Source: Enterobacteria phage Sf101
DNA length: 38,742 nt
Direction: 5' to 3' (one strand)
Sequence record: KJ832078
How positions within the stretch are numbered: position 1 is the stretch's first letter; every line of letters starts with the position of its first letter. The notes under the pieces are model-generated. The model had not been told where the DNA came from. It made no database searches and worked only from the letters and a program-made list of their open reading frames with translations. Shown one piece after another: positions 1 through 38,742 of the stretch. The translations under genes were made by a program, and so were the position numbers.

Positions 1-429
1 ATGAATATGGCGACTGAACCAAAAGCTGGTCGCCCCTCTGATTATATGCCGGAGGTGGCTGACGATATCTGCTCGTTGCTTTCTTCTGGCGAAAGTTTGC
101 TGAAAGTATGTAAGCGTCCTGGTATGCCGGATAAGTCCACTGTTTTCCGCTGGTTGGCAAAGCATGAGGATTTTCGCGACAAGTACGCGAAGGCAACTGA
201 GGCACGAGCTGATTCTATTTTCGAAGAGATATTCGAAATTGCTGACAATGCGATTCCAGATGCTGCTGAGGTGGCAAAGGCAAGACTTCGCGTTGATACC
301 CGCAAATGGGCGCTGGCCCGAATGAATCCCCGTAAGTATGGCGACAAGGTAACTAACGAGCTTGTCGGTAAGGACGGCGGCGCAATTCAGATTGAAACAT
401 CACCGATGAGCACTCTATTCGGAAAATGA
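1..429 (+). CDS. Terminase small subunit (Sf6 gp1-like)
   Basis: 142-aa ORF at window start; translation (MATEPKAGRPSDYMPEVAD...) matches the Sf6-type small terminase as I recall it; ATGA overlap with the next gene at 426-429. True start may be the ATG at 7. Confidence 0.8.
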   Translation: MNMATEPKAGRPSDYMPEVADDICSLLSSGESLLKVCKRPGMPDKSTVFRWLAKHEDFRDKYAKATEARADSIFEEIFEIADNAIPDAAEVAKARLRVDTRKWALARMNPRKYGDKVTNELVGKDGGAIQIETSPMSTLFGK

Positions 430-1841
430 CCTCGATTAATCCTATCTTTGAACCGTTCATTGAGGCGCATCGCTACAAAGTCGCCAAAGGCGGTCGAGGT
501 AGCGGAAAGTCTTGGGCAATTGCGAGGCTGCTTGTTGAAGCGGCGCGTCGGCAGCCTGTGCGTATTCTCTGCGCTCGTGAACTGCAAAACAGTATCAGTG
601 ATTCGGTAATCCGGTTGCTTGAAGATACCATCGAGCGTGAAGGGTATTCGGCTGAGTTTGAAATTCAGCGTTCAATGATTCGTCATCTCGGAACGAATGC
701 TGAATTCATGTTCTACGGCATCAAAAACAACCCGACGAAGATTAAATCGCTCGAAGGCATTGATATCTGCTGGGTGGAAGAAGCGGAAGCGGTAACGAAG
801 GAATCATGGGATATCCTGATACCAACCATCCGCAAGCCGTTTTCCGAAATATGGGTGAGCTTTAACCCTAAGAACATCCTCGACGATACCTATCAGCGAT
901 TCGTCGTAAATCCTCCTGATGATATTTGTCTGCTGACGGTGAACTACACCGACAACCCGCACTTTCCTGAAGTTCTCCGTCTGGAGATGGAAGAGTGCAA
1001 ACGCAGAAATCCGACACTGTATCGTCACATCTGGCTGGGTGAGCCGGTAAGCGCAAGTGATATGGCAATCATCAAACGTGAATGGCTTGAAGCTGCAACC
1101 GATGCACACAAGAAACTCGGATGGAAAGCGAAAGGCGCTGTTGTTTCTGCACATGACCCGTCAGATACAGGGCCAGATGCTAAAGGTTACGCATCGCGCC
1201 ACGGCTCGGTAGTTAAGCGCATTGCCGAAGGTCTGCTGATGGACATCAACGATGGTGCTGACTGGGCTACTTCGCTGGCGATTGAAGACGGCGCTGACCA
1301 CTACCTGTGGGATGGTGATGGTGTTGGTGCCGGGCTACGCAGACAGACAACGGAAGCGTTCTCCGGCAAGAAAATCACCGCCACGATGTTCAAGGGCAGC
1401 GAATCGCCATTCGATGAAGATGCACCGTATCAGGCCGGAGCATGGGCCGATGAAGTCGTACAGGGCGACAACGTTCGCACTATTGGCGATGTATTCCGCA
1501 ATAAGCGAGCGCAATTCTATTACGCGCTGGCTGACAGGCTGTATCTGACATATCGGGCGGTTGTTCATGGTGAGTATGCAGACCCCGACGACATGCTGAG
1601 TTTCGACAAAGAAGCGATAGGCGAGAAGATGCTGGAGAAGCTGTTTGCAGAACTGACGCAGATTCAGCGCAAATTCAATAACAACGGGAAGCTGGAGCTA
1701 ATGACTAAGGTCGAAATGAAGCAGAAGCTCGGTATTCCATCTCCTAACCTGGCTGATGCGCTGATGATGTGTATGCATTGCCCGGAGTCGGCTGCGCAAC
1801 CCGACTATTCCAGTTACTCAATTCCTTGTGGTGTAGGTTGA
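426..1841 (+). CDS. Terminase large subunit
   Basis: 471 aa; N-terminal Walker-A-like VAKGGRGSGKS; position directly after terS and before portal; start overlaps the terS stop. Confidence 0.9.
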   Translation: MTSINPIFEPFIEAHRYKVAKGGRGSGKSWAIARLLVEAARRQPVRILCARELQNSISDSVIRLLEDTIEREGYSAEFEIQRSMIRHLGTNAEFMFYGIKNNPTKIKSLEGIDICWVEEAEAVTKESWDILIPTIRKPFSEIWVSFNPKNILDDTYQRFVVNPPDDICLLTVNYTDNPHFPEVLRLEMEECKRRNPTLYRHIWLGEPVSASDMAIIKREWLEAATDAHKKLGWKAKGAVVSAHDPSDTGPDAKGYASRHGSVVKRIAEGLLMDINDGADWATSLAIEDGADHYLWDGDGVGAGLRRQTTEAFSGKKITATMFKGSESPFDEDAPYQAGAWADEVVQGDNVRTIGDVFRNKRAQFYYALADRLYLTYRAVVHGEYADPDDMLSFDKEAIGEKMLEKLFAELTQIQRKFNNNGKLELMTKVEMKQKLGIPSPNLADALMMCMHCPESAAQPDYSSYSIPCGVG

Positions 1842-1842
1842 T

Positions 1843-4041
1843 ATGGCAGAAAAAAAGATGACTGACTGGCATCGCAAGGTGCTGTGCAACTTTGATAATG
1901 CCTGGTCAGCAACGCAGGATATGCGTGAGCAGATTATTGAGGCTCAACGTTTCGTCCGGGTGTCCGGCGCACAGTGGGAAGGCAGCACAAACGCTGGTTA
2001 CTCATTTGATGAAGGCAGGTTTGAGCATTACCCGCGCTTTGAACTGAATAAGATTGCCCGTGAATGTGATCGCATCATTGGCGAGTATCGACAGAATCGC
2101 ATCAGCGTTAAATTCAGACCGAAGGACGATAAGGCATCGGAAGCGTTAGCCGAAAAGATGAACGGCAAATTCCGCGCTGATTATCAGGAAACATCCGGTG
2201 GCGAAGCGTGTGATAACGCATTTGATGATGCTGTAACGGGCGGATTTGGTTGTTTCCGCATGTGTGCCGATTACGAAGATGAAATGGATCCGAGTAACGA
2301 GCAGCGACGCATCAGCCTTCTTCCTGTTTACGACCCAGCGACATGCGTCTTCTTCGATCAGGACAGCAAGCAATATGACCGTTCTGATGCTATGTGGGCT
2401 ATGGAAATGTTCTCCATGACGCCTAAAGCGTTCGAGGCTGAATACCCTGATTCCATCGCGGCAGGCCTTTCTCGTGATGACACTGGCACTCAATATGACT
2501 GGTCAACGCCAGATGCCATCTATGTTGGGCGCTACTACGAAGTTCGCATAGAGAAGGTGAAGCTCACGGCATGGCGCAACCCTGTTAGCGGAGAAACGGC
2601 AATCTATGATGAAGATCAAATCAAAGATATTGTCGACGAGCTGACCGATGGCGCATTCGAACTGATTGGCGAGCGGACAGTGAAGAAACGCCGCGTTTAT
2701 TGCGGTCTTCTGTCTGGCGCTGAATGGCTGGAAGAACCGAAGCGTATTCCGGGTGAACATATTCCTCTCATCCCGGTATATGGGCGTCGTTCATTTGTTG
2801 ATAATCAGGAGAGAATCGAAGGCCACGCAGCAAAAGCGATGGATGCACAGCGTCTTGAGAACCTGATGGTTTCCATGATTGCAGATAACGCTACTCAGGC
2901 TGGCGGTGATGGCATTCCTGTAGTTGATGTTGACATGATTCCTGGTCCTCTCGCCACTCATTGGGCGGAGCGCAACAAAAAGCGCCCGGCGTTCCTGCCG
3001 ATGGTCAGTCTGAAAAACAAAAACGGAGATATTACTGCGCAGGCTCAGGTCAGCAGTTATACGCCTCCGACACAAATGCCTCCAGCTCTTGCCGGGCTAT
3101 TGCAGTACACCGGAACGGCTATTCAGCAAATTACAGGTGCGTCGCAGCTTGAGAACATGCCGAGCAACGTCGCCACCGATACCGTTGATAGCATCTTTAA
3201 CCGGATGGATACGCAGTCCTATATCTACATGGACAACATGGCTAAATCCATGCGTCGCGCTGGCGTTGTGTGGCTTTCTATGGCGCGTGAGGTCTATGGC
3301 AGTGATACGCCGATGCGTATCGTTAATGAGGACGGCAGCGATGACGTGGCGCTGATGACTGGTGAAGTGGTTGACCGTCAGACAGGGCAGGTTATCGCGC
3401 TTAATGACCTTTCGCAGGGCAACTATGAAGTGACTGTCGATGTCGGTCAGTCGTTCGCTACTCGCCGTGATGCAACGGTTAAGTCGTTACTTTCCATGCT
3501 GGCACTTATCCCACCAGGAACGCCGAAGCACGACCTTGTATCGTCGATGATTCTCGACAATATGGACGGCGAAGGGATGGACGACCTTAAAGAATACAAC
3601 CGCAATCAGTTGCTTCTGTCTGGAGTTATCAAGCCGAGAACACCAGAAGAACAGAAGATGGTTGAGCAGGCGAAACAACAACAGGCCAGTCAGCCAGATC
3701 CGGCTATGGTTGCTGCGCAAGGTCAGCTTCTTGCTGGTCAGGCTGAATTGCAGAAAGCGCAGAACGAACAGGCAGCCATTCAGGTTAAAGCATTCCAGGC
3801 ACAGACTGATGCTCAGGTTGCAGCGGCAAATGTTGTGAAAATACTCGCATCTGCCGATAGTCAGCAGAAATCTGATATCCGCGAGGCTCTGAAACTGCTC
3901 GGACAGTTCCAGCAACAGCAAGGAGACAATGCCCGTGCTGATGCAGAGCTTGTCCTGAAAAGTCAGGCACAGGGTCATGCGCAGCGCATGGACATCAGCA
4001 GCATCCTGCAAAAATCAACTCAGCAACAACCACAGCAGTAA
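1843..4041 (+). CDS. Portal protein (P22 gp1 / Sf6 gp3-like)
   Basis: 732 aa, size and position typical of P22-like portal; Q-rich C-terminal helical barrel region (QQQASQPDPAMVAAQGQLLAGQAELQKAQNEQ...). Confidence 0.85.
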   Translation: MAEKKMTDWHRKVLCNFDNAWSATQDMREQIIEAQRFVRVSGAQWEGSTNAGYSFDEGRFEHYPRFELNKIARECDRIIGEYRQNRISVKFRPKDDKASEALAEKMNGKFRADYQETSGGEACDNAFDDAVTGGFGCFRMCADYEDEMDPSNEQRRISLLPVYDPATCVFFDQDSKQYDRSDAMWAMEMFSMTPKAFEAEYPDSIAAGLSRDDTGTQYDWSTPDAIYVGRYYEVRIEKVKLTAWRNPVSGETAIYDEDQIKDIVDELTDGAFELIGERTVKKRRVYCGLLSGAEWLEEPKRIPGEHIPLIPVYGRRSFVDNQERIEGHAAKAMDAQRLENLMVSMIADNATQAGGDGIPVVDVDMIPGPLATHWAERNKKRPAFLPMVSLKNKNGDITAQAQVSSYTPPTQMPPALAGLLQYTGTAIQQITGASQLENMPSNVATDTVDSIFNRMDTQSYIYMDNMAKSMRRAGVVWLSMAREVYGSDTPMRIVNEDGSDDVALMTGEVVDRQTGQVIALNDLSQGNYEVTVDVGQSFATRRDATVKSLLSMLALIPPGTPKHDLVSSMILDNMDGEGMDDLKEYNRNQLLLSGVIKPRTPEEQKMVEQAKQQQASQPDPAMVAAQGQLLAGQAELQKAQNEQAAIQVKAFQAQTDAQVAAANVVKILASADSQQKSDIREALKLLGQFQQQQGDNARADAELVLKSQAQGHAQRMDISSILQKSTQQQPQQ

Positions 4042-4131
4042 TTAACCCATAACGTGCAATGGCTGTCTTTATGAGGCCTGGCACCCTATTGCCTTCCGAT
4101 GGGCTGAACATCGAGTAAACAGGGGTAACAA

Positions 4132-5025
4132 ATGGACCAGATGGCAGAAAACACACCAGAAGTTGAAATCGAAACCGACGCGTCAGAGCAGATTCCTGAT
4201 GATGTCGAACTGGCTGAAGAAGTCGAAACAGAAGATGGCAGTGAGTCCTCCGGCAATGATGTAGAGGAAGATACTGAAACTGATGCCGACGAATCAGAAC
4301 AGGAATTCTACTTTGGTGACGAAAAGCTGGATTCGCCAACCAGCGAAGATGGCGCAGAGCATGGACTGGTAAAACACCTGCGCAAGACGATTAAAGAGAA
4401 AGACCGTGAGCTGAAAGAGCTGATGCGTCAGTCTCAGAAACCCGTCGAGCAGCAGCCGGTAATCACTCAACCACCGCGAATGCCAAAACTGGATGATGAG
4501 GACATCGGTTTCGATGAAGAAATCTACCAGCAACGCATGGCTAAGTGGGCAGAGGATAACGGCAAGTACCAGCAACAGGAGATGGCTCGCAAGCAGAAGG
4601 AGCAGGAGCTTCAGGCTGCCTATCAAGAGCGATTATCCAAATATCAGCAACGTGTTAAGGCTCTCAAAGTACCTGGCTATCAGGAAGCTGAGCAGGCCGT
4701 ACTCGAGGAAATCCCCATCGAGACACAAAACGCGATCTTGTTTGAGTCAGAGAAGCCGGAAATCGTTGTTCTGGCACTCGGCCGCAACGCTGAACTGCGC
4801 AAGCAACTGGCAGAAGCTACCAACCCCGTAGCAATTGGTCGTCTGCTGGAACGTATCGAATCGAAGGCCAGAATCATGCCAAAAGCAAAAACCACGGCAG
4901 CCACAACCCCGACAGTTAAGGGGAGCAACGGCGCAGTAATCAACAACCTCGACAAACTGAAAGCCAAGGCGCTGGAAACTGGTGACTGGACGCCGTATTT
5001 CGCCGCTAAAAAGGCAAAAAAATAA
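4132..5025 (+). CDS. Scaffolding protein
   Basis: 297 aa between portal and coat; strongly acidic N-terminal third, helical charged body, basic C-terminus (AAKKAKK) as in P22-like scaffolds. Confidence 0.65.
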   Translation: MDQMAENTPEVEIETDASEQIPDDVELAEEVETEDGSESSGNDVEEDTETDADESEQEFYFGDEKLDSPTSEDGAEHGLVKHLRKTIKEKDRELKELMRQSQKPVEQQPVITQPPRMPKLDDEDIGFDEEIYQQRMAKWAEDNGKYQQQEMARKQKEQELQAAYQERLSKYQQRVKALKVPGYQEAEQAVLEEIPIETQNAILFESEKPEIVVLALGRNAELRKQLAEATNPVAIGRLLERIESKARIMPKAKTTAATTPTVKGSNGAVINNLDKLKAKALETGDWTPYFAAKKAKK

Positions 5026-5043
5026 CCTATCGGAGCATTAAGC

Positions 5044-6297
5044 ATGGCTAACCAATTAGCAAAAGACCTTGAAATCATGTTCGAAAACTACGTTGAAGGC
5101 TTTGAGGCCGCCTGCGTAGTTTCCCGTAACGCTAAAAAATTCCGTCCCGGTGATACAGCAATGCAGCGAGCAGGTGATGTTCTGTATCGTCCGCAGCATT
5201 ACCACATGAACATTGAGGAAGGCCTCGACCTCAGCAGCAAAACGCCAACAGCACTGGTTCAGCGCCTTGTTCCTTCTGTGTTCAAGGAGCCGAAAAACAT
5301 TCTGTACACTCTGGATGCGCGTGAAATGCGTGACCCGGAACATAAAACTGAAGCTGGTCGAGCCGCAGGTATGCGCCTTGCTGCACAGATTGACTCTGAC
5401 CTGATTTCCATGGTCACGCAGCGTGCTACTAACGTGATCACAATGGCTGACTCAACCACTGGTTCACAGGGCCGTGATTTGTGGAACTGTGCGGCAGGTA
5501 TTGATGCCACCATGACGGCGATTGGTGTACCACAGGGTATCAACCGCCGCTCTTTCTGGAACCCCTTCAACTACAAAGACCTTGCTGGCGAGCTTGGTCA
5601 CCGTGCCTATGCTCAGGGCGCAACCCTGACAGCATACGAAAAAGCGCAGATCCCTCCGGTTGCGTCCTTCGATAGCTACAAGACGGATATTTCTGGTCGT
5701 GTTCCGAAGGGTACAGCAACTTCCCTGACGCTGGCGGCTGAACCTGCGCACAAGGTTGAAGCGAAAGATGCCAACGATATGCCAGTGGATAACCGACAGG
5801 GGACTATTACGGTATCTGCATCTGGGTTGCAGGTTGGCGATGCGTTCACCATTGCTGGCGTGAATTCTGTACACCAGATCACCAAAGACACCACCGGGCA
5901 GCCGCAGGTATTCCGCGTTCTGGCAGTAAGCGGAACGACAGTAACTATCTCCCCGAAAATTCTGCCGCCTGACAACGCGGATGTCGCCAGCCGACCATAT
6001 GCAAACGTTGATGCTAACGCGGCAAATGGTGCAGCAATTACCATTCTCAACAAAAATGCCGCACCGGCTAACCTGTTCTGGGCTGATGGTTCTGTTGAAC
6101 TGATGTACGGCAAACTGGCGTTCCCAACTGGTCAGGGTCCACAGGTAATGACGGCAACCACCGAGCAGGGCGCTACGCTGATCATGTCTTACGCCTTCGA
6201 CCACATCAAAGGCGTAACCACTGCGCGTTTCACCACTCTGTACGGTTGCTCTGTACTGGTTCCTGAATATACGGGCATCGTTATTGCCGGGCAGTAA
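5044..6297 (+). CDS. Major capsid (coat) protein
   Basis: 417 aa; GGAG RBS upstream at 5032-5035; position after scaffold; size matches P22/Sf6 coat proteins. Confidence 0.85.
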   Translation: MANQLAKDLEIMFENYVEGFEAACVVSRNAKKFRPGDTAMQRAGDVLYRPQHYHMNIEEGLDLSSKTPTALVQRLVPSVFKEPKNILYTLDAREMRDPEHKTEAGRAAGMRLAAQIDSDLISMVTQRATNVITMADSTTGSQGRDLWNCAAGIDATMTAIGVPQGINRRSFWNPFNYKDLAGELGHRAYAQGATLTAYEKAQIPPVASFDSYKTDISGRVPKGTATSLTLAAEPAHKVEAKDANDMPVDNRQGTITVSASGLQVGDAFTIAGVNSVHQITKDTTGQPQVFRVLAVSGTTVTISPKILPPDNADVASRPYANVDANAANGAAITILNKNAAPANLFWADGSVELMYGKLAFPTGQGPQVMTATTEQGATLIMSYAFDHIKGVTTARFTTLYGCSVLVPEYTGIVIAGQ

Positions 6298-6304
6298 TTT
6301 TGGT

Positions 6305-6326
6305 GGGGCTTCGGCCCCATTTTTAT
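6305..6326 (+). terminator. Rho-independent terminator/attenuator after coat gene
   Basis: GGGGC-TTCG-GCCCC hairpin (6305-6318) followed by ATTTTTATT. Confidence 0.5.
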
Positions 6327-6338
6327 TGGGAGAAGACA

Positions 6339-6527
6339 ATGGCACGAACAATGCTCTATAAGCCTGGCAACATGATCACCTGTGGTCAGTTTGCTGTCGA
6401 TTACATCATTGTTGATGACGAAGAAGTTAAATCTCACCTGAAAAAAGGTTGGGTAAAAACTCCTGAAGAAACCGCAACGAAGCAAAAAGTGGCTAAGGCG
6501 GAAGAAGATGGCGAAAACGAAGGGTGA
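6339..6527 (+). CDS. Small hypothetical virion-module protein
   Basis: ORF-track 6300..6527; internal ATG at 6339 is preceded by GGGAGAAG RBS; 3' end overlaps the next gene. Confidence 0.45.
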   Translation: MARTMLYKPGNMITCGQFAVDYIIVDDEEVKSHLKKGWVKTPEETATKQKVAKAEEDGENEG

Positions 6528-6969
6528 TCTCGTTCTAAAGGCTTTACGAAAAGCCGGGCTGTATTCCAATGCCACGTTGACAGATGCTGACCCTCAGGCA
6601 ATTGAAGATGCCATTAATGACCTCGAAGACATGATGGCAGCATGGCAGGCGAAAGGTATCGAGCTTGGGTATCAGTTTGCTGATACAGAAAACGGCATCA
6701 TGCCGTTACCTGACGATGATTCAGGTATCCCTGCATGGGCAAATGATGGCGTCGCTTTGAAACTCGCTGTGCAAGTGTGCATGGATAACGTCATTCAGCC
6801 GTCAGACGCTCTCCTTACTGCTGCTGACTGTGCATATCAGACAATCTGTATCGCTTTAACCAAAATACCACCACTTGAGCGGCGAAATGACATGCCTCGC
6901 GGTAGTGGTAACAAAAGCGCGTTTACGTGGAATCGGTTTTACATCGAGAAAGATGATCCGAGTACGTGA
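6508..6969 (+). CDS. Head completion / portal-closure protein (P22 gp4-like)
   Basis: 153 aa; N-terminus (KTKGDLV..ALRK.G..S.ATLTD..PQ...DA..DLE.MMA.W) and C-terminal MP.GSGN motif resemble P22 gp4 as recalled. Confidence 0.8.
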   Translation: MAKTKGDLVLKALRKAGLYSNATLTDADPQAIEDAINDLEDMMAAWQAKGIELGYQFADTENGIMPLPDDDSGIPAWANDGVALKLAVQVCMDNVIQPSDALLTAADCAYQTICIALTKIPPLERRNDMPRGSGNKSAFTWNRFYIEKDDPST

Positions 6970-6978
6970 GGTGAATAA

Positions 6979-8397
6979 ATGCCGATTCAGCAACTTCCGC
7001 TTATGAAAGGTGTCGGCAAAGACTTTCGAAACGCCGACTATATCGACTATCTGCCAGTGAATATGTTGGCTACACCCAAAGAAATCCTGAACAGCAGCGG
7101 ATATCTTCGCTCATTCCCGGGCATTGCCAAACGTTCTGATGTGAATGGTGTATCGCGCGGTGTCGAGTACAACATGGCGCAGAGTGCTGTTTATCGCGTG
7201 TGTGGTGGGAAGCTCTACAAAGGCGAAAGCGAAGTCGGTGACGTCGCTGGAAGTGGTCGCGTATCAATGGCGCATGGTCGAACATCTCAGGCTGTAGGCG
7301 TTAATGGTCAACTGGTCGAGTATCGCTATGATGGCACGGTTAAAACAGTCTCAAACTGGCCTACTGATAGCGGATTCACTCAGTATGAGTTAGGCTCAGT
7401 CCGCGATATTACGCGCTTGCGTGGGCGTTATGCGTGGTCAAAAGACGGCACTGATTCATGGTTTATCACTGACCTTGAAGACGAATCGCATCCTGACCGT
7501 TACAGCGCACAATATCGCGCAGAATCGCAGCCGGACGGCATCATCGGCATCGGAACATGGCGAGACTTCATCGTCTGCTTTGGCTCATCGACGATAGAAT
7601 ATTTCTCCCTGACGGGCGCAACCACTGTTGGTGCCGCTTTGTATGTCGCCCAGCCATCGTTGATGGTGCAAAAAGGAATCGCCGGAACCTACTGCAAAAC
7701 GCCGTTTGCTGATTCGTATGCGTTCATCAACAATCCGGCAACAGGTGCGCCGTCTGTTTACATCATCGGCTCCGGTCAGGTATCACCAATCGCCAGCGCG
7801 AGCATTGAGAAAATACTACGCTCCTACACTGCTGATGAACTGGCTGATGGCGTGATGGAGTCTCTGCGATTTGATGCTCATGAGTTGCTGATTATCCACC
7901 TTCCGCGCCACGTCCTCGTGTACGACGCATCTTCAAGCGCCAATGGTCCTCAATGGTGTGTGTTGAAAACAGGCCTGTATGACGATGTGTACCGCGCTAT
8001 CGACTTCATTTACGAAGGCAATCAGATAACGTGCGGCGATAAGCTGGAATCTGTTACCGGGAAACTGCAATTCGACATCAGCAGCCAGTACGACAAGCAA
8101 CAGGAACACCTGCTGTTTACTCCGTTGTTCAAAGCGGATAACGCCAGAGTTTTCGACCTTGAAGTTGAATCGTCAACTGGCGTTGCGCAGTACGCTGACC
8201 GCCTGTTCCTCTCTGCTACCACTGACGGCATAAATTACGGGCGTGAGCAGATGATTGAGCAGAATGAACCGTTCGTTTACGACAAGCGCGTTTTGTGGAA
8301 GCGAGTAGGGCGCATCAGGAAAAATGTCGGTTTCAAATTGCGCGTTATCACGAAGTCACCAGTAACACTATCCGGGTGTCAAATTCGTCTGGAGTAA
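6979..8397 (+). CDS. Head completion protein (P22 gp10-like)
   Basis: 472 aa, same length class and position as P22 gp10; GAGGTG RBS upstream. Confidence 0.75.
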   Translation: MPIQQLPLMKGVGKDFRNADYIDYLPVNMLATPKEILNSSGYLRSFPGIAKRSDVNGVSRGVEYNMAQSAVYRVCGGKLYKGESEVGDVAGSGRVSMAHGRTSQAVGVNGQLVEYRYDGTVKTVSNWPTDSGFTQYELGSVRDITRLRGRYAWSKDGTDSWFITDLEDESHPDRYSAQYRAESQPDGIIGIGTWRDFIVCFGSSTIEYFSLTGATTVGAALYVAQPSLMVQKGIAGTYCKTPFADSYAFINNPATGAPSVYIIGSGQVSPIASASIEKILRSYTADELADGVMESLRFDAHELLIIHLPRHVLVYDASSSANGPQWCVLKTGLYDDVYRAIDFIYEGNQITCGDKLESVTGKLQFDISSQYDKQQEHLLFTPLFKADNARVFDLEVESSTGVAQYADRLFLSATTDGINYGREQMIEQNEPFVYDKRVLWKRVGRIRKNVGFKLRVITKSPVTLSGCQIRLE

Positions 8398-8400
8398 AAT

Positions 8401-9039
8401 ATGGCAGACCCGTCACTTAATAAGCCTGTCGTGGTTCAGGCTACACGCATTGATGCATCTATTCTCCCTCGCAACATATTCAGTCAGTCTTACCTTCTGT
8501 ATGTCATAAATCAGGGTACTGATGTTGGCTCCATTGCAGAAAAGGCAAATCAGGCAGGAGGCGGTGCTTATGATGCGCAGGTCAGAAATGATGAGCAGGA
8601 TGTAATTCTTGATGAGCACGAAAAAAGAATTGCAAAAACAGAAGAGGATATTTCAGGAATAAAAGTAAAGCTTCTTGAAATAGAGAATGATGTTAATGGT
8701 CTGAAAATAAAAGTTCAGGATATCGACGGTAAGGTATCAGAGATAATCGTTGATTATGTTTCACTCAGCAGAGCAGGAACTCAAACTCTTGCCTCATCCC
8801 TTAACGTATCAGGAAGTTATTCTGTTAACGGTACAAAAGTTGTTGGCGCTCGCCAGACTGGATGGACCGCGGCAACAGGTACGGCGAATAAAGGCGTATT
8901 CAATGCTGACCTGACATTCACCGTTAGCGATACTTACACGCAATCTGAAATCCAGGCTATAGCCAATGCTCTAATTGCTGAGCGTCGGCGCACTAAGGCT
9001 TTGGAAGACGCCTTGCGTGCACATGGGTTGATTGATTAA
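8401..9039 (+). CDS. Tail needle / plug protein (P22 gp26-like)
   Basis: 212 aa; central heptad coiled coil ([42 protein letters not shown]); position after the gp10-like gene. Confidence 0.7.
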
Positions 9040-9494
9040 TGATTACATTCAAACCAACGCGAAACATCGACCTGATCGAAGCAGTCGGAAATCACCCTGA
9101 CATTATTGCCGGAAGCAACAATGGTGATGGATACGATTACAAGCCTGAATGCCGTTACTTTGAGGTGAACGTGCACGGTCAGTTCGGCGGCATTGTTTAC
9201 TATCAGGAGATTCAGCCGCTGACATTCGATTGCCACGCCATGTACCTGCCAGAGATTCGCGGCTTCAGCAAGGAAATCGGGCTGGCGTTCTGGCGATACA
9301 TTCTGACTAACACCACCGTTCAGTGCGTCACATCGTTCGCCGCACGCAAATTCCGCCACGGGCAGATTTACTGCGCAATGATTGGCCTTAAGCGTGTCGG
9401 AACCATCAAGAAATACTTTAAAGGCGTGGATGACGTGACTTTTTACAGCGCCACACGCGAAGAACTAATCGACTTCCTGAATCACGGGAGATAG
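9039..9494 (+). CDS. Virion assembly protein (P22 gp14-like position)
   Basis: 151 aa; TAATG stop/start overlap with the needle gene; synteny only. Confidence 0.5.
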   Translation: MITFKPTRNIDLIEAVGNHPDIIAGSNNGDGYDYKPECRYFEVNVHGQFGGIVYYQEIQPLTFDCHAMYLPEIRGFSKEIGLAFWRYILTNTTVQCVTSFAARKFRHGQIYCAMIGLKRVGTIKKYFKGVDDVTFYSATREELIDFLNHGR

Positions 9495-9496
9495 CC

Positions 9497-10189
9497 ATGT
9501 TATATGCATTTAAGCTGGGCAGAAAACTGCGCGGCGAGGAACCTTATCGCCCTGAAAAAGGCGGGAAAGGTGGCAGTTCTGATAAAAGCGCAAAGTATGC
9601 AGCAGAAGCTCAGAAGTATGCTGCAGATCTGCAAAATCAGCAGTGGCAGACGATCATGAAAAACCTTGCTCCGTTCACGCCTCTTGCGGAGCAGTATGTT
9701 AACCAGCTTCAGAACCTTTCCAGTTTAGAAGGTCAGGGGCAGGCACTTAATCAGTATTACAACTCTCAGCAGTATAAAGACCTTGCAGGGCAGGCGCGTT
9801 ACCAGAGTCTTGCTGCTGCGGAGGCGACGGGTGGACTTGGTTCGACAGCCACAAGCAATCAACTGGCTACGATCGCGCCGACACTCGGTCAGTCTTGGTT
9901 ATCAAATCAGATGAGCAATTACAACAATCTGGCAAACGTTGGGCTTGGTGCGCTGCAAGGTCAGGCAAACGCCGGGCAGACGTACGCCAACAACATGAGC
10001 AGCATTGCACAGCAAAGCGCAGCTCTTGCCGCTGCTAATGCCAATAAACCATCAAGTCTTCAGACTGCAATTAGCGGTGGCACGTCTGGTGCGATTACCG
10101 GTGCGGGTCTTGCCAGCCTTTTGGGAACATCAACACCTTGGGGCGCTGGAATTGGTGCTGGTATCGGATTGCTTGGCTCGTTGTTTTAA
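9497..10189 (+). CDS. Ejection (internal virion) protein, gp7-like
   Basis: 230 aa, same size as P22 gp7; Gly/Ala-rich hydrophobic C-terminus (GAITGAGLASLLG...GAGIGAGIGLLGSLF) suggesting membrane insertion. Confidence 0.65.
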   Translation: MLYAFKLGRKLRGEEPYRPEKGGKGGSSDKSAKYAAEAQKYAADLQNQQWQTIMKNLAPFTPLAEQYVNQLQNLSSLEGQGQALNQYYNSQQYKDLAGQARYQSLAAAEATGGLGSTATSNQLATIAPTLGQSWLSNQMSNYNNLANVGLGALQGQANAGQTYANNMSSIAQQSAALAAANANKPSSLQTAISGGTSGAITGAGLASLLGTSTPWGAGIGAGIGLLGSLF

Positions 10190-10198
10190 GGGGTAATC

Positions 10199-11530
10199 AT
10201 GGCTACTTGGCAAGGATCAAATGGCGGATTGTTAGCTGGTATCGGCGGCGTCAACTCAAACGCTCCAAGCGTAAATGACATCGGCAATACGCTTCAGCTT
10301 ATCAGGCAGAACAATGATATTGAGCGTTCAGGCGCTAACAATGTTGGGCTGACTGCTTTGCAAGGTCTTTCAGGTATTGCGGGTGTTTTTCAGCAGGAAA
10401 AGCAGGCTCAGCGGCAGAAAGAATTTCAGCAGGCGTACGCTAATGCTTATGCGTCTGGTGATCGCGGTGCTTTGCGTCAGTTGGCTACTCAATATCCAGA
10501 CCAGATTGAATCCGTTCGTAAAGGCATGGGATTCATTGATGAAGACCAGCGCAATTCTATCGGCACCTTAGCGGCTGGCGCACGCCTTGCGTCATCGTCT
10601 CCAGAAGCAATGCAATCATGGCTGCAAAACAACGCCGGTGAGTTAGCTCGTGTTGGCGTTAATCCTCATGACGTCGCTCAGATGTACCAACAGAACCCGC
10701 GGCAGTTCGGCGAATTTGTCGATCACCTGGGGATGAACAGTCTCGGACCCGAAAAATACTTTGACCTACAGGATAAAATGCAGGGTCGCCAGGTTATCAT
10801 GCGCGGTCAGGACCTGGATTCGCAAACCGCCGCTCGGAATCAGGCAATCACAATGCGCGGGCAAGATATCCAGGCGGATTTAGGTCAGCAGCGCATTAAT
10901 CTGGACGCAGAAACAAACCGCATTAACAACGAAAATAAGCGCCTTGACCGGATGCTATCAGCAGAAACTAACGACCTGAAGCGCCAGGAAATACAGAGCC
11001 GCATAGCAGCCAACAACCAGAAGTTGCAGCAGAAGCAGCAAGAGCTAAATGATGGCTACAAAGACGGCATCAACACTCTCACAACCAGCATGTTCACTCT
11101 GAACGATATCGTTAATTCTCCTGCACTTAAGAGCATTACAGGCTTACGTGGAGCAATCCCCAACGTTCCAGGCTCACAAGCTGCAGACACTCAGGCGCGA
11201 CTTGATACCTTTAAATCCCAAGCATACCTGACAGCGGTTCAGGCCATGCGAGGCATGGGCGCACTTTCTGATGCCGAGGGCAAAAAGCTCGACCAGGCTG
11301 TTGGTTCGCTGCAGAACTCACAGAGCGAGGAGTCCTTTCGTCGCAACGCTGGCGTCATCCTGAACACGCTCAACCAGAAGCGTAATGAGGCGGTTGGTAA
11401 GTACGTTCAGCAAAACGGTATCAAGCGAGTGGAAGCGCCTCAGGCTTCTATAGATTACCTGAAGCAGCACCCCGAGCTGTCAATCGACTTCATTAATCGC
11501 TACGGATATCTTCCATCTTTGGGGCAGTAA
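10199..11530 (+). CDS. Ejection protein, gp20-like
   Basis: 443 aa; synteny with P22 gp20; Q/N-rich coiled-coil segments. Confidence 0.65.
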   Translation: MATWQGSNGGLLAGIGGVNSNAPSVNDIGNTLQLIRQNNDIERSGANNVGLTALQGLSGIAGVFQQEKQAQRQKEFQQAYANAYASGDRGALRQLATQYPDQIESVRKGMGFIDEDQRNSIGTLAAGARLASSSPEAMQSWLQNNAGELARVGVNPHDVAQMYQQNPRQFGEFVDHLGMNSLGPEKYFDLQDKMQGRQVIMRGQDLDSQTAARNQAITMRGQDIQADLGQQRINLDAETNRINNENKRLDRMLSAETNDLKRQEIQSRIAANNQKLQQKQQELNDGYKDGINTLTTSMFTLNDIVNSPALKSITGLRGAIPNVPGSQAADTQARLDTFKSQAYLTAVQAMRGMGALSDAEGKKLDQAVGSLQNSQSEESFRRNAGVILNTLNQKRNEAVGKYVQQNGIKRVEAPQASIDYLKQHPELSIDFINRYGYLPSLGQ

Positions 11531-14266
11531 ATGGCTAATTACCGTGATTTGTTAGAGCAGGCTGGCGCACGTTACGGTGTGCCAGAAGGGTTGATGACTG
11601 CACTGGGTGCCAAGGAGTCTTCTTACAACCCTGCCGCAGTAAGCTCCGCCGGGGCTGTAGGATTGACTCAGGTCATGCCTGGGACATGGCGTGATATGGG
11701 TTATACCGATGAGCAAATGCAAAACCCCGAATATCAGGCTGACGCTGGCGCGCGCTATCTGGCAAAGATGTACCAGCAGTTTGGTAACTGGCGTGATGCT
11801 CTTCAGGCTTATCACGACGGTCCCGGCAACGTTATGAAGGCAAAGCGTGGTGAATATACGCCAGGACCTGAAGGCCGCGGTTACGTTGATGATCGCTTTG
11901 CTCAATGGGCGGGTGACCCGGTGACAGACTCAACAGTCGAACAGCGCGCCACCTCTGCAAAGGTACATCCTCAGCAAGACCCTAACAACCCGTTTGCACA
12001 ACTGGAAGCACAGTCATCCGAACAAGTATCGGCATCAGGTGTGCAGTCAGACCCAAATAATCCATTTGCTCAGATTGAGCAGCAGGCAGCCAGTCAGCAG
12101 CCACCTCAACCCGTAAGTTCTGTCGCACCGAAACCTGTTCAGCAACAAACAGTTAATCAGGCCAATAATGAACCAGCACGTGAAGAACCATCATTGATGC
12201 AACAAGCTGGCGATTGGCTCACAGGTGGTCAAAGTGCAGGGCAAATTGCAGAGCAGGCTGGTCGTGGTCTGGTAAACATACCATTTGACGTATTGCAGGG
12301 TGGCGCAAGTCTGATTAATGCAATCAGCCAGGGGCTTGGTGGCCCCAAGGTTTTGGACGATGTCTATCGTCCAGTAGATCGACCGACAGACCCTTATGCG
12401 CAAGCTGGAGAGTCAATAGGCGGTTATCTTGTTCCTGGAGCAGGAGTAGCTGGAAACATGGTCATTGGTTCTCTCGCTGACGCGGCGAATCAACGGGGTG
12501 ATTTTGCCGAAAATGCCGCTATTAATGCCGGACTTAACATTGCTACGCATGGCCTGATAAATGGCGTTACCCGTGGTGTTCGTGGTGCATCAAATATAAT
12601 TAGTGGCAATAAAACATCTGCACAGAGAGCGACCACTGCGGCAACAGAAACATCACCATTCTCCGGTGATGCCGCTGCAGCAACAAATCCTGCGGTTCAT
12701 GCCGCAGAGGCAAGAGTAGCACAAGGTGTACCAATGACGCCTGCGACGAGGAACCCAGAGGAAGTCGTTCGCACAGTAGCAGCACAAAAAAGGCCAAATC
12801 TCGCTTCATCGCTTGATGAACTAGATATCAATCCTCAGGCTGAAGTTCTGGAGTCTGCTGAAAGGCTTAATGTTGATTCATTACTCCCTTCACACTTTTC
12901 CGGGAACGAGCAATACAAGGCAGTTGAGCAAGCAATCAAGTCCCGTGCGGGTTCTGCTCTACAGGTGCAGGAAAATGAAGCAATCAGGCAGCTAGCACAG
13001 GGCGCGGGGGAGATAATTGATCGCGTTTCCGGTGCAAAAGATGCTCTTGGTATGAGCGACAAGTTTATTGATACGGTCAATGGAAGAATGTCTGCGCTGA
13101 TGAAACGAAGCGACCAGCTTTATCGCAATGTTGAAAAGGCGATGCCTGCAGGTGCAAAAATTGATGCGCCATCAACAAGGTCAATGCTCAAACAGGTGGC
13201 AGAAGATCTTGGCGGGATGAAAAACCTTGACCCTATTGAAAAGAGAGTCTTTCGGGCAGTTAATCCAGGCAAGAACGGCGCATTAACTTATGCAAATCTC
13301 AATAAGCAACGACGACTTGTTGGTGATGCACTTCATAAGAATTCTGGACCATATAAAGATGCTGATCGCGCTGCTTTATCGAGGCTTTACGGTTCGCTCA
13401 CCGATGATCAAAAGGCGGCGCTGTCAGAGACAAATGCATTACGTGATTTTGAAGTTGCTCAGAGGCTTGTTCAGATGCGAAAAAGCATGGAAGAGCAAAT
13501 GATTAATCTAACTGGCAGAACGCTGAACGGTGATGTTTCTCGCAAAGCAACTACAGCACTACAGGCAATGTCGAAAGGCGATGCCAAAGGATTTCGTGAA
13601 TTGATGCAAAACACGCCGTCCAGGAAGCTAAGAACCGAGCTACTGGGAACAGGTCTTCGGGATATGCTTTCGAACGGAAAACGTGGCGCTGATTTTAATC
13701 CTGCAGGGTTTGCTGACTGGTATCAAAACATGTTAGCAAACGGGCAGATGCGCAATCTTGCCCGACATTTACCAAAAGAGACTATGTCAGGTCTGAACGA
13801 TGTATATAAGGTCGCAAAGGCTATCAAAGATGCAAAATCTTACGAGATAACTACAGGAAGACTAAACGAGTTCGTCAAACGGTTTAATCGCGTCACTGCG
13901 GCAAATGAATTTGTTGCTAACCATGCCCAACGCATTGGCACTGCGGTTGGTTCAACTGTGTCAGGACCGTTCAGTGCAGTAGGTGCTGTTGCTGGGTCAG
14001 AAATTGGGGCAAAAGTCGCCAGCAAAATCAGGGCGATGGGCGGCGCTGAATCAATTGAATCTGCAGAAAAGCTAATTAGCTCACCAGAATTCCAGAAAGC
14101 AGCAAGGCTGGCAGTAAAACAAGCACCAGAAAGCATCGTTGATACAACTGTAAGACGCTCTTCTGCTTGGCGCTCGTTTTACAACTCACTTCCAGAATCA
14201 GATAAGAAAACCATATCAAGGCTAGGCATCATGTACTGGATGAACAGTGATGATAACCAGAAGTAA
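11531..14266 (+). CDS. Ejection protein, gp16-like, with N-terminal lytic transglycosylase (SLT) domain
   Basis: 911 aa; N-terminal ~110 aa carry SLT signature ([28 protein letters not shown]... AYHDGPGN); then Q/P-rich linker with repeated DPNNPFAQ(L/I)E; last large gene before the tailspike. Confidence 0.7.
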
Positions 14267-14283
14267 CGGAAAGCCACGGATGG

Positions 14284-14544
14284 TTAGCTGCTGTCTTTTT
14301 TATATAGCTCCTTGAGCGTATCAAAGACAATTTTCTTGACCATATCAGATTGTTGTTCTGCCATACGCTCTGCATCGTCAATGTAAACTGATGCAGAGCT
14401 TTGTTTAGCCAATGATTCTTCAATCGCTGCAATTATCTCTGAGTTCAGCGACCTGTTATTCATCTTCGCGAGCTGTTTAATTTTCGCGTGGAGTTCATGC
14501 GGAAGTCTCAAGTGAAACTGCGCCTCGTCGTATTTGCTGTACAT
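14284..14544 (-). CDS. mnt: Mnt-like ribbon-helix-helix repressor (immI-type)
   Basis: ORF-track 14284..14577; start taken at internal ATG 14544. C-terminus DAERMAEQQSDMVKKIVFDTLKELYKK closely matches P22 Mnt (DAERLADEQSELVKKMVFDTLKDLYKK) as recalled. Confidence 0.8.
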   Translation of the reverse strand: MYSKYDEAQFHLRLPHELHAKIKQLAKMNNRSLNSEIIAAIEESLAKQSSASVYIDDAERMAEQQSDMVKKIVFDTLKELYKKDSS

Positions 14545-14665
14545 CCTTGATGCCTCACCAGTTGGGTGGAATGGCATCGTAACCTACTGGATAAATACTC
14601 AATAGTACCATTTCGGTATGCAATCACATCATGGTTGCATCATATCATTCGTCTGGAGCAATGAA

Positions 14666-16408
14666 ATGTCAGATATCACCGCAAATATTGTGGTAAGCAT
14701 GCCTTCGCAACTCTTCACTATGGCGCGTTCTTTTAAAGCCGTAGCCAATGGCAAAATTTATATCGGAAAAATTGACACTGACCCGGTAAATCCTGAAAAC
14801 CAGATTCAGGTTTATGTAGAGAATGAAGACGGATCTCACGTCCCTGTTTCTCAGCCAATTGTTATCAATGCTGCCGGATATCCTGTGTACAACGGGCAGA
14901 TTGCCAAATTTGTAACTGAGCAAGGCCATTCAATGGCTGTATATGATGCGTATGGTTCGCAGCAGTTCTATTTTCAGAATGTGCTGAAGTACGATCCTGA
15001 TCAGTTAAAGCAGTTACTTCAATCAGATGAAGGAGCTGCTCACATTGGCACTAATAGCGGCAAAAATCTCCAAGAGGAGCTATTTGCAATAAAAAATCTC
15101 CAAGAGGAGCTATTTGCAATAAAAAATGAAATATATCAAGACCCGCTTACATCGTGGCCTTTCGGTGGAACATTAAAAATAAAGCAAGGGGTGTACGATA
15201 TCGCGTCACCATTAGTGCTTGATTACGGCAACTATGACGACAGACTTCCCGGTTCTCCTGGTGTTCGTGCCCATTACGAAGGCGAGAACATGGCGGAAAC
15301 CATCTTTAATTGTCAGGGTACGGATTTTAACCTCAAGATGCTAGGGGATACCGTTGGGGGGACCCAACGGGTGCATGCATACGATTATCTCGGGAATATT
15401 ACGCTTAAAGGCTCCGCAACATCTTACGGTCTTCTCGTAACCAAGAAAGCATATACCAAGTTAGAGAACATAGTATCTTACGGGCATGACAACGGCGAAG
15501 GTTTACGTACAGATTCTGTATTAACTTCTGAATTGGATAATGTGTACCTACAGTCAAATCGTATTGGGTGGCGAGTGCTTAATTCTGATGGTGGGTCAGA
15601 ACTTAATGCAATTACTGTCAACAGATTAACCGCAAGCCAGAATACACAATGGGGTATTCTTGGTGAGAGATGGGGTGCAGGGACTACCATCAATAGCCTT
15701 ACATGTGAGGGTAACGGCACGCAGGGTGACTCTGACACTGGCGGCATGATTATTAACGTGAACGGTCTTAATGGATCATGTGCTTTGGTACTTAATAACC
15801 CATATTTTGAGGCCAACGCCGGCGGTTCTGACCTTGCCATTAATAACACAGGCACACGTCCAGTAACAGTAGTTATCAACGGTGGAAACTTCCATCGGGG
15901 TAGTAGTACAGCGTACACTACCTACAACATTTTAGCTAGTTCTACTGGTGGAGGGAAATTAACAGTCATTCTCAACGGGACGACATTCCAGAGTGCTGGT
16001 AGTTACGTGCCAGACGCATCGCGGCCATACTGGCGAGAGTTAGGTAATGTTGAGTTTATAGATATAGGTTGCACGTTCATGGAGGCAACAAGTAAAGCAA
16101 TATCCATTTCCTCTGGCAGCATTCCACGTTCTGGAAGAATTAACGCCAATGGTAGTGTAGGCATCGCCCCGGGCGTGTCCTCGGTAAATGTGGTAGGTAC
16201 AGGTGTTTATGATGTAACTTTTTCTAACCCGCTCGCAGTAGCCGCGGATTGTTATGTGGTGCAGATAACGCCAATATCAGCACCCAATTCTGTGAGTTGT
16301 GATGTTACTTATATTGGCGTAGATACATTTAGGGTGACCCTGCGCGATACGCTTAGCGGAGCAGGAATCTCCAGTTCGTTTGCATTTAGCATTACCAGAC
16401 TACTATAA
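14666..16408 (+). CDS. Tailspike protein (P22 gp9-type head-binding domain + divergent receptor-binding domain)
   Basis: N-terminus [11 protein letters not shown]...[23 protein letters not shown]...NVLKYDPDQ matches the conserved P22/Sf6/HK620 head-binding domain; GGAG RBS 9 nt before ATG 14666 (the ORF-track start 14618 is probably an upstream extension); C-terminal ~450 aa do not match any tailspike I recognise. Confidence 0.9.
15062..15121 (+). repeat. Perfect 30-bp tandem duplication inside tailspike (in frame, [10 protein letters not shown] x2)
   Basis: aaaaatctccaagaggagctatttgcaata occurs twice head-to-tail (15062-15091, 15092-15121); a partial third copy (aaaaat) follows. Confidence 0.95.
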
Positions 16409-16415
16409 ATACATT

Positions 16416-16460
16416 CGCCGCCCTATTGGGACATATATGTAGGGCGGCTTATGTTTATTG
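16416..16460. terminator. Bidirectional terminator between convergent tailspike and acyltransferase genes
   Basis: 9-bp inverted repeat GCCGCCCTA / TAGGGCGGC (16417-16425 / 16440-16448) around a self-complementary CATATATG loop, flanked by T-rich tracts. Confidence 0.5.
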
Positions 16461-16461
16461 T

Positions 16462-17634
16462 TTATTGATTGTTGTTTGTTAATGTGGGTATTAATTCTTT
16501 TACTAAAGTTGTGGTTTGTTTTGTTAATTTGATGAATGGCGTCTCTATTAATTTAAAAGTTAGGCATGATGTGAACGTAATAAGAAATGCAGTTGTGCTT
16601 ACCAGTATGATAAATGTATTTTCAGTGTAATTATTAGGAATAATCCACGTCATTAGGCAATAAAGGAATATCCCATGCAGAAGGTAAACGCTGTAGGTAG
16701 TTTCTCCTAGCTTTCTGGTTATATTTAATCTTAATATTCCATACAAATCACAACCTGATGCGATAATGATAAATGTTATTCCACAAAGAATCAGTGGTAG
16801 CGGTGCGTAAGTTGTTTTGAAATACGTCATTTCAAAAATCATTATCGCAGTTATTATAATTGGTGTTACTTTTGCTTTGGCAATTCCATTGACTATCTTT
16901 GATTTATTTAGCAAAAATGCCAGGAGCCCAAAAAGAAATGATACTATGTGTATTTTACTGAAAAATAAAATGAAAACAAATAGCGATATTGCGCTAATCA
17001 TAACCATGTAAATACTGACTTTTCTTTTTATGAGCGCGGAAATTACCGGAAGAGAAAAATAAAAGAACCATTCATATACAAGTGTCCATGTTACAGCGGC
17101 ATTGATAGTAAATGAATCTTTTACGTCATTAATGTTCGGCATACCTAGTGCAGTGAATGGCAACCACTTCATTATTGACACAAAAAGCTCTTCTGTGGAT
17201 ACCTGCATTCTCCATCCAGACTTAAAACCTACAATGATAAAAATGAGACATAGGCTAACTATGAACATTGGGGTTAATCGTAGTAATCTTGATACATAAA
17301 GCCTTGTCCAGTCCTGATCTCCAGAGATAATCTTTGAAAAGAACAGATAACCAGTAATCATAAAAAAGAATGACACACCAACTTGGCCTAAATTTGCTAA
17401 CAGATTTGATGAAGGTGCTTCCCATACTCCAGATGACAAGTATCCATTCCAAATTGCTGCGTGATGAATAAGCACGAAAATTGCTAAGAACCCCCGCATT
17501 CCATCTATTTGATTATTCCTGCCGTGCTCAACAAGATTTATTGGGGAAATTTTATCAAATAACCCCACAGCTAATAACGACATCAATATCACGGATGTTA
17601 TTAATAATAAACTGTTAATTTCAATCATATGCAT
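16462..17634 (-). CDS. Acyltransferase-3 family integral membrane protein (putative O-antigen acetyltransferase)
   Basis: 390 aa, multiple hydrophobic segments; N-terminal family signature (NQIDGMRGFLAIFVLIHHAAIW); strongly AT-rich relative to the rest of the genome; sits between tailspike and attP/int like oac in Sf6 and gtrABC in P22. Confidence 0.8.
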   Translation of the reverse strand: MHMIEINSLLLITSVILMSLLAVGLFDKISPINLVEHGRNNQIDGMRGFLAIFVLIHHAAIWNGYLSSGVWEAPSSNLLANLGQVGVSFFFMITGYLFFSKIISGDQDWTRLYVSRLLRLTPMFIVSLCLIFIIVGFKSGWRMQVSTEELFVSIMKWLPFTALGMPNINDVKDSFTINAAVTWTLVYEWFFYFSLPVISALIKRKVSIYMVMISAISLFVFILFFSKIHIVSFLFGLLAFLLNKSKIVNGIAKAKVTPIIITAIMIFEMTYFKTTYAPLPLILCGITFIIIASGCDLYGILRLNITRKLGETTYSVYLLHGIFLYCLMTWIIPNNYTENTFIILVSTTAFLITFTSCLTFKLIETPFIKLTKQTTTLVKELIPTLTNNNQ

Positions 17635-18097
17635 GCTCTATTACGCAATTAAAATTTCTCCAAGTATACTGACTTTTAGTTAATGATAATATAGTTATGT
17701 GTAACTGATGAAACAAAACGGAGACACACCAAGCTTTGCACTGGATTGCAAGGCTTTGCGCTCTTCGATAGTGGTTAAGGTGGGTCACTCCACCTTTTCA
17801 TCAATCCAGTCCGCCAACCACTGCATCATTTCTCTGCGCTTAACGTAGCGGATGCCTCACTATCACATAGTGATGGTTCATTACTGCTTTGTAGAATGGA
17901 CAGAGAACTGAGGATAAAAAGATATCCCAAAACCCCAAAAGCTCATCTTTAGGATTTGCAGAAAGGTAGTCATGAACAGATACCTGCGCATGAAGACGGA
18001 ACTAGTCCAGATGTGATATTTGTGGTGATCGCATACATCATCAACGATGCTCGTTATGGTGAGTTTGATGACTACCCACTGAGGTGAAAATTGTGTT

Positions 18098-18119
18098 GTG
18101 TACCAAATTGTGTACCAAA
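18098..18119 (+). repeat. Candidate integrase arm-type sites (2 x GTGTACCAAA)
   Basis: Tandem ttGTGTACCAAAttGTGTACCAAAtt at 18098-18107 and 18110-18119. Confidence 0.45.
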
Positions 18120-18347
18120 TTAAAATCATAAACCATGAAACCCTTACTCATGGCAGTCTCAGGCTGGGTGCGCGTAATCGTGAAAGAGGAAGGTAGGTTG
18201 TTTATCTGTGCCTGTCATTGTCTAGCATTGTCCACTGTAGTTAATTAACTGTCTGTTATAACTCGAAAAACAACCCTTTTTTAACCTGAGTATGTCTACG
18301 AACGTCAAATATAGTTGTTTACTGTGCGCTGTTGTCCATGTGATATT

Positions 18348-18392
18348 GTGTACCAGATGTGTACCAAACCATTATTTTTGAGCGTACCAAAT
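18348..18392 (+). repeat. Candidate integrase arm-type sites (3 copies) just upstream of int
   Basis: GTGTACCAGA (18348-18357), GTGTACCAAA (18359-18368), GCGTACCAAA (18383-18392); int ATG at 18400. Confidence 0.45.
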
Positions 18393-18399
18393 ATTATTT

Positions 18400-19578
18400 A
18401 TGGCTATAAGCGACACAAAACTGCGTACTATTTATGGTAAACCATATTCGGGCCCACAAGAAGTGGCTGATGCCGATGGCCTCAGCGTACGAATTTCACC
18501 GAAGGGGGTCATCCAGTTCCAGTACCGCTATCGCTGGCATGGCAAGCCTAATCGACTTGGGCTTGGTCGATACCCATCCCTGTCTTTGAAGGATGCCAGA
18601 CAGATCACTGCTGACTTGCGAAAGCTCTATTTCTCAGGAACGGATCCACGCACTTATTTTGAAGAGAAGGTGGAGAACTCCATGACGGTCGCCCAGTGTC
18701 TCGACTACTGGTTCGACAACTACGTCTCTACAACTCTCAGAGAAAAGACCCAGGCACTTTACCGATCAACGGTTATGAAGCGCATGCATGACGCCTTCCC
18801 TAATCGTCCGGCATCTTCTATCACGGTTAAGCAATGGGTTGACCTGCTTACCGAAGAAGAAAGAGATAATCCACGCCGAGCAAGGCAGGTGCTAAGTCAA
18901 CTAAGATCAGCAATAAGTTGGTGCATGCGGCGTCAGTTGATAGATAGTTGCGCAATTATGAGCATCCAGCCAAGGGACTTCGGCTCACGCGCTGAGGTAG
19001 GGGATCGGGTACTGTCGTATCACGAACTGGCTAAGATTTGGCTTGCTATTGAAAGAAGCCGTGCTTCTACGTCAAATAAGCTGCTTCATCAGATGCTTAT
19101 GCTGTGGGGGGCGAGGCTCTCAGAGCTTAGGCTGGCAACAAAGACAGAATTTGACCTGCTGGACAACGTATGGACCGTACCGAAAGAGCATAGCAAGATG
19201 GGCAATGTTATCCGCCGTCCAATCTTCGAACAAATTAAGCCTTTCCTCGATAAAGCCATGACAACGTACAATGATGTTCTTTTCCCTGGAGAAGACATAA
19301 ACAAACCGATCAGCATCGCTGCAGCCAACCGATTCGTAAATAGAATAAGGGGAGGGATGGATATAGGTTACTGGCGAACACATGATTTCAGAAGAACGCT
19401 TGTTACACGTCTGTCCGAGATGAATGTCGAGCCTCATGTTACTGAGCGAATGCTCGGTCATGAACTTGGCGGGATAATGTCCGTATACAATAAACACGAC
19501 TGGATAGAGGCTCAGCGCAAAGCGTATGAGCTTCACGCTGATAAATTGTTCTGGCACATCAGGAGCATTTCTGATTAA
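18400..19578 (+). CDS. int: Tyrosine integrase
   Basis: 392 aa; C-terminal catalytic-type motifs (GARLSEL, HDFRRT, LGHE...SVYNKHD); preceded by arm-type repeats. Confidence 0.9.
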   Translation: MAISDTKLRTIYGKPYSGPQEVADADGLSVRISPKGVIQFQYRYRWHGKPNRLGLGRYPSLSLKDARQITADLRKLYFSGTDPRTYFEEKVENSMTVAQCLDYWFDNYVSTTLREKTQALYRSTVMKRMHDAFPNRPASSITVKQWVDLLTEEERDNPRRARQVLSQLRSAISWCMRRQLIDSCAIMSIQPRDFGSRAEVGDRVLSYHELAKIWLAIERSRASTSNKLLHQMLMLWGARLSELRLATKTEFDLLDNVWTVPKEHSKMGNVIRRPIFEQIKPFLDKAMTTYNDVLFPGEDINKPISIAAANRFVNRIRGGMDIGYWRTHDFRRTLVTRLSEMNVEPHVTERMLGHELGGIMSVYNKHDWIEAQRKAYELHADKLFWHIRSISD

Positions 19579-19750
19579 CGCCACCGTTAAGAATCCACCC
19601 CTCAACAGCTTCACGAAGGTATGATTTGGGGTGGGTTCTGACTGGCTTCGGAAATCCGTGCCGTTTGGTATAGTTCCAGATTGTCTGACGTGATGAAACA
19701 CCGAGCTTGTTCATCACTTCTTTCTCAGGAATCAGGCTGGTATCGGTCAT
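19559..19750 (-). CDS. AlpA/Xis-family HTH protein (putative excisionase / regulator)
   Basis: 63 aa; MTDTSLIPEKEVMNKLGVSSRQTIWNYTKRHGFPKPV resembles the AlpA-type helix-turn-helix; convergent with int and overlapping its 3' end by 20 bp. Confidence 0.65.
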   Translation of the reverse strand: MTDTSLIPEKEVMNKLGVSSRQTIWNYTKRHGFPKPVRTHPKSYLREAVEGWILNGGVNQKCS

Positions 19751-19850
19751 CTTAATTCTCCAGGCAAAAATAAACCGCCATATAGCGGCTCTATCAGATA
19801 TGTACAGGCCTCATCGAGTGTGAGGCGGTGTGATTTCTTTATTTCCACTC

Positions 19851-20066
19851 TTAATGTTTGTCAGTGAATGGTTTCTCCATCTCCATTAATGCCTTATTCA
19901 TCTCATTTCGTAACTCTATAGCCATCCTGACGGCTACAACTTGTGCAGGATGTCGGTTAATTGCTGGAGAATATCGTCGGGAGCGAAGGATTGAGAAAAC
20001 AAAGATAATGCAAGCAACTATCTGAATTGCATTGCATATTATTGATACAATGTGGATTGCAGCCAT
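19851..20066 (-). CDS. Small hydrophobic protein (one predicted TM helix)
   Basis: 71 aa, hydrophobic N-terminus IHIVSIICNAIQIVACIIFVFSIL; lies between the PL-operon terminator and alpA. ORF-level evidence only. Confidence 0.3.
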   Translation of the reverse strand: MAAIHIVSIICNAIQIVACIIFVFSILRSRRYSPAINRHPAQVVAVRMAIELRNEMNKALMEMEKPFTDKH

Positions 20067-20080
20067 CTACTACCCCAAAT

Positions 20081-20100
20081 AAAAAACCGCCATCAGGCGG
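20081..20100 (-). terminator. Rho-independent terminator at distal end of the early-left operon
   Basis: CCGCC-ATCA-GGCGG hairpin (20087-20100) with A6 on the plus strand (T6 on the minus strand) immediately 3' of the stem. Confidence 0.55.
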
Positions 20101-20166
20101 CTTGGTGTTCTTTCAGTTCTTCAATTCGAATATTGGTTACATTGTTTTCATATATGAATAAATAAA

Positions 20167-20379
20167 TTAGCTTTTTTCGTTGCCTTCGCGTTCTTTATTA
20201 ATTTTGACAAAATCGTTTTTACCACGCTCTCCAAATGCGTCTTTAGAGTCGTTGTATCCGCAATCGCAGCACACATAATCATCAGACCATCCACGCATTG
20301 TTTTTTCTTTTGCAATATTTCCAGAACCGCATTTTGGACAAGACATATCACTACCTCCAAAGCATGAGTGAGATGACAA
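20167..20379 (-). CDS. Zinc-ribbon small protein
   Basis: 70 aa with CPKCG...CCDCG cysteine pairs; last gene before the terminator. Confidence 0.5.
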   Translation of the reverse strand: MSSHSCFGGSDMSCPKCGSGNIAKEKTMRGWSDDYVCCDCGYNDSKDAFGERGKNDFVKINKEREGNEKS

Positions 20380-20442
20380 CGTAACATTGATTGGAGATTA
20401 ACAATAGATTGCTGATGTAAAAGATATGTATAAGCTTAGCTA

Positions 20443-21009
20443 TCAAAGGGGAGGCTCTGGTAGCGGCATCCAGTGTGACGGTTTCCACGACGCACCAGGA
20501 ATTATCCACCCATCATTAGCGTCAGGATGACCCGGGATGTAAGTCGCCCATTTCATTCGCCAGTCACCTTTCCTGTCAAACTCCACGGCAACAAGAACGG
20601 CTGTTTTGGTATCCGGCATTCGCTCACTACAGCTTATCCAACCATCCGGAGTTACCGGAGAGTTGCCCGATAGCTCGTTCAACTTGTAAGTTTGGCTTAC
20701 GAGTTCGGCTTCCAGTTCTGCTATGCGCTTTTTTGCTGCTTCCAGCTCGCCAAGCAGCGCCAAGACGGTAGCCGGATTGGCTGCAGCGATGAATTCAGCA
20801 TTGGCCTGCTGTTCCATTTGGAAACCTTCATCGAAACCGCTTTCTGGATGCGCTCCTTCAATTCTGCAAATGGGAATATATCCAACAACTTCACGATGAA
20901 TTAGCGCATCACCAGCATCAAATCTCTCCTCTCCATATTCGAGCGACCACACACCACACGTTGCTTTCTCCGCCGCTTCACGCAGCGCCTGTTTGTTGAT
21001 GTTGCTCAT
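20443..21009 (-). CDS. Hypothetical early protein (DUF551-like C-terminus)
   Basis: 188 aa; C-terminal ...WKPSHWMPLPEPP resembles the DUF551 ending common in lambdoid Ea-region proteins (from memory); start overlaps the upstream gene's stop. Confidence 0.5.
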   Translation of the reverse strand: MSNINKQALREAAEKATCGVWSLEYGEERFDAGDALIHREVVGYIPICRIEGAHPESGFDEGFQMEQQANAEFIAAANPATVLALLGELEAAKKRIAELEAELVSQTYKLNELSGNSPVTPDGWISCSERMPDTKTAVLVAVEFDRKGDWRMKWATYIPGHPDANDGWIIPGASWKPSHWMPLPEPPL

Positions 21010-21623
21010 TGGGCGGCCTCCTGGCGGTCTATGCGTTCAATTTCGGCCAGAATAAGTGCACCAGCTTTCACCAGGTCACGGCGTGGATTTGTCGGCTTCC
21101 ACCATTCTGGTGTCCACGGCCAGTCAAATGGAATGCGGTTAAATGGATGGATGGCATTCAGTACGTAGCATGAGGATGCCCACAGTAACTGCGATTTGCT
21201 GTACTGGTCATCATGCTCAGGCGTCCATCCCTCAGCTGATTGATGGCGTTGACGCTCTGCAATTACTGACTGAACGGCATTGGATGGCGATTTCACCACC
21301 TGCGCCAGTACTTCAGCAAGGAAAGCGTCGGTGGCTGGGGTTTCTAACTTCTTGGTGGTTGTATCAAACTCAAACAACTTAACCACGTCATCAAACAGGA
21401 CATAATCGCCATCAGGATCTTCAGTCATGTCAGCGCCACAATCCTGACCGAACGAGTCGCAACCATCCATATCAAGCTCGTATCGCTTAAGGTTTGCGAT
21501 ATTTGATAAATTCAACGCCAGTACAGCAAGGTCATAAACCTCGTCAACGGTATACCCTGCACCATGCCCATACATTTCAATGCGCGATATGATTTCTTCT
21601 ACTCGTTGTTTTGTGATTGTCAT
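21006..21623 (-). CDS. Hypothetical early protein
   Basis: 205 aa; translationally coupled to neighbours; shares a TDAFL(A/D)EV segment with the 148-aa protein upstream. Confidence 0.5.
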   Translation of the reverse strand: MTITKQRVEEIISRIEMYGHGAGYTVDEVYDLAVLALNLSNIANLKRYELDMDGCDSFGQDCGADMTEDPDGDYVLFDDVVKLFEFDTTTKKLETPATDAFLAEVLAQVVKSPSNAVQSVIAERQRHQSAEGWTPEHDDQYSKSQLLWASSCYVLNAIHPFNRIPFDWPWTPEWWKPTNPRRDLVKAGALILAEIERIDRQEAAQ

Positions 21624-22066
21624 TTTTGATCACATCCTTTGCGAAGCTGGGCGGCGATATCTTCGAGAACGCCATCAGAGAATGAGCGGTCAAAATCGCC
21701 TTCCGGCGCATTAGCCATAAACTCAGTAGAGGTAATAATCATCCTGGCAATATCCGCGGCGTTCTTCGCAGTATCATCAATAAAACCAGCTTCCCAGGCA
21801 GCCAGCATTCTGTTCGCCACAAAGTAAGCTCCCTCCTTGCGTGCTTCAGTCTTCACTTCATCCAAAAAAGCGTCGGTGACTTGGGTTTGCGGCATCCTTC
21901 CGTCTATTGCGCAGATATACGCATCAGATAGTTCACCCTGCTCGCCGTCAAACACGTAGCAACTCTGTACGATAAATTTATTCAGCCACGCATTCTCCAC
22001 AGCCAGCGCCGCGCACTTGGCCTCAAGGTTATCAATCGTGATTCCAGCAGAACGACACTCCCGCAA
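21620..22066 (-). CDS. Hypothetical early protein
   Basis: 148 aa; stop overlaps the downstream gene's start; contains QVTDAFLDEV. Confidence 0.5.
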   Translation of the reverse strand: MRECRSAGITIDNLEAKCAALAVENAWLNKFIVQSCYVFDGEQGELSDAYICAIDGRMPQTQVTDAFLDEVKTEARKEGAYFVANRMLAAWEAGFIDDTAKNAADIARMIITSTEFMANAPEGDFDRSFSDGVLEDIAAQLRKGCDQK

Positions 22067-22374
22067 CGCCGTTTCTAGTTTGATTCAAGTTCACCGAACT
22101 TACGGACAAGATATTCAGCGTTTGTTTCGTTAACATTTAAATCACTTGGGATGCATTTGCCTTTCAGAAAACCATCCATCTCAATTAGTGTCATTTGTTT
22201 CATTTTTTTCCACTCCGCCACATCGCATTCAGATATTTGTTTTGATTCACTGATGGAAAAGAATTTCTCTTAAGCAATTCCTCCCTCGATGGCATTGGCT
22301 TTACGCGTTGGCGAATAATCATTTCTGCCGGAAGAATGCCGGGATTGTATGCAAGTCCTCTCATGGTAAATTCC

Positions 22375-22671
22375 TCAGTCATTACTGATAGCGCCATAGC
22401 GTGAGCGGTAATTACGCAGGCGCGGGTCGATATATTCAGGGAAGTGGGTATATGTGGCTTTGCGGAATGGTCGGATTGATGTCTGGTAAATTCGCTCGCG
22501 TTCTTCTTTCTCTGCAAGCCATATACAGTGGCGAAATTCCTTTTCCTCTTTTGTTTCCTGCGGTAGCGACATTATCCGGTCGTAGTTTTTTCTGAATTTA
22601 TCCAGCACCTCCGATACGGAATTGCCGGAACAGCGGCGCGTGTCATCCGCACCATACAGAGGCGCTGGCAT
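22375..22671 (-). CDS. Hypothetical early protein (downstream of erf/ssb)
   Basis: 98 aa ORF; in the position where P22-type phages carry anti-RecBCD (abc) genes, but I cannot confirm homology. Confidence 0.45.
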
Positions 22672-22694
22672 AATGGAATCCTTATTTTGCTATT

Positions 22695-23078
22695 TTAGAA
22701 GGGAATTGAATCGTCGTATTCAGGATGATTTTGATGATTGCTACTTTGTTGCTGTTGGCTGTTTCCTGAAGTTGCAAATCCAATCTTTGCATTCAGTAAT
22801 TCAAGAGTGATTGATTGACCATTTTGCCCCTGATAAACATCAACCATGATGTTTTCTCCGGTAATTTCAACAATGCCACCTTCAACAAGAACACTACGGT
22901 AGTAATCCGCTTGCGCTCCCGGCTTGGCAAATACAACGGCGCTGTAGTTTGTCCATTCTTTCTTTTTTGTCTGGCGATCGTAATACTGAACGCCAGCACG
23001 GATGTTGAATCCGATATTTTCCCCGGCCTGAAACTCTCTTGCGGGCTTGTTTAGTCTTACAGTAATCGAATGTGCCAT
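22695..23078 (-). CDS. Single-stranded DNA-binding protein-like
   Basis: ORF-track 22695..23168; start taken at internal ATG 23078, 1 nt overlap with the erf stop. C-terminus ...EYDDSIPF matches the conserved acidic SSB tail (E. coli SSB ends DDDIPF); Q-rich linker precedes it. Confidence 0.65.
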   Translation of the reverse strand: MAHSITVRLNKPAREFQAGENIGFNIRAGVQYYDRQTKKKEWTNYSAVVFAKPGAQADYYRSVLVEGGIVEITGENIMVDVYQGQNGQSITLELLNAKIGFATSGNSQQQQSSNHQNHPEYDDSIPF

Positions 23079-23683
23079 TAAGCAGCCGCTCCTTCTAATT
23101 CGTCTCGTCTGATGTTGTAAACGTCCTGCGCTTTGTGCTGCTCCGGTGTGCCTTCGAGCATCTTCCACGCTTTGGCGAACGCCTGTTTAAGCTCTTCCAC
23201 GGTGTTTTTCTGCATTGCTGCGTCAGTGAATGCTTTTAGAACCTGTTCAGGTGTAAGTGATGGTTTTGATTGCTTTGCTGCTGCGTTCTGCTGATGTTTA
23301 TGCTCGTCTGTATCTGCATCTTTCGCATCATCAATGCCGAACAAACCATTGAGGCAATACTTGCGTGCATAAGAGCTTGTAGCTCCCGTAACTTGTGCAG
23401 AATCCATTCCTTTCTTGCTTTCTTCCTCTCGTGCAAGAGCGGTTGCCGTATGACTGTTTTCGCCATCGGTAATAGTTGCCGTGGCTTTCACGTAATACCG
23501 ATCACCAATCAACACAACTTCATCGCTGATTGATAAAAACAGGCCATTCAGTAGCGGCTTAACGCCTTCAAGAATGTCTTCGCAGCTTCTGTATTTATAT
23601 TTACCGAATGAGTTGTACTGATTCTTTGGCGCGTTCAGATTCTTCTGAATAGCAGCCAGTCTTGCGTAAAATTCTTTGCTCAT
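23078..23683 (-). CDS. erf: Erf recombination protein (P22 Erf-like)
   Basis: From MSKEFYARLAAIQKNLNAPKNQYNSFGKYKYRSCEDILEGVKPLL... closely matches P22 Erf as recalled; ORF-track start 23713 would add 10 residues. Confidence 0.85.
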   Translation of the reverse strand: MSKEFYARLAAIQKNLNAPKNQYNSFGKYKYRSCEDILEGVKPLLNGLFLSISDEVVLIGDRYYVKATATITDGENSHTATALAREEESKKGMDSAQVTGATSSYARKYCLNGLFGIDDAKDADTDEHKHQQNAAAKQSKPSLTPEQVLKAFTDAAMQKNTVEELKQAFAKAWKMLEGTPEQHKAQDVYNIRRDELEGAAA

Positions 23684-23939
23684 ATGATTGTTCTCAGAAT
23701 GGACATGGCCCAAGGAAATAACGCTGATTTAATACTTCGACTTTGGACAAATTAAGGCATACCCGCATTCCTTCGCGGTCACCATTATGGCGATACCAGA
23801 GAGCTTTCTGCGTGTACATGCGCCTCTGTAACTTGCTCTCCTTCACTGTGGTTGCAAGTGACATGAATATCTCCTTCGTTACCGATTAATTCTTTCATCT
23901 GACGAATGAATTCTTCGTCTGACCAGTTATCTGTAAAAC

Positions 23940-24092
23940 TCATTTCCTGCGATACCACGGAAGGTTGATAGCTGATTTCATCGCTTTATTTGCTTCAATC
24001 CACATTTTTGAATCACCAATAAATCTGGCTATTACTGCTTTGTTTTGTGCAGCACGAAGCATCTGGTGATTGATGGCTATTTCATTGCGCAT
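23940..24092 (-). CDS. kil: Kil-like small protein
   Basis: 50-aa ORF translated by hand (MRNEIAINHQMLRAAQNKAVIARFIGDSKMW...); FIGD.KM motif resembles lambda Kil; overlaps the cIII stop. Below the ORF-track size cutoff. Confidence 0.45.
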   Translation of the reverse strand: MRNEIAINHQMLRAAQNKAVIARFIGDSKMWIEANKAMKSAINLPWYRRK

Positions 24093-24208
24093 AATAAGAC
24101 CTCAACTCTTTTCCATCCGTCACGTAATTTACGGGTGATTCGTTCAAGTAAAGATTCATTTAGTTGGAAGGCACCCATGCGAGCGCCTCCCGCGATTGCG
24201 TAAATCAT
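24077..24208 (-). CDS. cIII: CIII-like protease inhibitor
   Basis: 43-aa ORF translated by hand: MIYAIAGGARMGAFQLNESLLERITRKLRDGWKRVEVLLCAMK; the core SLLERITRKLRDGWKR is identical to lambda CIII as I recall it. Confidence 0.7.
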   Translation of the reverse strand: MIYAIAGGARMGAFQLNESLLERITRKLRDGWKRVEVLLCAMK

Positions 24209-24232
24209 GGGTGGTTCCTTATGTTGGTTTTA

Positions 24233-25201
24233 TTAGTAGGTTATTTTTGTTGCGAATACTTCGCCTTTTACGATGGCTGTTATGATATTTTTAGCAACAT
24301 CTTCTGATGCACCAACCTTGATAAGGTCAGCAAGTATTTTGTTATTTACTTCTTTCCGGTGAGCTTTATCCTTTGCTCTGCGCTCTTCTTCGTCCTTGAT
24401 TCTTTTTTCTTCTGCTATTCTGGCTTGCTCTTTTGCTTCAGCATCGCGACGGATTTGTTCAGCCTCCTCCTGTGCTTTACGGCGTTCTGCTTCAATTGCC
24501 GCATGCTTTTCTCTTTCAGCTCGTTCTGCTGCCTCTTTTGCTTCGCGCTGTGCTCGTTGCTCGGCTTCAATGCGTTCACGCTCTGCACGTTCCGCTGCGG
24601 CCTTAGCTTCTGCTTCTCGCCTTGCTGCTGCTTCAATTTCGGCTTTTGCCTTTGCTTCGGCTTCTGCTCTGGCTTTCTCTTCAGCTTCTCTTTTTAAGCG
24701 TTCTTCATGCTCTCGCTTTTCCTGCTCCGCTTTGAGTCTTGCCTCTTCTCTTTGGCGGTCAAATTCGCGATCCATCAAAATAGCTATTTCATGGTCAGAC
24801 TCAATTTGCTTTGCGAGAGCTTCAGCTGCTGCCTTAGCTTCTTCTTCGGCTTTAATCCGCGCCTGTTCTTCCTCATAATCAGTAAGAGGCTGGCGTGCCT
24901 TGGCTTTCAGCTCATCAAGGCGATCACGCACTGTCTTGCGGTTGGCATCAATTAGCTTTGGAATTTCCTTCAGTTCAGCAACAAGGTCTTTGCCAAGACC
25001 ATCGAGATATGTTTTCGTCTGCGCAACTTTATACGCCAGAGAAGCGATCTCCTTTCTGCCCTTTGCCGTTGTGATATCAGGCACAAAGGACATAACTTCA
25101 CGTTCAACCTTTTGGAGAATTTCTTCAATCTGGTCAGCAGACTGAAATACAATCATTGCATTTGCTTTTTCAATAACAACTAAATCTGTTACTTCACTCA
25201 T
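24233..25201 (-). CDS. Hypothetical protein with long E/R/A/K-rich coiled-coil region
   Basis: ORF-track 24233..25255; start taken at ATG 25201 with GGAGG RBS. Central ~150 aa are low-complexity (REEARLKAEQEKREHEERLKREAEEKARAEAEAKAKAE...). Confidence 0.6.
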   Translation of the reverse strand: MSEVTDLVVIEKANAMIVFQSADQIEEILQKVEREVMSFVPDITTAKGRKEIASLAYKVAQTKTYLDGLGKDLVAELKEIPKLIDANRKTVRDRLDELKAKARQPLTDYEEEQARIKAEEEAKAAAEALAKQIESDHEIAILMDREFDRQREEARLKAEQEKREHEERLKREAEEKARAEAEAKAKAEIEAAARREAEAKAAAERAERERIEAEQRAQREAKEAAERAEREKHAAIEAERRKAQEEAEQIRRDAEAKEQARIAEEKRIKDEEERRAKDKAHRKEVNNKILADLIKVGASEDVAKNIITAIVKGEVFATKITY

Positions 25202-25335
25202 ATATCCTCCATCAAAAAAATCGCCCTCACACTGGAGGGCAAAGAAGATTTCCAATAATCAGAACAAGTCGGCTCCTGTTTAGTTACGAGCGACATTGCT
25301 CCGTGTATTCACTCGTTGGAATGAATACACAGTGC

Positions 25336-25539
25336 TTATTCGCGAGCTTTGAGCATTGCGTCTGCAAACTTATATGCAGCGCTTGCTGCATAATTAACAG
25401 CTCCATCAGAATCATTATCGATAATCGATGGATTGCTAATCATTGCTTGCATAGCCTTTGCCGCGAAGTAATCACGTAATGTCGCATCACTTGCCATTTC
25501 TGGGCGTTTGATATCTGCTTCATAAAACTCGCACATCAT
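25336..25539 (-). CDS. Hypothetical early protein
   Basis: 67 aa; start overlaps the stop of the upstream gene. Confidence 0.45.
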   Translation of the reverse strand: MMCEFYEADIKRPEMASDATLRDYFAAKAMQAMISNPSIIDNDSDGAVNYAASAAYKFADAMLKARE

Positions 25540-25787
25540 TCACCTCCCAGAGCCTTGCTGATTGCTGACAGTGCTTTCGATACTTCATCAGGATAATGGT
25601 CATTCCATTTTTGCTTGTATGCCTTGTTTAGCATCGCTTGCAGAGCTTCGAGCAAATCAGGAGCTGCCTCCATCAATCTCACATCACCTCGATGGATGGT
25701 TGTATCGTCAAACGTGAAATAAACCCCATCATCGTTAAATCCAGCGCCAACAACATTCCATGGCCTTTTCATTCTTCCTACTGTCAT
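25536..25787 (-). CDS. Hypothetical early protein
   Basis: 83 aa ORF between ral and the downstream cluster. Confidence 0.45.
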   Translation of the reverse strand: MTVGRMKRPWNVVGAGFNDDGVYFTFDDTTIHRGDVRLMEAAPDLLEALQAMLNKAYKQKWNDHYPDEVSKALSAISKALGGE

Positions 25788-25828
25788 TATTCACCTCTGT
25801 GTATTTATGCCAAAAATAAAGGCCACCA

Positions 25829-26029
25829 TCAGGCAGCCTTGTTATTCTGTTTACCAAGTTCTCTGGCAATCATTGCCGTCGTTCGTATTGCCCATTTATC
25901 GACATATTTCCCATCTTCCATTACAGGAAACATTTCTTCAGGCTTAACCATGTATTCCGATTGCAGCTTGCATCCATTGCATCGCTTGAATTGTCCACAC
26001 CATTGATTTGTATCAATAGTCGTAGTCAT
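25829..26029 (-). CDS. ral: Ral restriction-alleviation protein
   Basis: 66 aa MTTTIDTNQWCGQFKRCNGCKLQSEYMVKPEEMFPVMEDGKYVDKWAIRTTAMIARELGKQNNKAA, matching lambda Ral as recalled. Confidence 0.85.
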   Translation of the reverse strand: MTTTIDTNQWCGQFKRCNGCKLQSEYMVKPEEMFPVMEDGKYVDKWAIRTTAMIARELGKQNNKAA

Positions 26030-26089
26030 ACGGATAGTCCTGGTATTGTTCCATCACATCCTGAGGATGCTCTTCGAACTCTTCAAATT
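26003..26089 (-). CDS. Acidic micro-ORF (lambda orf28 position)
   Basis: 28 aa (MEEEFEEFEEHPQDVMEQYQDYPYDYDY) between N and ral, overlapping the ral start; hand-translated. Confidence 0.3.
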
Positions 26090-26107
26090 CTTCTTCCATA
26101 TCTCACC

Positions 26108-26434
26108 TCAAATAAGTGGTTTGCTGCCTAATTTCATTTTCTGGCGACCAACACAAGTCACACCCATTTCACTGCGTGGCTTGCTGTACCATGTGCGCTG
26201 ATTCTTGCGCTCAATACGTTGCAGGTTGCTTTCAATCTGTTCGTGGTATTCAGCCAGCACCGTAAGGTCTATCGGATTCAGTGCGCTTTCTACTCGTGAT
26301 TTCGGTTTGCGATTCAGCGAGAGAATAGGGCGGTTAACTGGTTTTGCGCTTACCCCAACTAACAGGGGATTTGCTGCTTTCCATTGAGCCTGTTTCTCTG
26401 CGCGACGTTCGCGGCGGCGTGTTTGTGCATCCAT
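26108..26434 (-). CDS. N: Antitermination protein N (lambda type)
   Basis: 108 aa with arginine-rich motif MDAQTRRRERRAEKQAQWKAANPLLVG...; near-identical to lambda N as recalled. Confidence 0.9.
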   Translation of the reverse strand: MDAQTRRRERRAEKQAQWKAANPLLVGVSAKPVNRPILSLNRKPKSRVESALNPIDLTVLAEYHEQIESNLQRIERKNQRTWYSKPRSEMGVTCVGRQKMKLGSKPLI

Positions 26435-26701
26435 CTGGATTCTCCTGTCAGTTAGCTTTGGTGGTGTGGTGGCTGGTAGTCTAGCTCCAGCTTGTTGAGT
26501 CTCATTCGGAGGGGTATAACCGGCACCCCAGCGATTTTTCCATGCGACAACGTGCGCGTTATGGCGGCCTTATCGCCCGCGGCTCCCCATCTCGTCCACG
26601 CTATTGCTAGCGTTGGGAGCGCTTCACCGCTCAACAGTAGGTAAGCACTTGCCAGTGACTAGCTGGCTTCACCACACCCCAAAGCCTTCTGCTTTGAATG
26701 C

Positions 26702-26732
26702 TGCCCTTCTTCAGGGCTTAATTTTTAAGAGC
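26702..26732 (-). promoter_or_regulatory. nutL (boxB hairpin + boxA-like element)
   Basis: Minus strand reads GCTCTTAAAAATTAAGCCCTGAAGAAGGGCA; boxB GCCCTGAAGAAGGGC is the plus-strand palindrome at 26702-26716. Confidence 0.7.
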
Positions 26733-26777
26733 CTCACCTTCATGGTGGTCAGTGCGTCCTGCTGATGGCTTAAAATT

Positions 26778-26814
26778 ACAAGAAAGATTGTATATTGTAA
26801 ACAAGAAATATTGT
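26778..26814. promoter_or_regulatory. OL operators (434-type ACAA-N6-TTGT sites) / PL region
   Basis: ACAAGAAAGATTGT (26778-26791) and ACAAGAAATATTGT (26801-26814), with a possible third degenerate site between them. Confidence 0.7.
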
Positions 26815-26894
26815 AAAAAGGGGCGTGAAAAACAAACTCCATTGTTTTTAAATGAAAAATAGTTTGTTTTTGGTTATCGAGATTGAGGTGGGGA

Positions 26895-28247
<1,353 letters not shown>

Positions 28248-28255
28248 GACATTCC

Positions 28256-28287
28256 CGCTCTTACACATCCCAGCCCTGAAAAAGGGC
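28256..28287 (+). promoter_or_regulatory. nutR (boxA CGCTCTTAC + boxB GCCCTGAAAAAGGGC)
   Basis: boxA at 28256-28264, boxB hairpin at 28273-28287, directly after cro. Confidence 0.8.
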
Positions 28288-28363
28288 ATTACCAGAAACA
28301 AATCTCTATGGTTTTGCGTTTCTTTGCGAAGCCAACTCTATCTAATCATTAAGGAAATTATCT

Positions 28364-28645
28364 ATGGGTACTATTGCAACTAAAAGCAAGAAAGCGGCTC
28401 GCATCGAGTCAGCCTTGCTGAACAAACTGGCACTGATGGGGCAGAAGACATTCGCTCGAGCAATGGGGGTTCCTGAATATCAGGTAAGCCGATGGAAGAA
28501 TGGTTTCTTCTCGCAGGTAAGCATGATGCTTGCTGTTCTGGAATACGGAATCGAAGACGATGAAATGGCTGAATTGACTAAGCGGCTTGCCGATTACCTG
28601 ACAAAAGAAAAAGCCCCGAAGAACGGCGAATTCTTCGAGGCCTAA
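28364..28645 (+). CDS. cII: CII-like transcriptional activator
   Basis: 93 aa; [14 protein letters not shown]...QVSRWK...[19 protein letters not shown] parallels lambda CII. Confidence 0.85.
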
Positions 28646-28679
28646 TGTAGAAAGACTGGATCAATCCACGGGAGTAATT

Positions 28680-28826
28680 ATGACAAAACAACTCAGTCCT
28701 TACCAGGACAAAATTCACAAACACATACTACGTGATCGCTTCCTGTCCAGCTTCAAGCAGCCTGGTCGATTCCGGGCTGAGTTGGAAAAAGTGAAGCTGA
28801 TGCAGAAGGAGAAAGGTCATGAGTAA
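28680..28826 (+). CDS. Small ORF between cII and O (48 aa)
   Basis: Hand-translated [48 protein letters not shown]; its stop overlaps the O start codon. Confidence 0.35.
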
Positions 28827-29679
28827 TCTTGCAACCGTAACACATTTAAGGCCTTCACAACGGCCTGTGGAGCGTCGTGTGGCAGAAGTTGAAGATGGTT
28901 ATACCCGTCTTGCAAATGCCCTGTATGAAGAGCTTATCGGAGCAGATTTAACGAAAAATCAGAGCAAGGTTGCCCACGCCATATGCCGTAAAACATACGG
29001 CTACGGTAAAAAGATGGATCGCATCTCTGATAGTCAGTTAGCTCAAATTACCAGGCTGCCAAGACAGAAGGTAAACAAGGCCAAGAATGAGCTTATCGCG
29101 ATGAAGGTTATCCTTCGCGAAGGCCAGCAAATCGGGCCTAACAAGAACATCGAGGAATGGCAAATAGAAGGGTGTCACTACTCTGGTGATAATGTCACTG
29201 CATTGGTGACAAAAAGTGTCACCAAAACGGTGACAGCGCTGTCACCAAAACAGGGACACACAAAAGAAACTATTACAAAAGAAAAAAGAAATAATAAAAA
29301 CACTATGTCCGAAAGTGTTCGGACGGAGTGTGAAAAATCACATGACCGTCACGAAGAAACCGACAAGGCATTCGAGGAAATATTCTGGTGTGCAGGCATG
29401 CGGAAAGCCGGGAAGAAAAACGCAGCTTCGGCATTCAGAACACAGTTCAGGGAATGGCGTAAAACTACCAGGGGTACGGCAAGCGAGTTTGCCACGATGC
29501 TGGCAGAAGACATCGCATGCAGGAATGGTAAGCAGTTCGGATTCGACAGGTTGTTACCATCGAGCTACCTGAACGGTCAACGCTGGAACGACGAGAAGCC
29601 AGAAACTATTCAACCACAATCCAAACCATCATCCGCAATCACCGTATCGAAAACTGGCTACGTGTTTTTCGACAGGTGA
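28819..29679 (+). CDS. O: Replication initiator, lambda O-like
   Basis: 286 aa; N-terminal region resembles lambda O; contains the iteron array; RBS GGAGAAAGG upstream. Confidence 0.8.
29196..29310. repeat. Replication origin: iterons inside the O gene followed by an AT-rich tract
   Basis: Repeated GGTGACA / TGTCACC elements (tggtgacaaaaagtgtcaccaaaacggtgacagcgctgtcaccaaaaca) then a ~45-bp A-rich stretch (29267-29310), the classic lambdoid ori architecture. Confidence 0.6.
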
Positions 29680-29682
29680 ACC

Positions 29683-29790
29683 ATGAAATCAAAAATCAAA
29701 TCGCTACTGGTTGCTGGTTATAACCACGGCTGGTTAAGTATTTCGTTTGTCGATTTCTGGTTTAAAAATCTCAATCTGAGGGAATCATGA
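29683..29790 (+). CDS. Micro-ORF (35 aa) between O and primase-helicase
   Basis: MKSKIKSLLVAGYNHGWLSISFVDFWFKNLNLRES; its TGA overlaps the ATG of the next gene (ATGA). Hand-translated. Confidence 0.25.
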   Translation: MKSKIKSLLVAGYNHGWLSISFVDFWFKNLNLRES

Positions 29791-31667
29791 CGCCAAGTGA
29801 ACTTAGCGACCTGCTTTGGGCGCAGGTTGACAGGGTGGCTCCGCACCTGTTGCCAAACGGCAAGAAAGAGGGGCATGAGTGGGTTGCCGGTAACGTCAAT
29901 GGTGACAAGGGAAACAGCCTTAAGGTCAACCTTAGCGGCAAGAAAAAATGGGCTGATTTCGCTGAGGGAGACGGCGGTGACATGCTTGATTTGTGGATGG
30001 CATGTCGTGGAATTAACCTGCATCAGGCTATGCAGGAAGCGAAAGCATTTCTCGGTATCAAGGATGACGATCACCATTTCGATGCCAAACGTGAGAAAAA
30101 ATTCTCCAGACCTGATCGCAAGAAAATCGCCCGCTACGTTACCAGAACAGAATCCCATCTTGAGTACCTGCAATCGCGTGGCATATCGCCAGAAGTCGTA
30201 AAGCGCTACGAGGTTGTCAGCGGCAAGGTGTGGAATGGAGAACGAGAACTTGATGCACTGGTGCTTCCGTACAAACGCGATGGTGAGTTGTTGCAGGTCA
30301 AGCGAATCAGCACTGAGCGCCCGGACGGGAAGAAAGTCATTATGGCAGAAGGTGATTGCGAACCTTGTCTGTTCGGATGGCAGGCTCTGGACGCTGGCGT
30401 GAGGGCGGTTGTACTTTGCGAAGGCGAAATTGATTGTATGAGCTATGCGCAATACGGCATCTCGGCGTTATCCGTGCCGTTTGGTGGCGGGAAAGGCGCT
30501 AAGCAACAGTGGATTGAGTTTGAGTATCACAACCTCGACAGGTTTGAGGAAATATTCATCTCGATGGACGTTGATGATGTTGGTCGTGAAGCCGCAAGGG
30601 AAATCGCAAGCCGACTCGGTGAACATCGTTGCCGTCTTGTTACTCTGCCGTACAAAGACATCAACGAATGCCTGATGAACGGTGTTACCGAGGATGAAAT
30701 CTGGCAGTACATCGGCACGGCATCCTACTTTGATCCTGAAGAACTCTACAGCGCGCGAGAGTTTTACCAGGACACTATCAACGCTTTCTACGGCAAGCAG
30801 CAGTATCTGTTTAATCCACCGTGGGAATCTCTGGCAGATAAATTCCAGTTTCGTGAGGCCGAGTTGACGCTGGTCAATGGTGTGAACGGTCACGGAAAAA
30901 CGGAGGTTGTCGGGCATATGGCACTTGAGGCAATGCGTCAGGGTGTGAAGACGTGCATCGCGTCACTTGAGCTGAAGCCTGGTATTCTCCTTAAGCGCCT
31001 TACCCGTCAGGCGACGTGCTGCAAGATGCCGCCAGTGCTGGAAATTGACTCTGCATTTAAATTTTATGACGAAAGACTTTGGGTGTTTGGCCTGACTGGA
31101 ACGGCGAAAGCCGACAGGCTGATCGAAATATTCGACTACGCTCGCCGCCGATACGGCATCCAGTTATTCATCATCGACAGCCTGATGAAATGCGGCATAG
31201 GTGACGATGACTATAACGGGCAGAAAGCATTTGTTGACTCGATTTGTGACTTCAAAAACAAAACAAACTCCCACGTCATTCTCGTTACTCACTCCAGAAA
31301 AGGAGATAGCGAAGAAAAACCAACCGGGAAAATGGACGTAAAAGGCTCTGGAGCGATAACAGACCTGACAGACAACCTTTTTATCATCTGGCGTAACAAG
31401 GCTCGCGAGAGAGCGTTACAGAGAGTTCAGAGTGGTGAAAAGATGTCAGAGAAGGACGAACAGCTACTGGCATCTCCGGCATCTGTTTTGATGCTTGAAA
31501 AACAACGTAACGGCGAAGGTTGGGAAGGTGGTGTCCCGTTGTTCCTTGACGAGCAATCGCACCAGTTCCTGCAACTTGAATCAGGATCGCCTTATAGCTA
31601 CATCGCCAATATGCCGAAATCGGAATATGACGAGGCGTGGCGACAGGAAAACGTGACGGAGTATTAA
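29787..31667 (+). CDS. Bifunctional DNA primase (TOPRIM) / DnaB-family helicase
   Basis: 626 aa; acidic TOPRIM-like motifs (LCEGEIDCMSYAQ, ISMDVDDVGREAA); C-terminal RecA-fold with Walker A GVNGHGKT and Walker B LFIIDSL. Confidence 0.8.
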   Translation: MTPSELSDLLWAQVDRVAPHLLPNGKKEGHEWVAGNVNGDKGNSLKVNLSGKKKWADFAEGDGGDMLDLWMACRGINLHQAMQEAKAFLGIKDDDHHFDAKREKKFSRPDRKKIARYVTRTESHLEYLQSRGISPEVVKRYEVVSGKVWNGERELDALVLPYKRDGELLQVKRISTERPDGKKVIMAEGDCEPCLFGWQALDAGVRAVVLCEGEIDCMSYAQYGISALSVPFGGGKGAKQQWIEFEYHNLDRFEEIFISMDVDDVGREAAREIASRLGEHRCRLVTLPYKDINECLMNGVTEDEIWQYIGTASYFDPEELYSAREFYQDTINAFYGKQQYLFNPPWESLADKFQFREAELTLVNGVNGHGKTEVVGHMALEAMRQGVKTCIASLELKPGILLKRLTRQATCCKMPPVLEIDSAFKFYDERLWVFGLTGTAKADRLIEIFDYARRRYGIQLFIIDSLMKCGIGDDDYNGQKAFVDSICDFKNKTNSHVILVTHSRKGDSEEKPTGKMDVKGSGAITDLTDNLFIIWRNKARERALQRVQSGEKMSEKDEQLLASPASVLMLEKQRNGEGWEGGVPLFLDEQSHQFLQLESGSPYSYIANMPKSEYDEAWRQENVTEY

Positions 31668-31744
31668 ATGACCATCTACATCACTGAGCTTGTAACAGGC
31701 CTGCTGGTAATCGCAGGCCTTTTTATTTGGGGGAGAGGGAAGTC

Positions 31745-32185
31745 ATGAAAAAACTAACCTTTGAAATTCGATCTCCAGCACATCAGCAAAACGCTATTCA
31801 CGCAGTACAGCAAATCCTTCCAGACCCAACCAAACCAATCGTAGTAACCATTCAGGAACGCAACCGCAGCTTAGACCAGAATCGAAAGCTTTGGGCTTGC
31901 CTTGGTGACGTCTCTCGTCAGGTTGAATGGCATGGTCGCTGGCTGGATGCAGAAAGCTGGAAGTGTGTGTTTACCGCAGCATTAAAGCAGCAGGATGTTG
32001 TTCCTAACCTTGCCGGGAATGGCTTTGTGGTAATAGGCCAGTCAACCAGCAGGATGCGTGTAAGCGAATTTGCGGAGCTATTAGAGCTTATACAGGCATT
32101 CGGTACAGAGCGTGGCGTTAAGTGGTCAGACGAAGCGCGACTGGCTCTGGAGTGGAAAGCGAGATGGGGAGATCGGGCTGCATGA
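31745..32185 (+). CDS. ninB: NinB (Orf-family recombination protein)
   Basis: MKKLTFEIRSPAHQQNAIHAVQQILPDPTKPIVVTIQERNRSLDQNRKLWACLGD... matches lambda NinB as recalled; ORF-track start 31727 adds 6 residues. Confidence 0.9.
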   Translation: MKKLTFEIRSPAHQQNAIHAVQQILPDPTKPIVVTIQERNRSLDQNRKLWACLGDVSRQVEWHGRWLDAESWKCVFTAALKQQDVVPNLAGNGFVVIGQSTSRMRVSEFAELLELIQAFGTERGVKWSDEARLALEWKARWGDRAA

Positions 32186-32709
32186 CTATCAAATCAAATA
32201 CGCCAGCACACGACAAGGACTGCTGGCAAACGCCGCTTTGGCTTTTTGATGCACTGGATATTGAGTTTGGATTCTGGCTGGATTCGGCAGCGAGCGACAA
32301 AAATGCTCTGTGTGCTCACTGGCTAACTGAGGCCGACGACGCGCTCAATTCTGAGTGGGTAAGCCACGGTGCAATCTGGAATAACCCACCGTACAGCAAT
32401 ATCAGGCCGTGGGTGGAAAAAGCCGCTGAGCAGTGCATACAACAGCGACAGACGGTAGTTATGCTTGTGCCAGAGGATATGTCAGTCGGATGGTTCAGCA
32501 AGGCTCTGGAGAGTGTTGACGAAGTTCGCATTATCACTGATGGACGGATTAATTTTATCGAACCATCGACAGGGCTGGAGAAGAAGGGAAACAGCAAAGG
32601 CTCCATGCTGCTGATTTGGCGACCGTTCATCAGTCCTCGACGGATGTTTACTACCGTATCCAAAGCGGCATTGATGGCGATCGGGCAGGGCGTCAGGAGG
32701 GCGGCATGA
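32182..32709 (+). CDS. Dam-like N6-adenine DNA methyltransferase (orphan)
   Basis: ATG at 32182 overlaps the ninB stop; contains catalytic NPPY motif ([10 protein letters not shown]); no adjacent restriction endonuclease. Confidence 0.75.
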
Positions 32710-32882
32710 GGCGACAGCGACGAAGTTTCACCGACATCATCTGCGAAAACTGCAAATACCTTCCAACGAAACGCTCCAGAAATAAACGCAAGCCAATCCC
32801 AAAAGAATCTGACGTAAAAACCTTCAACTACACGGCTCACCTGTGGGATATCCGGTGGCTAAGACATCGTGCGAGGAAATGA
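32706..32882 (+). CDS. ninE: NinE
   Basis: [58 protein letters not shown] resembles lambda NinE; ATGA overlap with the methylase stop. Confidence 0.8.
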
Positions 32883-33295
32883 CAATGGATTATTCACAGT
32901 TAAGTGATTTTGAAATTAACAGACGAGTATGTGAGGCTTTAGATATGGAGGAGCATTTCTTCATACCTGATGACGAAGCAGACTTCGATTCTGAGCTCCC
33001 AACTGACGAAAGAGGTCCTATTTGGCAGACGCAAAAAAGGGATATTAATGGCTTCCGTTCTTCAAACGGAAATTGCTTCAATCCTTGCAATAATCCTGAA
33101 TATGCGTGGCCAATTATCACTGAAAACAAAATCAGCATAATGTTTGATAGTACCGATACGAGATATGAAGGCGAATATCACGAGTGGTGTGATGCGATTT
33201 CATCTTGTCAAAAGTTCGGAATTCAGTATCAGTCTAATCCACTCCGCGCCGCCATGATTGTCTTTCTCATGATGCAGGACGCCAATAATGCTTAG
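32879..33295 (+). CDS. NinX-like hypothetical protein
   Basis: 138 aa from ATG 32879 (overlaps the ninE stop); sits between ninE and ninF where P22 carries ninX; lower GC than neighbours. Confidence 0.45.
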
Positions 33296-33464
33296 CCCAT
33301 CCCAATCCCTTCAATACCAGAAAGAAAGCGTCGAGCGGGCTTTAACGTGCGCTAACTGCGGTCAGAAGCTGCATGTGCTGGAAGTTCACGTGTGTGAGCA
33401 CTGCTGCGCAGAACTGATGAGCGATCCGAATAGCTCGATGCACGAGGAAGAAGACGATGGCTAA
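33288..33464 (+). CDS. ninF: NinF
   Basis: Hand-translated 58 aa [58 protein letters not shown], matching lambda NinF; below the ORF-track size cutoff. Confidence 0.8.
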
Positions 33465-34068
33465 ACCAGCGCGAAGACGATGTAAAAACGATGAATGTCG
33501 GGAATGGTTTCACCCTGCATTCGCCAATCAGTGGTGGTGCTCTCCAGAGTGTGGAACCAAGATAGCACTCGAACGACGAAGCAAAGAACGCGAAAAAGCG
33601 GAAAAGGCAGCAGAGAAGAAACGACGACGAGAGGAGCAGAAACAGAAAGATAAACTTAAGATTCGAAAACTCGCCTTAAAGCCCCGCAGTTACTGGATTA
33701 AACAAGCCCAACAAGCCGTAAACGCCTTCATCAGAGAAAGAGACCGCGACTTACCATGTATCTCGTGCGGAACGCTCACGTCTGCTCAGTGGGATGCCGG
33801 ACATTATCGGACAACTGCTGCGGCACCTCAACTCCGATTTGATGAACGCAATATTCACAAGCAATGCTTGGTGTGCAACCAGCACAAAAGCGGAAATCTC
33901 GTTCCGTATCGCGTCGAACTGATTAGCCGCATCGGGCAGGAAGCAGTAGACGAAATCGAATCAAACCATAACCGCCATCGCTGGACTATCGAAGAGTGCA
34001 AGGCGATCAAGGCAGAGTACCAACAGAAACTCAAAGACCTGCGAAATAGCAGAAGTGAGGCCGCATGA
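33457..34068 (+). CDS. ninG: NinG (Rap-like recombination endonuclease)
   Basis: 203 aa; cysteine-rich N-terminus ([12 protein letters not shown]...WWCSPECG) and HNH-like region ([10 protein letters not shown]...[11 protein letters not shown]), as in lambda NinG. Confidence 0.9.
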
Positions 34069-34271
34069 CGTTCTCAGTAAAAACCATTCCAGACATGCTC
34101 GTTGAAGCATACGGAAACCAGACAGAAGTAGCACGCAGACTGAAATGTAGTCGCGGTACGGTCAGAAAATACGTTGATGATAAAGACGGGAAAATGCACG
34201 CCATCGTCAACGACGTTCTCATGGTTCATCGCGGATGGAGTGAAAGAGATGCGCTATTACGAAAAAATTGA
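34065..34271 (+). CDS. ninH: NinH
   Basis: 68 aa [39 protein letters not shown]... matches lambda NinH (Fis-like HTH). Confidence 0.85.
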
Positions 34272-34914
34272 TGGCAGCAAATACCGAAATATTTGGGTAG
34301 TTGGCGATCTGCACGGATGCTACACGAACCTGATGAACAAACTGGATACGATTGGATTCGACAACAAAAAAGACCTGCTTATCTCGGTGGGCGATTTGGT
34401 TGATCGTGGTGCAGAGAACGTCGAATGCCTGGAATTAATCACATTCCCCTGGTTCAGAGCTGTACGTGGAAACCATGAGCAAATGATGATTGATGGCTTA
34501 TCAGAGCGTGGAAACGTTAATCACTGGCTGCTTAATGGCGGTGGATGGTTCTTTAATCTCGATTACGACAAAGAAATTCTGGCTAAAGCTCTTGCCCATA
34601 AAGCAGATGAACTTCCGTTAATCATCGAACTGGTGAGCAAAGATAAAAAATATGTCATCTGCCACGCCGATTATCCTTGTGACGAATACGAGTTTGGAAA
34701 ACCAGTTGATCATCAGCAGGTAATCTGGAACCGCGAACGAATCAGCAACTCACAAGACGGGATCGTGAAAGAAATCAAAGGTGCGGACACGTTCATCTTT
34801 GGTCATACGCCAGCAGTGAAACCACTCAAGTTTGCCAACCAGATGTATATCGATACCGGCGCAGTGTTCTGCGGAAACCTCACATTGATTCAGGTACAGG
34901 GAGAAGGCGCATGA
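34249..34914 (+). CDS. Ser/Thr protein phosphatase (lambda NinI-type)
   Basis: 221 aa from internal ATG 34249; metallophosphatase motifs GDLHG, GDLVDRG, GNHE. Confidence 0.9.
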
Positions 34915-35534
34915 GACTCGAAAGCGTAGCTAAATTTCATTCGCCAAAAAGCCCGATGATGAGTGACTCACCACGGGCCACGGCTTCTGACTCTCTTTCC
35001 GGTACTGATGTGATGGCTGCTATGGGGATGGCGCAATCACAAGCCGGATTCGGAATGGCTGCATTCTGTGGTAAGCACGAACTCAGCCAGAACGACAAAC
35101 AAAAGGCTATCAACTATCTGATGCAATTTGCACACAAGGTATCGGGGAAATACCGTGGTGTGGCAAAGCTCGAAGGAAATACTAAGGCAAAGGTACTGCA
35201 AGTGCTCGCAACATTCGCTTATGCGGATTATTGCCGTAGTGCCGCGACGCCTGGTGCAAGATGCAGAGATTGCCACGGTACAGGCCGTGCGGTTGATATA
35301 GCCAAAACGGAGCAGTGGGGGAGAGTTGTTGAGAAAGAGTGCGGAAGATGCAAAGGTGTCGGCTATTCAAGAATGCCAGCAAGCGCCGCATATCGCGCTG
35401 TAACGATGCTAATCCCAAACCTTACCCAACCCACCTGGTCACGCACTGTTAAGCCGCTGTATGACGCTCTGGTGGTGCAATGCCACAAGGAAGAGTCAAT
35501 CGCAGACAATATTTTGAATACGGTCACACGTTAG
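34911..35534 (+). CDS. Q: Late antiterminator Q (lambda type)
   Basis: 207 aa with zinc-binding cysteines (CRDCHGTG...CGRCKG); GGAG RBS; immediately upstream of pR'. Confidence 0.9.
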
Positions 35535-35576
35535 CAGCATGATTGCCACGGATGGCAACATATTAACTGCATGATA

Positions 35577-35606
35577 TTGACTTTTTGAATAAAGTTGGGT
35601 AAATTT
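35577..35606 (+). promoter_or_regulatory. Late promoter pR' (with presumed qut site)
   Basis: TTGACT (35577-35582), 17-bp spacer, TAAATT (35600-35605); closely resembles lambda pR' as recalled. Confidence 0.75.
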
Positions 35607-35640
35607 GACCCAACGATGGATAAATGCACTCGTTAAATAA

Positions 35641-35680
35641 AGCCCCGAGCTATTAACTCAGGGCTTTTTGCGTTTTAATC
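35641..35680 (+). terminator. tR'-like intrinsic terminator close to pR'
   Basis: Hairpin AGCCCCGAG-ctattaa-CTCAGGGCT (one mismatch) followed by TTTTTGCGTTTT. Confidence 0.6.
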
Positions 35681-35967
35681 ACGACCTTTCTGAAAGCACA
35701 TCAAACCAAATACCAGACAGACAAAAATAATCACCTTATCCGCTGTGGCTACGGTGCGGTGTGCTTTGCATAAAAGAAAACCAGCGCAATGGCTGGCTTC
35801 GTGAAAGCGGGTGACAGGAGGTTGCGCTAACAACCTCATGCCGTTTTGCCCGTGCATATCGGTCACGAACAAATCTGATTACTAAACACAGTAGCCTGGA
35901 TTTGTTCTATCAGTAATCGACCTTATTCCTAATTAAATAGAACAAATCCCCTTATTGGGGGTAAGAC

Positions 35968-36291
35968 ATGAAGATGCCAGAAAAACATGACCTGTTAGCC
36001 GCCATTCTCGCGGCAAAGGAACAAGGCATCGGGGCAATCCTTGCGTTTGCAATGGCGTACCTTCGCGGCAGATATAATGGCGGTGCGTTTACAAAAACAG
36101 TAATCGACGCAACGATGTGCGCCATTATCGCCTGGTTCATTCGTGACCTTCTCGACTTCGCCGGACTAAGTAGCAATCTCGCTTATATAACGAGCGTGTT
36201 CATCGGCTACATCGGTACTGACTCGATTGGTTCGCTTATCAAACGCTTCGCTGCTAAAAAAGCCGGAGTAGAAGATGGTGGAAATCAATAA
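35968..36291 (+). CDS. S: Holin S (class I, dual-start)
   Basis: 107 aa [34 protein letters not shown]... matching lambda S, with the Met1-Lys2-Met3 dual-start motif. Confidence 0.95.
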
Positions 36292-36751
36292 TCAACGTAA
36301 GGCGTTCCTCGATATGCTGGCGTGGTCAGAGGGAACAGATAACGGACGTCAGAAAACCAGAAATCATGGTTATGACGTCATTGTAGGAGGAGAGCTATTC
36401 ACTGATTACTCCGATCACCCTCGCAAACTTGTCACGCTAAACCCAAAGCTCAAATCAACAGCCGCCGGACGTTACCAGCTTCTTTCACGTTGGTGGGATG
36501 CCTACCGCAAGCAACTTGGCCTGAAAGACTTCTCTCCCAAAAGCCAGGACGCAGTGGCATTGCAGCAGATTAAAGAGCGTGGCGCTTTACCGATGATTGA
36601 TCGCGGTGATATTCGTCAGGCTATCGACCGTTGCAGCAATATCTGGGCTTCACTTCCGGGCGCTGGTTATGGTCAGTTCGAGCATAAGGCTGACAGCCTG
36701 ATTGCAAAATTCAAAGAAGCTGGCGGAACGGTCAGAGAGATTGAGGTATGA
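36275..36751 (+). CDS. R: Endolysin R (lytic transglycosylase)
   Basis: 158 aa [51 protein letters not shown]... matching lambda R. Confidence 0.95.
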
Positions 36752-37185
36752 GCAGAGTAACTGCGATTATCTCCGCTCTGGTTATCTGCATCATCGTCAG
36801 CCTGTCATGGGCTGTTAATCATTACCGTGATAATGCAATCGCCTACAAAGAGCAGCGCGATAAAGCCACATCCACAATCGCTGACATGCAGAAGCGTCAA
36901 CGTGATGTAGCAGAACTTGACGCCAGATACACAAAGGAGCTTGCTGATGCTAACGCGACTATCGAAAGCCTCCGTGCTGATGTTTCTGCTGGGCGTAAGC
37001 GCCTGCAAGTCGCCGCCACCTGTGCAAAGTCAACGACCGGAGCCAGCAGCATGGGCGATGGAGAAAGCCCAAGACTTACAGCAGATGCTGAACTCAATTA
37101 TTACCGTCTCAGAAGTGGAATCGACAGGATAACCGCGCAGGTTAACTACCTGCAGGAATACATCAGGACGCAATGCCTTCGATGA
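36748..37185 (+). CDS. Rz: i-spanin Rz
   Basis: 145 aa; N-terminal TM segment ([18 protein letters not shown]) then coiled coil; directly after R. Confidence 0.85.
36947..37132 (+). CDS. Rz1: o-spanin Rz1 (embedded in +1 frame of Rz)
   Basis: Embedded ORF with lipoprotein signal ([20 protein letters not shown]) followed by a proline-rich mature part ([16 protein letters not shown]...); start codon choice uncertain. Confidence 0.65.
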
Positions 37186-37358
37186 TAGCGATAATTTTAC
37201 TCATCATCCTTCACATCTGGCTCTGTAGACAGGGTGATGATCACTTCTGGAGTGAATCCAGATTAAACATCTCATTGCTGATGCTTGATATTGAGCATCT
37301 GGCGCGCGGTAAGGGGCTGCGTTGAGATAAGAGCCAGTCATTACAAATACCAGGATTT

Positions 37359-37384
37359 AGCCTCGCATTTGCGGGGCTTTTTTA
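37359..37384 (+). terminator. Intrinsic terminator downstream of the lysis cassette
   Basis: AGCCTCGCA-tt-TGCGGGGCT hairpin (includes one G-U pair) followed by TTTTTT. Confidence 0.5.
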
Positions 37385-37531
37385 CATCTGCAGTAAACCG
37401 CGCATCGCAGCGCGTAACAATCCCGAGTCTTTCAGAAAGCTGAGCCTGAGAATTGCCGTATATGGTGGCGACCATCTCGGGGACGGCTTTTCTGTGCGAA
37501 CAGGCTCATCTTTCTAAAAGGTAAAGACGCA

Positions 37532-38074
37532 ATGAACTACCCAACCGTTGTTAACGATATAGATTTCAGAGACCTAATTTTTGTAGCAAACAACGATCCG
37601 GTTACAGATTCTTTTATGGTGGCAAAAGCATTTGGAAAGCTGCCGAAGAACGTGGTTCGTGACATTGAACGAACCATAGAAGCTTGCCCTCCTGAGTTTG
37701 ATACAAAGCTCAACTTTGAGCTTTGCTATAAAAACAATGAGTTACAGAATGGTAAGCCGCAAAAATTCTACCGTCTCCGCAAGGATGGGTTGATGCTTTT
37801 GGTTATGTCCTACACCAAAAAAGAAGCAATGCGTATCAAAATTGCTTACATCAACGCATTCAACTGGATGTACGCCATGCTTCAGGTTGGTCATCGTCAA
37901 TTTGAAGAAGAGAGAAATGCCGTAATGCTGGAGTACATGAAAGAGAAGGATGTTGCCAGCATGTCAGGCCGCCTGCTTAATCGCTGGGGAAAAATTAAGA
38001 AGCCTCAGCTACTGGCGAGAATTGAACGCCTTGAACAGCACGGGCAAACCGTAATCCCCGGACTCACCAATTAA
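37532..38074 (+). CDS. rha: Rha-family phage regulatory protein
   Basis: 180 aa; N-terminal domain (VVNDIDFRDLIFVANNDPVTDSFMVAKAFGKLPKNVVRDIER) resembles the Rha family; located between lysis genes and terS as in P22. Confidence 0.7.
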   Translation: MNYPTVVNDIDFRDLIFVANNDPVTDSFMVAKAFGKLPKNVVRDIERTIEACPPEFDTKLNFELCYKNNELQNGKPQKFYRLRKDGLMLLVMSYTKKEAMRIKIAYINAFNWMYAMLQVGHRQFEEERNAVMLEYMKEKDVASMSGRLLNRWGKIKKPQLLARIERLEQHGQTVIPGLTN

Positions 38075-38301
38075 CGGCAGTACAGCGAAACAACCCAAGC
38101 CAGAAAGTGGGGAAATAACACTGGCAGCCACTGAAAGATGAACCTCCTGCCTTATGGCAAAAAAGATTCTTTGTGGTGGCGGACTGATGGAAAGACATCG
38201 GTTATTGCAGAGGCCATTCAATGAGTGGTCTCGACAATGGCTTATACCCTACACGGGATAACTTAACTGATATCCCTTTTAACGGATAAACGGAGCCAAC
38301 A

Positions 38302-38544
38302 ATGGCAGAGATTATTCCCATGACTGAAGAACAGAAATTCCAGTTAGAGATTTACAAACTGGTCATGAACCAGAACGCAGCCGCAGAGGAAGCATTTCAG
38401 TTCATTGGCACTGACGAGCTGAAGCTTGAGCTATTCAAAATTCACTTCCAGTCAGGCGGCGCTAATTCAGATATCACGACCCGCACAATCGAAGCGGTAC
38501 GTAAATCGAAGGAAGCGTTAGACCTGTTCACTACCGGAGCATGA
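38302..38544 (+). CDS. Hypothetical protein
   Basis: 80 aa ORF with GGAG RBS upstream; function unknown. Confidence 0.45.
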   Translation: MAEIIPMTEEQKFQLEIYKLVMNQNAAAEEAFQFIGTDELKLELFKIHFQSGGANSDITTRTIEAVRKSKEALDLFTTGA

Positions 38545-38545
38545 T

Positions 38546-38725
38546 GTGAGCCGCGTAATCAATTTGGGTAAGGAGAAGAAATTCCCAATTACTCAAGAGC
38601 TATACGAGCGACTGGAAAGCGTCATCCATGATTACGATGGTGAAATCAGTTTATGCGAGGCGATTGGTACACTCGAATTACTGAAGCAGTCACTGATTGA
38701 AGGCGCGAAAGAGTCCTCAGCCTGA
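38546..38725 (+). CDS. Hypothetical protein (GTG start)
   Basis: 59-aa ORF from GTG 38546 following AGGAGAAG-like sequence; ends 17 bp before the window end / terS. Confidence 0.25.
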   Translation: MSRVINLGKEKKFPITQELYERLESVIHDYDGEISLCEAIGTLELLKQSLIEGAKESSA

Positions 38726-38742
38726 AATGACAATTAAGTGAG

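Follow-up and report, generated by a model that had tools for sequence, protein, structure and literature searches.

What can a Mnt repressor do in a phage that lacks the genes it normally controls? To our knowledge, the only known job of Mnt, a textbook ribbon-helix-helix repressor, is the silencing of the P22 antirepressor. An earlier note on the DNA of phage Sf101 described a mnt homologue standing without arc and ant beside the tailspike gene, and regarded it as possibly repurposed to regulate that gene. Orphan mnt genes were described before for phages L, ST64T, and ST104 (PMC2629481, PMC8022706), and their published function in Salmonella phages is unknown, being considered either another function or a remnant (PMC2629481, PMC8022706). 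[quoted passage not shown] 2008 (PMC2629481), and phages ST64T, ST104, and Para1 carry in it only mnt plus one unknown gene (PMC2629481). In the literature searched, no paper settling the function of orphan Mnt was found, and nothing that goes past PMC2629481 and PMC8022706.

Organization of the mnt locus

The window, which is the whole stretch of DNA analysed (38.7 kb), represents a temperate phage whose genome is mosaic and P22-like (Lederbergvirus-type). The mnt cassette is preceded by the last late gene, a gene-16-like ejection gene (11531..14266, plus strand, from the ORF list). It encodes a DNA transfer protein of 911 amino acids, with an SLT transglycosylase domain at the N-terminus (Pfam, E = 3.3e-25), whose homologues are annotated as DNA transfer or injection proteins. 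The mnt gene (14284..14544, minus strand) is transcribed against the late operon, between the positions of genes 16 and 9, as in P22. Its stop codon is 17 bp from the end of gene 16 at 14266, which leaves no space for sieA, and its start codon is separated from the tailspike ATG (14666) by a spacer of 121 bp (14545-14665); both points had been made in the earlier note, and the distance of 121 bp is exact given the mnt start at 14544. The tailspike gene (14666..16408, plus strand) encodes 580 amino acids, in which a P22-type head-binding domain (Pfam Head_binding, residues 1-113, E = 2.6e-65) is joined to a different receptor-binding part. Its Shine-Dalgarno sequence, GGAG, was read at 14655..14658 of the plus strand, and TGGAG is near-universal among the tailspike leaders compared. 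An acyltransferase gene (16462-17634, minus strand) follows the tailspike gene, with the integrase next.

The minus-strand ORF at 14284-14577 matched Pfam Arc (PF03869, E = 5.7e-14, residues 18-60 of the long ORF), and the mnt product also matched Pfam Repressor_Mnt (PF11423, E = 3.3e-14). Two structures were hit, the Mnt N-terminal domain (PDB 1mnt, E = 3.7e-18, residues 6-79 aligned) and the Mnt tetramerisation domain (PDB 1qey, E = 1.7e-8, residues 56-84). These matches corroborate the homologue seen between the last ejection gene and the tailspike, and show that the ORF encodes a full two-domain Mnt, composed of an Arc-like ribbon-helix-helix domain and a C-terminal tetramerisation (coiled-coil) domain. 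The protein shares 47.5% identity with P22 Mnt, together with the domain composition, the position between genes 16 and 9, and the orientation. P22 Arc has the same fold, and the beta-strand of the Sf101 protein, with its QF-LR-P motif, resembles that of Arc (QFNLRWP) more than that of P22 Mnt (HFNFRMP); on the other hand, Arc has 53 amino acids, another operator, and no Mnt tetramerisation domain, which Sf101 has (PF11423/1qey).

The start of mnt is most likely at 14544, predicting a protein of 86 amino acids. This position lines up with the P22 mnt start in the alignment, and PGAP (NCBI) calls an identical CDS of 261 nt in E. coli H1. A Shine-Dalgarno sequence, GGTGAGG on the minus strand (14553..14559), lies 8 nt before the ATG and is kept in the upstream regions of the orphan Mnt classes B and C described below. 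The longer ORF of 97 amino acids from the ATG at 14577 was rejected: it has no Shine-Dalgarno sequence, its ATG falls within a conserved GATGCC/-10 element, and PGAP uses 14544. Nor is the upstream ATG (14577) conserved as a start, since it falls out of frame in class B. The GATGCC motif is one arm of an inverted repeat, GATGCC-N18-GGCATC (14549..14578), which spans the mnt Shine-Dalgarno region and the predicted Pmnt -10 and is kept in both orphan classes. Its plus-strand fold has -14.9 kcal/mol (z -2.2).

Absence of arc, ant, and other partner genes

Across the whole 38.7-kb window, no tblastn match reached an E value better than about 0.3 with P22 Arc, Ant, SieA, or orf59a, nor with the Rha/KilA proteins of JEP4 or the antirepressor of VSe13. 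Pfam scans of 20 early-region ORFs gave no antirepressor family; the usual lambdoid set was found (S24 repressor, CII, O, helicase-primase, Nin, Q, Erf, Abc2, and others), and five early-region ORFs had no Pfam match. The lack of arc and ant reported before is thus upheld by tblastn and Pfam over the window, and the same searches found no arc/ant pair elsewhere in the genome, a finding that would have spoken against the orphan status. With regard to a complete immI region (mnt-arc-ant-sar), arc, an antirepressor gene, and a strong Pant are all missing in Sf101. The spacer of 121 bp is too short for an arc gene of 53 codons. A spacer ORF of 32 codons (14566-14664) was considered as a hidden arc-like or other small gene and rejected, since a 2-bp indel between the classes with 121-bp and 135-bp spacers shifts its frame and the resulting peptides are unrelated.

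Mnt classes and genomic contexts

A total of 317 loci was gathered with four Mnt queries, taking the best 80 matches per query, and sorted by tblastn. In this survey (best 80 per query), the recognition beta-strand of Mnt defined three main classes with strictly distinct contexts. In the P22 type (HFNFRMP), arc adjoins mnt in 76 of 83 loci of the 317-locus survey (best 80 per query). The tailspike adjoins mnt in 62 loci of class B (QFNLRLP; phages L, ST160, and Gally) and in 139 loci of class C (QFHLRL followed by P, T, or S; phages Sf101, JEP4, and VSe13), again among the best 80 per query. Sf101 itself has QFHLRLP, so that its recognition residues are Q-H-R as compared to H-N-R in P22. Among the best 80 matches per query, none of about 230 class B and C loci had arc beside mnt. 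The context that had appeared special to Sf101, and a sign of rare repurposing, is therefore universal in two Mnt classes (about 230 loci, best 80 per query).

In 27 class B and C loci of the survey (best 80 per query) the tailspike gene was scored as far from mnt, and in these cases the junction of mnt, operator, leader, and tailspike start is intact. In most of the class C loci of this kind, the tailspike gene is interrupted after a few codons by an HNH-type endonuclease gene, beyond which the tailspike starts a second time. The sequence between gene 16 and mnt turns over, while the mnt module stays.

The module is widespread. Among 5,426 complete E. coli genomes, 273 carry the segment formed by mnt, spacer, and tailspike start (253 with at least 80% of its length), and the gene is annotated there as "Arc family DNA-binding protein". 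The natural lysogens E. coli H1 and G3/10 are among those with a module 99% identical to that of Sf101. Relatives are encoded by 435 IMG/VR viral contigs, the best 80 of the 435 being at least 93% identical. The gene is directly divergent from the tailspike in phages IME10, ECO26.1, Gally, JEP4, VSe13, ST160, and SE1. IME10, ECO26.1, and the E. coli prophages have a Mnt 96-99% identical to that of Sf101 and share with it the 121-bp spacer, the predicted operator, and the leader hairpin; in IME10, mnt is present but unannotated.

Phages L, ST64T, ST104, ST160, and SE1 resemble Sf101 in having mnt without arc and ant, divergent from the tailspike, with Pmnt and the dyad kept and Pant degenerate. 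The Salmonella orphan-mnt phages differ in their spacer, which has 135 bp (ST160 checked) as compared to 121 bp. Phages of the L/ST64T type also keep an extra gene between gene 16 and mnt, while in Sf101 mnt stands alone before the tailspike, and their tailspike leader differs from that of Sf101. The Mnt proteins of class B in these phages and class C in Sf101 are about 56-57% identical. The Sf101 cassette is, then, a class C allele with the minimal layout of the already-known orphan-mnt ant moron.

Traces of its origin are found at other loci. Behind the operator of one class C locus (L148), the final 86 codons of a P22-type ant are still present, and the 135-bp spacers have the P22 gene-9 leader as their right half. 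This ant relic and this leader half point to deletion of arc and ant as the origin of the orphan cassettes.

Predicted Mnt operator

The annotated P22 operator Omnt, AGGTCCACGGTGGACCT, follows a CTCAAT motif, just outside the Pmnt -35 and just downstream of the Pant -10. In the spacer alignment, this position is occupied in Sf101 by a dyad of 17 bp, AGTACCATTTCGGTATG (14604-14620), which is 1 bp from the predicted Pmnt -35 and has the core TACC-N5-GGTA at 14606-14618, centred at 14612. As in P22, the dyad has 17 bp, abuts the -35 of a leftward Pmnt, and is placed at an equal distance from the start codon. The statement that the canonical P22 operator is absent from Sf101 was thus right as to the sequence AGGTCCACGGTGGACCT, which is missing; its place is taken, at 14604-14620, by a positional homologue that differs in sequence.

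In P22 the operator arms are AGGTCCAC-G-GTGGACCT (GGTCCAC-G-GTGGACC), and in class B the dyad is AAGACCAC-N-GTGGTCT, with the central base free. The class C dyad can be written as (A/C)GTACC(A/G)TTT(C/A/T)GGTA(T/C)G, with the core form GTACC-NTTTN-GGTA(T/C), and has the form GTACC-N5-GGTAT in Sf101. Among 158 class C loci (best 80 per query) there are 19 unique variants of the dyad, and all of them share the TACC, TTT, and GGTA elements unchanged. Where the dyads depart from P22, the changes in one arm have their mirror image in the other (G:C to T:A, T:A to A:T), as expected of a site for a dimer of dimers. Over the 317 loci (best 80 per query), each class has its own dyad, but the distance to the mnt ATG is fixed, with centres 66-71 nt away in all classes, and operator and Pmnt form conserved islands between variable flanks.

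The predicted site is solitary. Even with two mismatches allowed, AGTACCATTTCGGTATG was the sole match in the Sf101 window, and a single good match to the class operator was found per locus in each of 93 loci scanned. No second Mnt operator with up to two mismatches was found in the window or in neighbouring genes, as before the Rha/KilA gene of JEP4-type loci. An exact-match scan of viral contigs with the class C core found at least 70 stretches beside mnt and at least 49 unrelated ones, mostly coding, the 15-mer being too short for a database of this size. Among the viral-contig matches listed in this exact-match scan, none had an arc/ant context. Other contexts for the class C operator were rejected, as the matches listed were only mnt-linked or due to chance in coding sequence.

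Operator specificity is reportedly set by the N-terminal residues of Mnt and Arc, in the work of Youderian et al. 1983 and of Knight and Sauer 1989. The present comparison shows that the predicted operator arms vary in concert with the recognition-strand residues of Mnt. The case for the operator is made by the preserved dyad and its position and not by this association of allele and operator, as linkage of less than 100 bp partly explains co-inheritance. Taken in this way, the Mnt operator is likely to be AGTACCATTTCGGTATG at 14604-14620, rather than the repeat at 14618-14640.

Promoters and terminators

A simple -35/-10 weight-matrix (PWM) scan of the spacers gave the leftward Pmnt as the top site in each class, always at the P22-homologous position. 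In Sf101 it is predicted at 14576..14602 of the minus strand, with a -35 of TTGAGT (14597-14602), a spacing of 15 bp, and a -10 of TACGAT (14576-14581). The PWM score was 14.3 for the annotated Pmnt of P22 (TTGAGA-17-TATCAT), 11.7 for Gally (TTGAGG-17-TAAGAT), 10.5 for ST160 (TTGTGG-17-TATGAT), 9.2 for VSe13 and JEP4 (TTGTTG-17-TACGAT), and 8.5 for Sf101 (TTGAGT-15-TACGAT). A spacing of 15 bp ordinarily makes a poor promoter; the Pmnt call is weakened by it in the class with 121-bp spacers, where the promoter may be weak.

The rightward direction is different. The strong Pant of P22, overlapped by Omnt (TTGACA-17-TATATT), scores 16.7, as compared to 5-7 for the rightward sites of the orphan classes. 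In Sf101, a degenerate remnant of Pant, ATGGCA-N17-AATACT (14571..14599, plus strand), has 8 of 12 consensus matches and a score of 6.8, and is probably weak or dead. The best rightward site differs among the orphan classes, and its position is not kept in the 135-bp spacers or in class B. In the region 14100-14800, from gene 16 to the tailspike, a consensus scan reported no rightward promoter and no intrinsic terminator was predicted. As judged from these scores and alignments, Pant, the target of Mnt in P22, is shown to be largely decayed in the orphans, while the predicted Pmnt and operator persist. Sf101 further differs from P22 in lacking arc, ant, sar, sieA, and orf59a.

The inverted repeat of the tailspike leader

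The repeat ATGCAA-N11-TTGCAT proposed as a candidate operator does exist at 14618-14640. If only its 6-bp arms are considered, it does not exceed chance, since 32% of dinucleotide-shuffled spacers and 30% of 121-bp segments of the phage contain such a repeat. Folded as a plus-strand hairpin (14618..14640), it becomes AUGCAAUCA-CAUCA-UGGUUGCAU, a stem of 9 bp with one G.U pair, which 2.4% of shuffles reached, centred about 36-37 nt upstream of the tailspike ATG.

Loci with a Mnt 95-99% identical to that of Sf101 can have a different leader without the ATGCAA-N11-TTGCAT repeat, and in this alternative leader the sequence upstream of P22 gene 9, CCGTAGC-CAT-GCTGCGG, is equally far from the tailspike ATG. 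In 147 unique tailspike leaders, stems with a centre between -38 and -35 and a length of 6 bp or more were counted. Such a stem exists in 118 of the 147 when G.U pairs are allowed on the plus strand, in 5 when they are allowed on the minus strand, and in 3 with Watson-Crick pairs only; there were 30 distinct stem sequences, and shuffles give 4%. One leader (L007) carries a compensatory double change, ATTCAA..TTGAAT. P22 has such a hairpin too, as do P22-type phages carrying arc and ant.

Folding energies of the spacer hairpins, calculated on single sequences, were modestly better than shuffles (z -1.0 to -2.2), and a search for an Rfam family in the spacer gave a chance-level match only. As single-sequence thermodynamics is weak, the case for the hairpin stands on the comparative data. 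G.U pairing that works on the plus strand only, together with the leader position, indicates an RNA hairpin and not a palindromic DNA operator. The comparison thus assigns the repeat at 14618-14640 to a predicted plus-strand RNA hairpin of the tailspike leader, independent of the Mnt class, and its reading as an operator does not hold, the repeat being absent beside nearly identical Mnt proteins. Candidate roles of the hairpin are those of a 5' stabiliser, a processing site, and a recombination boundary.

Selection on mnt

The mean pairwise dN/dS was 0.14 for 83 loci with an allele of the Sf101 type, comprising 54 unique nucleotide alleles (best 80 per query). Full-length ORFs were found in 158 of 160 class C and 71 of 73 class B loci (best 80 per query), and pseudogenes are rare, examples being a locus with an internal stop (L009) and one truncated class C allele. 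These values show that the mnt ORF is under purifying selection, which argues against a decaying relic.

Possible functions of the orphan cassette

We propose, with moderate confidence, that the Sf101 cassette is a self-contained unit of mnt, the predicted Pmnt, and a single putative 17-bp operator, left over from an immI region after the loss of arc, ant, and sar and kept by selection, in which the Mnt tetramer would autoregulate. The tetramer would bind 14604-14620. As the operator abuts the Pmnt -35, its centre would precede the predicted transcription start of mnt by about 45 bp, in all classes, and bound Mnt would from there regulate its own synthesis in the lysogen. Autoregulation by itself leaves the retention of mnt by selection unexplained.

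The operator would also lie on the sole path of RNA polymerase from gene 16 into the tailspike leader. Given this sole path without a terminator, bound Mnt may, as a roadblock or through occlusion of weak initiation, act as a gate, which would block stray or weakly initiated rightward transcription into the tailspike gene in the lysogen and might trim late read-through in lytic growth. One repressor tetramer on its own often makes a poor roadblock, notably for antiterminated late transcription, and control of tailspike entry by bound Mnt is put forward only tentatively. The idea that Mnt regulates the tailspike survives in part: the region upstream of the tailspike is the only plausible cis neighbourhood, but it has no credible rightward promoter to be repressed (PWM 6.8 in Sf101 vs 16.7 in P22). 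An effect of Mnt and Arc on read-through from Plate into the tailspike was suggested as possible by Villafane et al. 2008 (PMC2629481). Phage Sf6 has no moron at the site between genes 16 and 9 (PMC2629481), and P22 with mnt-ant deleted still gives viable particles (PMC11016777), which indicates that the cassette is dispensable for the supply of tailspikes. A wider reading, in which the class B and C cassettes would be a distinct selected device whose tetramer gates the tailspike in cis (lysogen silencing and late dosing) and maybe in trans on superinfecting phages whose tailspike gene is preceded by an identical operator, is doubtful at present.

Other explanations can be weighed against these. 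Repurposing of Mnt as the repressor of a dedicated tailspike promoter, through binding to the repeat at 14618-14640, has in its favour that the repeat exists, with a compensatory double change in L007, and that the spacer is the only non-coding DNA beside mnt. The repeat, however, travels with the tailspike leader and not with mnt, since loci with a 95-99% identical Mnt have another leader, and hairpins at the same distance occur in 118 of 147 unique leaders, including those of P22-type phages bearing arc and ant. In addition, it is maintained through G.U pairs functional on plus-strand RNA only (118 leaders vs 5 and 3), resembles no Mnt operator class, and has no good rightward promoter candidate beside it, so that this explanation is very improbable. 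The prophage Mnt could also act in trans, as a form of immunity, by silencing the ant promoters of incoming or co-resident phages with the same operator and so shielding C2. Mnt of a P22 prophage silences ant of both the resident and the superinfecting P22; purifying selection without a cis target would fit such a role, and the relic in L148 indicates that class C once controlled ant. Against this, arc or ant lies behind the operator in none of about 230 class B and C loci (best 80 per query), the Rha/KilA genes that follow mnt in JEP4-type loci come with a C2-like repressor of their own and no Mnt operator, and the class C core appears in no arc/ant context among the viral-contig matches listed. 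We consider such immunity unlikely.

The authors of the phage L study left open whether orphan mnt is a remnant or has another function (PMC8022706). A functionless immI remnant, decaying and awaiting loss, would account for the disappearance of arc, ant, sar, and the strong Pant, and for the occasional pseudogene (the internal stop of L009 and the truncated class C allele). It is quite improbable in view of the dN/dS of 0.14, of about 98% intact ORFs over two old and diverged classes, of the conservation of operator and Pmnt between variable flanks, and of the persistence of the module while the interval between gene 16 and mnt turns over. Leftward transcription from Pmnt could itself be the output, interfering with leaky expression of late or ejection genes or with tailspike read-through, at a level set by Mnt. 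Pmnt is the best-conserved signal of the spacer, mnt ends 17 bp from gene 16 without a predicted terminator, so that its transcript would be antisense to gene 16, and the convergent arrangement of mnt and the late operon is universal in the survey (317 loci, best 80 per query). This explanation has little probability, as it leaves the constraint on the whole protein, tetramerisation domain included, unaccounted for and would depend on a promoter that is maybe weak, given the 15-bp spacing of the Sf101 class.

Implications

What is new here, on the evidence of sequence comparison, is the indication of selection on orphan mnt, its predicted operator and promoter, the three putative specificity pairs, and the conserved tailspike-leader hairpin. 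The autoregulated cassette that we favour belongs to two large natural classes of Mnt which have no antirepressor but retain a promoter, an operator that co-varies with the protein, and the marks of strong purifying selection. This retention of promoter, operator, and selection argues for "another function" in the question raised for phage L. If the cassettes should prove to be a selected device, action in trans would exclude an incoming phage by depriving it of tailspikes. A textbook repressor would thereby have gained a new role, and the classes would represent natural altered-specificity pairs of Mnt and operator. The three natural combinations of protein and operator (H-N-R with GGTCCAC, Q-N-R with AGACCAC, and Q-H-R with GTACC) are material for studies of ribbon-helix-helix specificity. 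There is also a lesson for annotation, as mnt is routinely entered as "Arc family DNA-binding protein", figures as "partition protein ATPase" in the RefSeq records of some phages, or is missed. Finally, the question of what an orphan Mnt does is directly testable in common E. coli prophages.

Intergenic region between mnt and the tailspike gene

In the window, positions 14618-14640 comprise a plus-strand RNA hairpin that is conserved among P22-like phages, and whose centre lies 36–37 nt before the tailspike start codon. The hairpin was found in 118 of the 147 unique tailspike leaders of the window and the surveyed mnt loci (L002-L317), which present 30 different stem sequences, and its G.U pairs are compatible with the tailspike-sense strand only. 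Phage P22 itself carries this hairpin, as CCGUAGC-CAU-GCUGCGG, and no family matching it was found in Rfam.

Closer to mnt, the inverted repeat GATGCC-N18-GGCATC (14549-14554 and 14573-14578) covers the Shine-Dalgarno region of this gene and the -10 element of its predicted leftward promoter, Pmnt. The arms are conserved in both orphan Mnt classes, B and C, which were never found next to arc in the survey of 317 loci; the inner part varies between loci, and the repeat is absent from P22. The variants give contradictory pointers on which strand would fold, if either does.

Tailspike gene

The tailspike gene contains a perfect 30-bp tandem duplication of 2.2 copies (15062-15127), located directly after the head-binding domain, which stays in frame and doubles a 10-residue peptide. 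In other loci (L017, L047, L057, L063, L066, L069, L075, L077, L083, L087, L091, L097, L102, and L106), an ORF of approximately 165–180 aa for an HNH/AP2-like homing endonuclease, encoded on the opposite strand, interrupts the tailspike gene after about the seventh codon. The insertion separates mnt from the full-length tailspike gene, and a second, complete tailspike start is found approximately 530–610 bp further along.

Genes adjacent to mnt

On the other side of mnt, 11531-14266 encodes a gene-16-like ejection protein of 911 aa, in whose N-terminal part Pfam recognises an SLT lytic transglycosylase domain (E-value 3.3e-25). Phage JEP4 (locus L005, positions 3270-5930) and about 50 similar loci present a separate second-immunity-like module between gene 16 and mnt, which is convergent with mnt. 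This module includes a C2-like S24 repressor gene, divergent from a small ribbon-helix-helix gene, and the Rha and KilA genes; no Mnt operator was found in it.

The mnt gene and its products

Several RefSeq phage records (e.g., NC_002371, NC_014900, and NC_011976) list the mnt product as "partition protein ATPase". For a ribbon-helix-helix repressor of 83 aa, this name appears to be a misannotation.

Comparison of the window Mnt (14284-14544) with those of JEP4 (L005, 3001-3255) and VSe13 (L002, 3841-4095) revealed a mosaic protein, in which a class C DNA-binding half is joined to a P22-like tetramerisation half. The N-terminal half is common to the three proteins, the C-terminal halves of JEP4 and VSe13 are unrelated to that of the window, and the crossover point is the linker between the halves.

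In locus L148, a P22-type ant gene has left its final 86 codons between a predicted Mnt operator of class C and the tailspike gene, approximately 110–450 nt upstream of mnt on the tailspike side. This remnant is a relic, which shows that an antirepressor was formerly under class C control and was then lost by deletion.

Follow-up and report, generated by a model that had tools for sequence, protein, structure and literature searches.

Tandem duplication of a ten-residue unit in the tailspike neck of phage Sf101: a natural length variant that probably arose by slippage

Within its tailspike gene, Enterobacteria phage Sf101 (sequence record KJ832078) carries two perfect copies of a 30-nt unit, located between the part of the protein that binds the particle and the part that binds the receptor. 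Is this repeat a real feature of the phage or a fault of assembly, how did it arise, and does the additional length alter the tailspike? These questions were examined for the whole 38,742-nt stretch of DNA (i.e. the window) and for homologous genes and proteins. The publication describing the Sf101 genome reported a conserved N-terminus and a divergent C-terminus for the tailspike and left the duplication unmentioned (PMC4159516), and a search of the literature turned up nothing relevant on tandem duplication in the neck of tailspikes.

The tailspike gene occupies positions 14666..16408 (+ strand) and encodes 580 aa plus a stop codon (AII27839.1 / YP_009153089.1). The start codon was placed at 14666 (i.e. 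MSDITAN), where homologues begin as well; an upstream ATG at 14618 (MQSHHGC...), which gives the longest ORF, was rejected as the homologues all begin with MSDITAN. Residues 1-113 (14666..15004, +) form the head-binding, or particle-binding, domain, which matched Pfam PF09008 (E = 2.6e-65) with full coverage of the profile. Matches in the PDB were obtained for residues 1-116 with Sf6 gp14 (7sg7) and for residues 1 to about 114 with P22 tailspike chains. The conserved interdomain motif (K)YDPDQ is present after this domain at residues 105-114 and is succeeded by the end of the YDPDQ linker and a 16-residue segment (15005..15061, +; residues 114-132). An L..S..G...IG motif in this 114-132 segment is common to Sf11 gp13, and short helices were predicted by AF2 at residues 111-118 and 123-126. 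Downstream of the repeat lies the rest of the neck helix, KNEIYQ (15122..15139, +; residues 153-158), which ends at the equivalent of the proposed Sf11 gp13 hinge. The receptor-binding body (15140..16405, +) is built from a right-handed beta-helix plus a C-terminal beta-sandwich; pLDDT values for the body in the AF2 model were mostly 85-98, and Foldseek matches were obtained with the Sf6, P22, LKA1, CBA120 and other tailspikes. Residues 235, 391 and 412 of the Sf101 tailspike are unlike those of every closest relative (where RGHAYDY, LTINNTG and HRVSS are found) and could be either true strain differences or leftover Ion Torrent errors.

The gene is flanked by a Mnt/Arc-type repressor gene upstream and an oacB-type acyltransferase gene downstream, both on the - strand. 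The repressor-like ORF (14284-14577, -) encodes 97 aa here, as compared to 86 aa annotated in relatives. A gp16-like ejection protein is encoded at 11531-14266 (+); it is 911 aa long, has an SLT lytic transglycosylase domain at its N-terminus (E = 3.3e-25) and contains an internal repeat that has diverged (DPNNPFAQ[LI]E x 2). The proteins encoded at this position in related prophages are 665-797 aa in length, and only some have the SLT domain.

Positions 15062-15121 consist of two identical 30-nt units (AAAAATCTCCAAGAGGAGCTATTTGCAATA), which are followed directly by the hexamer AAAAAT (15122-15127), the same hexamer that opens each unit. Copy 1 (15062..15091, +; residues 133-142) and copy 2 (15092..15121, +; residues 143-152) lie head to tail with zero intervening nucleotides. 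Tandem Repeats Finder (TRF) delimited the repeat as 15062-15127 (period 30, 2.2 copies, 100% matches) with a score of 132, the highest of all tandem repeats in the window; sequence and TRF hence agree with an earlier, sequence-only reading, in which two identical 30-bp units plus 6 nt of a third had been described. The period-30 run extends over 36 nt and is the longest perfect tandem match in the window, the runner-up real run being 14 nt; in dinucleotide-preserving shuffles (100 replicates), the longest tandem run had a mean of 11.2 and a maximum of 15 nt. As the first base of the repeat is that of codon 133 of the tailspike ORF, a 10-residue unit is encoded twice in frame, starting 19 residues past the PF09008 domain, which bears out the placement by that reading of an in-frame ten-residue duplication between the head-binding and receptor-binding domains. 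Neither promoter-like nor terminator-like sites were found at the repeat and the overlapping ORFs on either strand were trivial (21-22 codons); a regulatory or other-strand coding role was rejected on these grounds.

Another perfect tandem repeat (TTGTGTACCAAA, 2.2 copies) was observed at 18096-18121, where the DNA that follows the oacB acyltransferase gene downstream is non-coding; it may be a protein-binding site (e.g. for an integrase or excisionase). A degenerate GCTTCT hexamer repeat (TRF, 24606-24689) is explained by the long E/A/K/R-rich segment, probably a single alpha-helix, of a 340-aa protein encoded at 24233-25255 (-).

Whole-gene matches were found in the E. coli G3/10 and PapM-32-1 prophages, whose genes are shorter by exactly 30 nt. 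Alignment to these genes produced one clean 30-nt gap with identical flanks and, bar this unit, Sf101 was 100% identical to both from upstream of the start codon to gene nucleotide 516 (window position 15211). Divergence downstream of this mosaic boundary (15212, +) was 13-17%, so that the repeat is situated approximately 85 nt inside the conserved side. The same gap was present in alignments with S. flexneri loci L006 and L009 and with Sf11; it is drawn here at copy 2 and either copy may be the added one. Complete E. coli genomes yielded only two full-length homologues, both of them single-copy. In protein searches, homologues were mostly of 570-571 residues with one unit, and a single unit was found in about 70 other homologues, including distant ones on three other types of N-terminal anchor. 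The spacing from G-x-N-[VL]-Q to YQDPL was nearly constant in about 70 sequences, with protein P0068 as the exception. Copy numbers among all retrieved homologues were one or two only and a three-copy form was not seen. As about 70 homologues are without the extra unit, the two-copy state is derived and limited to an Sf101-like sub-clade.

Sf11 gp13 has 70-71% protein identity to Sf101 and a full-length phmmer E-value of 7.6e-234. This homology spans the unit (SNVQEALDDINNTIYQDPL), which places the unit in the first helix of the receptor-binding module, outside the YDPDQ linker of the P22 type. The proposal of the sequence-only reading that the linker was lengthened needs amending on this point: a connecting helix appears to be extended, and the conserved YDPDQ linker is not the part concerned. 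The receptor-binding body was itself observed on at least four N-terminal anchors (i.e. P22-type head-binding, PF18668 as in siphophage Sf11, PF18668 plus PF03906, and an unannotated type) in a survey of proteins P0033-P0071 and of the Sf11 locus (L003:3522-5279); judged from these sequences, one body on several anchors is a clear instance of modules being exchanged between phages of different morphotypes.

Two units were present in six more distinct proteins of 580-581 residues, which belong to the closest cluster and derive from other S. flexneri or E. coli assemblies. These proteins are P0121 (10 contigs, at least four accessions), P0125, P0130 (WP_089551079.1), P0132, P0134 and P0001. Half of them (P0121, P0130 and P0134) are of the EE type, with two E units as in Sf101, and the other half (P0001, P0125 and P0132) are of the ED type, in which the second unit is KNLQDELFAI. 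The DNA of an ED allele was obtained from S. flexneri GCA_052230475.1 and from Logan SRR35079743, which have identical genes and may be one isolate; copy 2 differs by a change of GAG to GAT. Searches with the duplication-specific junction CTATTTGCAATAAAAAATCTCCAAGA gave zero matches in viral contigs, species-representative genomes and metagenome contigs, and the exact Sf101 tailspike protein was not found on any other contig in the contig index with either start. Comparison with related tailspike genes, which had been suggested as a check, thus revealed that the duplication recurs in six other distinct proteins.

Differences in copy number were detected between closely similar alleles. P0121 (two units) and P0131 (one unit) have zero other amino-acid differences, which upholds the suggestion that the repeat is a copy-number-variable element, with one or two copies among near-identical alleles. 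Other two-copy proteins are also close to single-copy forms, with P0132 being 3 residues away from P0122 and P0123 and P0130 being 4 residues away from P0124 and P0127. One- and two-copy alleles were interleaved in neighbour-joining trees built from the sequence on either side of the unit. Flanking haplotypes were reshuffled (e.g. P0125 combines the N-part of P0121 with the C-part of P0132) and the duplicated allele was found on several different N- and C-terminal haplotypes. On these comparisons, copy number is clearly labile or mobile.

The perfect identity of the two copies had been read as evidence of either a very recent duplication or an assembly artefact. Sf101 and a two-copy allele at locus L004 differ at 2.2% of sites outside the repeat, and at this divergence approximately 0.66 differences are expected between 30-nt copies, with a probability of about 0.5 of finding none. 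Perfect identity is consequently no proof of recency and is compatible with an older event, so that the choice between very recent and artefactual falls away. Deletion by slippage across 30-36 nt of perfect tandem homology is far commoner than duplication between 6-nt repeats. For this reason, a single gain followed by several losses and by recombination would be the most economical history of the unit.

The likely effect of the additional unit on the neck was assessed with AF2 monomer models. A helix was predicted for residues 135-156 in Sf101, as compared to 135-146 in the single-copy protein P0004, with pLDDT values of about 70 for the P0004 helix and of <50 for residues 128-151 of Sf101, and high confidence for the beta-helix body in both models. 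The ten extra residues are thus predicted to take an amphipathic helix in the neck, of about 12 residues, to a length of about 22, and ten helical residues would add roughly 15 A. Hydrophobic residues of the single-copy helix (L135, L139, I142 and I146) are spaced 4,3,4 in clean d-a-d-a heptads. The spacing in the two-copy helix is 4,3,3,4,3,4, which fits no single heptad register; this stammer pattern, with its 3-3 break, follows from 10 being 7 + 3. If the supercoil does not adjust, the angular register would shift by roughly -50 to -80 degrees.

The extended helix adjoins a joint for which flexibility has been proposed. In Sf11 gp13, a flexible hinge was proposed at about residue 162 (i.e. 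the Y of IYQDPL), just after the neck helix (PMC12724387), and this residue was mapped onto Sf101 by a HMMER alignment to 9occ. In the Sf11 gp13 cryo-EM structure (9occ), residues 4-59 alone were built and the neck and body were taken from prediction (PMC12724387); 9occ was rejected as a solved structure of a homologous body, since only residues 4-59 are modelled. In the Sf6 tail structure, too, a hinge is reported to separate residues 1-123 from the body.

Sf101 has been induced and, after plaque purification, propagated; it is able to infect serotypes Y, 1a, 1b and 3b, with an O-antigen-dependent host range (PMC4159516). As Sf101 forms plaques, its two-copy tailspike must assemble and work. 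In published models of P22-like phages, the particle descends as its tailspikes cleave O-antigen, up to the point at which the membrane is sensed by the needle; on such models, the length of the neck could matter in principle. The extra residues are most likely a near-neutral spacer change, tolerated at a joint that is flexible already. That helix length hardly varies across the family argues for constraint, and a ten-residue insertion may hence not be neutral.

A reading in which the extra length is an adaptive adjustment is rather unlikely. Under this reading, the extra residues move or re-orient the body relative to the tail hub and needle, and would alter the descent through the O-antigen layer or the transmission of the binding signal on particular hosts. 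In its favour, helix length is almost fixed in about 70 homologues with four anchor types, the two-copy allele persists on several haplotypes and in two host species, the unit adjoins the proposed hinge, and tailspike geometry relative to the needle is central to particle opening in the published models. However, the same host species have both one- and two-copy forms on backgrounds that are identical or nearly so, as would be expected for a neutral or weakly selected variant, and only about seven distinct two-copy sequences were found, with no three-copy form. An extension of this idea, which we regard as a doubtful speculation, is that the neck unit serves as a 'shim' of reversible length, such that populations toggle between one and two copies (with gain being rare and loss frequent) and hedge their bets through the reach or hinge geometry of the body relative to the tail needle. 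If true, such a shim would suit hosts whose O-antigens are not alike in chain length or modification, and the long-standing notion of a tailspike linker that passes on the binding signal would be directly testable, as alleles with identical backgrounds exist.

A near-neutral spacer remains the preferred reading of the extra residues, and its existence in two lengths has practical value. The polymorphism of one or two copies at the joint between particle binding and receptor binding is a natural experiment on the effects of neck length and register on adsorption and on the triggering of DNA release in P22-like phages. For builders of chimeric tailspikes, the junction is one that tolerates a helical insertion of ten residues.

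How the second unit was gained is suggested by the sequence at its edges. The arrangement AAAAAT-N24-AAAAAT was present in all single-copy genes examined at the DNA level (i.e. G3/10, PapM-32-1, L006 and L009). The ancestral single-copy gene would accordingly have had a 24-nt core between two AAAAAT hexamers, and slipped-strand mispairing between these hexamers during replication, a step deduced from the microhomology, would have doubled the 30-nt interval. The apparent '6 nt of a third copy' is explained by the prior existence of AAAAAT at the right end; these nucleotides are indeed present in Sf101, and they are better described as an ancestral right-hand microhomology (15122..15127, +) than as the start of another unit, being found also in the single-copy DNAs examined. 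The unit can form a hairpin (GCAAA...CTCC-AAGA-GGAG...TTTGC; -6.1 kcal/mol, z = -2.4), and this weak evidence suggests that pausing or misalignment could be favoured. The two-copy allele would then have spread through the Sf101-like prophages of S. flexneri and E. coli and been recombined onto differing head-binding and receptor-binding haplotypes, with some lineages gaining one substitution in copy 2. Reversion to one copy has probably occurred more than once, given that 30-36 nt of tandem homology would be a much better substrate for slippage than 6 nt.

A truncated tailspike remnant of 333 aa, flanked by IS elements, was found in S. flexneri CP026810.1 (L009:4001-5002), and its protein cluster has 260 members. 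The remnant has a single D-type unit with CTC...GAT, the same as copy 2 of the ED alleles. As the source of the D unit in copy 2, the common D-type allele of L006, which is single-copy, was rejected because it has CTT in place of CTC. Conversion by or recombination with the L009 remnant explains copy 2 of the ED alleles as well as a point mutation does.

These observations bear on an improbable alternative origin, in which the duplication itself was produced by unequal homologous recombination or gene conversion between tailspike alleles (e.g. those of an incoming E-type phage and a resident D-type remnant in S. flexneri). The ED alleles do combine an E-type copy 1 with a D-type copy 2 that is CTC...GAT exactly as in the L009 unit, and the reshuffled haplotypes are a sign of recombination around the unit. 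Against this origin, Sf101 is of the EE type, with identical copies and with flanks 100% identical to single-copy E alleles, and the homology available for an out-of-register exchange would still be the 6-nt AAAAAT alone. The ED alleles are accounted for equally well by one G-to-T substitution or by a short conversion that followed the duplication. Slippage between the hexamers thus stands as the favoured source of the second copy.

That the unit is a programmed, hypervariable repeat of the contingency type, switching tailspike properties at high frequency, is hardly tenable: copy number does vary between otherwise identical proteins, but there are only one or two copies and no array, the 30-nt unit is in frame such that on/off switching is impossible and both states give full-length proteins, and no dedicated machinery or regulatory signal was found at the site.

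It is just as improbable that Sf101 truly has one unit and that the assembler stuttered, even though its genome was put together as six contigs from Ion Torrent reads (about 125 nt) and finished by Sanger sequencing (PMC4159516) and the exact protein is absent from other contigs, as such reads are long enough to span a repeat of 66 nt, the EE segment and the ED segment each occur in three further proteins from unrelated assemblies, and stutter, which cannot produce a diverged copy, is ruled out for the ED alleles. The possibility of an assembly artefact that had been raised is therefore contradicted by six distinct proteins from independent assemblies that share the duplication, three of them with a diverged copy 2. 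On the strength of these sequence comparisons, the duplication in Sf101 is taken to be natural variation in length, as opposed to a fault of assembly; the question over the quality of the published genome at this site is settled in favour of a real duplication, the support for the Sf101 record itself being indirect and coming from the occurrence of this allele in other assemblies. The account as a whole, namely a genuine polymorphic duplication that originated by slippage, spread among related prophages, produced a longer neck helix and acts as a tolerated, near-neutral spacer, is one that we consider probable.

Comparison with known systems places the Sf101 protein among the P22-like tailspikes (i.e. 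P22 gp9, Sf6 gp14 and HK620 gp9), with which it shares the PF09008 domain, the YDPDQ linker and a beta-helix body. Sf6 has 99% DNA identity to Sf101 over the head-binding part and likewise has a flexible joint between the N-terminal domain and the body. In contrast, the Sf101 body is a different module, with no detectable sequence match to the bodies of Sf6 and P22, and within the joint there is a ten-residue segment of helix in duplicate, which is unreported for P22 gp9, Sf6 gp14 and HK620 gp9. Sf11 gp13 (PDB 9occ; PMC12724387) has the same receptor-binding module as Sf101, including the neck helix with SNVQEALDDINNTIYQDPL and the proposed hinge, but this siphophage protein carries only one unit, and its N-terminal anchor, which binds the distal tail protein, is helical and of another type.

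In the form of its repeat, Sf101 resembles the slipped-strand tandem duplications of other bacterial and phage genes: the copies are spacerless and head to tail, a short direct repeat is present at both ends of the unit, and one- and two-copy states coexist in close relatives, with the slippage event itself being deduced here. The 4,3,3,4,3,4 spacing is similarly akin to the heptad discontinuities (i.e. stammers) in trimeric coiled coils of viral fibres and adhesins, whereas the Sf101 helix is short (about 12-22 residues) and is known here from monomer models. The Sf101 duplication is hence not a new kind of system but an ordinary type of mutation in a well-known protein family.

Follow-up and report, generated by a model that had tools for sequence, protein, structure and literature searches.

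We analysed a DNA window of 38,742 nucleotides (sequence record KJ832078), in which two convergent genes had been flagged as a serotype module. The pair comprises a tailspike gene at positions 14666–16408 on the plus strand, encoding 580 aa, and an acyltransferase gene at 16462–17634 on the minus strand, encoding 390 aa. In a protein look-up, both products were exact matches to published proteins of Enterobacteria phage Sf101: the tailspike to orf15 (tail spike; AII27839.1 / YP_009153089.1) and the acyltransferase to orf16 (oacB; AII27840.1). The tailspike reading frame opens further upstream, at an in-frame ATG at 14618, and the start at 14666 (MSDITAN...) yields the deposited AII27839.1 exactly. 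The GC content computed for the whole window, 0.4744, agrees with the value of 47.4% G+C published for the 38,742-bp Sf101 genome (Jakhetia et al. 2014, BMC Genomics 15:742). Nothing was found against the identification as Sf101. A megablast search of a phage collection, apparently without Sf101 itself, returned no record spanning the module, and NCBIfam gave no match for the tailspike or the acyltransferase.

The gene order runs from the tailspike through the converting gene and the attP core to the integrase. The attP core, CGTAATCGTGAAA, was found as an exact match at 18173–18185 on the plus strand and is of the phage 2851 type; both the core sequence and the sbcB integration site have been described for Sf101 (PMC4159516). 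The integrase at 18400–19578 (plus strand; Sf101 orf18) is a tyrosine integrase with Pfam Arm-DNA-bind_3 and Phage_integrase domains, and its region shows 97% nucleotide identity to phage E212 and about 94% to mEp234. A minus-strand gene at 14284–14577, immediately upstream of the tailspike, encodes an Mnt/Arc-type ribbon-helix-helix repressor (Pfam Repressor_Mnt, E 3.3e-14; Arc, E 5.7e-14). This gene, 94–99% identical in nucleotide sequence across loci L003–L013, forms the left end of a block common to E. coli and Shigella prophages.

Taken as a whole, the evidence makes us almost certain that the orf15/orf16 pair is the serotype-conversion module of a temperate P22-like Shigella flexneri phage. 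The function given in the original prediction, a tailspike accompanied by an O-antigen acyltransferase, held; its novelty did not. A 2014 publication had already covered the phage with both genes, as well as its acetylation chemistry, host range and integration site.

Head-binding domain and neck of the tailspike

The expected P22/Sf6-type head-binding N-terminus was readily recovered at residues 1–114 (14666–15007, plus strand). Pfam Head_binding (PF09008) matched residues 1–113 with full profile coverage (E 2.6e-65), and residues 1–116 were almost identical to the Sf6 gene 14 protein (7sg7_A; E 3e-67), with P22 similar. Judged by its sequence, this N-terminal domain places the protein among the tailspikes of P22-like podoviruses.

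The neck, or linker, follows at 15008–15160 (plus strand), where the structural model predicts a helix at residues 21–42 of the receptor-binding domain (RBD). Within this neck, at 15062–15127, lies an exact 30-bp tandem duplication (TRF: period 30, 2.2 copies, 100% match) that encodes a 10-residue peptide twice; P0152, a protein of S. flexneri, shares the duplication, and the 570-aa E. coli copies lack it. An Ion Torrent assembly artefact was considered as its source and rejected, because the independent P0152 has the duplication with one substitution.

Receptor-binding domain

The receptor-binding part (15161–16408, plus strand) is predicted to form a right-handed parallel beta-helix followed by a C-terminal beta-sandwich. 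The beta-helix was evident in a monomer model of the domain, so the structure prediction proposed as a check came out in favour of this fold at the level of a model. The closest solved folds were generic beta-helix depolymerases at 10–15% identity, and for this reason the chemistry and the cleavage site cannot be read from the fold.

The receptor part had been called unfamiliar, with a different O-antigen specificity implied, and neither claim survived. The domain is 79% identical to Sf11 gp13 over 98% of its length, which is the kind of close match to a known tailspike that the original prediction had itself named as evidence against its claim. Homologues of the C-terminus comprise Sf11 gp13 and about 78 other proteins; the 2014 Sf101 paper found none (Jakhetia et al. 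2014). With regard to specificity, the S. flexneri serotypes on which Sf101 plates are Y, 1a, 1b and 3b, and a serotype Y strain serves as a host for Sf11, which requires waaL and complete LPS. This is the same backbone as that used by Sf6, for which the O-antigen is that of S. flexneri X and Y.

The Sf101 tailspike and Sf11 gp13 therefore share a receptor domain and the O-antigen-dependent infection of a serotype Y host, but they differ in how they are mounted. The N-terminal adaptor of gp13, the tailspike of a siphophage, is of the PF18668 type and docks on the siphovirus distal tail protein, whereas Sf101 has the P22 head-binding domain; gp13 also lacks the 10-residue duplication of the Sf101 neck. 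Because the modelled part of gp13 in PDB 9occ consists only of N-terminal helices, residues 4–59, the receptor domain is known solely by prediction.

The Sf6 tailspike endorhamnosidase (2vbk/2vbm/4urr) resembles that of Sf101 in its head-binding N-terminus, its host O-antigen backbone and its overall beta-helix architecture. By sequence homology, however, the Sf101 receptor domain falls outside the Sf6-type endorhamnosidase family: a phmmer search of the PDB matched Sf6 gp14 at residues 1–116 only and not in its catalytic beta-helix, and structural alignment of the two receptor domains gave 12–14% identity with a TM of about 0.4. The tailspikes of Sf101 and Sf6 are thus different families reaching the same polysaccharide.

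We interpret the modelled receptor part as a domain that putatively binds and depolymerises the S. flexneri O-antigen. Alternatively, it might bind the O-antigen only, or cut it by chemistry other than that of an endorhamnosidase, for example at another linkage, and so not be a functional analogue of the Sf6 protein. The S. flexneri O-antigen contains no uronic acid, which makes a lyase unlikely. A binding-only role fits poorly with a beta-helix fold common to O-antigen and capsule depolymerases, and with several acidic residues that do not vary among 34 homologues, two of them being E234 and D275 of the RBD, which correspond to full-length E348 and D389. Two further acidic positions, D240 and E382 by full-length count, are nearly invariant. 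The Sf11 authors, moreover, regard gp13 as LPS-hydrolysing. We consider this alternative unlikely, although it retains some weight beside the depolymerase interpretation.

OacB and its O-antigen substrate

A convergent acyltransferase-3 (AT3) membrane protein had been predicted in the slot where Sf6 carries oac and P22 carries gtr genes, and both the domain content and the gene order bear this out. Pfam Acyl_transf_3 (PF01757) spans OacB residues 41–353 (E 2.5e-32), covering most of a polytopic membrane protein, as expected of an AT3-family integral-membrane O-acetyltransferase. A crude Kyte-Doolittle hydropathy scan gave eight or more segments (8 after merging), and 11 TM helices have been predicted for OacB (PMC8952252). 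All four AT3 family motifs are present (DGMRGFLAIFVLIHH, FFMITGYLFFSK, WTLVYEWFFY and YSVYLLHG), as is each of the seven residues that mutagenesis has identified as critical (R47, H58, W71, F98, R116, R119 and S146). The 90%-identity cluster of OacB comprises 904 sequences, most of which carry the label S. flexneri.

The Sf101 protein is 99% identical to SF0315 of S. flexneri 2a strain 301, from which it differs by the substitutions A231V and V266I (PMC4159516); the Sf101-specific V231 and I266 were both confirmed in our sequence. SF0315 is the same enzyme with the same 3/4-O-acetylation of rhamnose III (RhaIII), but its gene lies in an IS-flanked remnant, a transposon-like element upstream of adrA (PMC4159516), whereas the Sf101 gene lies in an intact, inducible, sbcB-integrating prophage.

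Published NMR has already identified O3/O4 of RhaIII in the S. flexneri O-antigen as the site of acetylation by OacB. For this very allele, 1H NMR and TOCSY placed O-acetyl groups on RhaIII, at O3 (about 1/4) and O4 (about 1/5), in the lysogen as well as in a strain with the cloned gene (PMC4159516), and the analysis of lysogen LPS that had been suggested as a check was thus in print. AT3 proteins act on many substrates, and distant homologues carry automated names such as 'peptidoglycan/LPS O-acetylase OafA/YrhL', which could point to a substrate other than the O-antigen, such as peptidoglycan, ECA or capsule. The published data refute this reading and leave it a negligible chance, since the acetyl groups were located on RhaIII in purified O-polysaccharide. 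The functional interchangeability of OacB with OacC of S. flexneri serotype 6, which has the same activity, likewise argues for the O-antigen as the substrate.

A homologue in our set, P0002, was 72% identical to Sf101 OacB, which fits the published OacB/OacC figure of 72%. The two enzymes differ in their carriers: OacC is encoded in a prophage remnant of SfII-like, myovirus type, whereas OacB adjoins a P22-type tailspike. Oac (OacA) of Sf6 shares with OacB the convergent slot just after the tailspike, the Pfam family, the substrate polymer and the RxxR arginine pair; it acetylates RhaI at O2 (group 6 antigen), in contrast to RhaIII at O3/O4. Orthology of OacB to Sf6 oac was considered and rejected, as a tblastn search of 50,697 phage records with the 390-aa protein yielded just 11 distant AT3 matches, all below 28% identity and none from a Shigella phage, with no Sf6 record at E<=1e-3.

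Composition, boundaries and spread of the oacB cassette

The acyltransferase gene had been described as markedly AT-rich, and horizontal acquisition had been suggested; both claims were upheld. The GC content of oacB is 0.337 (33.7%), compared with 0.474 overall, 0.448 for the tailspike gene and 0.484 for the integrase gene. Among 1173-bp sliding windows over the whole sequence, the one with the lowest GC begins at 16451, and equally low windows make up only 0.1%.

This skew might reflect only the composition of a hydrophobic membrane protein, with its Ile, Phe, Leu and Lys codons, and not horizontal acquisition; OacB is indeed very hydrophobic, and AT-rich codons are enriched in such proteins. 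However, GC3 is low as well, at 0.32 compared with 0.40 in the tailspike gene, indicating that the skew is more than an amino-acid effect. The distribution of the gene argues in the same direction. The oacB cassette is 99.6–100% identical in P22-like prophages that differ in integrase and occupy several other sites in the chromosome, while the receptor domain beside it is mosaic, at 62–94% identity among those prophages, so that sequences neighbouring a near-invariant cassette differ by 6–38%. The slot itself is variable: relatives of the Sf101 tailspike have gtrA-gtrB-gtr(type) (gtrABC) in place of oacB, and phage E212 apparently has no converting gene there. Together with the reported transposon-like setting of oacB, these observations make an explanation by composition alone very improbable and favour horizontal acquisition.

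Downstream of the tailspike, the gtrABC cassette of P22 and the yfdGHI cassette of CPS-53 sit where Sf101 has oacB; they add glucose through a three-gene pathway, whereas oacB adds acetyl through a single AT3 protein. A truncated tailspike, P0222, was observed near proA, in a remnant that is riddled with IS elements and lacks oacB.

The 53-bp spacer between the convergent genes, which is 100% identical in all oacB-carrying loci, contains a 10-bp GC-rich hairpin at 16417–16448 (dG -22.5 kcal/mol, z -3.98; 0/200 shuffles equally stable). It is probably a bidirectional intrinsic terminator; a terminator scan missed it on account of its 12-nt loop, and it was detected by folding. On the other side, the region at 17635–17845 upstream of oacB on the minus strand travels with the gene and presumably includes its promoter, and a sigma-70 scan upstream of oacB gave no promoter signal above chance (11 sites, with 12 expected). 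The block that other prophages share has its right-hand limit at position 17845, where homology to every oacB-carrying locus stops. We therefore picture oacB as an AT-rich cassette of about 1.4 kb and of foreign origin, with the terminator hairpin as one boundary and, as the other, some 200 bp of upstream sequence belonging to the cassette itself.

One host of the same module, E. coli G3/10, carries a flexneri-like O-antigen cluster with wzx and wzy of the O13/O129/O135 family, rfbBDAC and rhamnosyltransferases. Its O-antigen type was read directly from the cluster annotation, as two reviews on Symbioflor name no serotype for G3/10.

Discussion

The evidence suggests the following course of events. 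The conserved head-binding N-terminus of orf15 attaches the tailspike to the virion, and its beta-helix recognises the tri-rhamnose-GlcNAc backbone of the S. flexneri O-antigen. Host range demonstrates this recognition, and the tailspike probably cleaves the O-antigen as well. The prophage expresses oacB, and the resulting inner-membrane AT3 acetyltransferase modifies rhamnose III at O3 or O4, as NMR has shown for this allele, giving rise to group O-factor 9 and changing the serotype of the lysogen.

An acetylated lysogen is probably less susceptible to O-antigen-dependent phages. Serotype 2a strains with oacB-dependent acetylation resist Sf6, and by analogy the same may apply to Sf101. Sf101 nevertheless plates on serotypes with reported oacB (1a, 1b and Y), which argues against a complete block of Sf101 by OacB.

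We tentatively put forward a broader hypothesis, possible but doubtful at present. The Sf101/Sf11 domain may constitute a second S. flexneri O-antigen depolymerase family, unrelated to that of Sf6 in sequence and with its own cleavage site; separately, RhaIII acetylation may specifically disarm this tailspike family, and this may be why invariant oacB is kept beside the domain in many prophage backbones of S. flexneri and of E. coli O13/O129/O135. If this were true, the tailspike and oacB would be a co-selected receptor/anti-receptor pair, beyond mere neighbours in a permissive slot.

As a discovery, the locus has no importance, given that the Sf101 pair was published in 2014 and its tailspike family was given structural context in 2025. 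The additions made here are modest: the conservation of the oacB cassette across prophage sites, the flexneri-like cluster of G3/10, and the presence of gtrABC in the slot of related tailspikes. Their relevance lies in O-factor 9, the product of OacB acetylation, which bears on Shigella O-antigen vaccine design and on the host range of therapeutic phages, and in the identical oacB cassette circulating in prophages of commensal E. coli, which is a reservoir for serotype conversion.

The tailspike–acyltransferase pair corresponds to orf15 and orf16 of Sf101

The tailspike (580 aa, 14666–16408, plus strand) matched AII27839.1/YP_009153089.1 exactly, including its start (MSDITAN...), and the acyltransferase (390 aa, 16462–17634, minus strand) matched AII27840.1 exactly, both from Enterobacteria phage Sf101. 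The published Sf101 genome comprises 38,742 bp with a G+C content of 47.4% (Jakhetia et al. 2014, PMC4159516), and its RefSeq accession is NC_027398.1 (Kapi1 preprint). In the 2014 description, orf15 is the tail spike, whose N-terminus is conserved and whose C-terminus then lacked a homologue; orf16 is oacB, which shares 99% identity with SF0315 of S. flexneri 2a 301 and carries the substitutions A231V and V266I; and the 13-bp attP is identical to that of phage 2851, with integration into sbcB (PMC4159516). V231, I266 and the attP core were all located in the window. The pair is already known: the original prediction of a serotype module was right about its function, most of the checks suggested for it had already been carried out elsewhere, and the novelty it implied fell away, the two genes having been published as orf15/orf16.

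The two genes are convergent, with a Mnt/Arc repressor gene (14284–14577) upstream of the tailspike and the attP core (18173–18185) and tyrosine integrase gene int (18400–19578) downstream of the acyltransferase. The acyltransferase gene lies between the tailspike and attP/int, and so occupies, as proposed, the converting-gene slot of Sf6 oac and P22 gtrABC. Sliding-window GC calculation confirmed its AT-richness: the gene has 33.7% GC (GC3 = 0.32), whereas the tailspike stands at 44.8%, int at 48.4% and the window overall at 47.4%. Of all 1173-bp windows in the sequence, the one beginning at 16451 is lowest in GC.

The tailspike ORF opens 16 codons earlier, at an in-frame ATG at 14618; this extension (14618–14665) is probably not translated, because homologues and the deposited protein begin at 14666. 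The 53-bp spacer between tailspike and oacB folds into a strong hairpin (dG −22.5 kcal/mol, z −3.98) that is probably a bidirectional terminator. The 765-bp interval between oacB and int (17635–18399) includes the attP core and is 97% identical to phage E212 from 17706 onward. Two small minus-strand ORFs lie between oacB and int (17621–17788 and 17881–18129), one of which is presumably Sf101 orf17.

The receptor domain is closely related to the tailspike of siphophage Sf11

The P22/Sf6-type head-binding N-terminus was verified by a full-length Pfam Head_binding domain at residues 1–113 (E 2.6e-65) and by near-identity of residues 1–116 to the Sf6 tailspike N-terminus (7sg7_A). The receptor domain C-terminal to it, previously considered unfamiliar, has a close known counterpart, the outcome named beforehand as refuting the proposal: residues 133–579 matched PDB 9occ_G (E 7.6e-234), which is gp13 of the Shigella siphophage Sf11, with 79% identity over 98% of the domain. 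In Sf11, gp13 is the tailspike, present in 18 copies per virion, and its map model covers residues 4–59 only (PMC12724387); the receptor-domain fold is therefore known from prediction. Our structure model of residues 115–580, based on an input alignment of 34 sequences, reached a mean pLDDT of 86 and showed a neck helix, then a long stack of short strands and a C-terminal beta-sandwich, in agreement with the anticipated beta-helix fold. The acidic residues E348 and D389 (full-length numbering) are invariant in the receptor-domain alignment. From the predicted fold and these two residues, we infer that the tailspike would cleave O-antigen.

The expectation of a different O-antigen specificity was not upheld: the receptor domain and Sf6 represent separate sequence families that target the same O-antigen backbone despite their unlike sequences. 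Sf101 forms plaques on serotypes Y and 1a; on 1b and 3b its plating is approximately 10^5-fold less efficient (PMC4159516). The Sf11 host PE577 is of serotype Y, and deletion of waaC, waaG or waaL abolishes Sf11 infection (PMC12724387).

The receptor-domain family has approximately 78 members carrying at least four N-terminal adaptor arrangements: PF09008 (P22 head-binding), PF18668 (Sf11-type), PF18668 plus a PF03906 T7-fibre domain, or none recognised. Four homologous proteins (P0153, P0155, P0186 and P0188) combine receptor domains 77–87% identical with differing adaptors. The family clearly illustrates receptor-domain shuffling across podo- and siphovirus tails.

Within the neck helix, a 30-bp exact tandem duplication (15062–15127) causes 10 residues to occur twice, which brings the tailspike to 580 aa; the E. 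coli homologues sampled have 570 aa. An assembly artefact was rejected and the duplication taken as real, because P0152, an independent S. flexneri protein 97% identical to the tailspike, shares it with one E-to-D change.

oacB adjoins an Sf101-type tailspike in P22-like prophages

At least 24 contigs from P22-like prophages of E. coli/Shigella encode the exact OacB protein, in every case immediately downstream of an Sf101-type tailspike. These prophages adjoin ybhB-bioA, yfdC with an IntS-like integrase, or torT; none adjoins sbcB. By analogy with K-12, those next to yfdC would occupy the argW site. Identity to the window was 89–100% in the head-binding part, 62–94% in the mosaic receptor domain (100-nt windows), 93–100% in the last ~130 nt of the tailspike, 100% in the 53-bp spacer and 99.6–100% in oacB; it dropped past ~17700, and homology stopped at 17845. 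A sharp identity break at ~16280–17700 was seen against four prophages of differing backbone (L003, L008, L010 and L016). This pattern suggests either that one oacB cassette spread recently or that the receptor domain turned over through recombination.

The yfdC-adjoining prophages and the S. flexneri contig L016 (L007–L008, L010, L012–L016) carry the integrase beside oacB in the same orientation, whereas the two genes of Sf101 are divergently oriented and separated by attP. At least two integration modules of different layout have thus become linked to the conversion block.

In four E. coli/Shigella prophages (L006, L007, L012 and L014; 9227–9850 in each), a 207-aa C-terminal tailspike fragment was called beside an intact oacB; in L006, the gap beside the fragment contains an HNH gene. 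Because intact oacB adjoins a mere tailspike fragment in several prophages, the gene seems to be kept as the phage decays. Another decayed prophage, L005 (CP026810.1, 7619–11232 of the locus), contains a P22-type tailspike cut short by an IS (333 aa; cluster of 260 members); this gene and mnt adjoin a partial integrase and proA-proB. In the literature, the interval between proA and adrA, close to L005, harbours the SfII prophage and an oacB element with IS copies on its flanks, which hints that the 'transposon-like' oacB element derived from an Sf101-like phage.

After related tailspikes of the same receptor family, gtrA-gtrB-gtr(type) replaces oacB in E. coli PapM-32-1 (L004, 6168–8722) and in L018 (1257–3814), the third gene encoding a serotype-specific glucosyltransferase. 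The slot therefore takes either type of O-antigen modification cassette. Phage E212 has a different tailspike and then apparently passes straight to the Sf101-like int region, without a converting gene.

Among 5,426 complete E. coli genomes, a single one, the probiotic Symbioflor strain G3/10, contained both genes in one match (at least 80% query coverage), as prophage L020 (1870931–1882985 of the record). Its O-antigen cluster comprises rfbBDAC, wzx and wzy of the O13/O129/O135 family and rhamnosyltransferases. A relationship between O13/O129/O135 and S. flexneri O-antigens has been described (reference 22, as cited in PMC4159516), and the cluster fits the inferred receptor specificity of the tailspike. 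Frameshifts are annotated in rfbG, wzy and the neighbouring gtrA, and an IS5 is inserted in the cluster; G3/10 may be rough despite its O-antigen-modifying prophage.

OacB acetylates rhamnose III and alters a phage receptor

An Acyl_transf_3 domain (Pfam, E 2.5e-32) spans residues 41–353 of the acyltransferase. All seven OacB residues found critical by mutagenesis (R47, H58, W71, F98, R116, R119 and S146; PMC8952252) and all four AT3 motifs are present. The next relative, P0002, occurs in S. flexneri and E. coli at 72% identity; this agrees with OacC of serotype 6, for which 72% identity to OacB and functional interchangeability with it have been reported. A tblastn search of 50,697 phage records returned 11 distant matches, all below 28% identity and none from a Shigella phage; an orthologue of Sf6 Oac was accordingly rejected.

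The LPS profiling proposed as a check had already been reported: 1H NMR and TOCSY of O-polysaccharide placed acetyl groups on rhamnose III both in lysogen SFL1683 and in a 7a strain with cloned Sf101 oacB (PMC4159516). O-acetylation was partial, approximately one quarter at O3 and one fifth at O4, and the O-acetyl signals were missing in the oacB-negative parent (PMC4159516). Strains of serotypes 2a2 and 2a3, which carry oacB-dependent acetylation, are resistant to Sf6 and become sensitive again once oacB is lost (Teh et al. 2020, cited in PMC8973906); OacB acetylation therefore alters a phage receptor.

Follow-up and report, generated by a model that had tools for sequence, protein, structure and literature searches.

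The attP site of phage lambda, which is recombined by a heterobivalent tyrosine integrase, extends over about 240 bp, with the arm-type sites P1 and P2 on one side of the core and P′1, P′2 and P′3 on the other; integration and excision of lambda each call on a different subset of these sites. In the KplE1 (CPS-53) prophage, the int promoter lies inside the int-side arm, where it is overlapped by arm-type sites and by sites for the excisionase (RDF), and negative autoregulation has been demonstrated (PMC2951348). The RDF sites of KplE1 are GTTCG-like pentamers arranged in two blocks, and IntS and the RDF are transcribed separately (PMC2951348). Those bound by the RDF TorI (GTTCG/GTCCG) are five in number, form 2+3 blocks and are all located on attL (PMC2951348). 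In phi24B, int is inverted and CI-independent, with its own promoter (PMC3064807). For Sf101, the 13-bp attP and a junction PCR of the integration have already been published, in a paper with 0 mentions of arm-type sites (PMC4159516). Records of the 2851 type, to which Sf101 belongs, annotate the 13-bp core only and no arm sites. In the literature searched, no account of the arm sites of the Sf101-type Int family was found, nor any binding, footprint or mutational work on them, and a search with the motif string returned unrelated primer sequences only.

The window analysed here is the whole 38,742-nt sequence of Enterobacteria phage Sf101 (KJ832078), a P22/Sf6-like podovirus of Shigella flexneri with oacB. 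Its gene order, tailspike, acyltransferase (PF01757) and int, is the one published for Sf101 (PMC4159516), and int is followed by a convergent xis-like gene.

18400-19578, + strand: int, tyrosine integrase of 392 aa (ORF, Pfam, PHROG 1 integrase).
19559-19750, − strand: xis-like gene (AlpA/excisionase-type) of 63 aa (PHROG 66 'excisionase and transcriptional regulator', E = 1.9e-8).

Two Pfam domains make up Int, namely PF13356 (Arm-DNA-bind_3) at the N-terminus (residues 4-85, E = 8.3e-18) and PF00589 in the catalytic part (residues 204-366, E = 1.4e-16). With the integrases of 2851, mEp234, HK544 and related phages the protein shares 98.7-99.5% identity (98.7% with 2851 Int, and 98.7-99.2% over 2851, 1717, mEp234 and HK544), which, with an identical 13-bp core, fits Sf101 into the 2851-type (sbcB) module. 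In 2851, the Stx2c phage 1717, mEp234 and HK544, the core, the sbcB target and the five repeat positions described below are the same as in Sf101, and the surrounding phage alone differs. The int gene begins 215 bp to the right of the core, from which it points away, and the early-left operon and xis are encoded on the opposite strand. The xis-like ORF overlaps the 3′ end of int and is labelled AlpA family in the mEp234 annotation. Its assignment as an excisionase is backed by PHROG 66 only, with no Pfam match for Xis and no significant similarity between Sf101 Xis and TorI in BLASTP.

The crossover site is delimited by the junctions of lysogens. Megablast of 17400-18700 against complete E. 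coli genomes gave matches in 945 of 5426 genomes; among the matches listed, with annotated integrase and sbcB, int-side homology in lysogens begins at 18173 (query base 774). Megablast of 17640-18190 places the end of far-side homology in E. coli lysogens at 18185 (query base 546). In an alignment, the 13 bp between these limits are common to the Sf101 attP, the K-12 attB and both junctions of prophage 1717; they correspond to the annotated 13-bp duplication in 1717, to the annotated 'type 2851' attP in mEp234 and to the attP published for 2851 and Sf101. In the host, the attB core lies within the 5′ end of sbcB, a protein gene and not a tRNA gene.

18173-18185, no strand assigned: attP common core CGTAATCGTGAAA (lysogen junctions, four-way alignment, 1717/mEp234 annotation, PMC4159516).
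18173-18218, − strand: phage-borne surrogate sbcB 5′ end, beginning MTGTDKQPTFLFHDY (annotation of lysogen L003, translation).

A first-pass annotation of this DNA, made from the sequence alone, had located an attP core between two clusters of repeats, and this is where the junctions put it, with one cluster on each side. The alignment with host genomes that it had proposed as a check has delivered both core and attB, with junctions inside the interval. It had taken core and host target to be beyond identification by eye; both are identifiable and published. Its remark that no tRNA-like segment was to be seen is borne out by a tRNA scan and an Rfam scan, which found no tRNA gene and no Rfam family in the whole window. 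The interval from about 18095 to 18392 is a complete attP of the 2851 type.

Integration replaces the native first 16 codons of sbcB and its whole upstream region by phage sequence. In lysogen L003, the annotated sbcB CDS begins 46 nt within phage DNA, and the minus strand from 18218 to 18173 encodes MTGTDKQPTFLFHDY, where the native start reads MMNDGKQQSTFLFHDY. The promoter of sbcB in lysogens is presumably supplied by the phage; a sigma-70 scan of 17600-18500 gave no consensus match for it, and only a weak candidate could be read by hand. Since in lysogens the full hybrid sbcB begins with this phage-borne start codon, ExoI expression there depends on phage upstream DNA. In the free phage, this start codon opens a 19-codon mini-ORF (MTGTDKQPTFLFHDYAHPA followed by a stop codon; 18159-18218, − strand) that crosses the core. 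The K-12 attB core is set in GTTTC-N8-GAAAC, plausibly a pair of inverted core-type half-sites.

A particular arrangement was observed in the chromosome of E. coli O157:H7 MB9-1 (L132, 4001-4986), and also in H31 and H32, where the match is continuous across the core. In L132, an attP-like junction, intact and with int behind it, comes directly after prophage genes (tail fibre and nleG7), which is most simply read as two tandem prophages at sbcB with a hybrid attP regenerated between them.

The core is bracketed by five short direct repeats.

18098-18107, + strand: R1, GTGTACCAAA, candidate arm-type site of the far arm.
18110-18119, + strand: R2, GTGTACCAAA, candidate arm-type site of the far arm.
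18348-18357, + strand: R3, GTGTACCAGA, candidate arm-type site of the int-side arm.
18359-18368, + strand: R4, GTGTACCAAA, candidate arm-type site of the int-side arm.
18382-18391, + strand: R5, GCGTACCAAA, candidate arm-type site of the int-side arm, 8 bp 5′ of the int ATG.

All five had been reported in the first pass as sharing one orientation, and all five are indeed present on the + strand; the AT-rich stretch of about 230 bp said to separate the clusters measures 228 bp, with a G+C content of 39.5% against 47.4% for the window. The longer repeat unit approximates TTG(T/C)GTACCA(A/G)A(T/C), and start-to-start distances are 12 bp for R1-R2, 11 bp for R3-R4 and 23 bp for R4-R5. About 53 bp separate R2 from the left edge of the core and about 162 bp the core from R3, so that R1-R2 lie ~54-75 bp from the core on a short far arm and R3-R5 ~163-206 bp from it on a long int-side arm. 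The motif GTGTACCAAA occurs on both arms in one orientation and is not found in the core sequence. Both close spacings are unique in the window, with a single instance of GTAC-N8-GTAC (R1-R2) and a single instance of GTAC-N7-GTAC (R3-R4).

Short repeats are frequent in AT-rich non-coding DNA such as this, and R1-R5, of only 10 bp, could be chance or slippage duplications devoid of function, as the other two-copy repeats of the region appear to be. However, when the 10-mer GTGTACCAAA was sought with at most 1 mismatch on both strands of the whole window, 8 matches were obtained against 1.94 ± 1.59 in shuffles, none of the 100 shuffles reached at least 8, and 5 of the 8 matches are packed into 295 bp. 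Furthermore, R1-R5 contain the only GTAC tetramers of the 700 bp from 17700 to 18400, and their layout is kept across genera where the flanks have diverged to ~45% identity. Chance is hardly credible in view of these data, and the comparative data effectively refute it.

Relatives of Int were gathered from GTDB genomes, IMG/VR and phage records. The int-proximal GTAC triplet of direct repeats was found in 36 of the 37 non-redundant relatives, R3 and R4 being exactly 11 bp apart in every carrier and R4 and R5 20-24 bp apart. In most genomic relatives with upstream sequence (40-99% identity), a complete divergent sbcB ORF is found ~180 bp upstream of int; these include Buttiauxella, Erwinia, Pantoea, Serratia, Tatumella, Rosenbergiella and Rahnella, and also Orbus, Gilliamella, Photobacterium and Parendozoicomonas. 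In E. coli relatives, R2 reads GCGTACCAAA, a variant also seen at R5, and the far-arm sequence is almost the same in all of them throughout, starting ~140 bp left of the core; footprinting within these far arms is thus uninformative, and attPs from different genera were used instead. Six lineages with an intact attP (Int 49-100% identical, targets sbcB, argW or unknown) are listed below, with offsets counted from the int start; for five of them the core could be mapped.

Sf101: Int 100%; pair at −300/−288, core at −227, triplet at −50/−39/−16.
L068: Int 72%; pair at −300/−288, core at −226, triplet at −49/−38/−15.
Salmonella phage SEN34: Int 61%; pair at −302/−290, core at −227, triplet at −50/−39/−15.
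Stx/argW type L115: Int 57%; pair at −296/−284, core at −217, triplet at −52/−41/−17.
Pantoea phage AH07: Int 55%; pair at −293/−281, core at −215, triplet at −50/−39/−15.
Cronobacter phage ENT39118: Int 49%; pair at −280/−268, core not mapped, triplet at −38/−27/−7.

The two sites of the far-arm pair are always 12 bp apart, and the distance from pair to core is ~50 bp in the five lineages with a mapped core. The R1-R2 block retains 79% identity to Sf101 in L068 and 63% in SEN34, and the spacer from R2 to the core retains 46% and 42%, respectively, with its length kept at 51-53 bp. The 3′ half of the motif varies by lineage (CCAAA, CAGAA, CATAA or CAAAA), and it does so in concert at all sites of a locus, giving the lineage forms GTACCAAA, GTACAGAA, GTACATAA and GTACAAAA.

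Two relatives depart from this pattern. In Photobacterium marinum (L031), the motif is GCGTCCAAA, present three times with the 11-bp and ~24-bp spacings seen elsewhere; the repeats lie ~40-95 nt upstream of the int start, further away than usual, and the N-domain of Int is more divergent. In Klebsiella sp. BIGb0407 (L030, ~2890-2970), a long tandem array of TGTTCAC (an RDF-like motif with a 7-bp unit) replaces the upstream region, a single GTAC site is left and the translated N-terminus of int is aberrant; the module is probably in decay.

A change of target leaves the layout intact. In the argW clade of Stx2a phages (phage 86, VT2phi_272), whose Int is ~57% identical to that of Sf101, argW takes the place of sbcB: the prophage occupies its 5′ end, its first ~22 nt form the core, and this tRNA gene and int point in divergent directions; the prophage thus replaces the 5′ part of the tRNA gene and its promoter. 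The 2+3 GTAC layout and the int/xis arrangement are as in Sf101, the motif being GTACAGAA/GTACAGGA and the int start codon TTG or GTG. An assignment of this clade to the relatives of KplE1 IntS was considered and rejected, as K-12 IntS is only 22% identical to Sf101 Int and its target is at the 3′ end of argW, a gene that reads in the same direction as intS. Persistence of the layout when the core switches from sbcB to argW indicates that the repeats go with Int, whatever the target. As judged from sequence comparison, the constraint on both sequence and geometry at the two arms is the behaviour that would be expected of arm-type sites, and the initial reading of the repeats as candidate sites of this kind gains from the PF13356 domain of Int and from a 2+3 layout that is kept down to 49% Int identity with differing cores.

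The fixed distances of R3-R5 from the int start in 36 of 37 relatives would equally be expected if these repeats were int expression elements only (operator, promoter or leader) and R1-R2 had nothing to do with recombination. Two observations point in the same direction. In the argW clade (L089, L097-L100, L115, L128 and L131, Int ~55-57%), R5 has the form GTGTACAGGA and includes AGGA before the start codon. In six Pantoea, Serratia and Erwiniaceae relatives (L010, L011, L012, L035, L070 and L074), an SOS-box-like CTGT-N8-ACAG (e.g. TACTGTATATGTTCACAGTT) is found at ~−104 to −93 from the int start, against a background of 29 such patterns in 732 kb of loci. This box, absent from Sf101, suggests that LexA controls int or the surrogate sbcB promoter in the six relatives, and supports the view of the region as an int control region across relatives. 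Yet R1-R2 are parted from int by the entire prophage after integration, and their position and 12-bp spacing are kept in 6 of 6 attP lineages and in E. coli far-side junctions. Given this conserved far-arm pair, a role in expression alone is insufficient and very unlikely to be the whole account. The two roles are compatible, and both are part of the explanation preferred here.

Another question is which protein occupies the repeats. An excisionase (RDF), or some other phage or host regulator, could bind the GTAC repeats, the arm sites of Int being elsewhere or unneeded. RDFs too bind short direct repeats, as do the five TorI sites in their 2+3 blocks (PMC2951348). The xis-like gene travels with int in all relatives inspected, so co-inheritance alone cannot say which of the two proteins binds. 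Covariation of Int N-domain residues with the GTACC and GTACA motif classes was sought, and no clean determinant was found. However, TorI sites are confined to one arm (attL, PMC2951348) and the GTAC motif is present on both. The N-terminal domain of Int is dedicated to arm binding and is strongly conserved across relatives, in line with the invariant GTAC. Moreover, a separate set of repeats, on the int-side arm only, suits the RDF role better.

18200-18339, + strand: six degenerate GTYCRY repeats, starting at 18200, 18230, 18251, 18294, 18317 and 18334 (motif scan).

On the + strand, all six belong to the int-side arm and none to the far arm. In Erwinia-like relatives, GTYCRY repeats are strictly 10-bp phased in two blocks (in L008, −169 and −159, then −105, −95, −85, −75 and −65). 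Their resemblance to the TorI pentamers makes them candidate excisionase sites, and binding of the GTAC repeats by a regulator in place of Int is considered unlikely.

The reading that best accounts for these data, and one held with good confidence, is that the GTAC repeats are the arm-type sites of Int, arranged 2+3 in a complete attP, with the triplet placed over the int promoter or leader and a proposed part in autoregulation. Occupation of the repeats by Int and by no other protein, the position of the promoter and the autoregulation are inferred. Strand exchange would occur in the 13-bp core, with the N-terminal Arm-DNA-binding domain of Int bound to R1/R2 and R3-R5 and the catalytic domain bound to the core, so that Int would bridge arms and core in a folded, lambda-like integrative intasome. 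One motif on both arms in one orientation fits the requirement of a heterobivalent integrase.

After integration, R3-R5, the RDF-like sites and int remain beside the hybrid sbcB, and R1-R2 pass to the far junction next to dacD. With attP located 5′ of int, integration does not part the triplet from int, and because int adjoins the attachment site and points away from it, its promoter has to be within the int-side arm. R3-R5 would hence cover the int promoter or its 5′ leader in the prophage, and Int bound there, probably together with Xis on GTYCRY, would be expected to repress int by analogy with intS of KplE1.

18318-18347, + strand: candidate int promoter, TTTACT, 18 nt, TGtGATATT (extended −10 type), weak and hand-read.

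The TGtGATATT element of this candidate is at 18339-18347, and the block CATGYRATATTG abutting R3 is kept in many relatives. This weak candidate could start int transcription within R3. The sigma-70 consensus scan of 17600-18500 gave no int promoter at threshold either, and the overlap between triplet and int promoter accordingly rests on a weak match.

The comparison with lambda reveals likeness and difference. Five arm-type sites, candidates in Sf101, are split 2+3 about a short core, over ~300 bp in Sf101. Sf101 differs from lambda in the arm-binding family of its integrase (PF13356), in an attP located upstream of int with the triplet abutting the int start codon, in an int transcribed away from the core from what is probably its own promoter, in the single orientation of its five sites and in the lack of recognizable IHF sites. 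For the latter, the IHF consensus with at most 1 mismatch gave 44 matches against 44 expected, of which a single one falls in attP, overlapping R4, and none is callable. With KplE1, Sf101 shares an int that adjoins the attachment site and is transcribed away from it, and its GTYCRY repeats are like the GTTCG pentamers. It differs from KplE1 in that the target gene is divergent from int and has its 5′ end replaced, and autoregulation is proposed in Sf101 by analogy only. The inverted, separately promoted int of phi24B is compatible with such a scheme, the likeness being one of arrangement.

The core, the sbcB target and the module type were already known. What is new, and modest in extent, is the map of the arm sites and its conservation across Int relatives. 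This provides a base-level map of the Sf101/2851-type attP, with its core, five candidate Int sites and candidate excisionase sites. In Shigella, this module moves the O-antigen acetylase gene oacB, and in E. coli O157 it moves Stx2c/Stx1a prophages. A self-limited int is predicted for lysogens, where sbcB runs on a start codon and upstream region supplied by the phage, and the conserved layout may help to find the attPs of related integrases in other enterobacteria. The current understanding of site-specific recombination is unchanged, and the site is an ordinary integration site.

A broader proposal, plausible but put forward tentatively, is that the 2+3 GTAC layout, together with 10-bp-phased GTYCRY repeats, is the signature of a large undescribed integrase family that inserts at the 5′ ends of genes and whose triplet throttles int. 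If so, its members would be 49-100% identical and found in Enterobacterales and Orbales, and with a switched motif in Vibrionaceae; both Stx2c phages of the sbcB type and Stx2a phages of the argW type would belong to it. Insertion would always be at the 5′ end of a divergent target gene, with a surrogate 5′ end and promoter supplied, and the arm sites next to int would overlap its promoter, leader or ribosome-binding site. Bound there, Int would serve both to assemble the intasome and to throttle its own synthesis, and this would bear on lysogeny and superinfection by Stx phages.

Other elements are found in and beside the far arm. Between R2 and the core, a consensus scan detected a terminator-like element.

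18132-18154, − strand: hairpin followed by a T-run, terminator-like for leftward transcription.

In the far-side junction, this hairpin would face transcription from the detached native sbcB promoter. Its candidacy as an insulating terminator was rejected, the folding energy being no better than that of shuffles (z = −0.17).

Further left, two gene remnants precede R1. At 17788-17841 on the − strand, stop codons are followed by what remains of an IntS/Sf6-type integrase gene, its 3′ tail (KRREMMQWLADWIDEKVE, up to its stop codon). This tail is identical to the C-terminus of K-12 IntS at 16 of 18 residues, accompanies the 2851-type module in mEp234 and 2851 as well, and is a relic of an earlier argW-type int module. 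At 17833-18087 on the + strand lies a truncated umuD/humD-like (S24 peptidase) pseudogene with an internal stop; it matches residues 45-128 of an intact HumD from an E. coli relative with 74% identity, and its stop codon lies 10 bp before R1.

Follow-up and report, generated by a model that had tools for sequence, protein, structure and literature searches.

We consider it likely that the int end of Enterobacteria phage Sf101 (KJ832078; the window is the whole 38,742-nt stretch that was analysed) carries a Phi24B-type integration/excision module at the end of the pL operon, with expression of xis and of a small gene upstream of it, ORF71, gated by N, and with ORF71 as a rare accessory gene. 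Here the leftward early operon of a mosaic phage, of lambdoid, P22-like type, would end in its integration and excision genes. Judged by its sequence, the int/AlpA module is an ordinary lambda-like integration/excision cassette and a close relative of the Phi24B module. The features on which this account is built, namely the terminators, the int/xis overlap and ORF71, exceed chance because terminator-like sites are in excess over shuffled sequence (7 in 18000-20500 versus 2.1 ± 1.7 in shuffles), because one of the terminators is common to lambda, P22 and HK620, and because the overlap and ORF71 are conserved in diverged relatives.

The int gene (18400-19578, plus strand) encodes a 392-aa protein with Arm-DNA-bind_3 and Phage_integrase domains (PF13356, E 8e-18; PF00589, E 1e-16) that matches phrog_1. 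The product is a P4-like tyrosine integrase of type 2851, with its site in sbcB. The attP core, CGTAATCGTGAAA, which is the region of crossover with sbcB, lies at about 18173-18185, where Stx phage records mark a 13-bp duplication; homology to the LSC52 lysogen likewise begins at position 18173. The core is 5′ of int, in agreement with an earlier, sequence-only reading of the window in which int lay on the plus strand and read away from attP; all the features described in that reading were found where it had placed them. The gene adjoins attP and runs opposite to the pL operon, the N, erf, ssb and alpA genes all being on the minus strand. In all, 421 phage records contain the same int/AlpA DNA, annotated as integrase and AlpA family and labelled 'attP type 2851'. 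Phages with the module include 2851, 1717, mEp234, HK140, HK544 and many Stx phages, and prophages carrying it adjoin sbcB.

Direct repeats with a GTAC core, overlooked in the sequence-only reading, flank the attP core and precede the int ATG. A repeat search identified two tandem TGTGTACCAAAT repeats (18095-18120, plus strand), candidate arm-type sites for Int in the P arm of attP, which fall within the attP region as annotated in HK140. Three more GTACC-core repeats (18345-18392, plus strand) are located 8-55 nt 5′ of the int ATG and overlap a stretch homologous to the Phi24B pInt region. The positions of the GTAC repeats are invariant across five diverged relatives. The region upstream of int aligns with the Phi24B pInt region; no consensus promoter was seen there, with zero consensus matches and only weak candidate hexamers. 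More broadly, a search of 18000-20500 on both strands detected no promoter of sigma-70 type.

The AlpA-like winged-helix gene (19559-19750, minus strand) encodes a 63-aa protein that is probably an excisionase (RDF). Its product matched phrog_66, 'excisionase and transcriptional regulator' (E 1.9e-8), and was 47% identical to Phi24B Xis (E 4e-19), while the Sf101 and Phi24B integrases shared 57% identity over 391 aa (E 2e-171). The match to Pfam Phage_AlpA (PF05930; 17.8 bits, E 0.0032) was under the gathering threshold of 21 bits. There was no NCBIfam match, and a sequence search of the PDB returned only matches with E > 0.2. For Phi24B Xis itself, the tie to PF05930 was made by HHpred only (PMC3064807). 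In Phi24B, co-expressed Xis and Int resolved attL x attR, which Int alone could not do (PMC3064807).

The two genes share 19559-19578, a convergent 20-bp overlap of their 3′ ends, just as had been described from the letters for an AlpA/Xis-like gene on the minus strand. The corresponding overlap is 17 bp in Phi24B (int 236-1405, plus strand; xis 1389-1571, minus strand), phage 86 and Pantoea AH07, and 20 bp in Klebsiella ST16-OXA48phi5.3. An overlap of 17-20 bp is thus kept in four lineages with pairwise Int identities of 51-82%, and the convergent arrangement is conserved among E. coli, Klebsiella and Pantoea phages. Contrary to what had been supposed, such a geometry is nothing out of the ordinary: the layout is published for Phi24B, in which int is inverted, constitutive and CI-independent and xis overlaps the int 3′ end (Fogg 2011; PMC3064807), and an int gene that is driven by a promoter of its own, reads away from att and is not coupled to the RDF gene is a described paradigm. 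In the survey of Panis 2010, a tRNA followed by an integrase gene in the same orientation was the largest class, with 736 of 1273 pairs (PMC2951348).

Besides N (26108-26434), the genes cI, cII, erf and ssb were recognised. From N to alpA, all genes lie on the minus strand, and the order toward the end of the operon is erf-ssb-...-ORF71-alpA. Two predicted intrinsic terminators interrupt this end. One (20103-20084, minus strand; AAGCCGCC-TGAT-GGCGGTTT followed by TTTATTT; -14.3 kcal/mol, z -2.5) stops 17 nt short of the ORF71 ATG and is the hairpin that the sequence-only reading had placed upstream of a 71-aa ORF. Lambda has the identical terminator 30 nt ahead of its own xis, where PMC4195576 (Table 4) gives it as predicted terminator t5; the element also occurs in P22 and HK620, and the P22 and phage L records label it 'terminator'. 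A further minus-strand terminator, overlooked in that reading, lies at 19791-19772, 21 nt before the alpA ATG (predicted, -10.8 kcal/mol); the HK140 record has a rho-independent terminator there, and an SD, GGAGA, comes after it, ahead of alpA. Both terminators are right before ribosome-binding sites, those of ORF71 and alpA, respectively. An analogous predicted terminator is found 32 nt before xis in Phi24B, and torI cassettes likewise have a terminator ahead of the RDF gene.

Between the two terminators lies ORF71 (19851-20066, minus strand; 71 aa; phrog_15342), a predicted small single-pass membrane protein. An exhaustive HMMER search of 1.84 billion representative proteins yielded one new homologue only, P0004, of 74 aa and 46% identity (E 3.5e-11). 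P0004 fills the equivalent slot, immediately ahead of a P22-type xis: its start overlaps the stop codon of the gene before it, and xis begins 2 nt past its own stop. In the comparison of ORF71 with P0004, synonymous sites were saturated and non-synonymous sites conserved (pN 0.33, pS 0.87; 28/20/43 differences by codon position). Each has an SD, all other frames are closed in both, and ORF71 is open in 8 variants. This coding-type conservation, together with the homologue in the same slot and the 8 intact variants, marks ORF71 as a genuine gene and refutes the suggestion that it might not be a gene at all. NCBI PGAP leaves it uncalled in the 6 RefSeq genomes checked.

The family is narrow. ORF71 was present in 69 of 5426 complete E. 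coli genomes; the P0004 lineage was found in none of them. A tblastn search of 50,697 phage records gave IME10 as the sole match. Searches of a 5.8-billion-protein collection, with the single sequence and then a profile, returned only the same four clusters, and the alignment profile found no relative in genome contigs. ORF71 had no match in Pfam, NCBIfam or PADLOC, and 17600-20500 was without Rfam matches at E <= 1. The AlphaFold2 model comprises a helix at residues 2-31, a loop and a helix at 40-64; this two-helix model was uninformative in a Foldseek search of BFVD, which gave no match. The single hydrophobic helix noted earlier is the N-terminal segment, with a Kyte-Doolittle 19-residue maximum of 2.66. 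ORF71 is probably a bitopic inner-membrane protein with its N-terminus out and its C-terminus in. Its transmembrane helix would carry a conserved polar stripe (H5, S8, N12, Q15 and C19) and be followed by a cytoplasmic amphipathic helix; the family consists of two diverged lineages, all from E. coli, and the conservation of the stripe is that seen in the one comparison between them.

The flanks of ORF71 are mosaic. On its upstream side, a block at 20078-20150 (minus strand) that is common to P22, HK620, lambda and others at 97-100% identity, and that holds the 3′ end of an orf55-like gene and the first terminator, marks a boundary. On the other side, between ORF71 and the second terminator, we observed what is left of a P22-type xis 5′ end (..SHRLTLDEACTYL..; 19796-19848, minus strand), a stub of about 40-50 nt that marks a mosaic junction and that the sequence-only reading had not noticed. 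It was recognised by alignment with two xis genes, that of phage L and the intact one downstream of the ORF71 homologue in L012; this stub is also found ahead of torI in ETEC1739. A 33-aa ORF at 19747-19848 was rejected as a gene; it is the xis 5′ stub reading through the terminator. ORF71 moves as a cassette among different RDF contexts. Its ancestral setting would be one of translational packing directly before a P22-type xis, from which ORF71 and the xis stub may have been carried into other RDF cassettes, of AlpA type in Sf101 and of TorI type in ETEC1739. IME10, which has an IntS integrase, is probably also a TorI-type context for ORF71.

In the mechanism we propose, int would be transcribed alone from the attP-proximal spacer, away from attP. 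The AlpA/MerR-like winged-helix excisionase would be encoded by the last gene of the pL operon, on the strand opposite to int. Synthesis of Xis and ORF71 would require that RNA polymerase coming from pL and modified by N pass both terminators, such that RDF synthesis after induction would switch on excision, with Int supplied independently. The homology to the Phi24B pair, the conserved overlap, the attP location and both predicted terminators are observed, and from them we infer the gating by N. As ORF71 has no promoter of its own and sits between two terminators, it is probably made together with Xis from N-antiterminated pL transcripts; its position likewise suggests early transcription from pL. 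Our best guess is that ORF71 would act as an early-lytic membrane effector, by associating with itself or with a membrane protein of the host, and not as a lysogenic-conversion or exclusion factor.

The overlap might instead have a regulatory role. Given the geometry of the genes, the int and alpA transcripts would be antisense to each other, and the sequence-only reading had raised the possibility of a mutual-interference switch. In one such scheme, int mRNA running through alpA in the lysogen would silence leaky expression of xis, whether by pairing as antisense or by collision of polymerases, and strong pL transcription after induction, reaching through alpA into antisense int, would shut off int. 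Antisense transcripts are unavoidable in this geometry, in which the coding regions share 20 bp and there is no good plus-strand terminator between the int stop and 19808; the overlap is also conserved across genera, and int is constitutively transcribed in Phi24B lysogens. Such a switch is nevertheless unlikely. In RNA-seq of Phi24B, int was among 14 phage genes unaltered on induction, most phage genes being up >20-fold (PMC4651098), which argues against strong interference. Compaction and shared ancestry can explain the overlap, since its conserved bases encode conserved residues in both Int and Xis. The two terminators before alpA would already silence xis without N and, because excision requires Int, shutting off int at induction would be counterproductive early. 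A literature search for control of int/xis by convergent transcription found no paper. Quite unlikely, in our estimate, is the fuller proposition that the overlap imposes obligate antisense int and xis mRNAs, with int transcription silencing leaky xis and pL read-through reprogramming int, and with ORF71 as a new membrane effector co-gated with excision behind two terminators. As to the AlpA-like protein, it could be mainly a transcription regulator of int, as is AlpA of CP4-57, rather than a directionality factor. The database label 'AlpA family regulatory protein' and the weak Pfam match point this way, and repression of int is also known for RDFs such as TorI (PMC2951348). However, its 47%-identical relative in Phi24B is needed with Int to resolve attL x attR, and the gene is downstream of and convergent with int, not upstream and co-directional. 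We think a mainly regulatory role very unlikely.

For ORF71, two other roles were weighed, both of them put forward in the sequence-only reading as an exclusion protein or a toxin-like peptide. Both are disfavoured because ORF71 lacks room for a promoter and lies within the pL operon. As a prophage-expressed 'moron' conferring superinfection exclusion or another conversion phenotype, ORF71 would fittingly be small, membrane-anchored and bounded by terminators on both sides; it occurs in a minority of otherwise identical modules, as the single phage record and the genome count above illustrate, and its cassette travels between RDF contexts. Yet although a downstream terminator is present, the 17 nt from the upstream terminator to the ATG hold no promoter-like site, the diverged homologue is embedded in a pL operon through its start/stop overlap and the xis gene 2 nt after it, and PADLOC gave no match. 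We regard a moron as very improbable. The suggestion of a type I toxin-like peptide, or of a non-coding regulatory spacer or small RNA, draws on the hydrophobic N-terminus and the charged tail behind it, as in small membrane toxins, on the lack of a PGAP call and on the narrowness of the family. Set against it are the coding-type conservation relative to a 46%-identical homologue that matches ORF71 in length and slot, the closure of the other frames in both copies, the lack of an Rfam family and the lack of a promoter-like site, for ORF71 or for an antisense RNA, on either strand of 18000-20500. We hold this suggestion to be very unlikely. Our preferred reading remains that of an accessory gene expressed with xis.

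These results place the 'type 2851' module, which integrates at sbcB and is found in many Stx1, Stx2a and Stx2c phages, in the class of Phi24B, where Int escapes control by the repressor; for Phi24B itself, this uncoupling has been linked to multiple lysogeny. They also add a small membrane-protein gene, phrog_15342, that PGAP does not call in the RefSeq genomes checked. Beyond annotation, the significance is small. If the antisense relation or the double terminator gate does tune excision, the RDF-switch model would be refined for a large group of prophages.

The closest counterpart is Phi24B. Both modules have a P4-like Int with an N-terminal arm-binding domain, an int gene next to attP and inverted with respect to the pL operon, an AlpA-like Xis of ~60 aa encoded on the pL strand with a convergent overlap at the int 3′ end, a predicted terminator just 5′ of xis, and GTAC-core repeats ahead of the int start. 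Transcription of Phi24B int is independent of CI, and that of Sf101 int may be as well. The two differ in specificity type, the Sf101 module integrating in the 5′ end of sbcB, in the length of the overlap (17 bp versus 20 bp in Sf101) and in ORF71, which Phi24B lacks. Type-2851 phages (2851, 1717, mEp234, HK140, HK544 and many Stx1/Stx2 phages) are 97-99% identical to Sf101 from attP through alpA and its terminator; in these, however, the module is joined directly to an orf55-like or other 'ea' gene, and the insert of ORF71 and xis stub is absent.

The IntS-TorI module of KplE1, HK620 and Sf6 (PMC2951348) has its int promoter in the att region, uncoupled transcription of Int and RDF, and RDF expression as the excision switch, as is proposed for Sf101. 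It also resembles the Sf101 module in having a terminator ahead of the RDF gene, torI, and ORF71 is also found 5′ of torI. In HK620, attP lies between co-directional xis and int, which are hence at opposite ends of the prophage, whereas the Sf101 pair is adjacent and convergent. Finally, ORF71 belongs, as a rare accessory gene, with the exo-xis ('ea') genes: it is on the pL strand, between the recombination genes and xis, and is missing from nearly all phages with the same module. It occupies the same part of the pL operon as the lambda exo-xis/b-region genes (orf60a, orf61, orf63, orf73, ea22, ea8.5 and orf55), behind lambda's pre-xis terminator, and like them is dispensable, most relatives being without it. 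By contrast, it has no sequence relationship to these lambda genes and, unlike them, is membrane-anchored.

According to the ORF list and the sequence, every element that the sequence-only reading had named was present where it had been placed. The int gene (18400-19578, plus strand; 392 aa) shares 20 bp at its 3' end with alpA, a 63-aa ORF on the minus strand (19559-19750). The int product contains the Pfam domains Arm-DNA-bind_3 and Phage_integrase. The 63-aa protein scored 17.8 bits against Pfam AlpA, under the cut-off of 21, and 'AlpA-like' is therefore a label of resemblance only; the protein matched phrog_66, 'excisionase and transcriptional regulator' (E 1.9e-8). From attP through alpA, the DNA is 97-99% identical to 421 phage records, including phages 2851, 1717, mEp234, HK140, HK544 and many Stx1, Stx2a and Stx2c phages, with annotations of an integrase, an 'AlpA family' protein and 'attP type 2851'. 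The module adjoins sbcB in E. coli lysogens. Phage/lysogen homology begins at 18173, in agreement with the annotation of a 13-bp duplication in records of Stx phages; attP thus lies upstream of int, which reads away from it, as had been claimed. A repeat search also revealed GTACC-core direct repeats, overlooked earlier, at 18095-18120 and 18345-18392. A pattern scan of 18000-20500 detected no sigma-70-like promoter, where shuffled sequences gave 5.1 ± 2.2. An int promoter must exist within this interval and is evidently non-consensus, as reported for pInt, the int promoter of the Shiga-toxin phage Phi24B.

The prophage is inserted within the 5' end of sbcB (18173-18218, minus strand; 1384-1429 in genome L005, for lysogen LSC52). 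A substitute SbcB N-terminus (MTGTDKQPTFLFHDY..) is encoded in the phage P' arm, and phage DNA contains the sbcB start annotated in LSC52; it follows that the sbcB promoter of lysogens must be carried by the phage and point away from int. A 390-aa Acyl_transf_3 protein encoded next to attP (16462-17634, minus strand) is probably the product of a lysogenic conversion gene of the O-antigen acetyltransferase type, as in Sf6.

Minus-strand genes run from 26434 to 19559 and include an N-like antiterminator (26108-26434), erf and ssb, with cI and cII further out, so alpA is the last gene of the pL operon. Within 18000-20500, the pattern scan found seven terminator-like sites against 2.1 ± 1.7 in shuffles. 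The terminator expected upstream of the 71-aa ORF (ORF71) was recovered as a minus-strand hairpin with a T-tract at 20103-20084 (−14.3 kcal/mol, z −2.5), ending 17 nt before the ORF71 ATG with a GGGG Shine-Dalgarno sequence between. In the minimum-energy fold of read-through RNA (20070-20112, minus strand), the terminator stem is lengthened and this GGGG pairs with upstream CACC/CCAA; such predicted pairing could damp ORF71 translation. Immediately upstream of the terminator is a gene for a 70-aa zinc-ribbon protein (20167-20379, minus strand; phrog_2945) with weak Lar (restriction alleviation) and HVO_2753-like matches.

Lambda DNA is identical over this first terminator and ∼50 nt upstream. 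The lambda hairpin holds the orf55 stop codon in its loop and precedes the xis ATG by 30 nt, probably at the position of tL3. P22 and phage L records carry a 'terminator' annotation at the same hairpin, and the lambda copy is predicted terminator t5 of Bloch et al. (PMC4195576, Table 4). The sequence-only reading missed a second minus-strand terminator (19791-19772; −10.8 kcal/mol), which precedes the alpA ATG by 21 nt and is rho-independent according to the HK140 annotation. Similarly, a terminator is predicted 32 nt ahead of xis in Phi24B, and the torI cassette of ETEC1739, another ORF71 carrier, begins with one. Since lambda, Phi24B and the torI cassette share it, a terminator directly before the gene for the excisionase-type directionality factor (RDF) is a recurring design. 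The natural reading is that Xis would be made only from N-antiterminated pL transcripts.

ORF71 (19851-20066, minus strand) had been considered possibly not a gene at all. It had no family match in Pfam, NCBIfam or PADLOC, and matched phrog_15342 (unknown function) over its whole length. Full-length DNA matches occurred in phage IME10 only among 50,697 phage records, and in 69 of 5426 complete E. coli genomes. Each of the six RefSeq genomes inspected (L005, L007, L008, L009, L010 and L011) carries the ORF intact within a ∼340-bp interval devoid of PGAP annotation, between the RDF gene and an orf55-like or eaG gene. All eight variants aligned retained 71 intact codons. An exhaustive HMMER search of 1.84 billion representatives yielded a sole diverged homologue, P0004, from an E. 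coli prophage (74 aa, 46% identity, E 3.5e-11). P0004 fills the same slot, immediately ahead of xis and int: the stop of the preceding gene overlaps the P0004 start, and 2 nt separate the P0004 stop from the ATG of a P22-type xis. Comparison of the two genes gave a pN of 0.33 against saturation at synonymous sites (pS 0.87), with 28, 20 and 43 differences at the first, second and third codon positions; they share no other open frame. The intact variants, the shared slot and the pS and pN values refute the suggestion; on this comparative evidence, ORF71 is a genuine but obscure small-protein gene. Residue 44 (codon 19936-19934) is Val (GTA) in the window, Glu (GAA) in the seven other DNA variants and in protein clusters P0001-P0003, and Arg in the diverged homologue.

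In the predicted structure of ORF71 (mean pLDDT 78), a basic loop (RSRRY) connects helices spanning residues 2-31 and 40-64; the positive-inside rule predicts an N-out/C-in topology. Residues invariant between both lineages include H5, S8, N12, Q15, C19, F22, I26 and S29, whose 3-4 spacing places them on one face of the TM helix. This single two-lineage comparison suggests a helix-helix interface. By position, ORF71 fits the dispensable exo-xis ('ea') genes. It does not qualify as a moron, since no promoter was found in the scan, or as a type I toxin, for which neither a promoter nor an antisense RNA was found. Elsewhere in the 'ea' region, a single 188-aa ORF (20443-21009, minus strand) fuses an Ead/Ea22-like N-terminal part to a DUF551 C-terminal domain and illustrates the domain shuffling typical of that region.

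An xis remnant, likewise overlooked, fills the 40-50 nt separating the ORF71 stop from the second terminator: the sequence past the stop (..AATCACACCGCCTCACACTCGATGAGGCCTGTACATATCT..) has homology to codons 1-15 of the P22-type xis behind P0004 (MESHSLTLDEACAFL..) and to phage L xis. This stub accounts for a spurious 33-aa ORF (19747-19848), rejected as a gene, and for a plus-strand hairpin inside it (19808-19826). In ETEC1739, a terminator and torI follow the ORF71-plus-stub unit, and IME10, which has an IntS integrase, carries an equivalent junction. From the stub homology and these junctions, it follows that ORF71 was once packed against a P22-type xis and later moved with the stub before other RDF cassettes. 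The two successive terminator gates in the window would be a side effect of mosaic assembly.

Convergent int and alpA transcripts are unavoidable in this layout. Pattern scanning and folding revealed no convincing plus-strand terminator between the int stop and ∼19808, so int mRNA probably extends across alpA as antisense RNA. Conversely, pL read-through would be antisense through int and, continuing beyond alpA and int, would reach sbcB in the sense direction. That this antisense relation acts as a regulatory switch is nevertheless unlikely: both terminators already account for xis silence, the bases conserved in the overlap specify residues conserved in each protein (GG(V/I)N in Xis, FWH in Int), and RNA-seq of Phi24B placed int among the 14 phage genes whose expression did not change on induction (PMC4651098).

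Contrary to the earlier proposal, the geometry is not unusual. Panis et al. described a class with an int promoter overlapping attL and uncoupled int and RDF transcription; in their survey, tRNA-then-integrase in the same orientation was the most frequent class (736 of 1273 pairs; PMC2951348). Fogg et al. described exactly this int/xis layout in Phi24B: int is inverted relative to lambda and has its own promoter, mapped by 5'-RACE and not repressed by CI; Xis, a new 8-kDa AlpA-like protein, is encoded on the pL strand adjoining the int 3' end; and Int with Xis, but not Int alone, resolved attL x attR (PMC3064807). In the Phi24B record, int (236-1405, plus strand) and xis (1389-1571, minus strand) overlap by 17 bp. 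The same pairing recurs, with a tblastn match over both genes, in Hafnia phage yong2, in phage 86 and Pantoea phage AH07 (17-bp overlap in each) and in Klebsiella phage ST16-OXA48phi5.3 (20 bp). The DNA upstream of int is alignable across these lineages too, and three GTAC-core repeats keep an invariant position immediately ahead of the int start; they overlap the promoter region and are candidate arm-type sites for Int. Int and Xis of Phi24B are 57% (E 2e-171) and 47% (E 4e-19) identical to the window Int and 63-aa protein, respectively. Given this homology and the layout in relatives, the module represents a sister specificity type of the characterised system. Phi24B int/xis is the closest known system, its tested features were found here, and int/alpA adds an uncharacterised new member to a known kind of module.

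Follow-up and report, generated by a model that had tools for sequence, protein, structure and literature searches.

The replication module of Enterobacteria phage Sf101 (sequence record KJ832078) is very probably the ES18-type replication module of lambdoid phages, housed in a P22-like phage. The window analysed is the whole stretch of 38,742 nt, within which the module comprises the following ORFs:

28680..28826, + strand: 48-aa ORF (DUF2740) of the orf48 type
28819..29679, + strand: O-like replication initiator, 286 aa
29683..29790, + strand: 35-aa ORF (ES18 gp60 family)
29787..31667, + strand: 626-aa primase-helicase
31668..31748, + strand: NinA ORF, 26 aa

The four ORFs listed in the earlier note lie where it had placed them, with matching sizes of 48, 286, 35 and 626 aa. 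The 48-aa ORF begins 34 nt past the cII stop and overlaps the O start by 8 nt (ATGAGTAA), the same overlap as in P22; the 35-aa ORF starts 3 nt past the O stop (TGAACCATG) and its own stop overlaps the primase-helicase ATG by 4 nt (ATGA), and the NinA ATG comes immediately after the primase-helicase stop TAA (TAAATG). The suggestion that both micro-ORFs are stop/start-overlapped with their neighbours holds for their downstream junctions, but upstream the 35-aa ORF merely abuts O, and the 48-aa ORF is separated from cII. Because stop and start codons overlap or abut across orf48-O-orf35-primase-helicase-ninA, the packing implies that these genes would be translationally coupled and expressed in fixed ratios. 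The NinA ORF, which was not in the earlier note's listing, is 96-100% identical to NinA of P22 and ES18, and a terminator-like hairpin lies within it at 31697-31720 (AGGCCTGC...GCAGGCCT, then a T-run); the P22 record annotates a terminator inside ninA. Between 26000 and 33000, no Rfam match was obtained at E ≤ 0.1.

Phage ES18 has the same order in gp58-gp62, namely a small ORF, an O-like gene with ori, a 35-aa ORF, a 626-aa primase-helicase and the nin region, and is 95, 97 and 94% identical to Sf101 in the O C-terminal domain, the 35-aa ORF and the primase-helicase (gp61), respectively. Its record (AY736146) lists an O-like gp59 with a rep_origin, a 35-aa gp60 of unknown function and, as gp61, a "putative primase/helicase; similar to phage T7 gene 4", and one of the three replication module types described in PMC10307801 combines an O relative with a nonhomologous primase-helicase as in ES18. 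Annotated since ES18 and described in the literature, the cassette does not have the novelty that the earlier note implied. The two modules differ in the small first ORF, which in ES18 is a 53-aa HK97 gp53-like ORF (gp58) and in Sf101 is of the P22 orf48 type, and in an extra 92-aa gp62 that ES18 has before ninA. They also differ in the O N-terminal domain and the iterons, which follow the pattern TGTCAC-N6-GGTGACA in Sf101; ES18 and epsilon34 have lambda-type iterons and an N-terminal domain 94% identical to that of lambda O (PMC2629481).

Over 3.9 kb the module is 99.5% identical to that of phage mEp043, and in its immunity and replication region Sf101 is essentially the same as mEp043. The cassette is also found in epsilon34 (genes 49-53), g341c, SEN22 and Stx phages of the Min27/24B type, the primase-helicases of Min27 and 24B carrying an intein in the P-loop, as well as in several Stx2a phage records. 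The primase-helicase block occurs in 296 of 5,426 complete E. coli genomes (~5%), and the top cluster of the protein has 5,632 members. Together with the viability of mEp043 and ES18, these numbers speak for a module that works in nature. The cassette is already known, common and ordinary and, given its presence in the public ES18 and mEp043 records and in this share of E. coli genomes, carries little weight as a discovery. Other replacements for lambda O/P known from Stx and lambdoid phages are Eru1, with an SF2 DEAD-box helicase, a separate 323-aa Toprim protein and DUF1367, Eru2, with an O-like protein and a DnaB-type helicase, and Eru3, with another replication protein and DnaB (Llarena et al. 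2021, PMC8044961). Assignment of the Sf101 module to Eru1, Eru2 or Eru3 was rejected, as the proteins differ and none is a fused primase-helicase.

The initiator and the origin inside its gene

The initiator gene contains both protein domains and origin elements:

28876..29160, + strand: predicted N-terminal origin-binding domain, aa 20-114 (PF04492/TIGR01610)
29173..29258: ori iteron array, four 19-nt dyad-symmetric repeats (TGTCAC-N6-GGTGACA)
29260..29300: A-rich tract, the presumed DNA-unwinding element, 85% A+T (73% A on the + strand)
29300..29331: inverted repeat on the right of the A-rich tract, its 14-nt arms 86% complementary
29287..29676, + strand: O C-terminal domain, aa 157-286 (PHROG 33384, E 6e-88)
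29638..29676, + strand: C-terminal tail of 13 residues after a P/S/Q-rich linker, a candidate docking peptide

The earlier description of the protein as O-like is borne out by aa 20-114, which match the phage O N-terminal domain well above the curated cut-offs (PF04492, E 1e-37, 128.8 bits, cut-off 28.7; TIGR01610, E 2e-30, 105.4 bits, cut-off 45.5). Similarity to lambda O (49% identity, aa 1-155) and to P22 gp18 (45% identity, within aa 1-158) is confined to the N-terminal part, and among relatives the identity of this domain ranges from 32% to 100%, independent of the primase-helicase. The C-terminal domain shows no relationship to that of lambda O: the initiator has no counterpart of the part of lambda O that binds P, and its C-half belongs to PHROG 33384 and gave no Pfam match at E ≤ 10. 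This domain is 46-98% identical in 19 of the 24 full loci with a primase-helicase.

Iterons and an AT-rich tract had been reported within the O-like coding sequence, and both were located there. The four iterons start at 29173, 29193, 29217 and 29240 (spacing 20, 24 and 23 nt), and their pattern yields 9 strand-hits over the whole sequence, 8 of them in the array, against 0.82 expected; none of 100 shuffles reached 9. The A-rich tract is near-verbatim in lambda and ES18. The lambda origin has the same layout, with the ori inside O, four dyad-symmetric iterons, an A-rich tract and an inverted repeat, that of Sf101 occupying the place of the lambda ori palindrome, and the two phages further share the homologous O N-terminal domain and the position of the module after cII. 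Lambda differs in having P and Ren, which are absent in Sf101, and in its unrelated O C-half, and it hijacks host DnaB, whereas the Sf101 helicase is phage-encoded.

The gene 18/gene 12 region of P22 likewise resembles the Sf101 module, with orf48 upstream, an O-like initiator with an internal ori, a phage SF4 helicase and the 26-aa NinA directly after the helicase gene. It differs in that P22 is without the 35-aa ORF and that gp12 is a helicase of the DnaB type that has no primase domain, showing no tblastn similarity to the 626-aa protein. No homologue of lambda P, Ren or P22 gp12 was found by tblastn in the whole sequence (nothing better than E 0.14), in line with the reported lack of a lambda P-type loader or P22 gp12-type helicase.

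The primase-helicase and its zinc-less N-terminal domain

The 626-aa protein had been described as a fusion of a TOPRIM primase and a DnaB-family helicase, and domain search, T7 gp4 match and predicted fold all agree on this architecture:

29862..30056, + strand: Zn-ribbon-like N-terminal domain without zinc ligands, aa 26-90
30411..30674, + strand: TOPRIM catalytic core, aa 209-296 (Toprim_2, PF13155, E 3e-12)
30849..31568, + strand: SF4 (RecA-fold) helicase domain, aa 355-594 (AAA_25/DnaB_C)

The protein matches PHROG 239 'DNA primase/helicase' (E 2e-171) and, among solved structures searched by sequence, T7 gp4 (E 3e-23) and Twinkle (E 6e-14); the best Foldseek matches of its model, which is only moderately confident over the helicase half (mean pLDDT 67.7), are likewise T7 gp4 (5ikn, E 7e-22) and Twinkle (7t8c). 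It shares with T7 gp4 and Twinkle the order of Zn-ribbon region, TOPRIM RNA-polymerase domain, linker and SF4 helicase, and the catalytic residues are kept. The TOPRIM residues E212, E214, D261, D263 and D291, which align to EGEID, DMD and KDAN of T7 gp4, are invariant in 26 homologues, and in the helicase domain Walker A GHGKT (K371), E395, Walker B D464, H502 and the Arg finger R574 (KQRNG) are invariant. Identity to T7 gp4 and mitochondrial Twinkle is only ~21-26%, and the Cys4 zinc site is absent in Sf101. Sf101 also differs from T7 in encoding no DNA polymerase, and its primase-helicase must therefore work with host Pol III. T7 uses a transcription-activated origin; the Sf101 primase-helicase, unlike T7 gp4, follows an origin-binding initiator.

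The N-terminal domain is modelled as five short strands followed by helices (pLDDT 75-88), and aa 26-143 match positions 27-155 of TIGR01391 (dnaG, E 9e-10); for the N-terminal 200 aa, Pfam gave no match at E ≤ 10. A Cys4 or CHC2 zinc-binding site was looked for at the N-terminus and was not found. A T7 gene 4B-like internal start was rejected, since M66 and M71 are not conserved. As the Zn-ribbon-like domain has none of the zinc ligands, the predicted priming is less certain than the predicted unwinding. The zinc domain of T7 gp4 is needed for template-directed priming, and metazoan Twinkle, in which the zinc ligands are also lost, is not known to prime.

The protein might then be solely a replicative helicase, with a degenerate zinc ribbon and no priming activity, host DnaG laying the primers as for P22 gp12, which works with DnaG according to Wickner (1984) as cited in PMC8022706. 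Such a division of labour is consistent with C73 being the sole Cys in aa 1-190, with the lack of any invariant Cys or His in aa 26-70 among the homologues aligned, and with the absence of zinc ligands from the Vibrio (60% identity) and Pseudomonas (39%) homologues as well. We nevertheless consider it unlikely, given that the five metal-binding acids of the TOPRIM core are all invariant and that the ligand-less domain is very strongly conserved, with more than 20 invariant positions in aa 31-70, which argues for a kept function. DnaG docks on DnaB via the DnaB N-terminal domain, and because that domain (PF00772) was not found in the 626-aa protein by Pfam, there is no obvious route by which the protein would recruit DnaG. 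The bypass of host DnaB/DnaG proposed in the earlier note is a reasonable inference. No biochemical or genetic study of this primase-helicase was found in the searchable literature.

The two micro-ORFs

The two micro-ORFs do appear to be real genes, as the earlier note had suspected from their arrangement. The 48-aa ORF belongs to a curated Pfam family (PF10872, DUF2740; E 9e-29, 99.4 bits, cut-off 27) and is a homologue of P22 orf48 (85% identity). A tblastn search places it in 125 phage records, among them P22 (orf48), HK022 and VT2-Sakai, and in every case immediately before the initiator gene; five of the six homologues read out have 48 codons, and that of the Arsenophonus locus L023 has 55. 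Five sequences give a pN of 0.33 against a pS of 0.56, with pN greater than pS in the +1 frame and slightly smaller in the +2 frame.

The 35-aa ORF is a member of PHROG 21848 (E 4e-26) without a Pfam match at E ≤ 10. Intact copies of exactly 35 codons occur in 18 diverse loci, always ending on the primase-helicase start; this length is constant across ~18 Enterobacterales genera, and the motif LLIAGYNHGLLS..FV.YWF is kept across genera in which the primase-helicase is merely 66-83% identical. Its pN of 0.225 against a pS of 0.66 (dN/dS ~0.19), with pN at least equal to pS in the shifted frames, together with the fixed length across genera, indicates a genuine gene under selection, one that moves together with the primase-helicase. 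The AF2 model of its product is a two-helix hairpin (pLDDT 85), and the likeliest role of this protein is that of an accessory factor that helps to recruit or assemble the helicase. The ORF is missing from 5 of the 24 full loci, so that some lineages do without it and the mechanism cannot depend on it.

It is distinctly improbable, in our view, that the micro-ORFs are not functional proteins, orf35 being a coupling spacer or the conservation coming from overlapping DNA or RNA signals, such as an oop-like antisense promoter under orf48 or the Shine-Dalgarno sequence of the next gene. Each micro-ORF does end on or beside the next start codon, and the last codons of orf35 (CTGAGGGAA) include the Shine-Dalgarno sequence of the primase-helicase; constraint is weaker over codons 28-35 (pN 0.35) than over codons 1-27 (pN 0.19), and the losses of orf35 would likewise suit a spacer. 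However, a spacer accounts poorly for the purifying selection on orf35, seen in its own frame, its invariant length, its motif and its confidently predicted fold. For orf48, the P22 record marks a leftward promoter at the gene's 5' end and a leftward terminator where c1 ends, a matching terminator-like hairpin lies at 28643-28611 on the minus strand of Sf101, and selection on the gene is merely moderate; against a signal stand its curated family and its nearly constant length.

An exhaustive representative protein search with the 35-aa ORF gave five matches in all, among which two long repeat proteins share a common GW..S.VDFW motif and were judged chance. Another of the five, a 131-aa read-through of an O tail into orf35, probably comes from a degraded prophage of the Arsenophonus type and was rejected as a Rosetta-stone fusion. 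Nor was a programmed frameshift that joins orf35 and the primase-helicase accepted: GGGAATCATGA contains no slippery heptamer, the junction is variable (ATGA or TGATG), and both genes carry a Shine-Dalgarno sequence of their own.

That the whole module is an inactive remnant in a defective prophage, with intact-looking ORFs left unused, has next to no probability: nothing specific points to it beyond the degradation of some relatives (L023 without an intact primase-helicase ORF; L026 and L027 matching aa 1-372 of the protein alone), every Sf101 ORF is intact, the near-identical module of mEp043 belongs to a plaque-forming phage, ES18 is likewise viable, and the rest of the Sf101 sequence holds complete P22-like structural genes and a normal nin region.

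The initiator tail and helicase delivery

The mosaic character ascribed to the module is seen inside the O gene, which has one joint at the ori and another ~13 codons ahead of its stop. Homology to ES18 begins at ~29246 and that to the Stx phages at ~29295; at one and the same position ES18 and lambda have ATCCCTC-type iterons, Min27 a third type and Sf101 the TGTCAC-N6-GGTGACA type, the three converging on a single downstream sequence. At the other joint, the 13-residue tail is common to at least three initiator backbones that are unrelated and precede enterobacterial primase-helicases, and DNA homology between such initiator pairs begins at the tail codons, with identity rising from ~0.45 to ~0.8-0.9. 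The tail was not found in lambda O, P22 gp18 or three initiators without a primase-helicase partner. In the Vibrio and Pseudomonas members of the family there is no tail, and the initiator directly overlaps the primase-helicase start. Specificity of the O C-terminal domain for primase-helicase partners was rejected, its core also occurring in Pseudomonas and Vibrio phages whose partner is DnaC-like or of another kind; on these comparisons the tail, and not the C-terminal domain, is the sole primase-helicase-specific part of the initiator. Because it travels with the block of orf35 and primase-helicase, the tail may be a docking peptide for the latter, a proposal with co-inheritance as its sole basis.

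A model of replication initiation can be outlined from these data. The O-like N-terminal winged-helix domain would, by homology, bind the four iterons within its own gene, and by analogy with lambda ori the resulting nucleoprotein complex would open the adjacent 85% A+T tract. The C-terminal part of the initiator would then recruit the phage ring helicase, in place of host DnaB brought by a P-type loader, the likely contact being the 13-residue tail on its flexible P/S/Q-rich linker, and the T7 gp4-like primase-helicase would, like T7 gp4, have no need for a separate loader. The helicase domain would unwind 5'->3' while the TOPRIM domain fused to it supplies host DNA polymerase III with primers, and with its own 5'->3' helicase and fused primase the phage would need neither DnaB/DnaC nor, probably, DnaG. 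Taken as a whole, it is possible yet doubtful that the enterobacterial ES18-type cassette uses an undescribed form of helicase delivery, in which the tail docks a zinc-less T7 gp4-like primase-helicase at a lambda-type origin and moves with the primase-helicase block by recombination onto unrelated backbones, assisted by the 35-aa two-helix protein.

For annotation, the value of the analysis lies in the 35-aa gene, which appears real and is left out by RefSeq/PGAP, where E. coli matches list a "toprim domain-containing protein" and a "replication protein" alone. The module offers a convenient system for studying an origin-binding protein that recruits a self-loading primase-helicase and for learning whether a DnaG/T7-type primase works once its zinc ligands are gone, and it suits the study of mosaic joints at functional domain boundaries such as the ori and the tail. 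As some Stx-converting phages carry the module, the degree to which it depends on host replication proteins is relevant to the biology of prophage induction. If the proposed mechanism is true, lambdoid phages would have a third way of loading a helicase, besides O-P-DnaB and gp18-gp12, and one that involves a primase able to work without a zinc-binding domain.

Organization of the module and its origin

The module lies in the typical surroundings of a lambdoid early-right operon, where the cI-like repressor is followed by cro, cII, the four module ORFs, a 26-aa ORF, NinB, a Dam methylase, NinX and NinG. The four ORFs that the earlier note had read as a mosaic replication module were recovered in the ORF list with exactly the same coordinates.

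Features of the replication module and its surroundings
27296-27928, - strand, cI-like repressor
28364-28645, cII (PF05269)
28611-28643, - strand, terminator-like hairpin with a 14-bp stem, overlapping the cII 3' end
28680-28826, + strand, orf48, 48 aa
28819-29679, + strand, O-like initiator (O), 286 aa
29173, 29193, 29217 and 29240 (starts), iterons inside the O gene, four 19-nt dyad-symmetric repeats TGTCAC-N6-GGTGACA
29260-29300, A+T-rich tract (85% A+T), 3' of the iterons
29300-29331, inverted repeat with 14-nt arms, next after the A+T-rich tract
29683-29790, + strand, orf35, 35 aa
29787-31667, + strand, primase-helicase (PH), 626 aa
31668-31748, + strand, NinA, the 26-aa ORF, its ATG directly adjoining the PH stop (TAAATG)

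Both micro-ORFs had been described as overlapping their neighbours. This holds for orf48 and O (8 nt) and for orf35 and PH (4 nt, ATGA), but not for orf35 and O, as orf35 starts 3 nt 3' of the O stop. A recognisable Shine-Dalgarno sequence precedes four of the five starts, the exception being the 26-aa ORF. Just downstream of cI and on the same strand is a 158-aa ORF (26895-27371, - strand), in the place taken by rex in lambda, or by other lysogenic-conversion genes. An internal start within this ORF precedes a segment resembling a signal peptide, and Pfam gave no match.

Residues 20-114 of O match Phage_rep_O at 128.8 bits, and also TIGR01610, while lambda O (49% identity) and P22 gp18 (45%) align to aa 1-158 only. 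The proposed iterons and A+T-rich tract inside the initiator's own gene are both present; counted on both strands, the iteron pattern was hit 9 times in the window where 0.82 hits were expected, and no shuffle reached this count. The order of iterons, A+T-rich tract and inverted repeat is that of the lambda ori, and lambda O has four annotated iterons at the equivalent place. The observations of the earlier note are confirmed, and its interpretation is supported.

The primase-helicase and its N-terminal region

The proposed fusion of a TOPRIM primase with a DnaB-family helicase was borne out by the domain search, where PH matched Toprim_2 (aa 209-296) and AAA_25/DnaB_C (aa 355-594) in Pfam and 'DNA primase/helicase' in PHROGs (E 2e-171). 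Among sequences of solved structures the best match was T7 gp4 (E 3e-23 over aa 191-539), with Twinkle at E 6e-14. The AlphaFold2 model (mean pLDDT 67.7; 75-92 in the N-terminal 230 residues) had T7 gp4, Twinkle, Aquifex DnaG and a T7 primase fragment as its top fold matches. Conservation was scored over 26 homologues of 69-95% identity, in all of which the TOPRIM acidic residues (E212, E214, D261, D263, D291) and the helicase residues (Walker A K371, E395, Walker B D464, H502 and the arginine finger R574) are invariant. The module was also said to contain no lambda P- or P22 gp12-type gene, in agreement with a tblastn of the whole window that found no homologue of lambda P, Ren or P22 gp12.

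The Zn-ribbon part of the DnaG model TIGR01391, at positions 27-155, aligns with the N-terminal region of PH (E 9e-10). Conservation of this region is very strong, yet zinc ligands are absent from it: C73 is the sole cysteine in aa 1-190, and no invariant Cys or His was found in aa 26-70 among the 26 homologues. Two distant full-length members, from Vibrio phage 1.172.O (60% identity) and Pseudomonas phage CF60a (39%), are likewise cysteine-poor in this region, their Zn-ribbon-like domains being without a Cys4 site, and the zinc-less state is therefore old in the family. In both phages the initiator stop overlaps the PH start, and neither has orf35 or a GYVFF-type initiator tail.

The main rival explanation is that a zinc-less primase is inactive and that the phage still relies on DnaG, as does P22 gp12 (Wickner 1984, cited in PMC8022706). 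The invariant catalytic residues and the strong conservation of the N-domain argue against this, and PH is without the DnaB N-terminal domain, which is the docking site for DnaG. We consider the helicase assignment solid, and priming by PH, judged from its sequence, likely but less certain, because motifs and folds match but the zinc ligands are absent. No biochemical or host-dependence study of PH was found in the searchable literature.

PH ends in a conserved tail, ...YIANMP.SEYDE.W...NVTEY (31620-31664, aa 605-626), where Y614 and V623 are invariant, N622 and W618 are nearly so, and model confidence is low. T7 gp4 and SSB have acidic, aromatic-ended C-terminal tails that contact polymerases; the PH tail loosely recalls these and might be a contact for the host replisome.

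In Stx2 phages of the Min27/24B type and a Cronobacter prophage, the PH gene is interrupted by an intein with a homing endonuclease, an insertion ~1.3 kb long in which Hint and LAGLIDADG domains are found. Its site is directly after the Walker A P-loop, at about aa 372-379. Copies of this type are found in phage Min27 (4108-6690 of locus L117), Cronobacter (P0012), E. coli (L026) and Shigella flexneri (L027), and the Min27 record mis-annotates PH as 'P' plus a separate 'putative DNA primase'. The PH copy in the window has no intein.

Mosaic joints and small ORFs

Homology to the window begins at about 29246 for ES18-type phages and at about 29295 for Stx phages. In the alignment, three iteron types (that of the window, that of lambda and ES18, and that of Min27) merge into one sequence immediately to the right of the A-rich tract; lambda has this tract in common with the window and diverges beyond it. 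Two joints therefore flank the A-rich tract, and by sequence comparison they separate two coupled units: the N-domain plus its iterons, and the O C-domain plus orf35 and PH. The C-domain core is not partner-specific, occurring also in Vibrio and Pseudomonas phage initiators with other partners, including a DnaC-like protein. The enterobacterial initiators 5' of PH, in turn, all carry a short C-terminal tail behind a variable linker rich in P, S and Q, even where their backbones are unrelated. Two pairs (L019 with L024, and the window with L010) show a step in DNA identity, from ~0.45-0.5 to 0.8-0.9, at the tail codons, some 30 nt short of the initiator stop. The tail is absent from lambda O, P22 gp18 and three initiators with other partners. 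We take the tail as the candidate peptide for recruitment of PH.

The genome is mosaic as a whole, since its left part (1-25000) is P22-like, with portal, DNA transfer proteins and tailspike, and best matches Huey (96.2% identity), CUS-3 (94.8%) and phiv205-1 (94.2%) at 53-58% query coverage, whereas the immunity/replication region (28300-32200) is 99.5% identical to mEp043, a phage that does not figure in the list of best matches to the left half.

Both micro-ORFs are conserved in relatives, in line with the view that they are genes. orf48 is DUF2740 (E 9e-29), 85% identical to its P22 counterpart, which overlaps gene 18 by the same 8 nt; HK022, VT2-Sakai and others have an identical copy. 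In all 125 phage records with this ORF, it lies immediately 5' of the initiator, irrespective of the helicase downstream, and it therefore belongs to the cII/O N-terminal side rather than to PH. Its constraint is moderate (pN 0.33, pS 0.56); pN exceeds pS in the +1 frame and is only slightly below it in the +2 frame. Five of six homologues read out have 48 codons, and L023 has 55.

orf35 belongs to the ES18 gp60 family (PHROG 21848), and when 1.84 billion representatives were searched exhaustively, essentially just this narrow family came up. Among one-genome-per-species contigs with a PH of 66-100% identity (Shimwellia, Pantoea, Xenorhabdus, Morganella, Providencia, Arsenophonus and others), it is intact at exactly 35 codons in 18 loci, its end always on the PH start as ATGA or TGATG, with the consensus MKSrIKsLLIAGYNHGLLSxxFVrYWFxKLxLRxx. 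Its pN is 0.225 against a pS of 0.66 (dN/dS ~0.19), with pN at least equal to pS in shifted frames, and AlphaFold2 predicts a two-helix hairpin (pLDDT 85). It stays beside PH where the initiator is of another family (L019, L022, L024), and is absent from five loci surveyed as well as from the Vibrio and Pseudomonas members. Selection, coupling and patchy presence therefore indicate, at the sequence level, a real but accessory gene. PGAP leaves orf35 unannotated in the RefSeq E. coli genomes matched, where the entries are 'toprim domain-containing protein' and 'replication protein' only, and several phage records also omit it.

The 26-aa ORF shares 96-100% identity with the NinA proteins of P22 and ES18, and contains a strong terminator-like hairpin (31697-31720, + strand; AGGCCTGC...GCAGGCCT then TTTTATTT). 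As P22 has a terminator annotated inside ninA, the conservation may reflect the terminator as much as the peptide. The minus-strand hairpin at the cII end, together with the leftward terminator and promoter annotated in P22 at the equivalent places (c1 end and orf48 start), suggests an oop-like antisense RNA with a promoter under the first orf48 codons (about 28680-28710); neither the hairpin nor the orf48 5' region has an Rfam match.

Distribution and proposed mode of initiation

The cassette is an ordinary one that has been annotated before. Over 3.9 kb, the module region shares 99.5% identity with phage mEp043, and ES18 (AY736146) has the same cassette annotated as gp59 ('similar to phage lambda gpO', with a rep_origin feature), gp60 (35 aa, 'function unknown') and gp61 ('putative primase/helicase; similar to phage T7 gene 4'). 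More than 2,300 PH homologues were detected, the closest cluster having 5,632 members, under names such as 'bifunctional DNA primase/helicase', 'toprim domain-containing protein' and 'Twinkle'. Of 5,426 complete E. coli genomes, 296 carry the block from the O C-domain to PH at ≥95% identity. Eru1-3, the replication types described from Stx phages, were rejected as counterparts, being different modules.

In the best-supported model of initiation, O would bind its own iterons, as expected from homology, and the A-rich tract would open by analogy with lambda. The C-terminal part of the initiator would then recruit the phage's T7 gp4-like ring helicase with no need for a loader; the helicase would unwind 5'->3', and the TOPRIM domain would prime for host Pol III. 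Only the evidence of selection on orf35, the zinc-less ribbon and the tail co-inherited with the PH block are marginally new.

Follow-up and report, generated by a model that had tools for sequence, protein, structure and literature searches.

An orphan adenine methyltransferase identical to M.EcoVT2Dam in the nin region of Enterobacteria phage Sf101 and its probable role in GATC methylation

The nin region of Enterobacteria phage Sf101 carries, between ninB and ninE, a methyltransferase gene (here dam) whose product is identical to M.EcoVT2Dam. We consider it likely, at roughly 80%, that this product is an orphan GATC methylase which is made as a delayed-early function and tops up the GATC methylation of phage DNA. 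The analysis covered the whole sequence record KJ832078, 38,742 nucleotides, referred to here as the window; all coordinates are those of the window unless another genome is named. The published description of Sf101, a serotype-converting phage of Shigella flexneri, gives 38,742 bp, 47.4% G+C and a largest product of 911 aa, values which agree with the window (PMC4159516).

The gene itself is already known. It has been annotated between ninB and ninE for many years, and for the identical protein both cloning and GATC specificity were reported in 2001. Judged by its matches to PF05869 and TIGR01712, dam is the well-known orphan adenine methyltransferase of lambdoid phages. Below we document the identity, position, motifs and fold class of dam; the selective benefit of the GATC top-up is one that we infer.

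Organization of the nin Region

The leftmost 16 kb of the Sf101 genome comprise a P22-like packaging and virion module. Between the tailspike gene and the early-left operon, an Acyl_transf_3 O-antigen acyltransferase gene (oacB-type, serotype conversion) adjoins the integrase gene (16462-17634, minus strand, and 18400-19578, plus strand). The surroundings of dam in the early-right region are as follows:

28819-29679: O-like replication protein
29787-31667, plus strand: Toprim/DnaB-type primase-helicase
31697-31730, plus strand: tR2-like intrinsic terminator in the gap between the primase-helicase gene and ninB, an 8-pair stem with 6 G-C pairs and then TTTTTATTT (T-run)
31745-32185, plus strand: ninB (Orf recombination mediator), PF05772, E 1e-54
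32166-32171, plus strand: GGGGAG, Shine-Dalgarno-like in sequence and putative in function, inside the 3' end of ninB and 10 nt upstream of the dam ATG
32182-32709, plus strand: dam, orphan phage N6-adenine DNA methyltransferase of 175 aa (PF05869, TIGR01712, PADLOC, identity with the VT2-Sakai protein)
32695-32700, plus strand: the sequence AGGAGG, 5 nt upstream of the ninE start
32706-32882, plus strand: ninE, PF05322, E 4e-43
32885-33295, plus strand: ninX, PF10765, E 8e-14
33288-33464: ninF
33457-34068: ninG (Rap)
34065-34271: ninH
34249-34914: ninI phosphatase
34911-35534: Q
3' of Q: holin, endolysin and Rz

The arrangement is that of a delayed-early nin region, a rightward operon extending from the replication genes to Q and located 3' of a tR2-type terminator. 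The dam reading frame (175 aa) begins with the ATG at 32182 and ends with the TGA at 32707-32709, as seen in the sequence and its translation. Its start codon (32182-84) overlaps the TGA of ninB (32183-85), and its stop codon (32707-09) is overlapped by the ATG of ninE (32706-08), each time as ATGA. An earlier reading of the window from its letters alone (the sequence-only reading) had described dam as translationally coupled to both neighbors. The overlaps are indeed there at both ends, and they make the coupling probable. A GTG at 32122 was considered as an alternative start and dropped: the ATG at 32182 gives the product that is annotated in VT2-Sakai, with the Pfam match setting in at residue 4.

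In lambda, NinB (40644-41084) is followed by NinC (41081-41953), NinD (41950-42123) and NinE (42090-42272). Nucleotide homology between the two genomes breaks off precisely with the stop codon of ninB (32185 = lambda 41084); it is found again from 32713 (lambda 42097) onward, 7 nt into ninE. The segment on the ninB side is 97% identical to lambda 40567-41084, and both flanks are 97-99% identical. With breakpoints at these two places, the difference is therefore a clean cassette swap for ninC and ninD, and the sequence-only reading was right in assigning dam to the ninC/ninD slot. The lambda genes occupy the same slot with equally tight packing, but NinC (290 aa, annotated as PAPS-reductase-like) and NinD (57 aa) are both unrelated to the dam product.

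Two further features of the region were observed. The 626-aa protein encoded at 29787-31667 (plus strand), a fusion of a Toprim primase and a DnaB-like helicase, replaces lambda P 3' of the O-like initiator, as it does in mEp043. The gene ninX, located between ninE and ninF, is extra relative to lambda. In the published description, the Sf101 nin region is 'identical to that of phage HK544' except for ninX, with 43% identity (PMC4159516).

Protein Family, Conserved Motifs and Predicted Fold

The product of dam matches the Pfam family PF05869, 'DNA N-6-adenine-methyltransferase (Dam)', over nearly its full length (E 6.4e-65, 218 bits, profile positions 1-167 of 169) and the NCBIfam equivalog TIGR01712, 'phage N-6-adenine-methyltransferase', at 266 bits. 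Both scores are above the curated cut-offs of the families, 28.1 bits for PF05869 and 97 bits for TIGR01712. The protein also falls into PHROG 111 ('DNA methyltransferase'), and its best match in PADLOC is 'orphan methyltransferase' (oMTase). The identification of the reading frame as a Dam-family N6-adenine methyltransferase with an NPPY motif, first made from the letters, is thereby confirmed. Three conserved motifs were delineated:

32224-32235, plus strand: WQTP codons, aa 15-18, conserved N-terminal motif (from conservation)
32272-32295, plus strand: FWLDSAAS codons, aa 31-38, motif I-like AdoMet-binding strand and loop (from conservation and a predicted strand)
32383-32394, plus strand: NPPY codons, aa 68-71, putative catalytic motif IV, in which the flipped target adenine would be bound (from sequence and conservation)

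Conservation was read from an alignment of 45 homologs with 59-94% identity, originating from Escherichia, Pectobacterium, Serratia, Edwardsiella, Providencia, Yersinia, Photorhabdus and others. N68, P69, P70 and Y71 are invariant in this alignment, and so are F31, L33, D34 and A36 of the second motif. In WQTP, T17 and P18 do not vary, and conservation is at least 90% for W15 and Q16. A (D/N)PPY motif and an acidic AdoMet-binding strand preceding it are thus both present, and they are invariant or nearly so across the 45 homologs.

A sequence search of the PDB yielded no solved relative of the dam product, only chance matches (E 0.24 or higher). The AlphaFold2 model built on the 45-sequence alignment (mean pLDDT 88.4, pTM 0.86) consists of one alternating strand-helix domain, with a strand at residues 31-36 and NPPY at the end of the strand formed by residues 64-68. 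When the model was compared with the PDB using Foldseek, the catalytic domain of PCIF1/CAPAM was the only strong match (E ~1e-4, TM 0.54-0.61), and other adenine methyltransferases ranked far below it. The fold matches were confined to the catalytic domains of larger N6-adenine methyltransferases, and by these matches FWLDSAAS probably represents motif I. The predicted structure is that of a small single-domain methyltransferase of the Rossmann fold, devoid of a separate target-recognition domain.

The alpha-class enzymes E. coli Dam, T4 Dam and DpnM (PF02086) have in common with the dam product the reported target GATC, N6-methyladenine as the reaction product, the use of AdoMet and a (D/N)PPY motif. 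However, the PF02086 (MethyltransfD12) profile has no match in the dam product, and none of the three is its closest structure. The nearest folds are those of PCIF1 and the gamma-class adenine methyltransferases, for which reason the protein is not a homolog of E. coli Dam. Considering the PCIF1-like fold, the order of the motifs (FxLDxAA and then NPPY) and the lack of a PF02086 match, the protein is therefore 'Dam' by target and Pfam name only. The gamma-class domains (M.TaqI, M.BseCI, MmeI, CamA and type I HsdM) and PCIF1/CAPAM are 11-17% identical to it, but these enzymes are two to four times larger and possess target-recognition or RNA-binding domains that are absent here. PCIF1/CAPAM, moreover, is a eukaryotic enzyme whose substrate is the cap-adjacent adenosine of RNA and not DNA. 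The model shows the dam product as a minimal gamma-like N6-adenine methyltransferase, which would have converged on the site of the host Dam.

Enzymes of the Hia5, Hin1523 and M.EcoGII type are likewise prophage-borne orphan m6A methyltransferases, for which an anti-restriction role has been proposed. Hia5, Hin1523 and Nme1821 differ from the dam product in belonging to a family other than PF05869 and in being almost without sequence specificity. They are related to the Dam enzymes of E. coli and T4 and to DpnM with 100% HHsearch probability (PMC3299994). A non-specific methyltransferase of the Hia5 type was consequently dropped as a candidate for dam: those proteins are alpha-class Dam relatives (PMC3299994), and the dam product has no PF02086 match.

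Reported Target and Distribution

The dam product is identical to VT2-Sakai orf32 (NP_050531.1) at all 175 of 175 residues. The latter is the orphan methyltransferase M.EcoVT2Dam, 'known to target 5'-GATC-3'' (PMC6602927, citing Radlinska & Bujnicki 2001). GATC would then be the target of the Sf101 enzyme as well, as reported, at second hand, for the identical protein. The assays of those authors are said to have been restriction digests, in which extra, weaker target sites would escape exclusion. Copies of M.EcoVT2Dam are also present in STEC lysogens (99.2% in Table 3 of PMC6602927), whose PacBio methylomes contained only GATC and CTGCAG, plus CRARCAG in 95NR1 (PMC6602927). The sequence-only reading expected the methylase to write a new motif. 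That expectation is not supported, since the identical protein is reported to be GATC-specific and the STEC lysogen methylomes hold no motif attributable to a new specificity. The target being the host Dam site, no new motif is to be expected, and the scope for anti-restriction is therefore narrow.

The order ninB-dam-ninE is found in VT2-Sakai with the same 4-nt overlaps, and in HK97 the corresponding gene (NP_037744.1) lies between those for NinB and NinE. In both phages the position and the 4-nt overlaps are as in Sf101. The gene is also carried by HK544, mEp043, Phi24B and many Stx1 and Stx2 phages. While the protein is the same (VT2-Sakai copy), the genomic background here is different from that in the Stx phages and HK97, Sf101 being a P22-like, Sf6-like podovirus.

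Copies of dam with at least 95% nucleotide identity were detected in 242 phage records, and 162 have copies with at least 99%. Among complete E. coli genomes, 1566 of 5426 (~29%) contain the gene, in up to five copies each. Distant homologs of the PF05869 family occur in 1906 of 50,697 phage records, among them siphoviruses of E. coli, Shigella and Klebsiella and phages of Vibrio, Campylobacter, Lactococcus and Staphylococcus.

Variation between ninB and ninE

The occupancy of the slot was surveyed in 80 IMG/VR viral contigs that encode an identical NinB. The gene next after ninB is dam in 44 contigs, ninD in six and ninC in five; ninE follows directly in 23, and one contig has an HNH gene plus dam. 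The commonest occupant of the slot is thus dam, which is one of several alternative cassettes. With nothing between ninB and ninE in 23 of the 80 contigs, dam is dispensable.

In the contig with the HNH gene (L023, 10438-11492), the open reading frame between ninB and dam encodes an endonuclease of the HNH_3 family (homing-type). It starts with MTIKSNTPA, the first nine residues of Dam, and the methylase that follows has another N-terminus (MIKHKSETPKEVRD...). By its sequence, the HNH frame seems to have been inserted into dam at the 5' end. An 'HNH endonuclease' is likewise listed under the match in the phage record PV189407.1.

Timing of Expression

The terminator at 31697-31730 is presumably tR2, judged by its position relative to lambda, in which the region 40567-41084 holds tR2. 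The nin genes of lambda, located 3' of tR2, need antitermination by N. In Sf101, dam would belong to the delayed-early genes read from PR, its transcription depending on antitermination by N at the tR2-like terminator.

The dam gene of Phi24B encodes a protein 100% identical to NP_050531.1, and in the Phi24B study the corresponding clone, CM2, changed significantly on norfloxacin induction. Lytic-linked profiles were seen in the same study for four of the five CMAT genes tested, dam included, with lom as the exception. Going by this literature on the identical protein, dam is probably made in lytic growth and not in the lysogen. The position of dam behind a tR2-like terminator of the PR operon, the lytic pattern of the Phi24B gene and the STEC lysogen methylomes together argue against an epigenetic role in lysogens. 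The idea that the methylase could alter host gene expression in lysogens, raised in the sequence-only reading, finds no backing here, all the more so since host Dam already methylates GATC.

GATC Methylation and the Role of dam

Dam methylation of virion DNA is incomplete in lambda (~50%), P22 and L (PMC3299994; PMC8022706), apparently because replication outruns the host Dam. We propose that the dam product would raise GATC methylation on fast-replicating phage DNA left partly methylated by limited host Dam. The reaction would proceed through AdoMet-dependent base flipping, NPPY holding the adenine and the methyl group being passed to N6, as the family and the fold suggest. Our best guess is that progeny DNA would in this way be protected from nucleases that cut un- or hemimethylated GATC, namely MutH during the ongoing infection and Dam-sensitive restriction enzymes of the host infected next. 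Candidate benefits would include a shield from restriction enzymes blocked by GATC methylation, a shield from MutH, and regulatory uses. No phenotype of dam loss was found in the papers searched, and what phage Dam enzymes do 'is still not well understood' (PMC7556043).

There are 68 GATC sites in the window (1-38742), compared with 196 expected from a maximal-order Markov model and 150 from base composition. This makes GATC the second most depleted 4-bp palindrome of the window, after CTAG. Enterobacteriophages are known to avoid GATC, and components of methyl-directed mismatch repair have been held responsible (McClelland 1984; Deschavanne & Radman 1991; both cited in PMC5014478); the second of these studies is cited there for lower phage yields in dam- mutH+ cells. 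If dam remedied an undermethylation, its carriers might be expected to avoid GATC less; such a relaxation was not seen. The observed/expected ratio is 0.35 in the window vs. 0.55 in lambda, and among cluster representatives of the IMG/VR contigs encoding identical NinB the medians are 0.48 for Dam+ (n = 33) and 0.45 for Dam- (n = 30; Mann-Whitney p = 0.52), a weak test as mosaic exchange is rapid. With this reservation, the result speaks against the top-up, and the empty slots in 23 of 80 contigs speak against the top-up being essential.

The same observations bear on a narrower explanation, which we regard as a tentative and on balance unlikely possibility: the main benefit would be escape from methyl-directed mismatch repair and not from restriction. 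Full GATC methylation would block nicking by MutH, so that breaks would be avoided and a barrier to recombination between diverged lambdoid phages would be lifted. Both the avoidance of GATC in the genome (68 vs. 196), attributed to mismatch repair (PMC5014478), and the undermethylation of phage DNA by host Dam (PMC3299994; PMC8022706) are consistent with such a benefit, as is the company of dam, which includes the recombination functions NinB (Orf), NinG (Rap), Erf and Abc2. However, GATC avoidance is no weaker in the Dam-carrying relatives, and the nin neighbors are a mosaic of unrelated functions, so the position of the gene is weak evidence.

We consider it improbable that dam serves the regulation or development of the phage itself, whether by way of Dam-sensitive promoters, the origin, packaging or the stability of lysogeny. 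Such roles have precedents in the Dam-dependent cleavage of pac in P1 and in the requirement of host Dam for stable 933W lysogeny. The authors of the Phi24B study suggested that the enzyme could supplement host Dam in the maintenance of lysogeny, and phase variation of phage gtr operons is Dam-dependent (PMC8022706). Nevertheless, no GATC cluster is evident among the 68 sites, be it at the immunity region, at the origin or elsewhere; five of them are in 26400-29800. In addition, 23 of 80 close relatives have nothing in the slot, so no essential step can need dam, and in Phi24B the identical gene is expressed lytically and not lysogenically.

We would also bet heavily against a specificity that relaxes past GATC in lytic growth, or a full GATC methylation that disables MutH repair and thereby aids recombination together with NinB and NinG.

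That dam is a selfish or neutral passenger cassette of no benefit to the phage is very unlikely. The polymorphism of the slot (Dam 44, empty 23, NinD 6, NinC 5) and the variant in which an HNH homing-type endonuclease is inserted at the 5' end of dam would fit a passenger, but the catalytic residues are strictly conserved across genera down to 59% identity. Dam is, besides, the most frequent gene in the slot (44 of 80), and its family extends to phages of many hosts (1906 of 50,697 records).

Orphan Status, Ral and Restriction

The genes surrounding dam encode NinB, NinE, NinX, NinF, NinG, NinH and NinI, among which NinG is a recombination (Rap) nuclease and not a restriction enzyme. The scanned open reading frames of the early-left, early-right, lysis and conversion regions contained no match to endonuclease families of restriction-modification systems. 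Within this set dam has no adjoining cognate endonuclease, as is typical of an orphan methyltransferase, and it lacks the neighboring endonuclease of matching specificity that would mark the M subunit of a type II system. The arrangement ninB-dam-ninE without an endonuclease recurs in VT2-Sakai, in HK97 and in 44 of the 80 related contigs. The absence of a cognate endonuclease near dam, noted in the sequence-only reading, accordingly holds for the scanned frames, and it agrees with the oMTase match in PADLOC.

A gene concerned with restriction is nevertheless found in the other early operon:

25829-26029, minus strand: ral (type I restriction alleviation), directly 3' of N in the PL operon, PF11058, E 4e-47
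26108-26434: N protein, upstream of ral in the leftward operon

Lambda Ral, like the proposed anti-restriction activity of dam, concerns host restriction, and the two genes are present in the same genome. Ral, however, works quite differently: a protein of 66 aa, it modulates type I enzymes and is not a methyltransferase. It belongs to another operon, and it is not co-inherited with dam. Co-inheritance was ruled out by the presence of Ral in 11 of 29 Dam+ loci and six of 23 Dam- loci (Fisher p = 0.39). The two genes assort independently, and their occurrence together is therefore a chance pairing of separate modules, not a system.

The least probable explanation, to which we give hardly any credence, is that the phage has in this methylase a second and independent device against restriction, which would modify a motif other than that of the host, act against many restriction-modification systems and reprogram expression in the lysogen. 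Some phage orphan methyltransferases do protect against restriction; dam has no endonuclease partner, Ral is present too, and the digest assays reportedly used in 2001 would leave room for extra target sites. Against this stand the GATC specificity reported for the identical enzyme, a site already methylated by host Dam, the STEC lysogens with only GATC, CTGCAG and, in 95NR1, CRARCAG (PMC6602927), the location of the gene behind a terminator of the PR operon with a lytic pattern in Phi24B, and the independence of Dam and Ral (p = 0.39). Of the two independent anti-restriction functions that had been proposed for Sf101, Ral is present and assorts independently of dam; a broad anti-restriction activity of the methylase is not supported, its site being that of host Dam. 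Broad restriction evasion by the dam product is unlikely. No experimental report of a dam-dependent rise in plating on restricting hosts was found in the literature.

Two observations on the gene content of these operons may be added. The VT2-Sakai annotation has a 'Lar-like restriction alleviation protein' at 15792-16034 (3793-4035 of the extracted locus, L001), just upstream of ninB and overlapping its start, so some dam carriers have another restriction-alleviation gene alongside. In Sf101, the early-left operon (22375-23713, minus strand) encodes P22-type Erf, an SSB-like protein and the anti-RecBCD protein Abc2, and not lambda Exo, Bet and Gam, together with lambda-type N and Ral.

Implications

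If full GATC methylation did disable MutH, dam, NinB (Orf) and NinG (Rap) would promote recombination and mosaicism among diverged lambdoid phages. On the preferred reading, that of a delayed-early top-up of GATC methylation, the question is a modest one: why phages whose hosts already have Dam so often retain another GATC methylase, not homologous to it, and yet avoid GATC. The answer would bear on how phages handle undermethylated, fast-replicating DNA, MutH and Dam-sensitive restriction.
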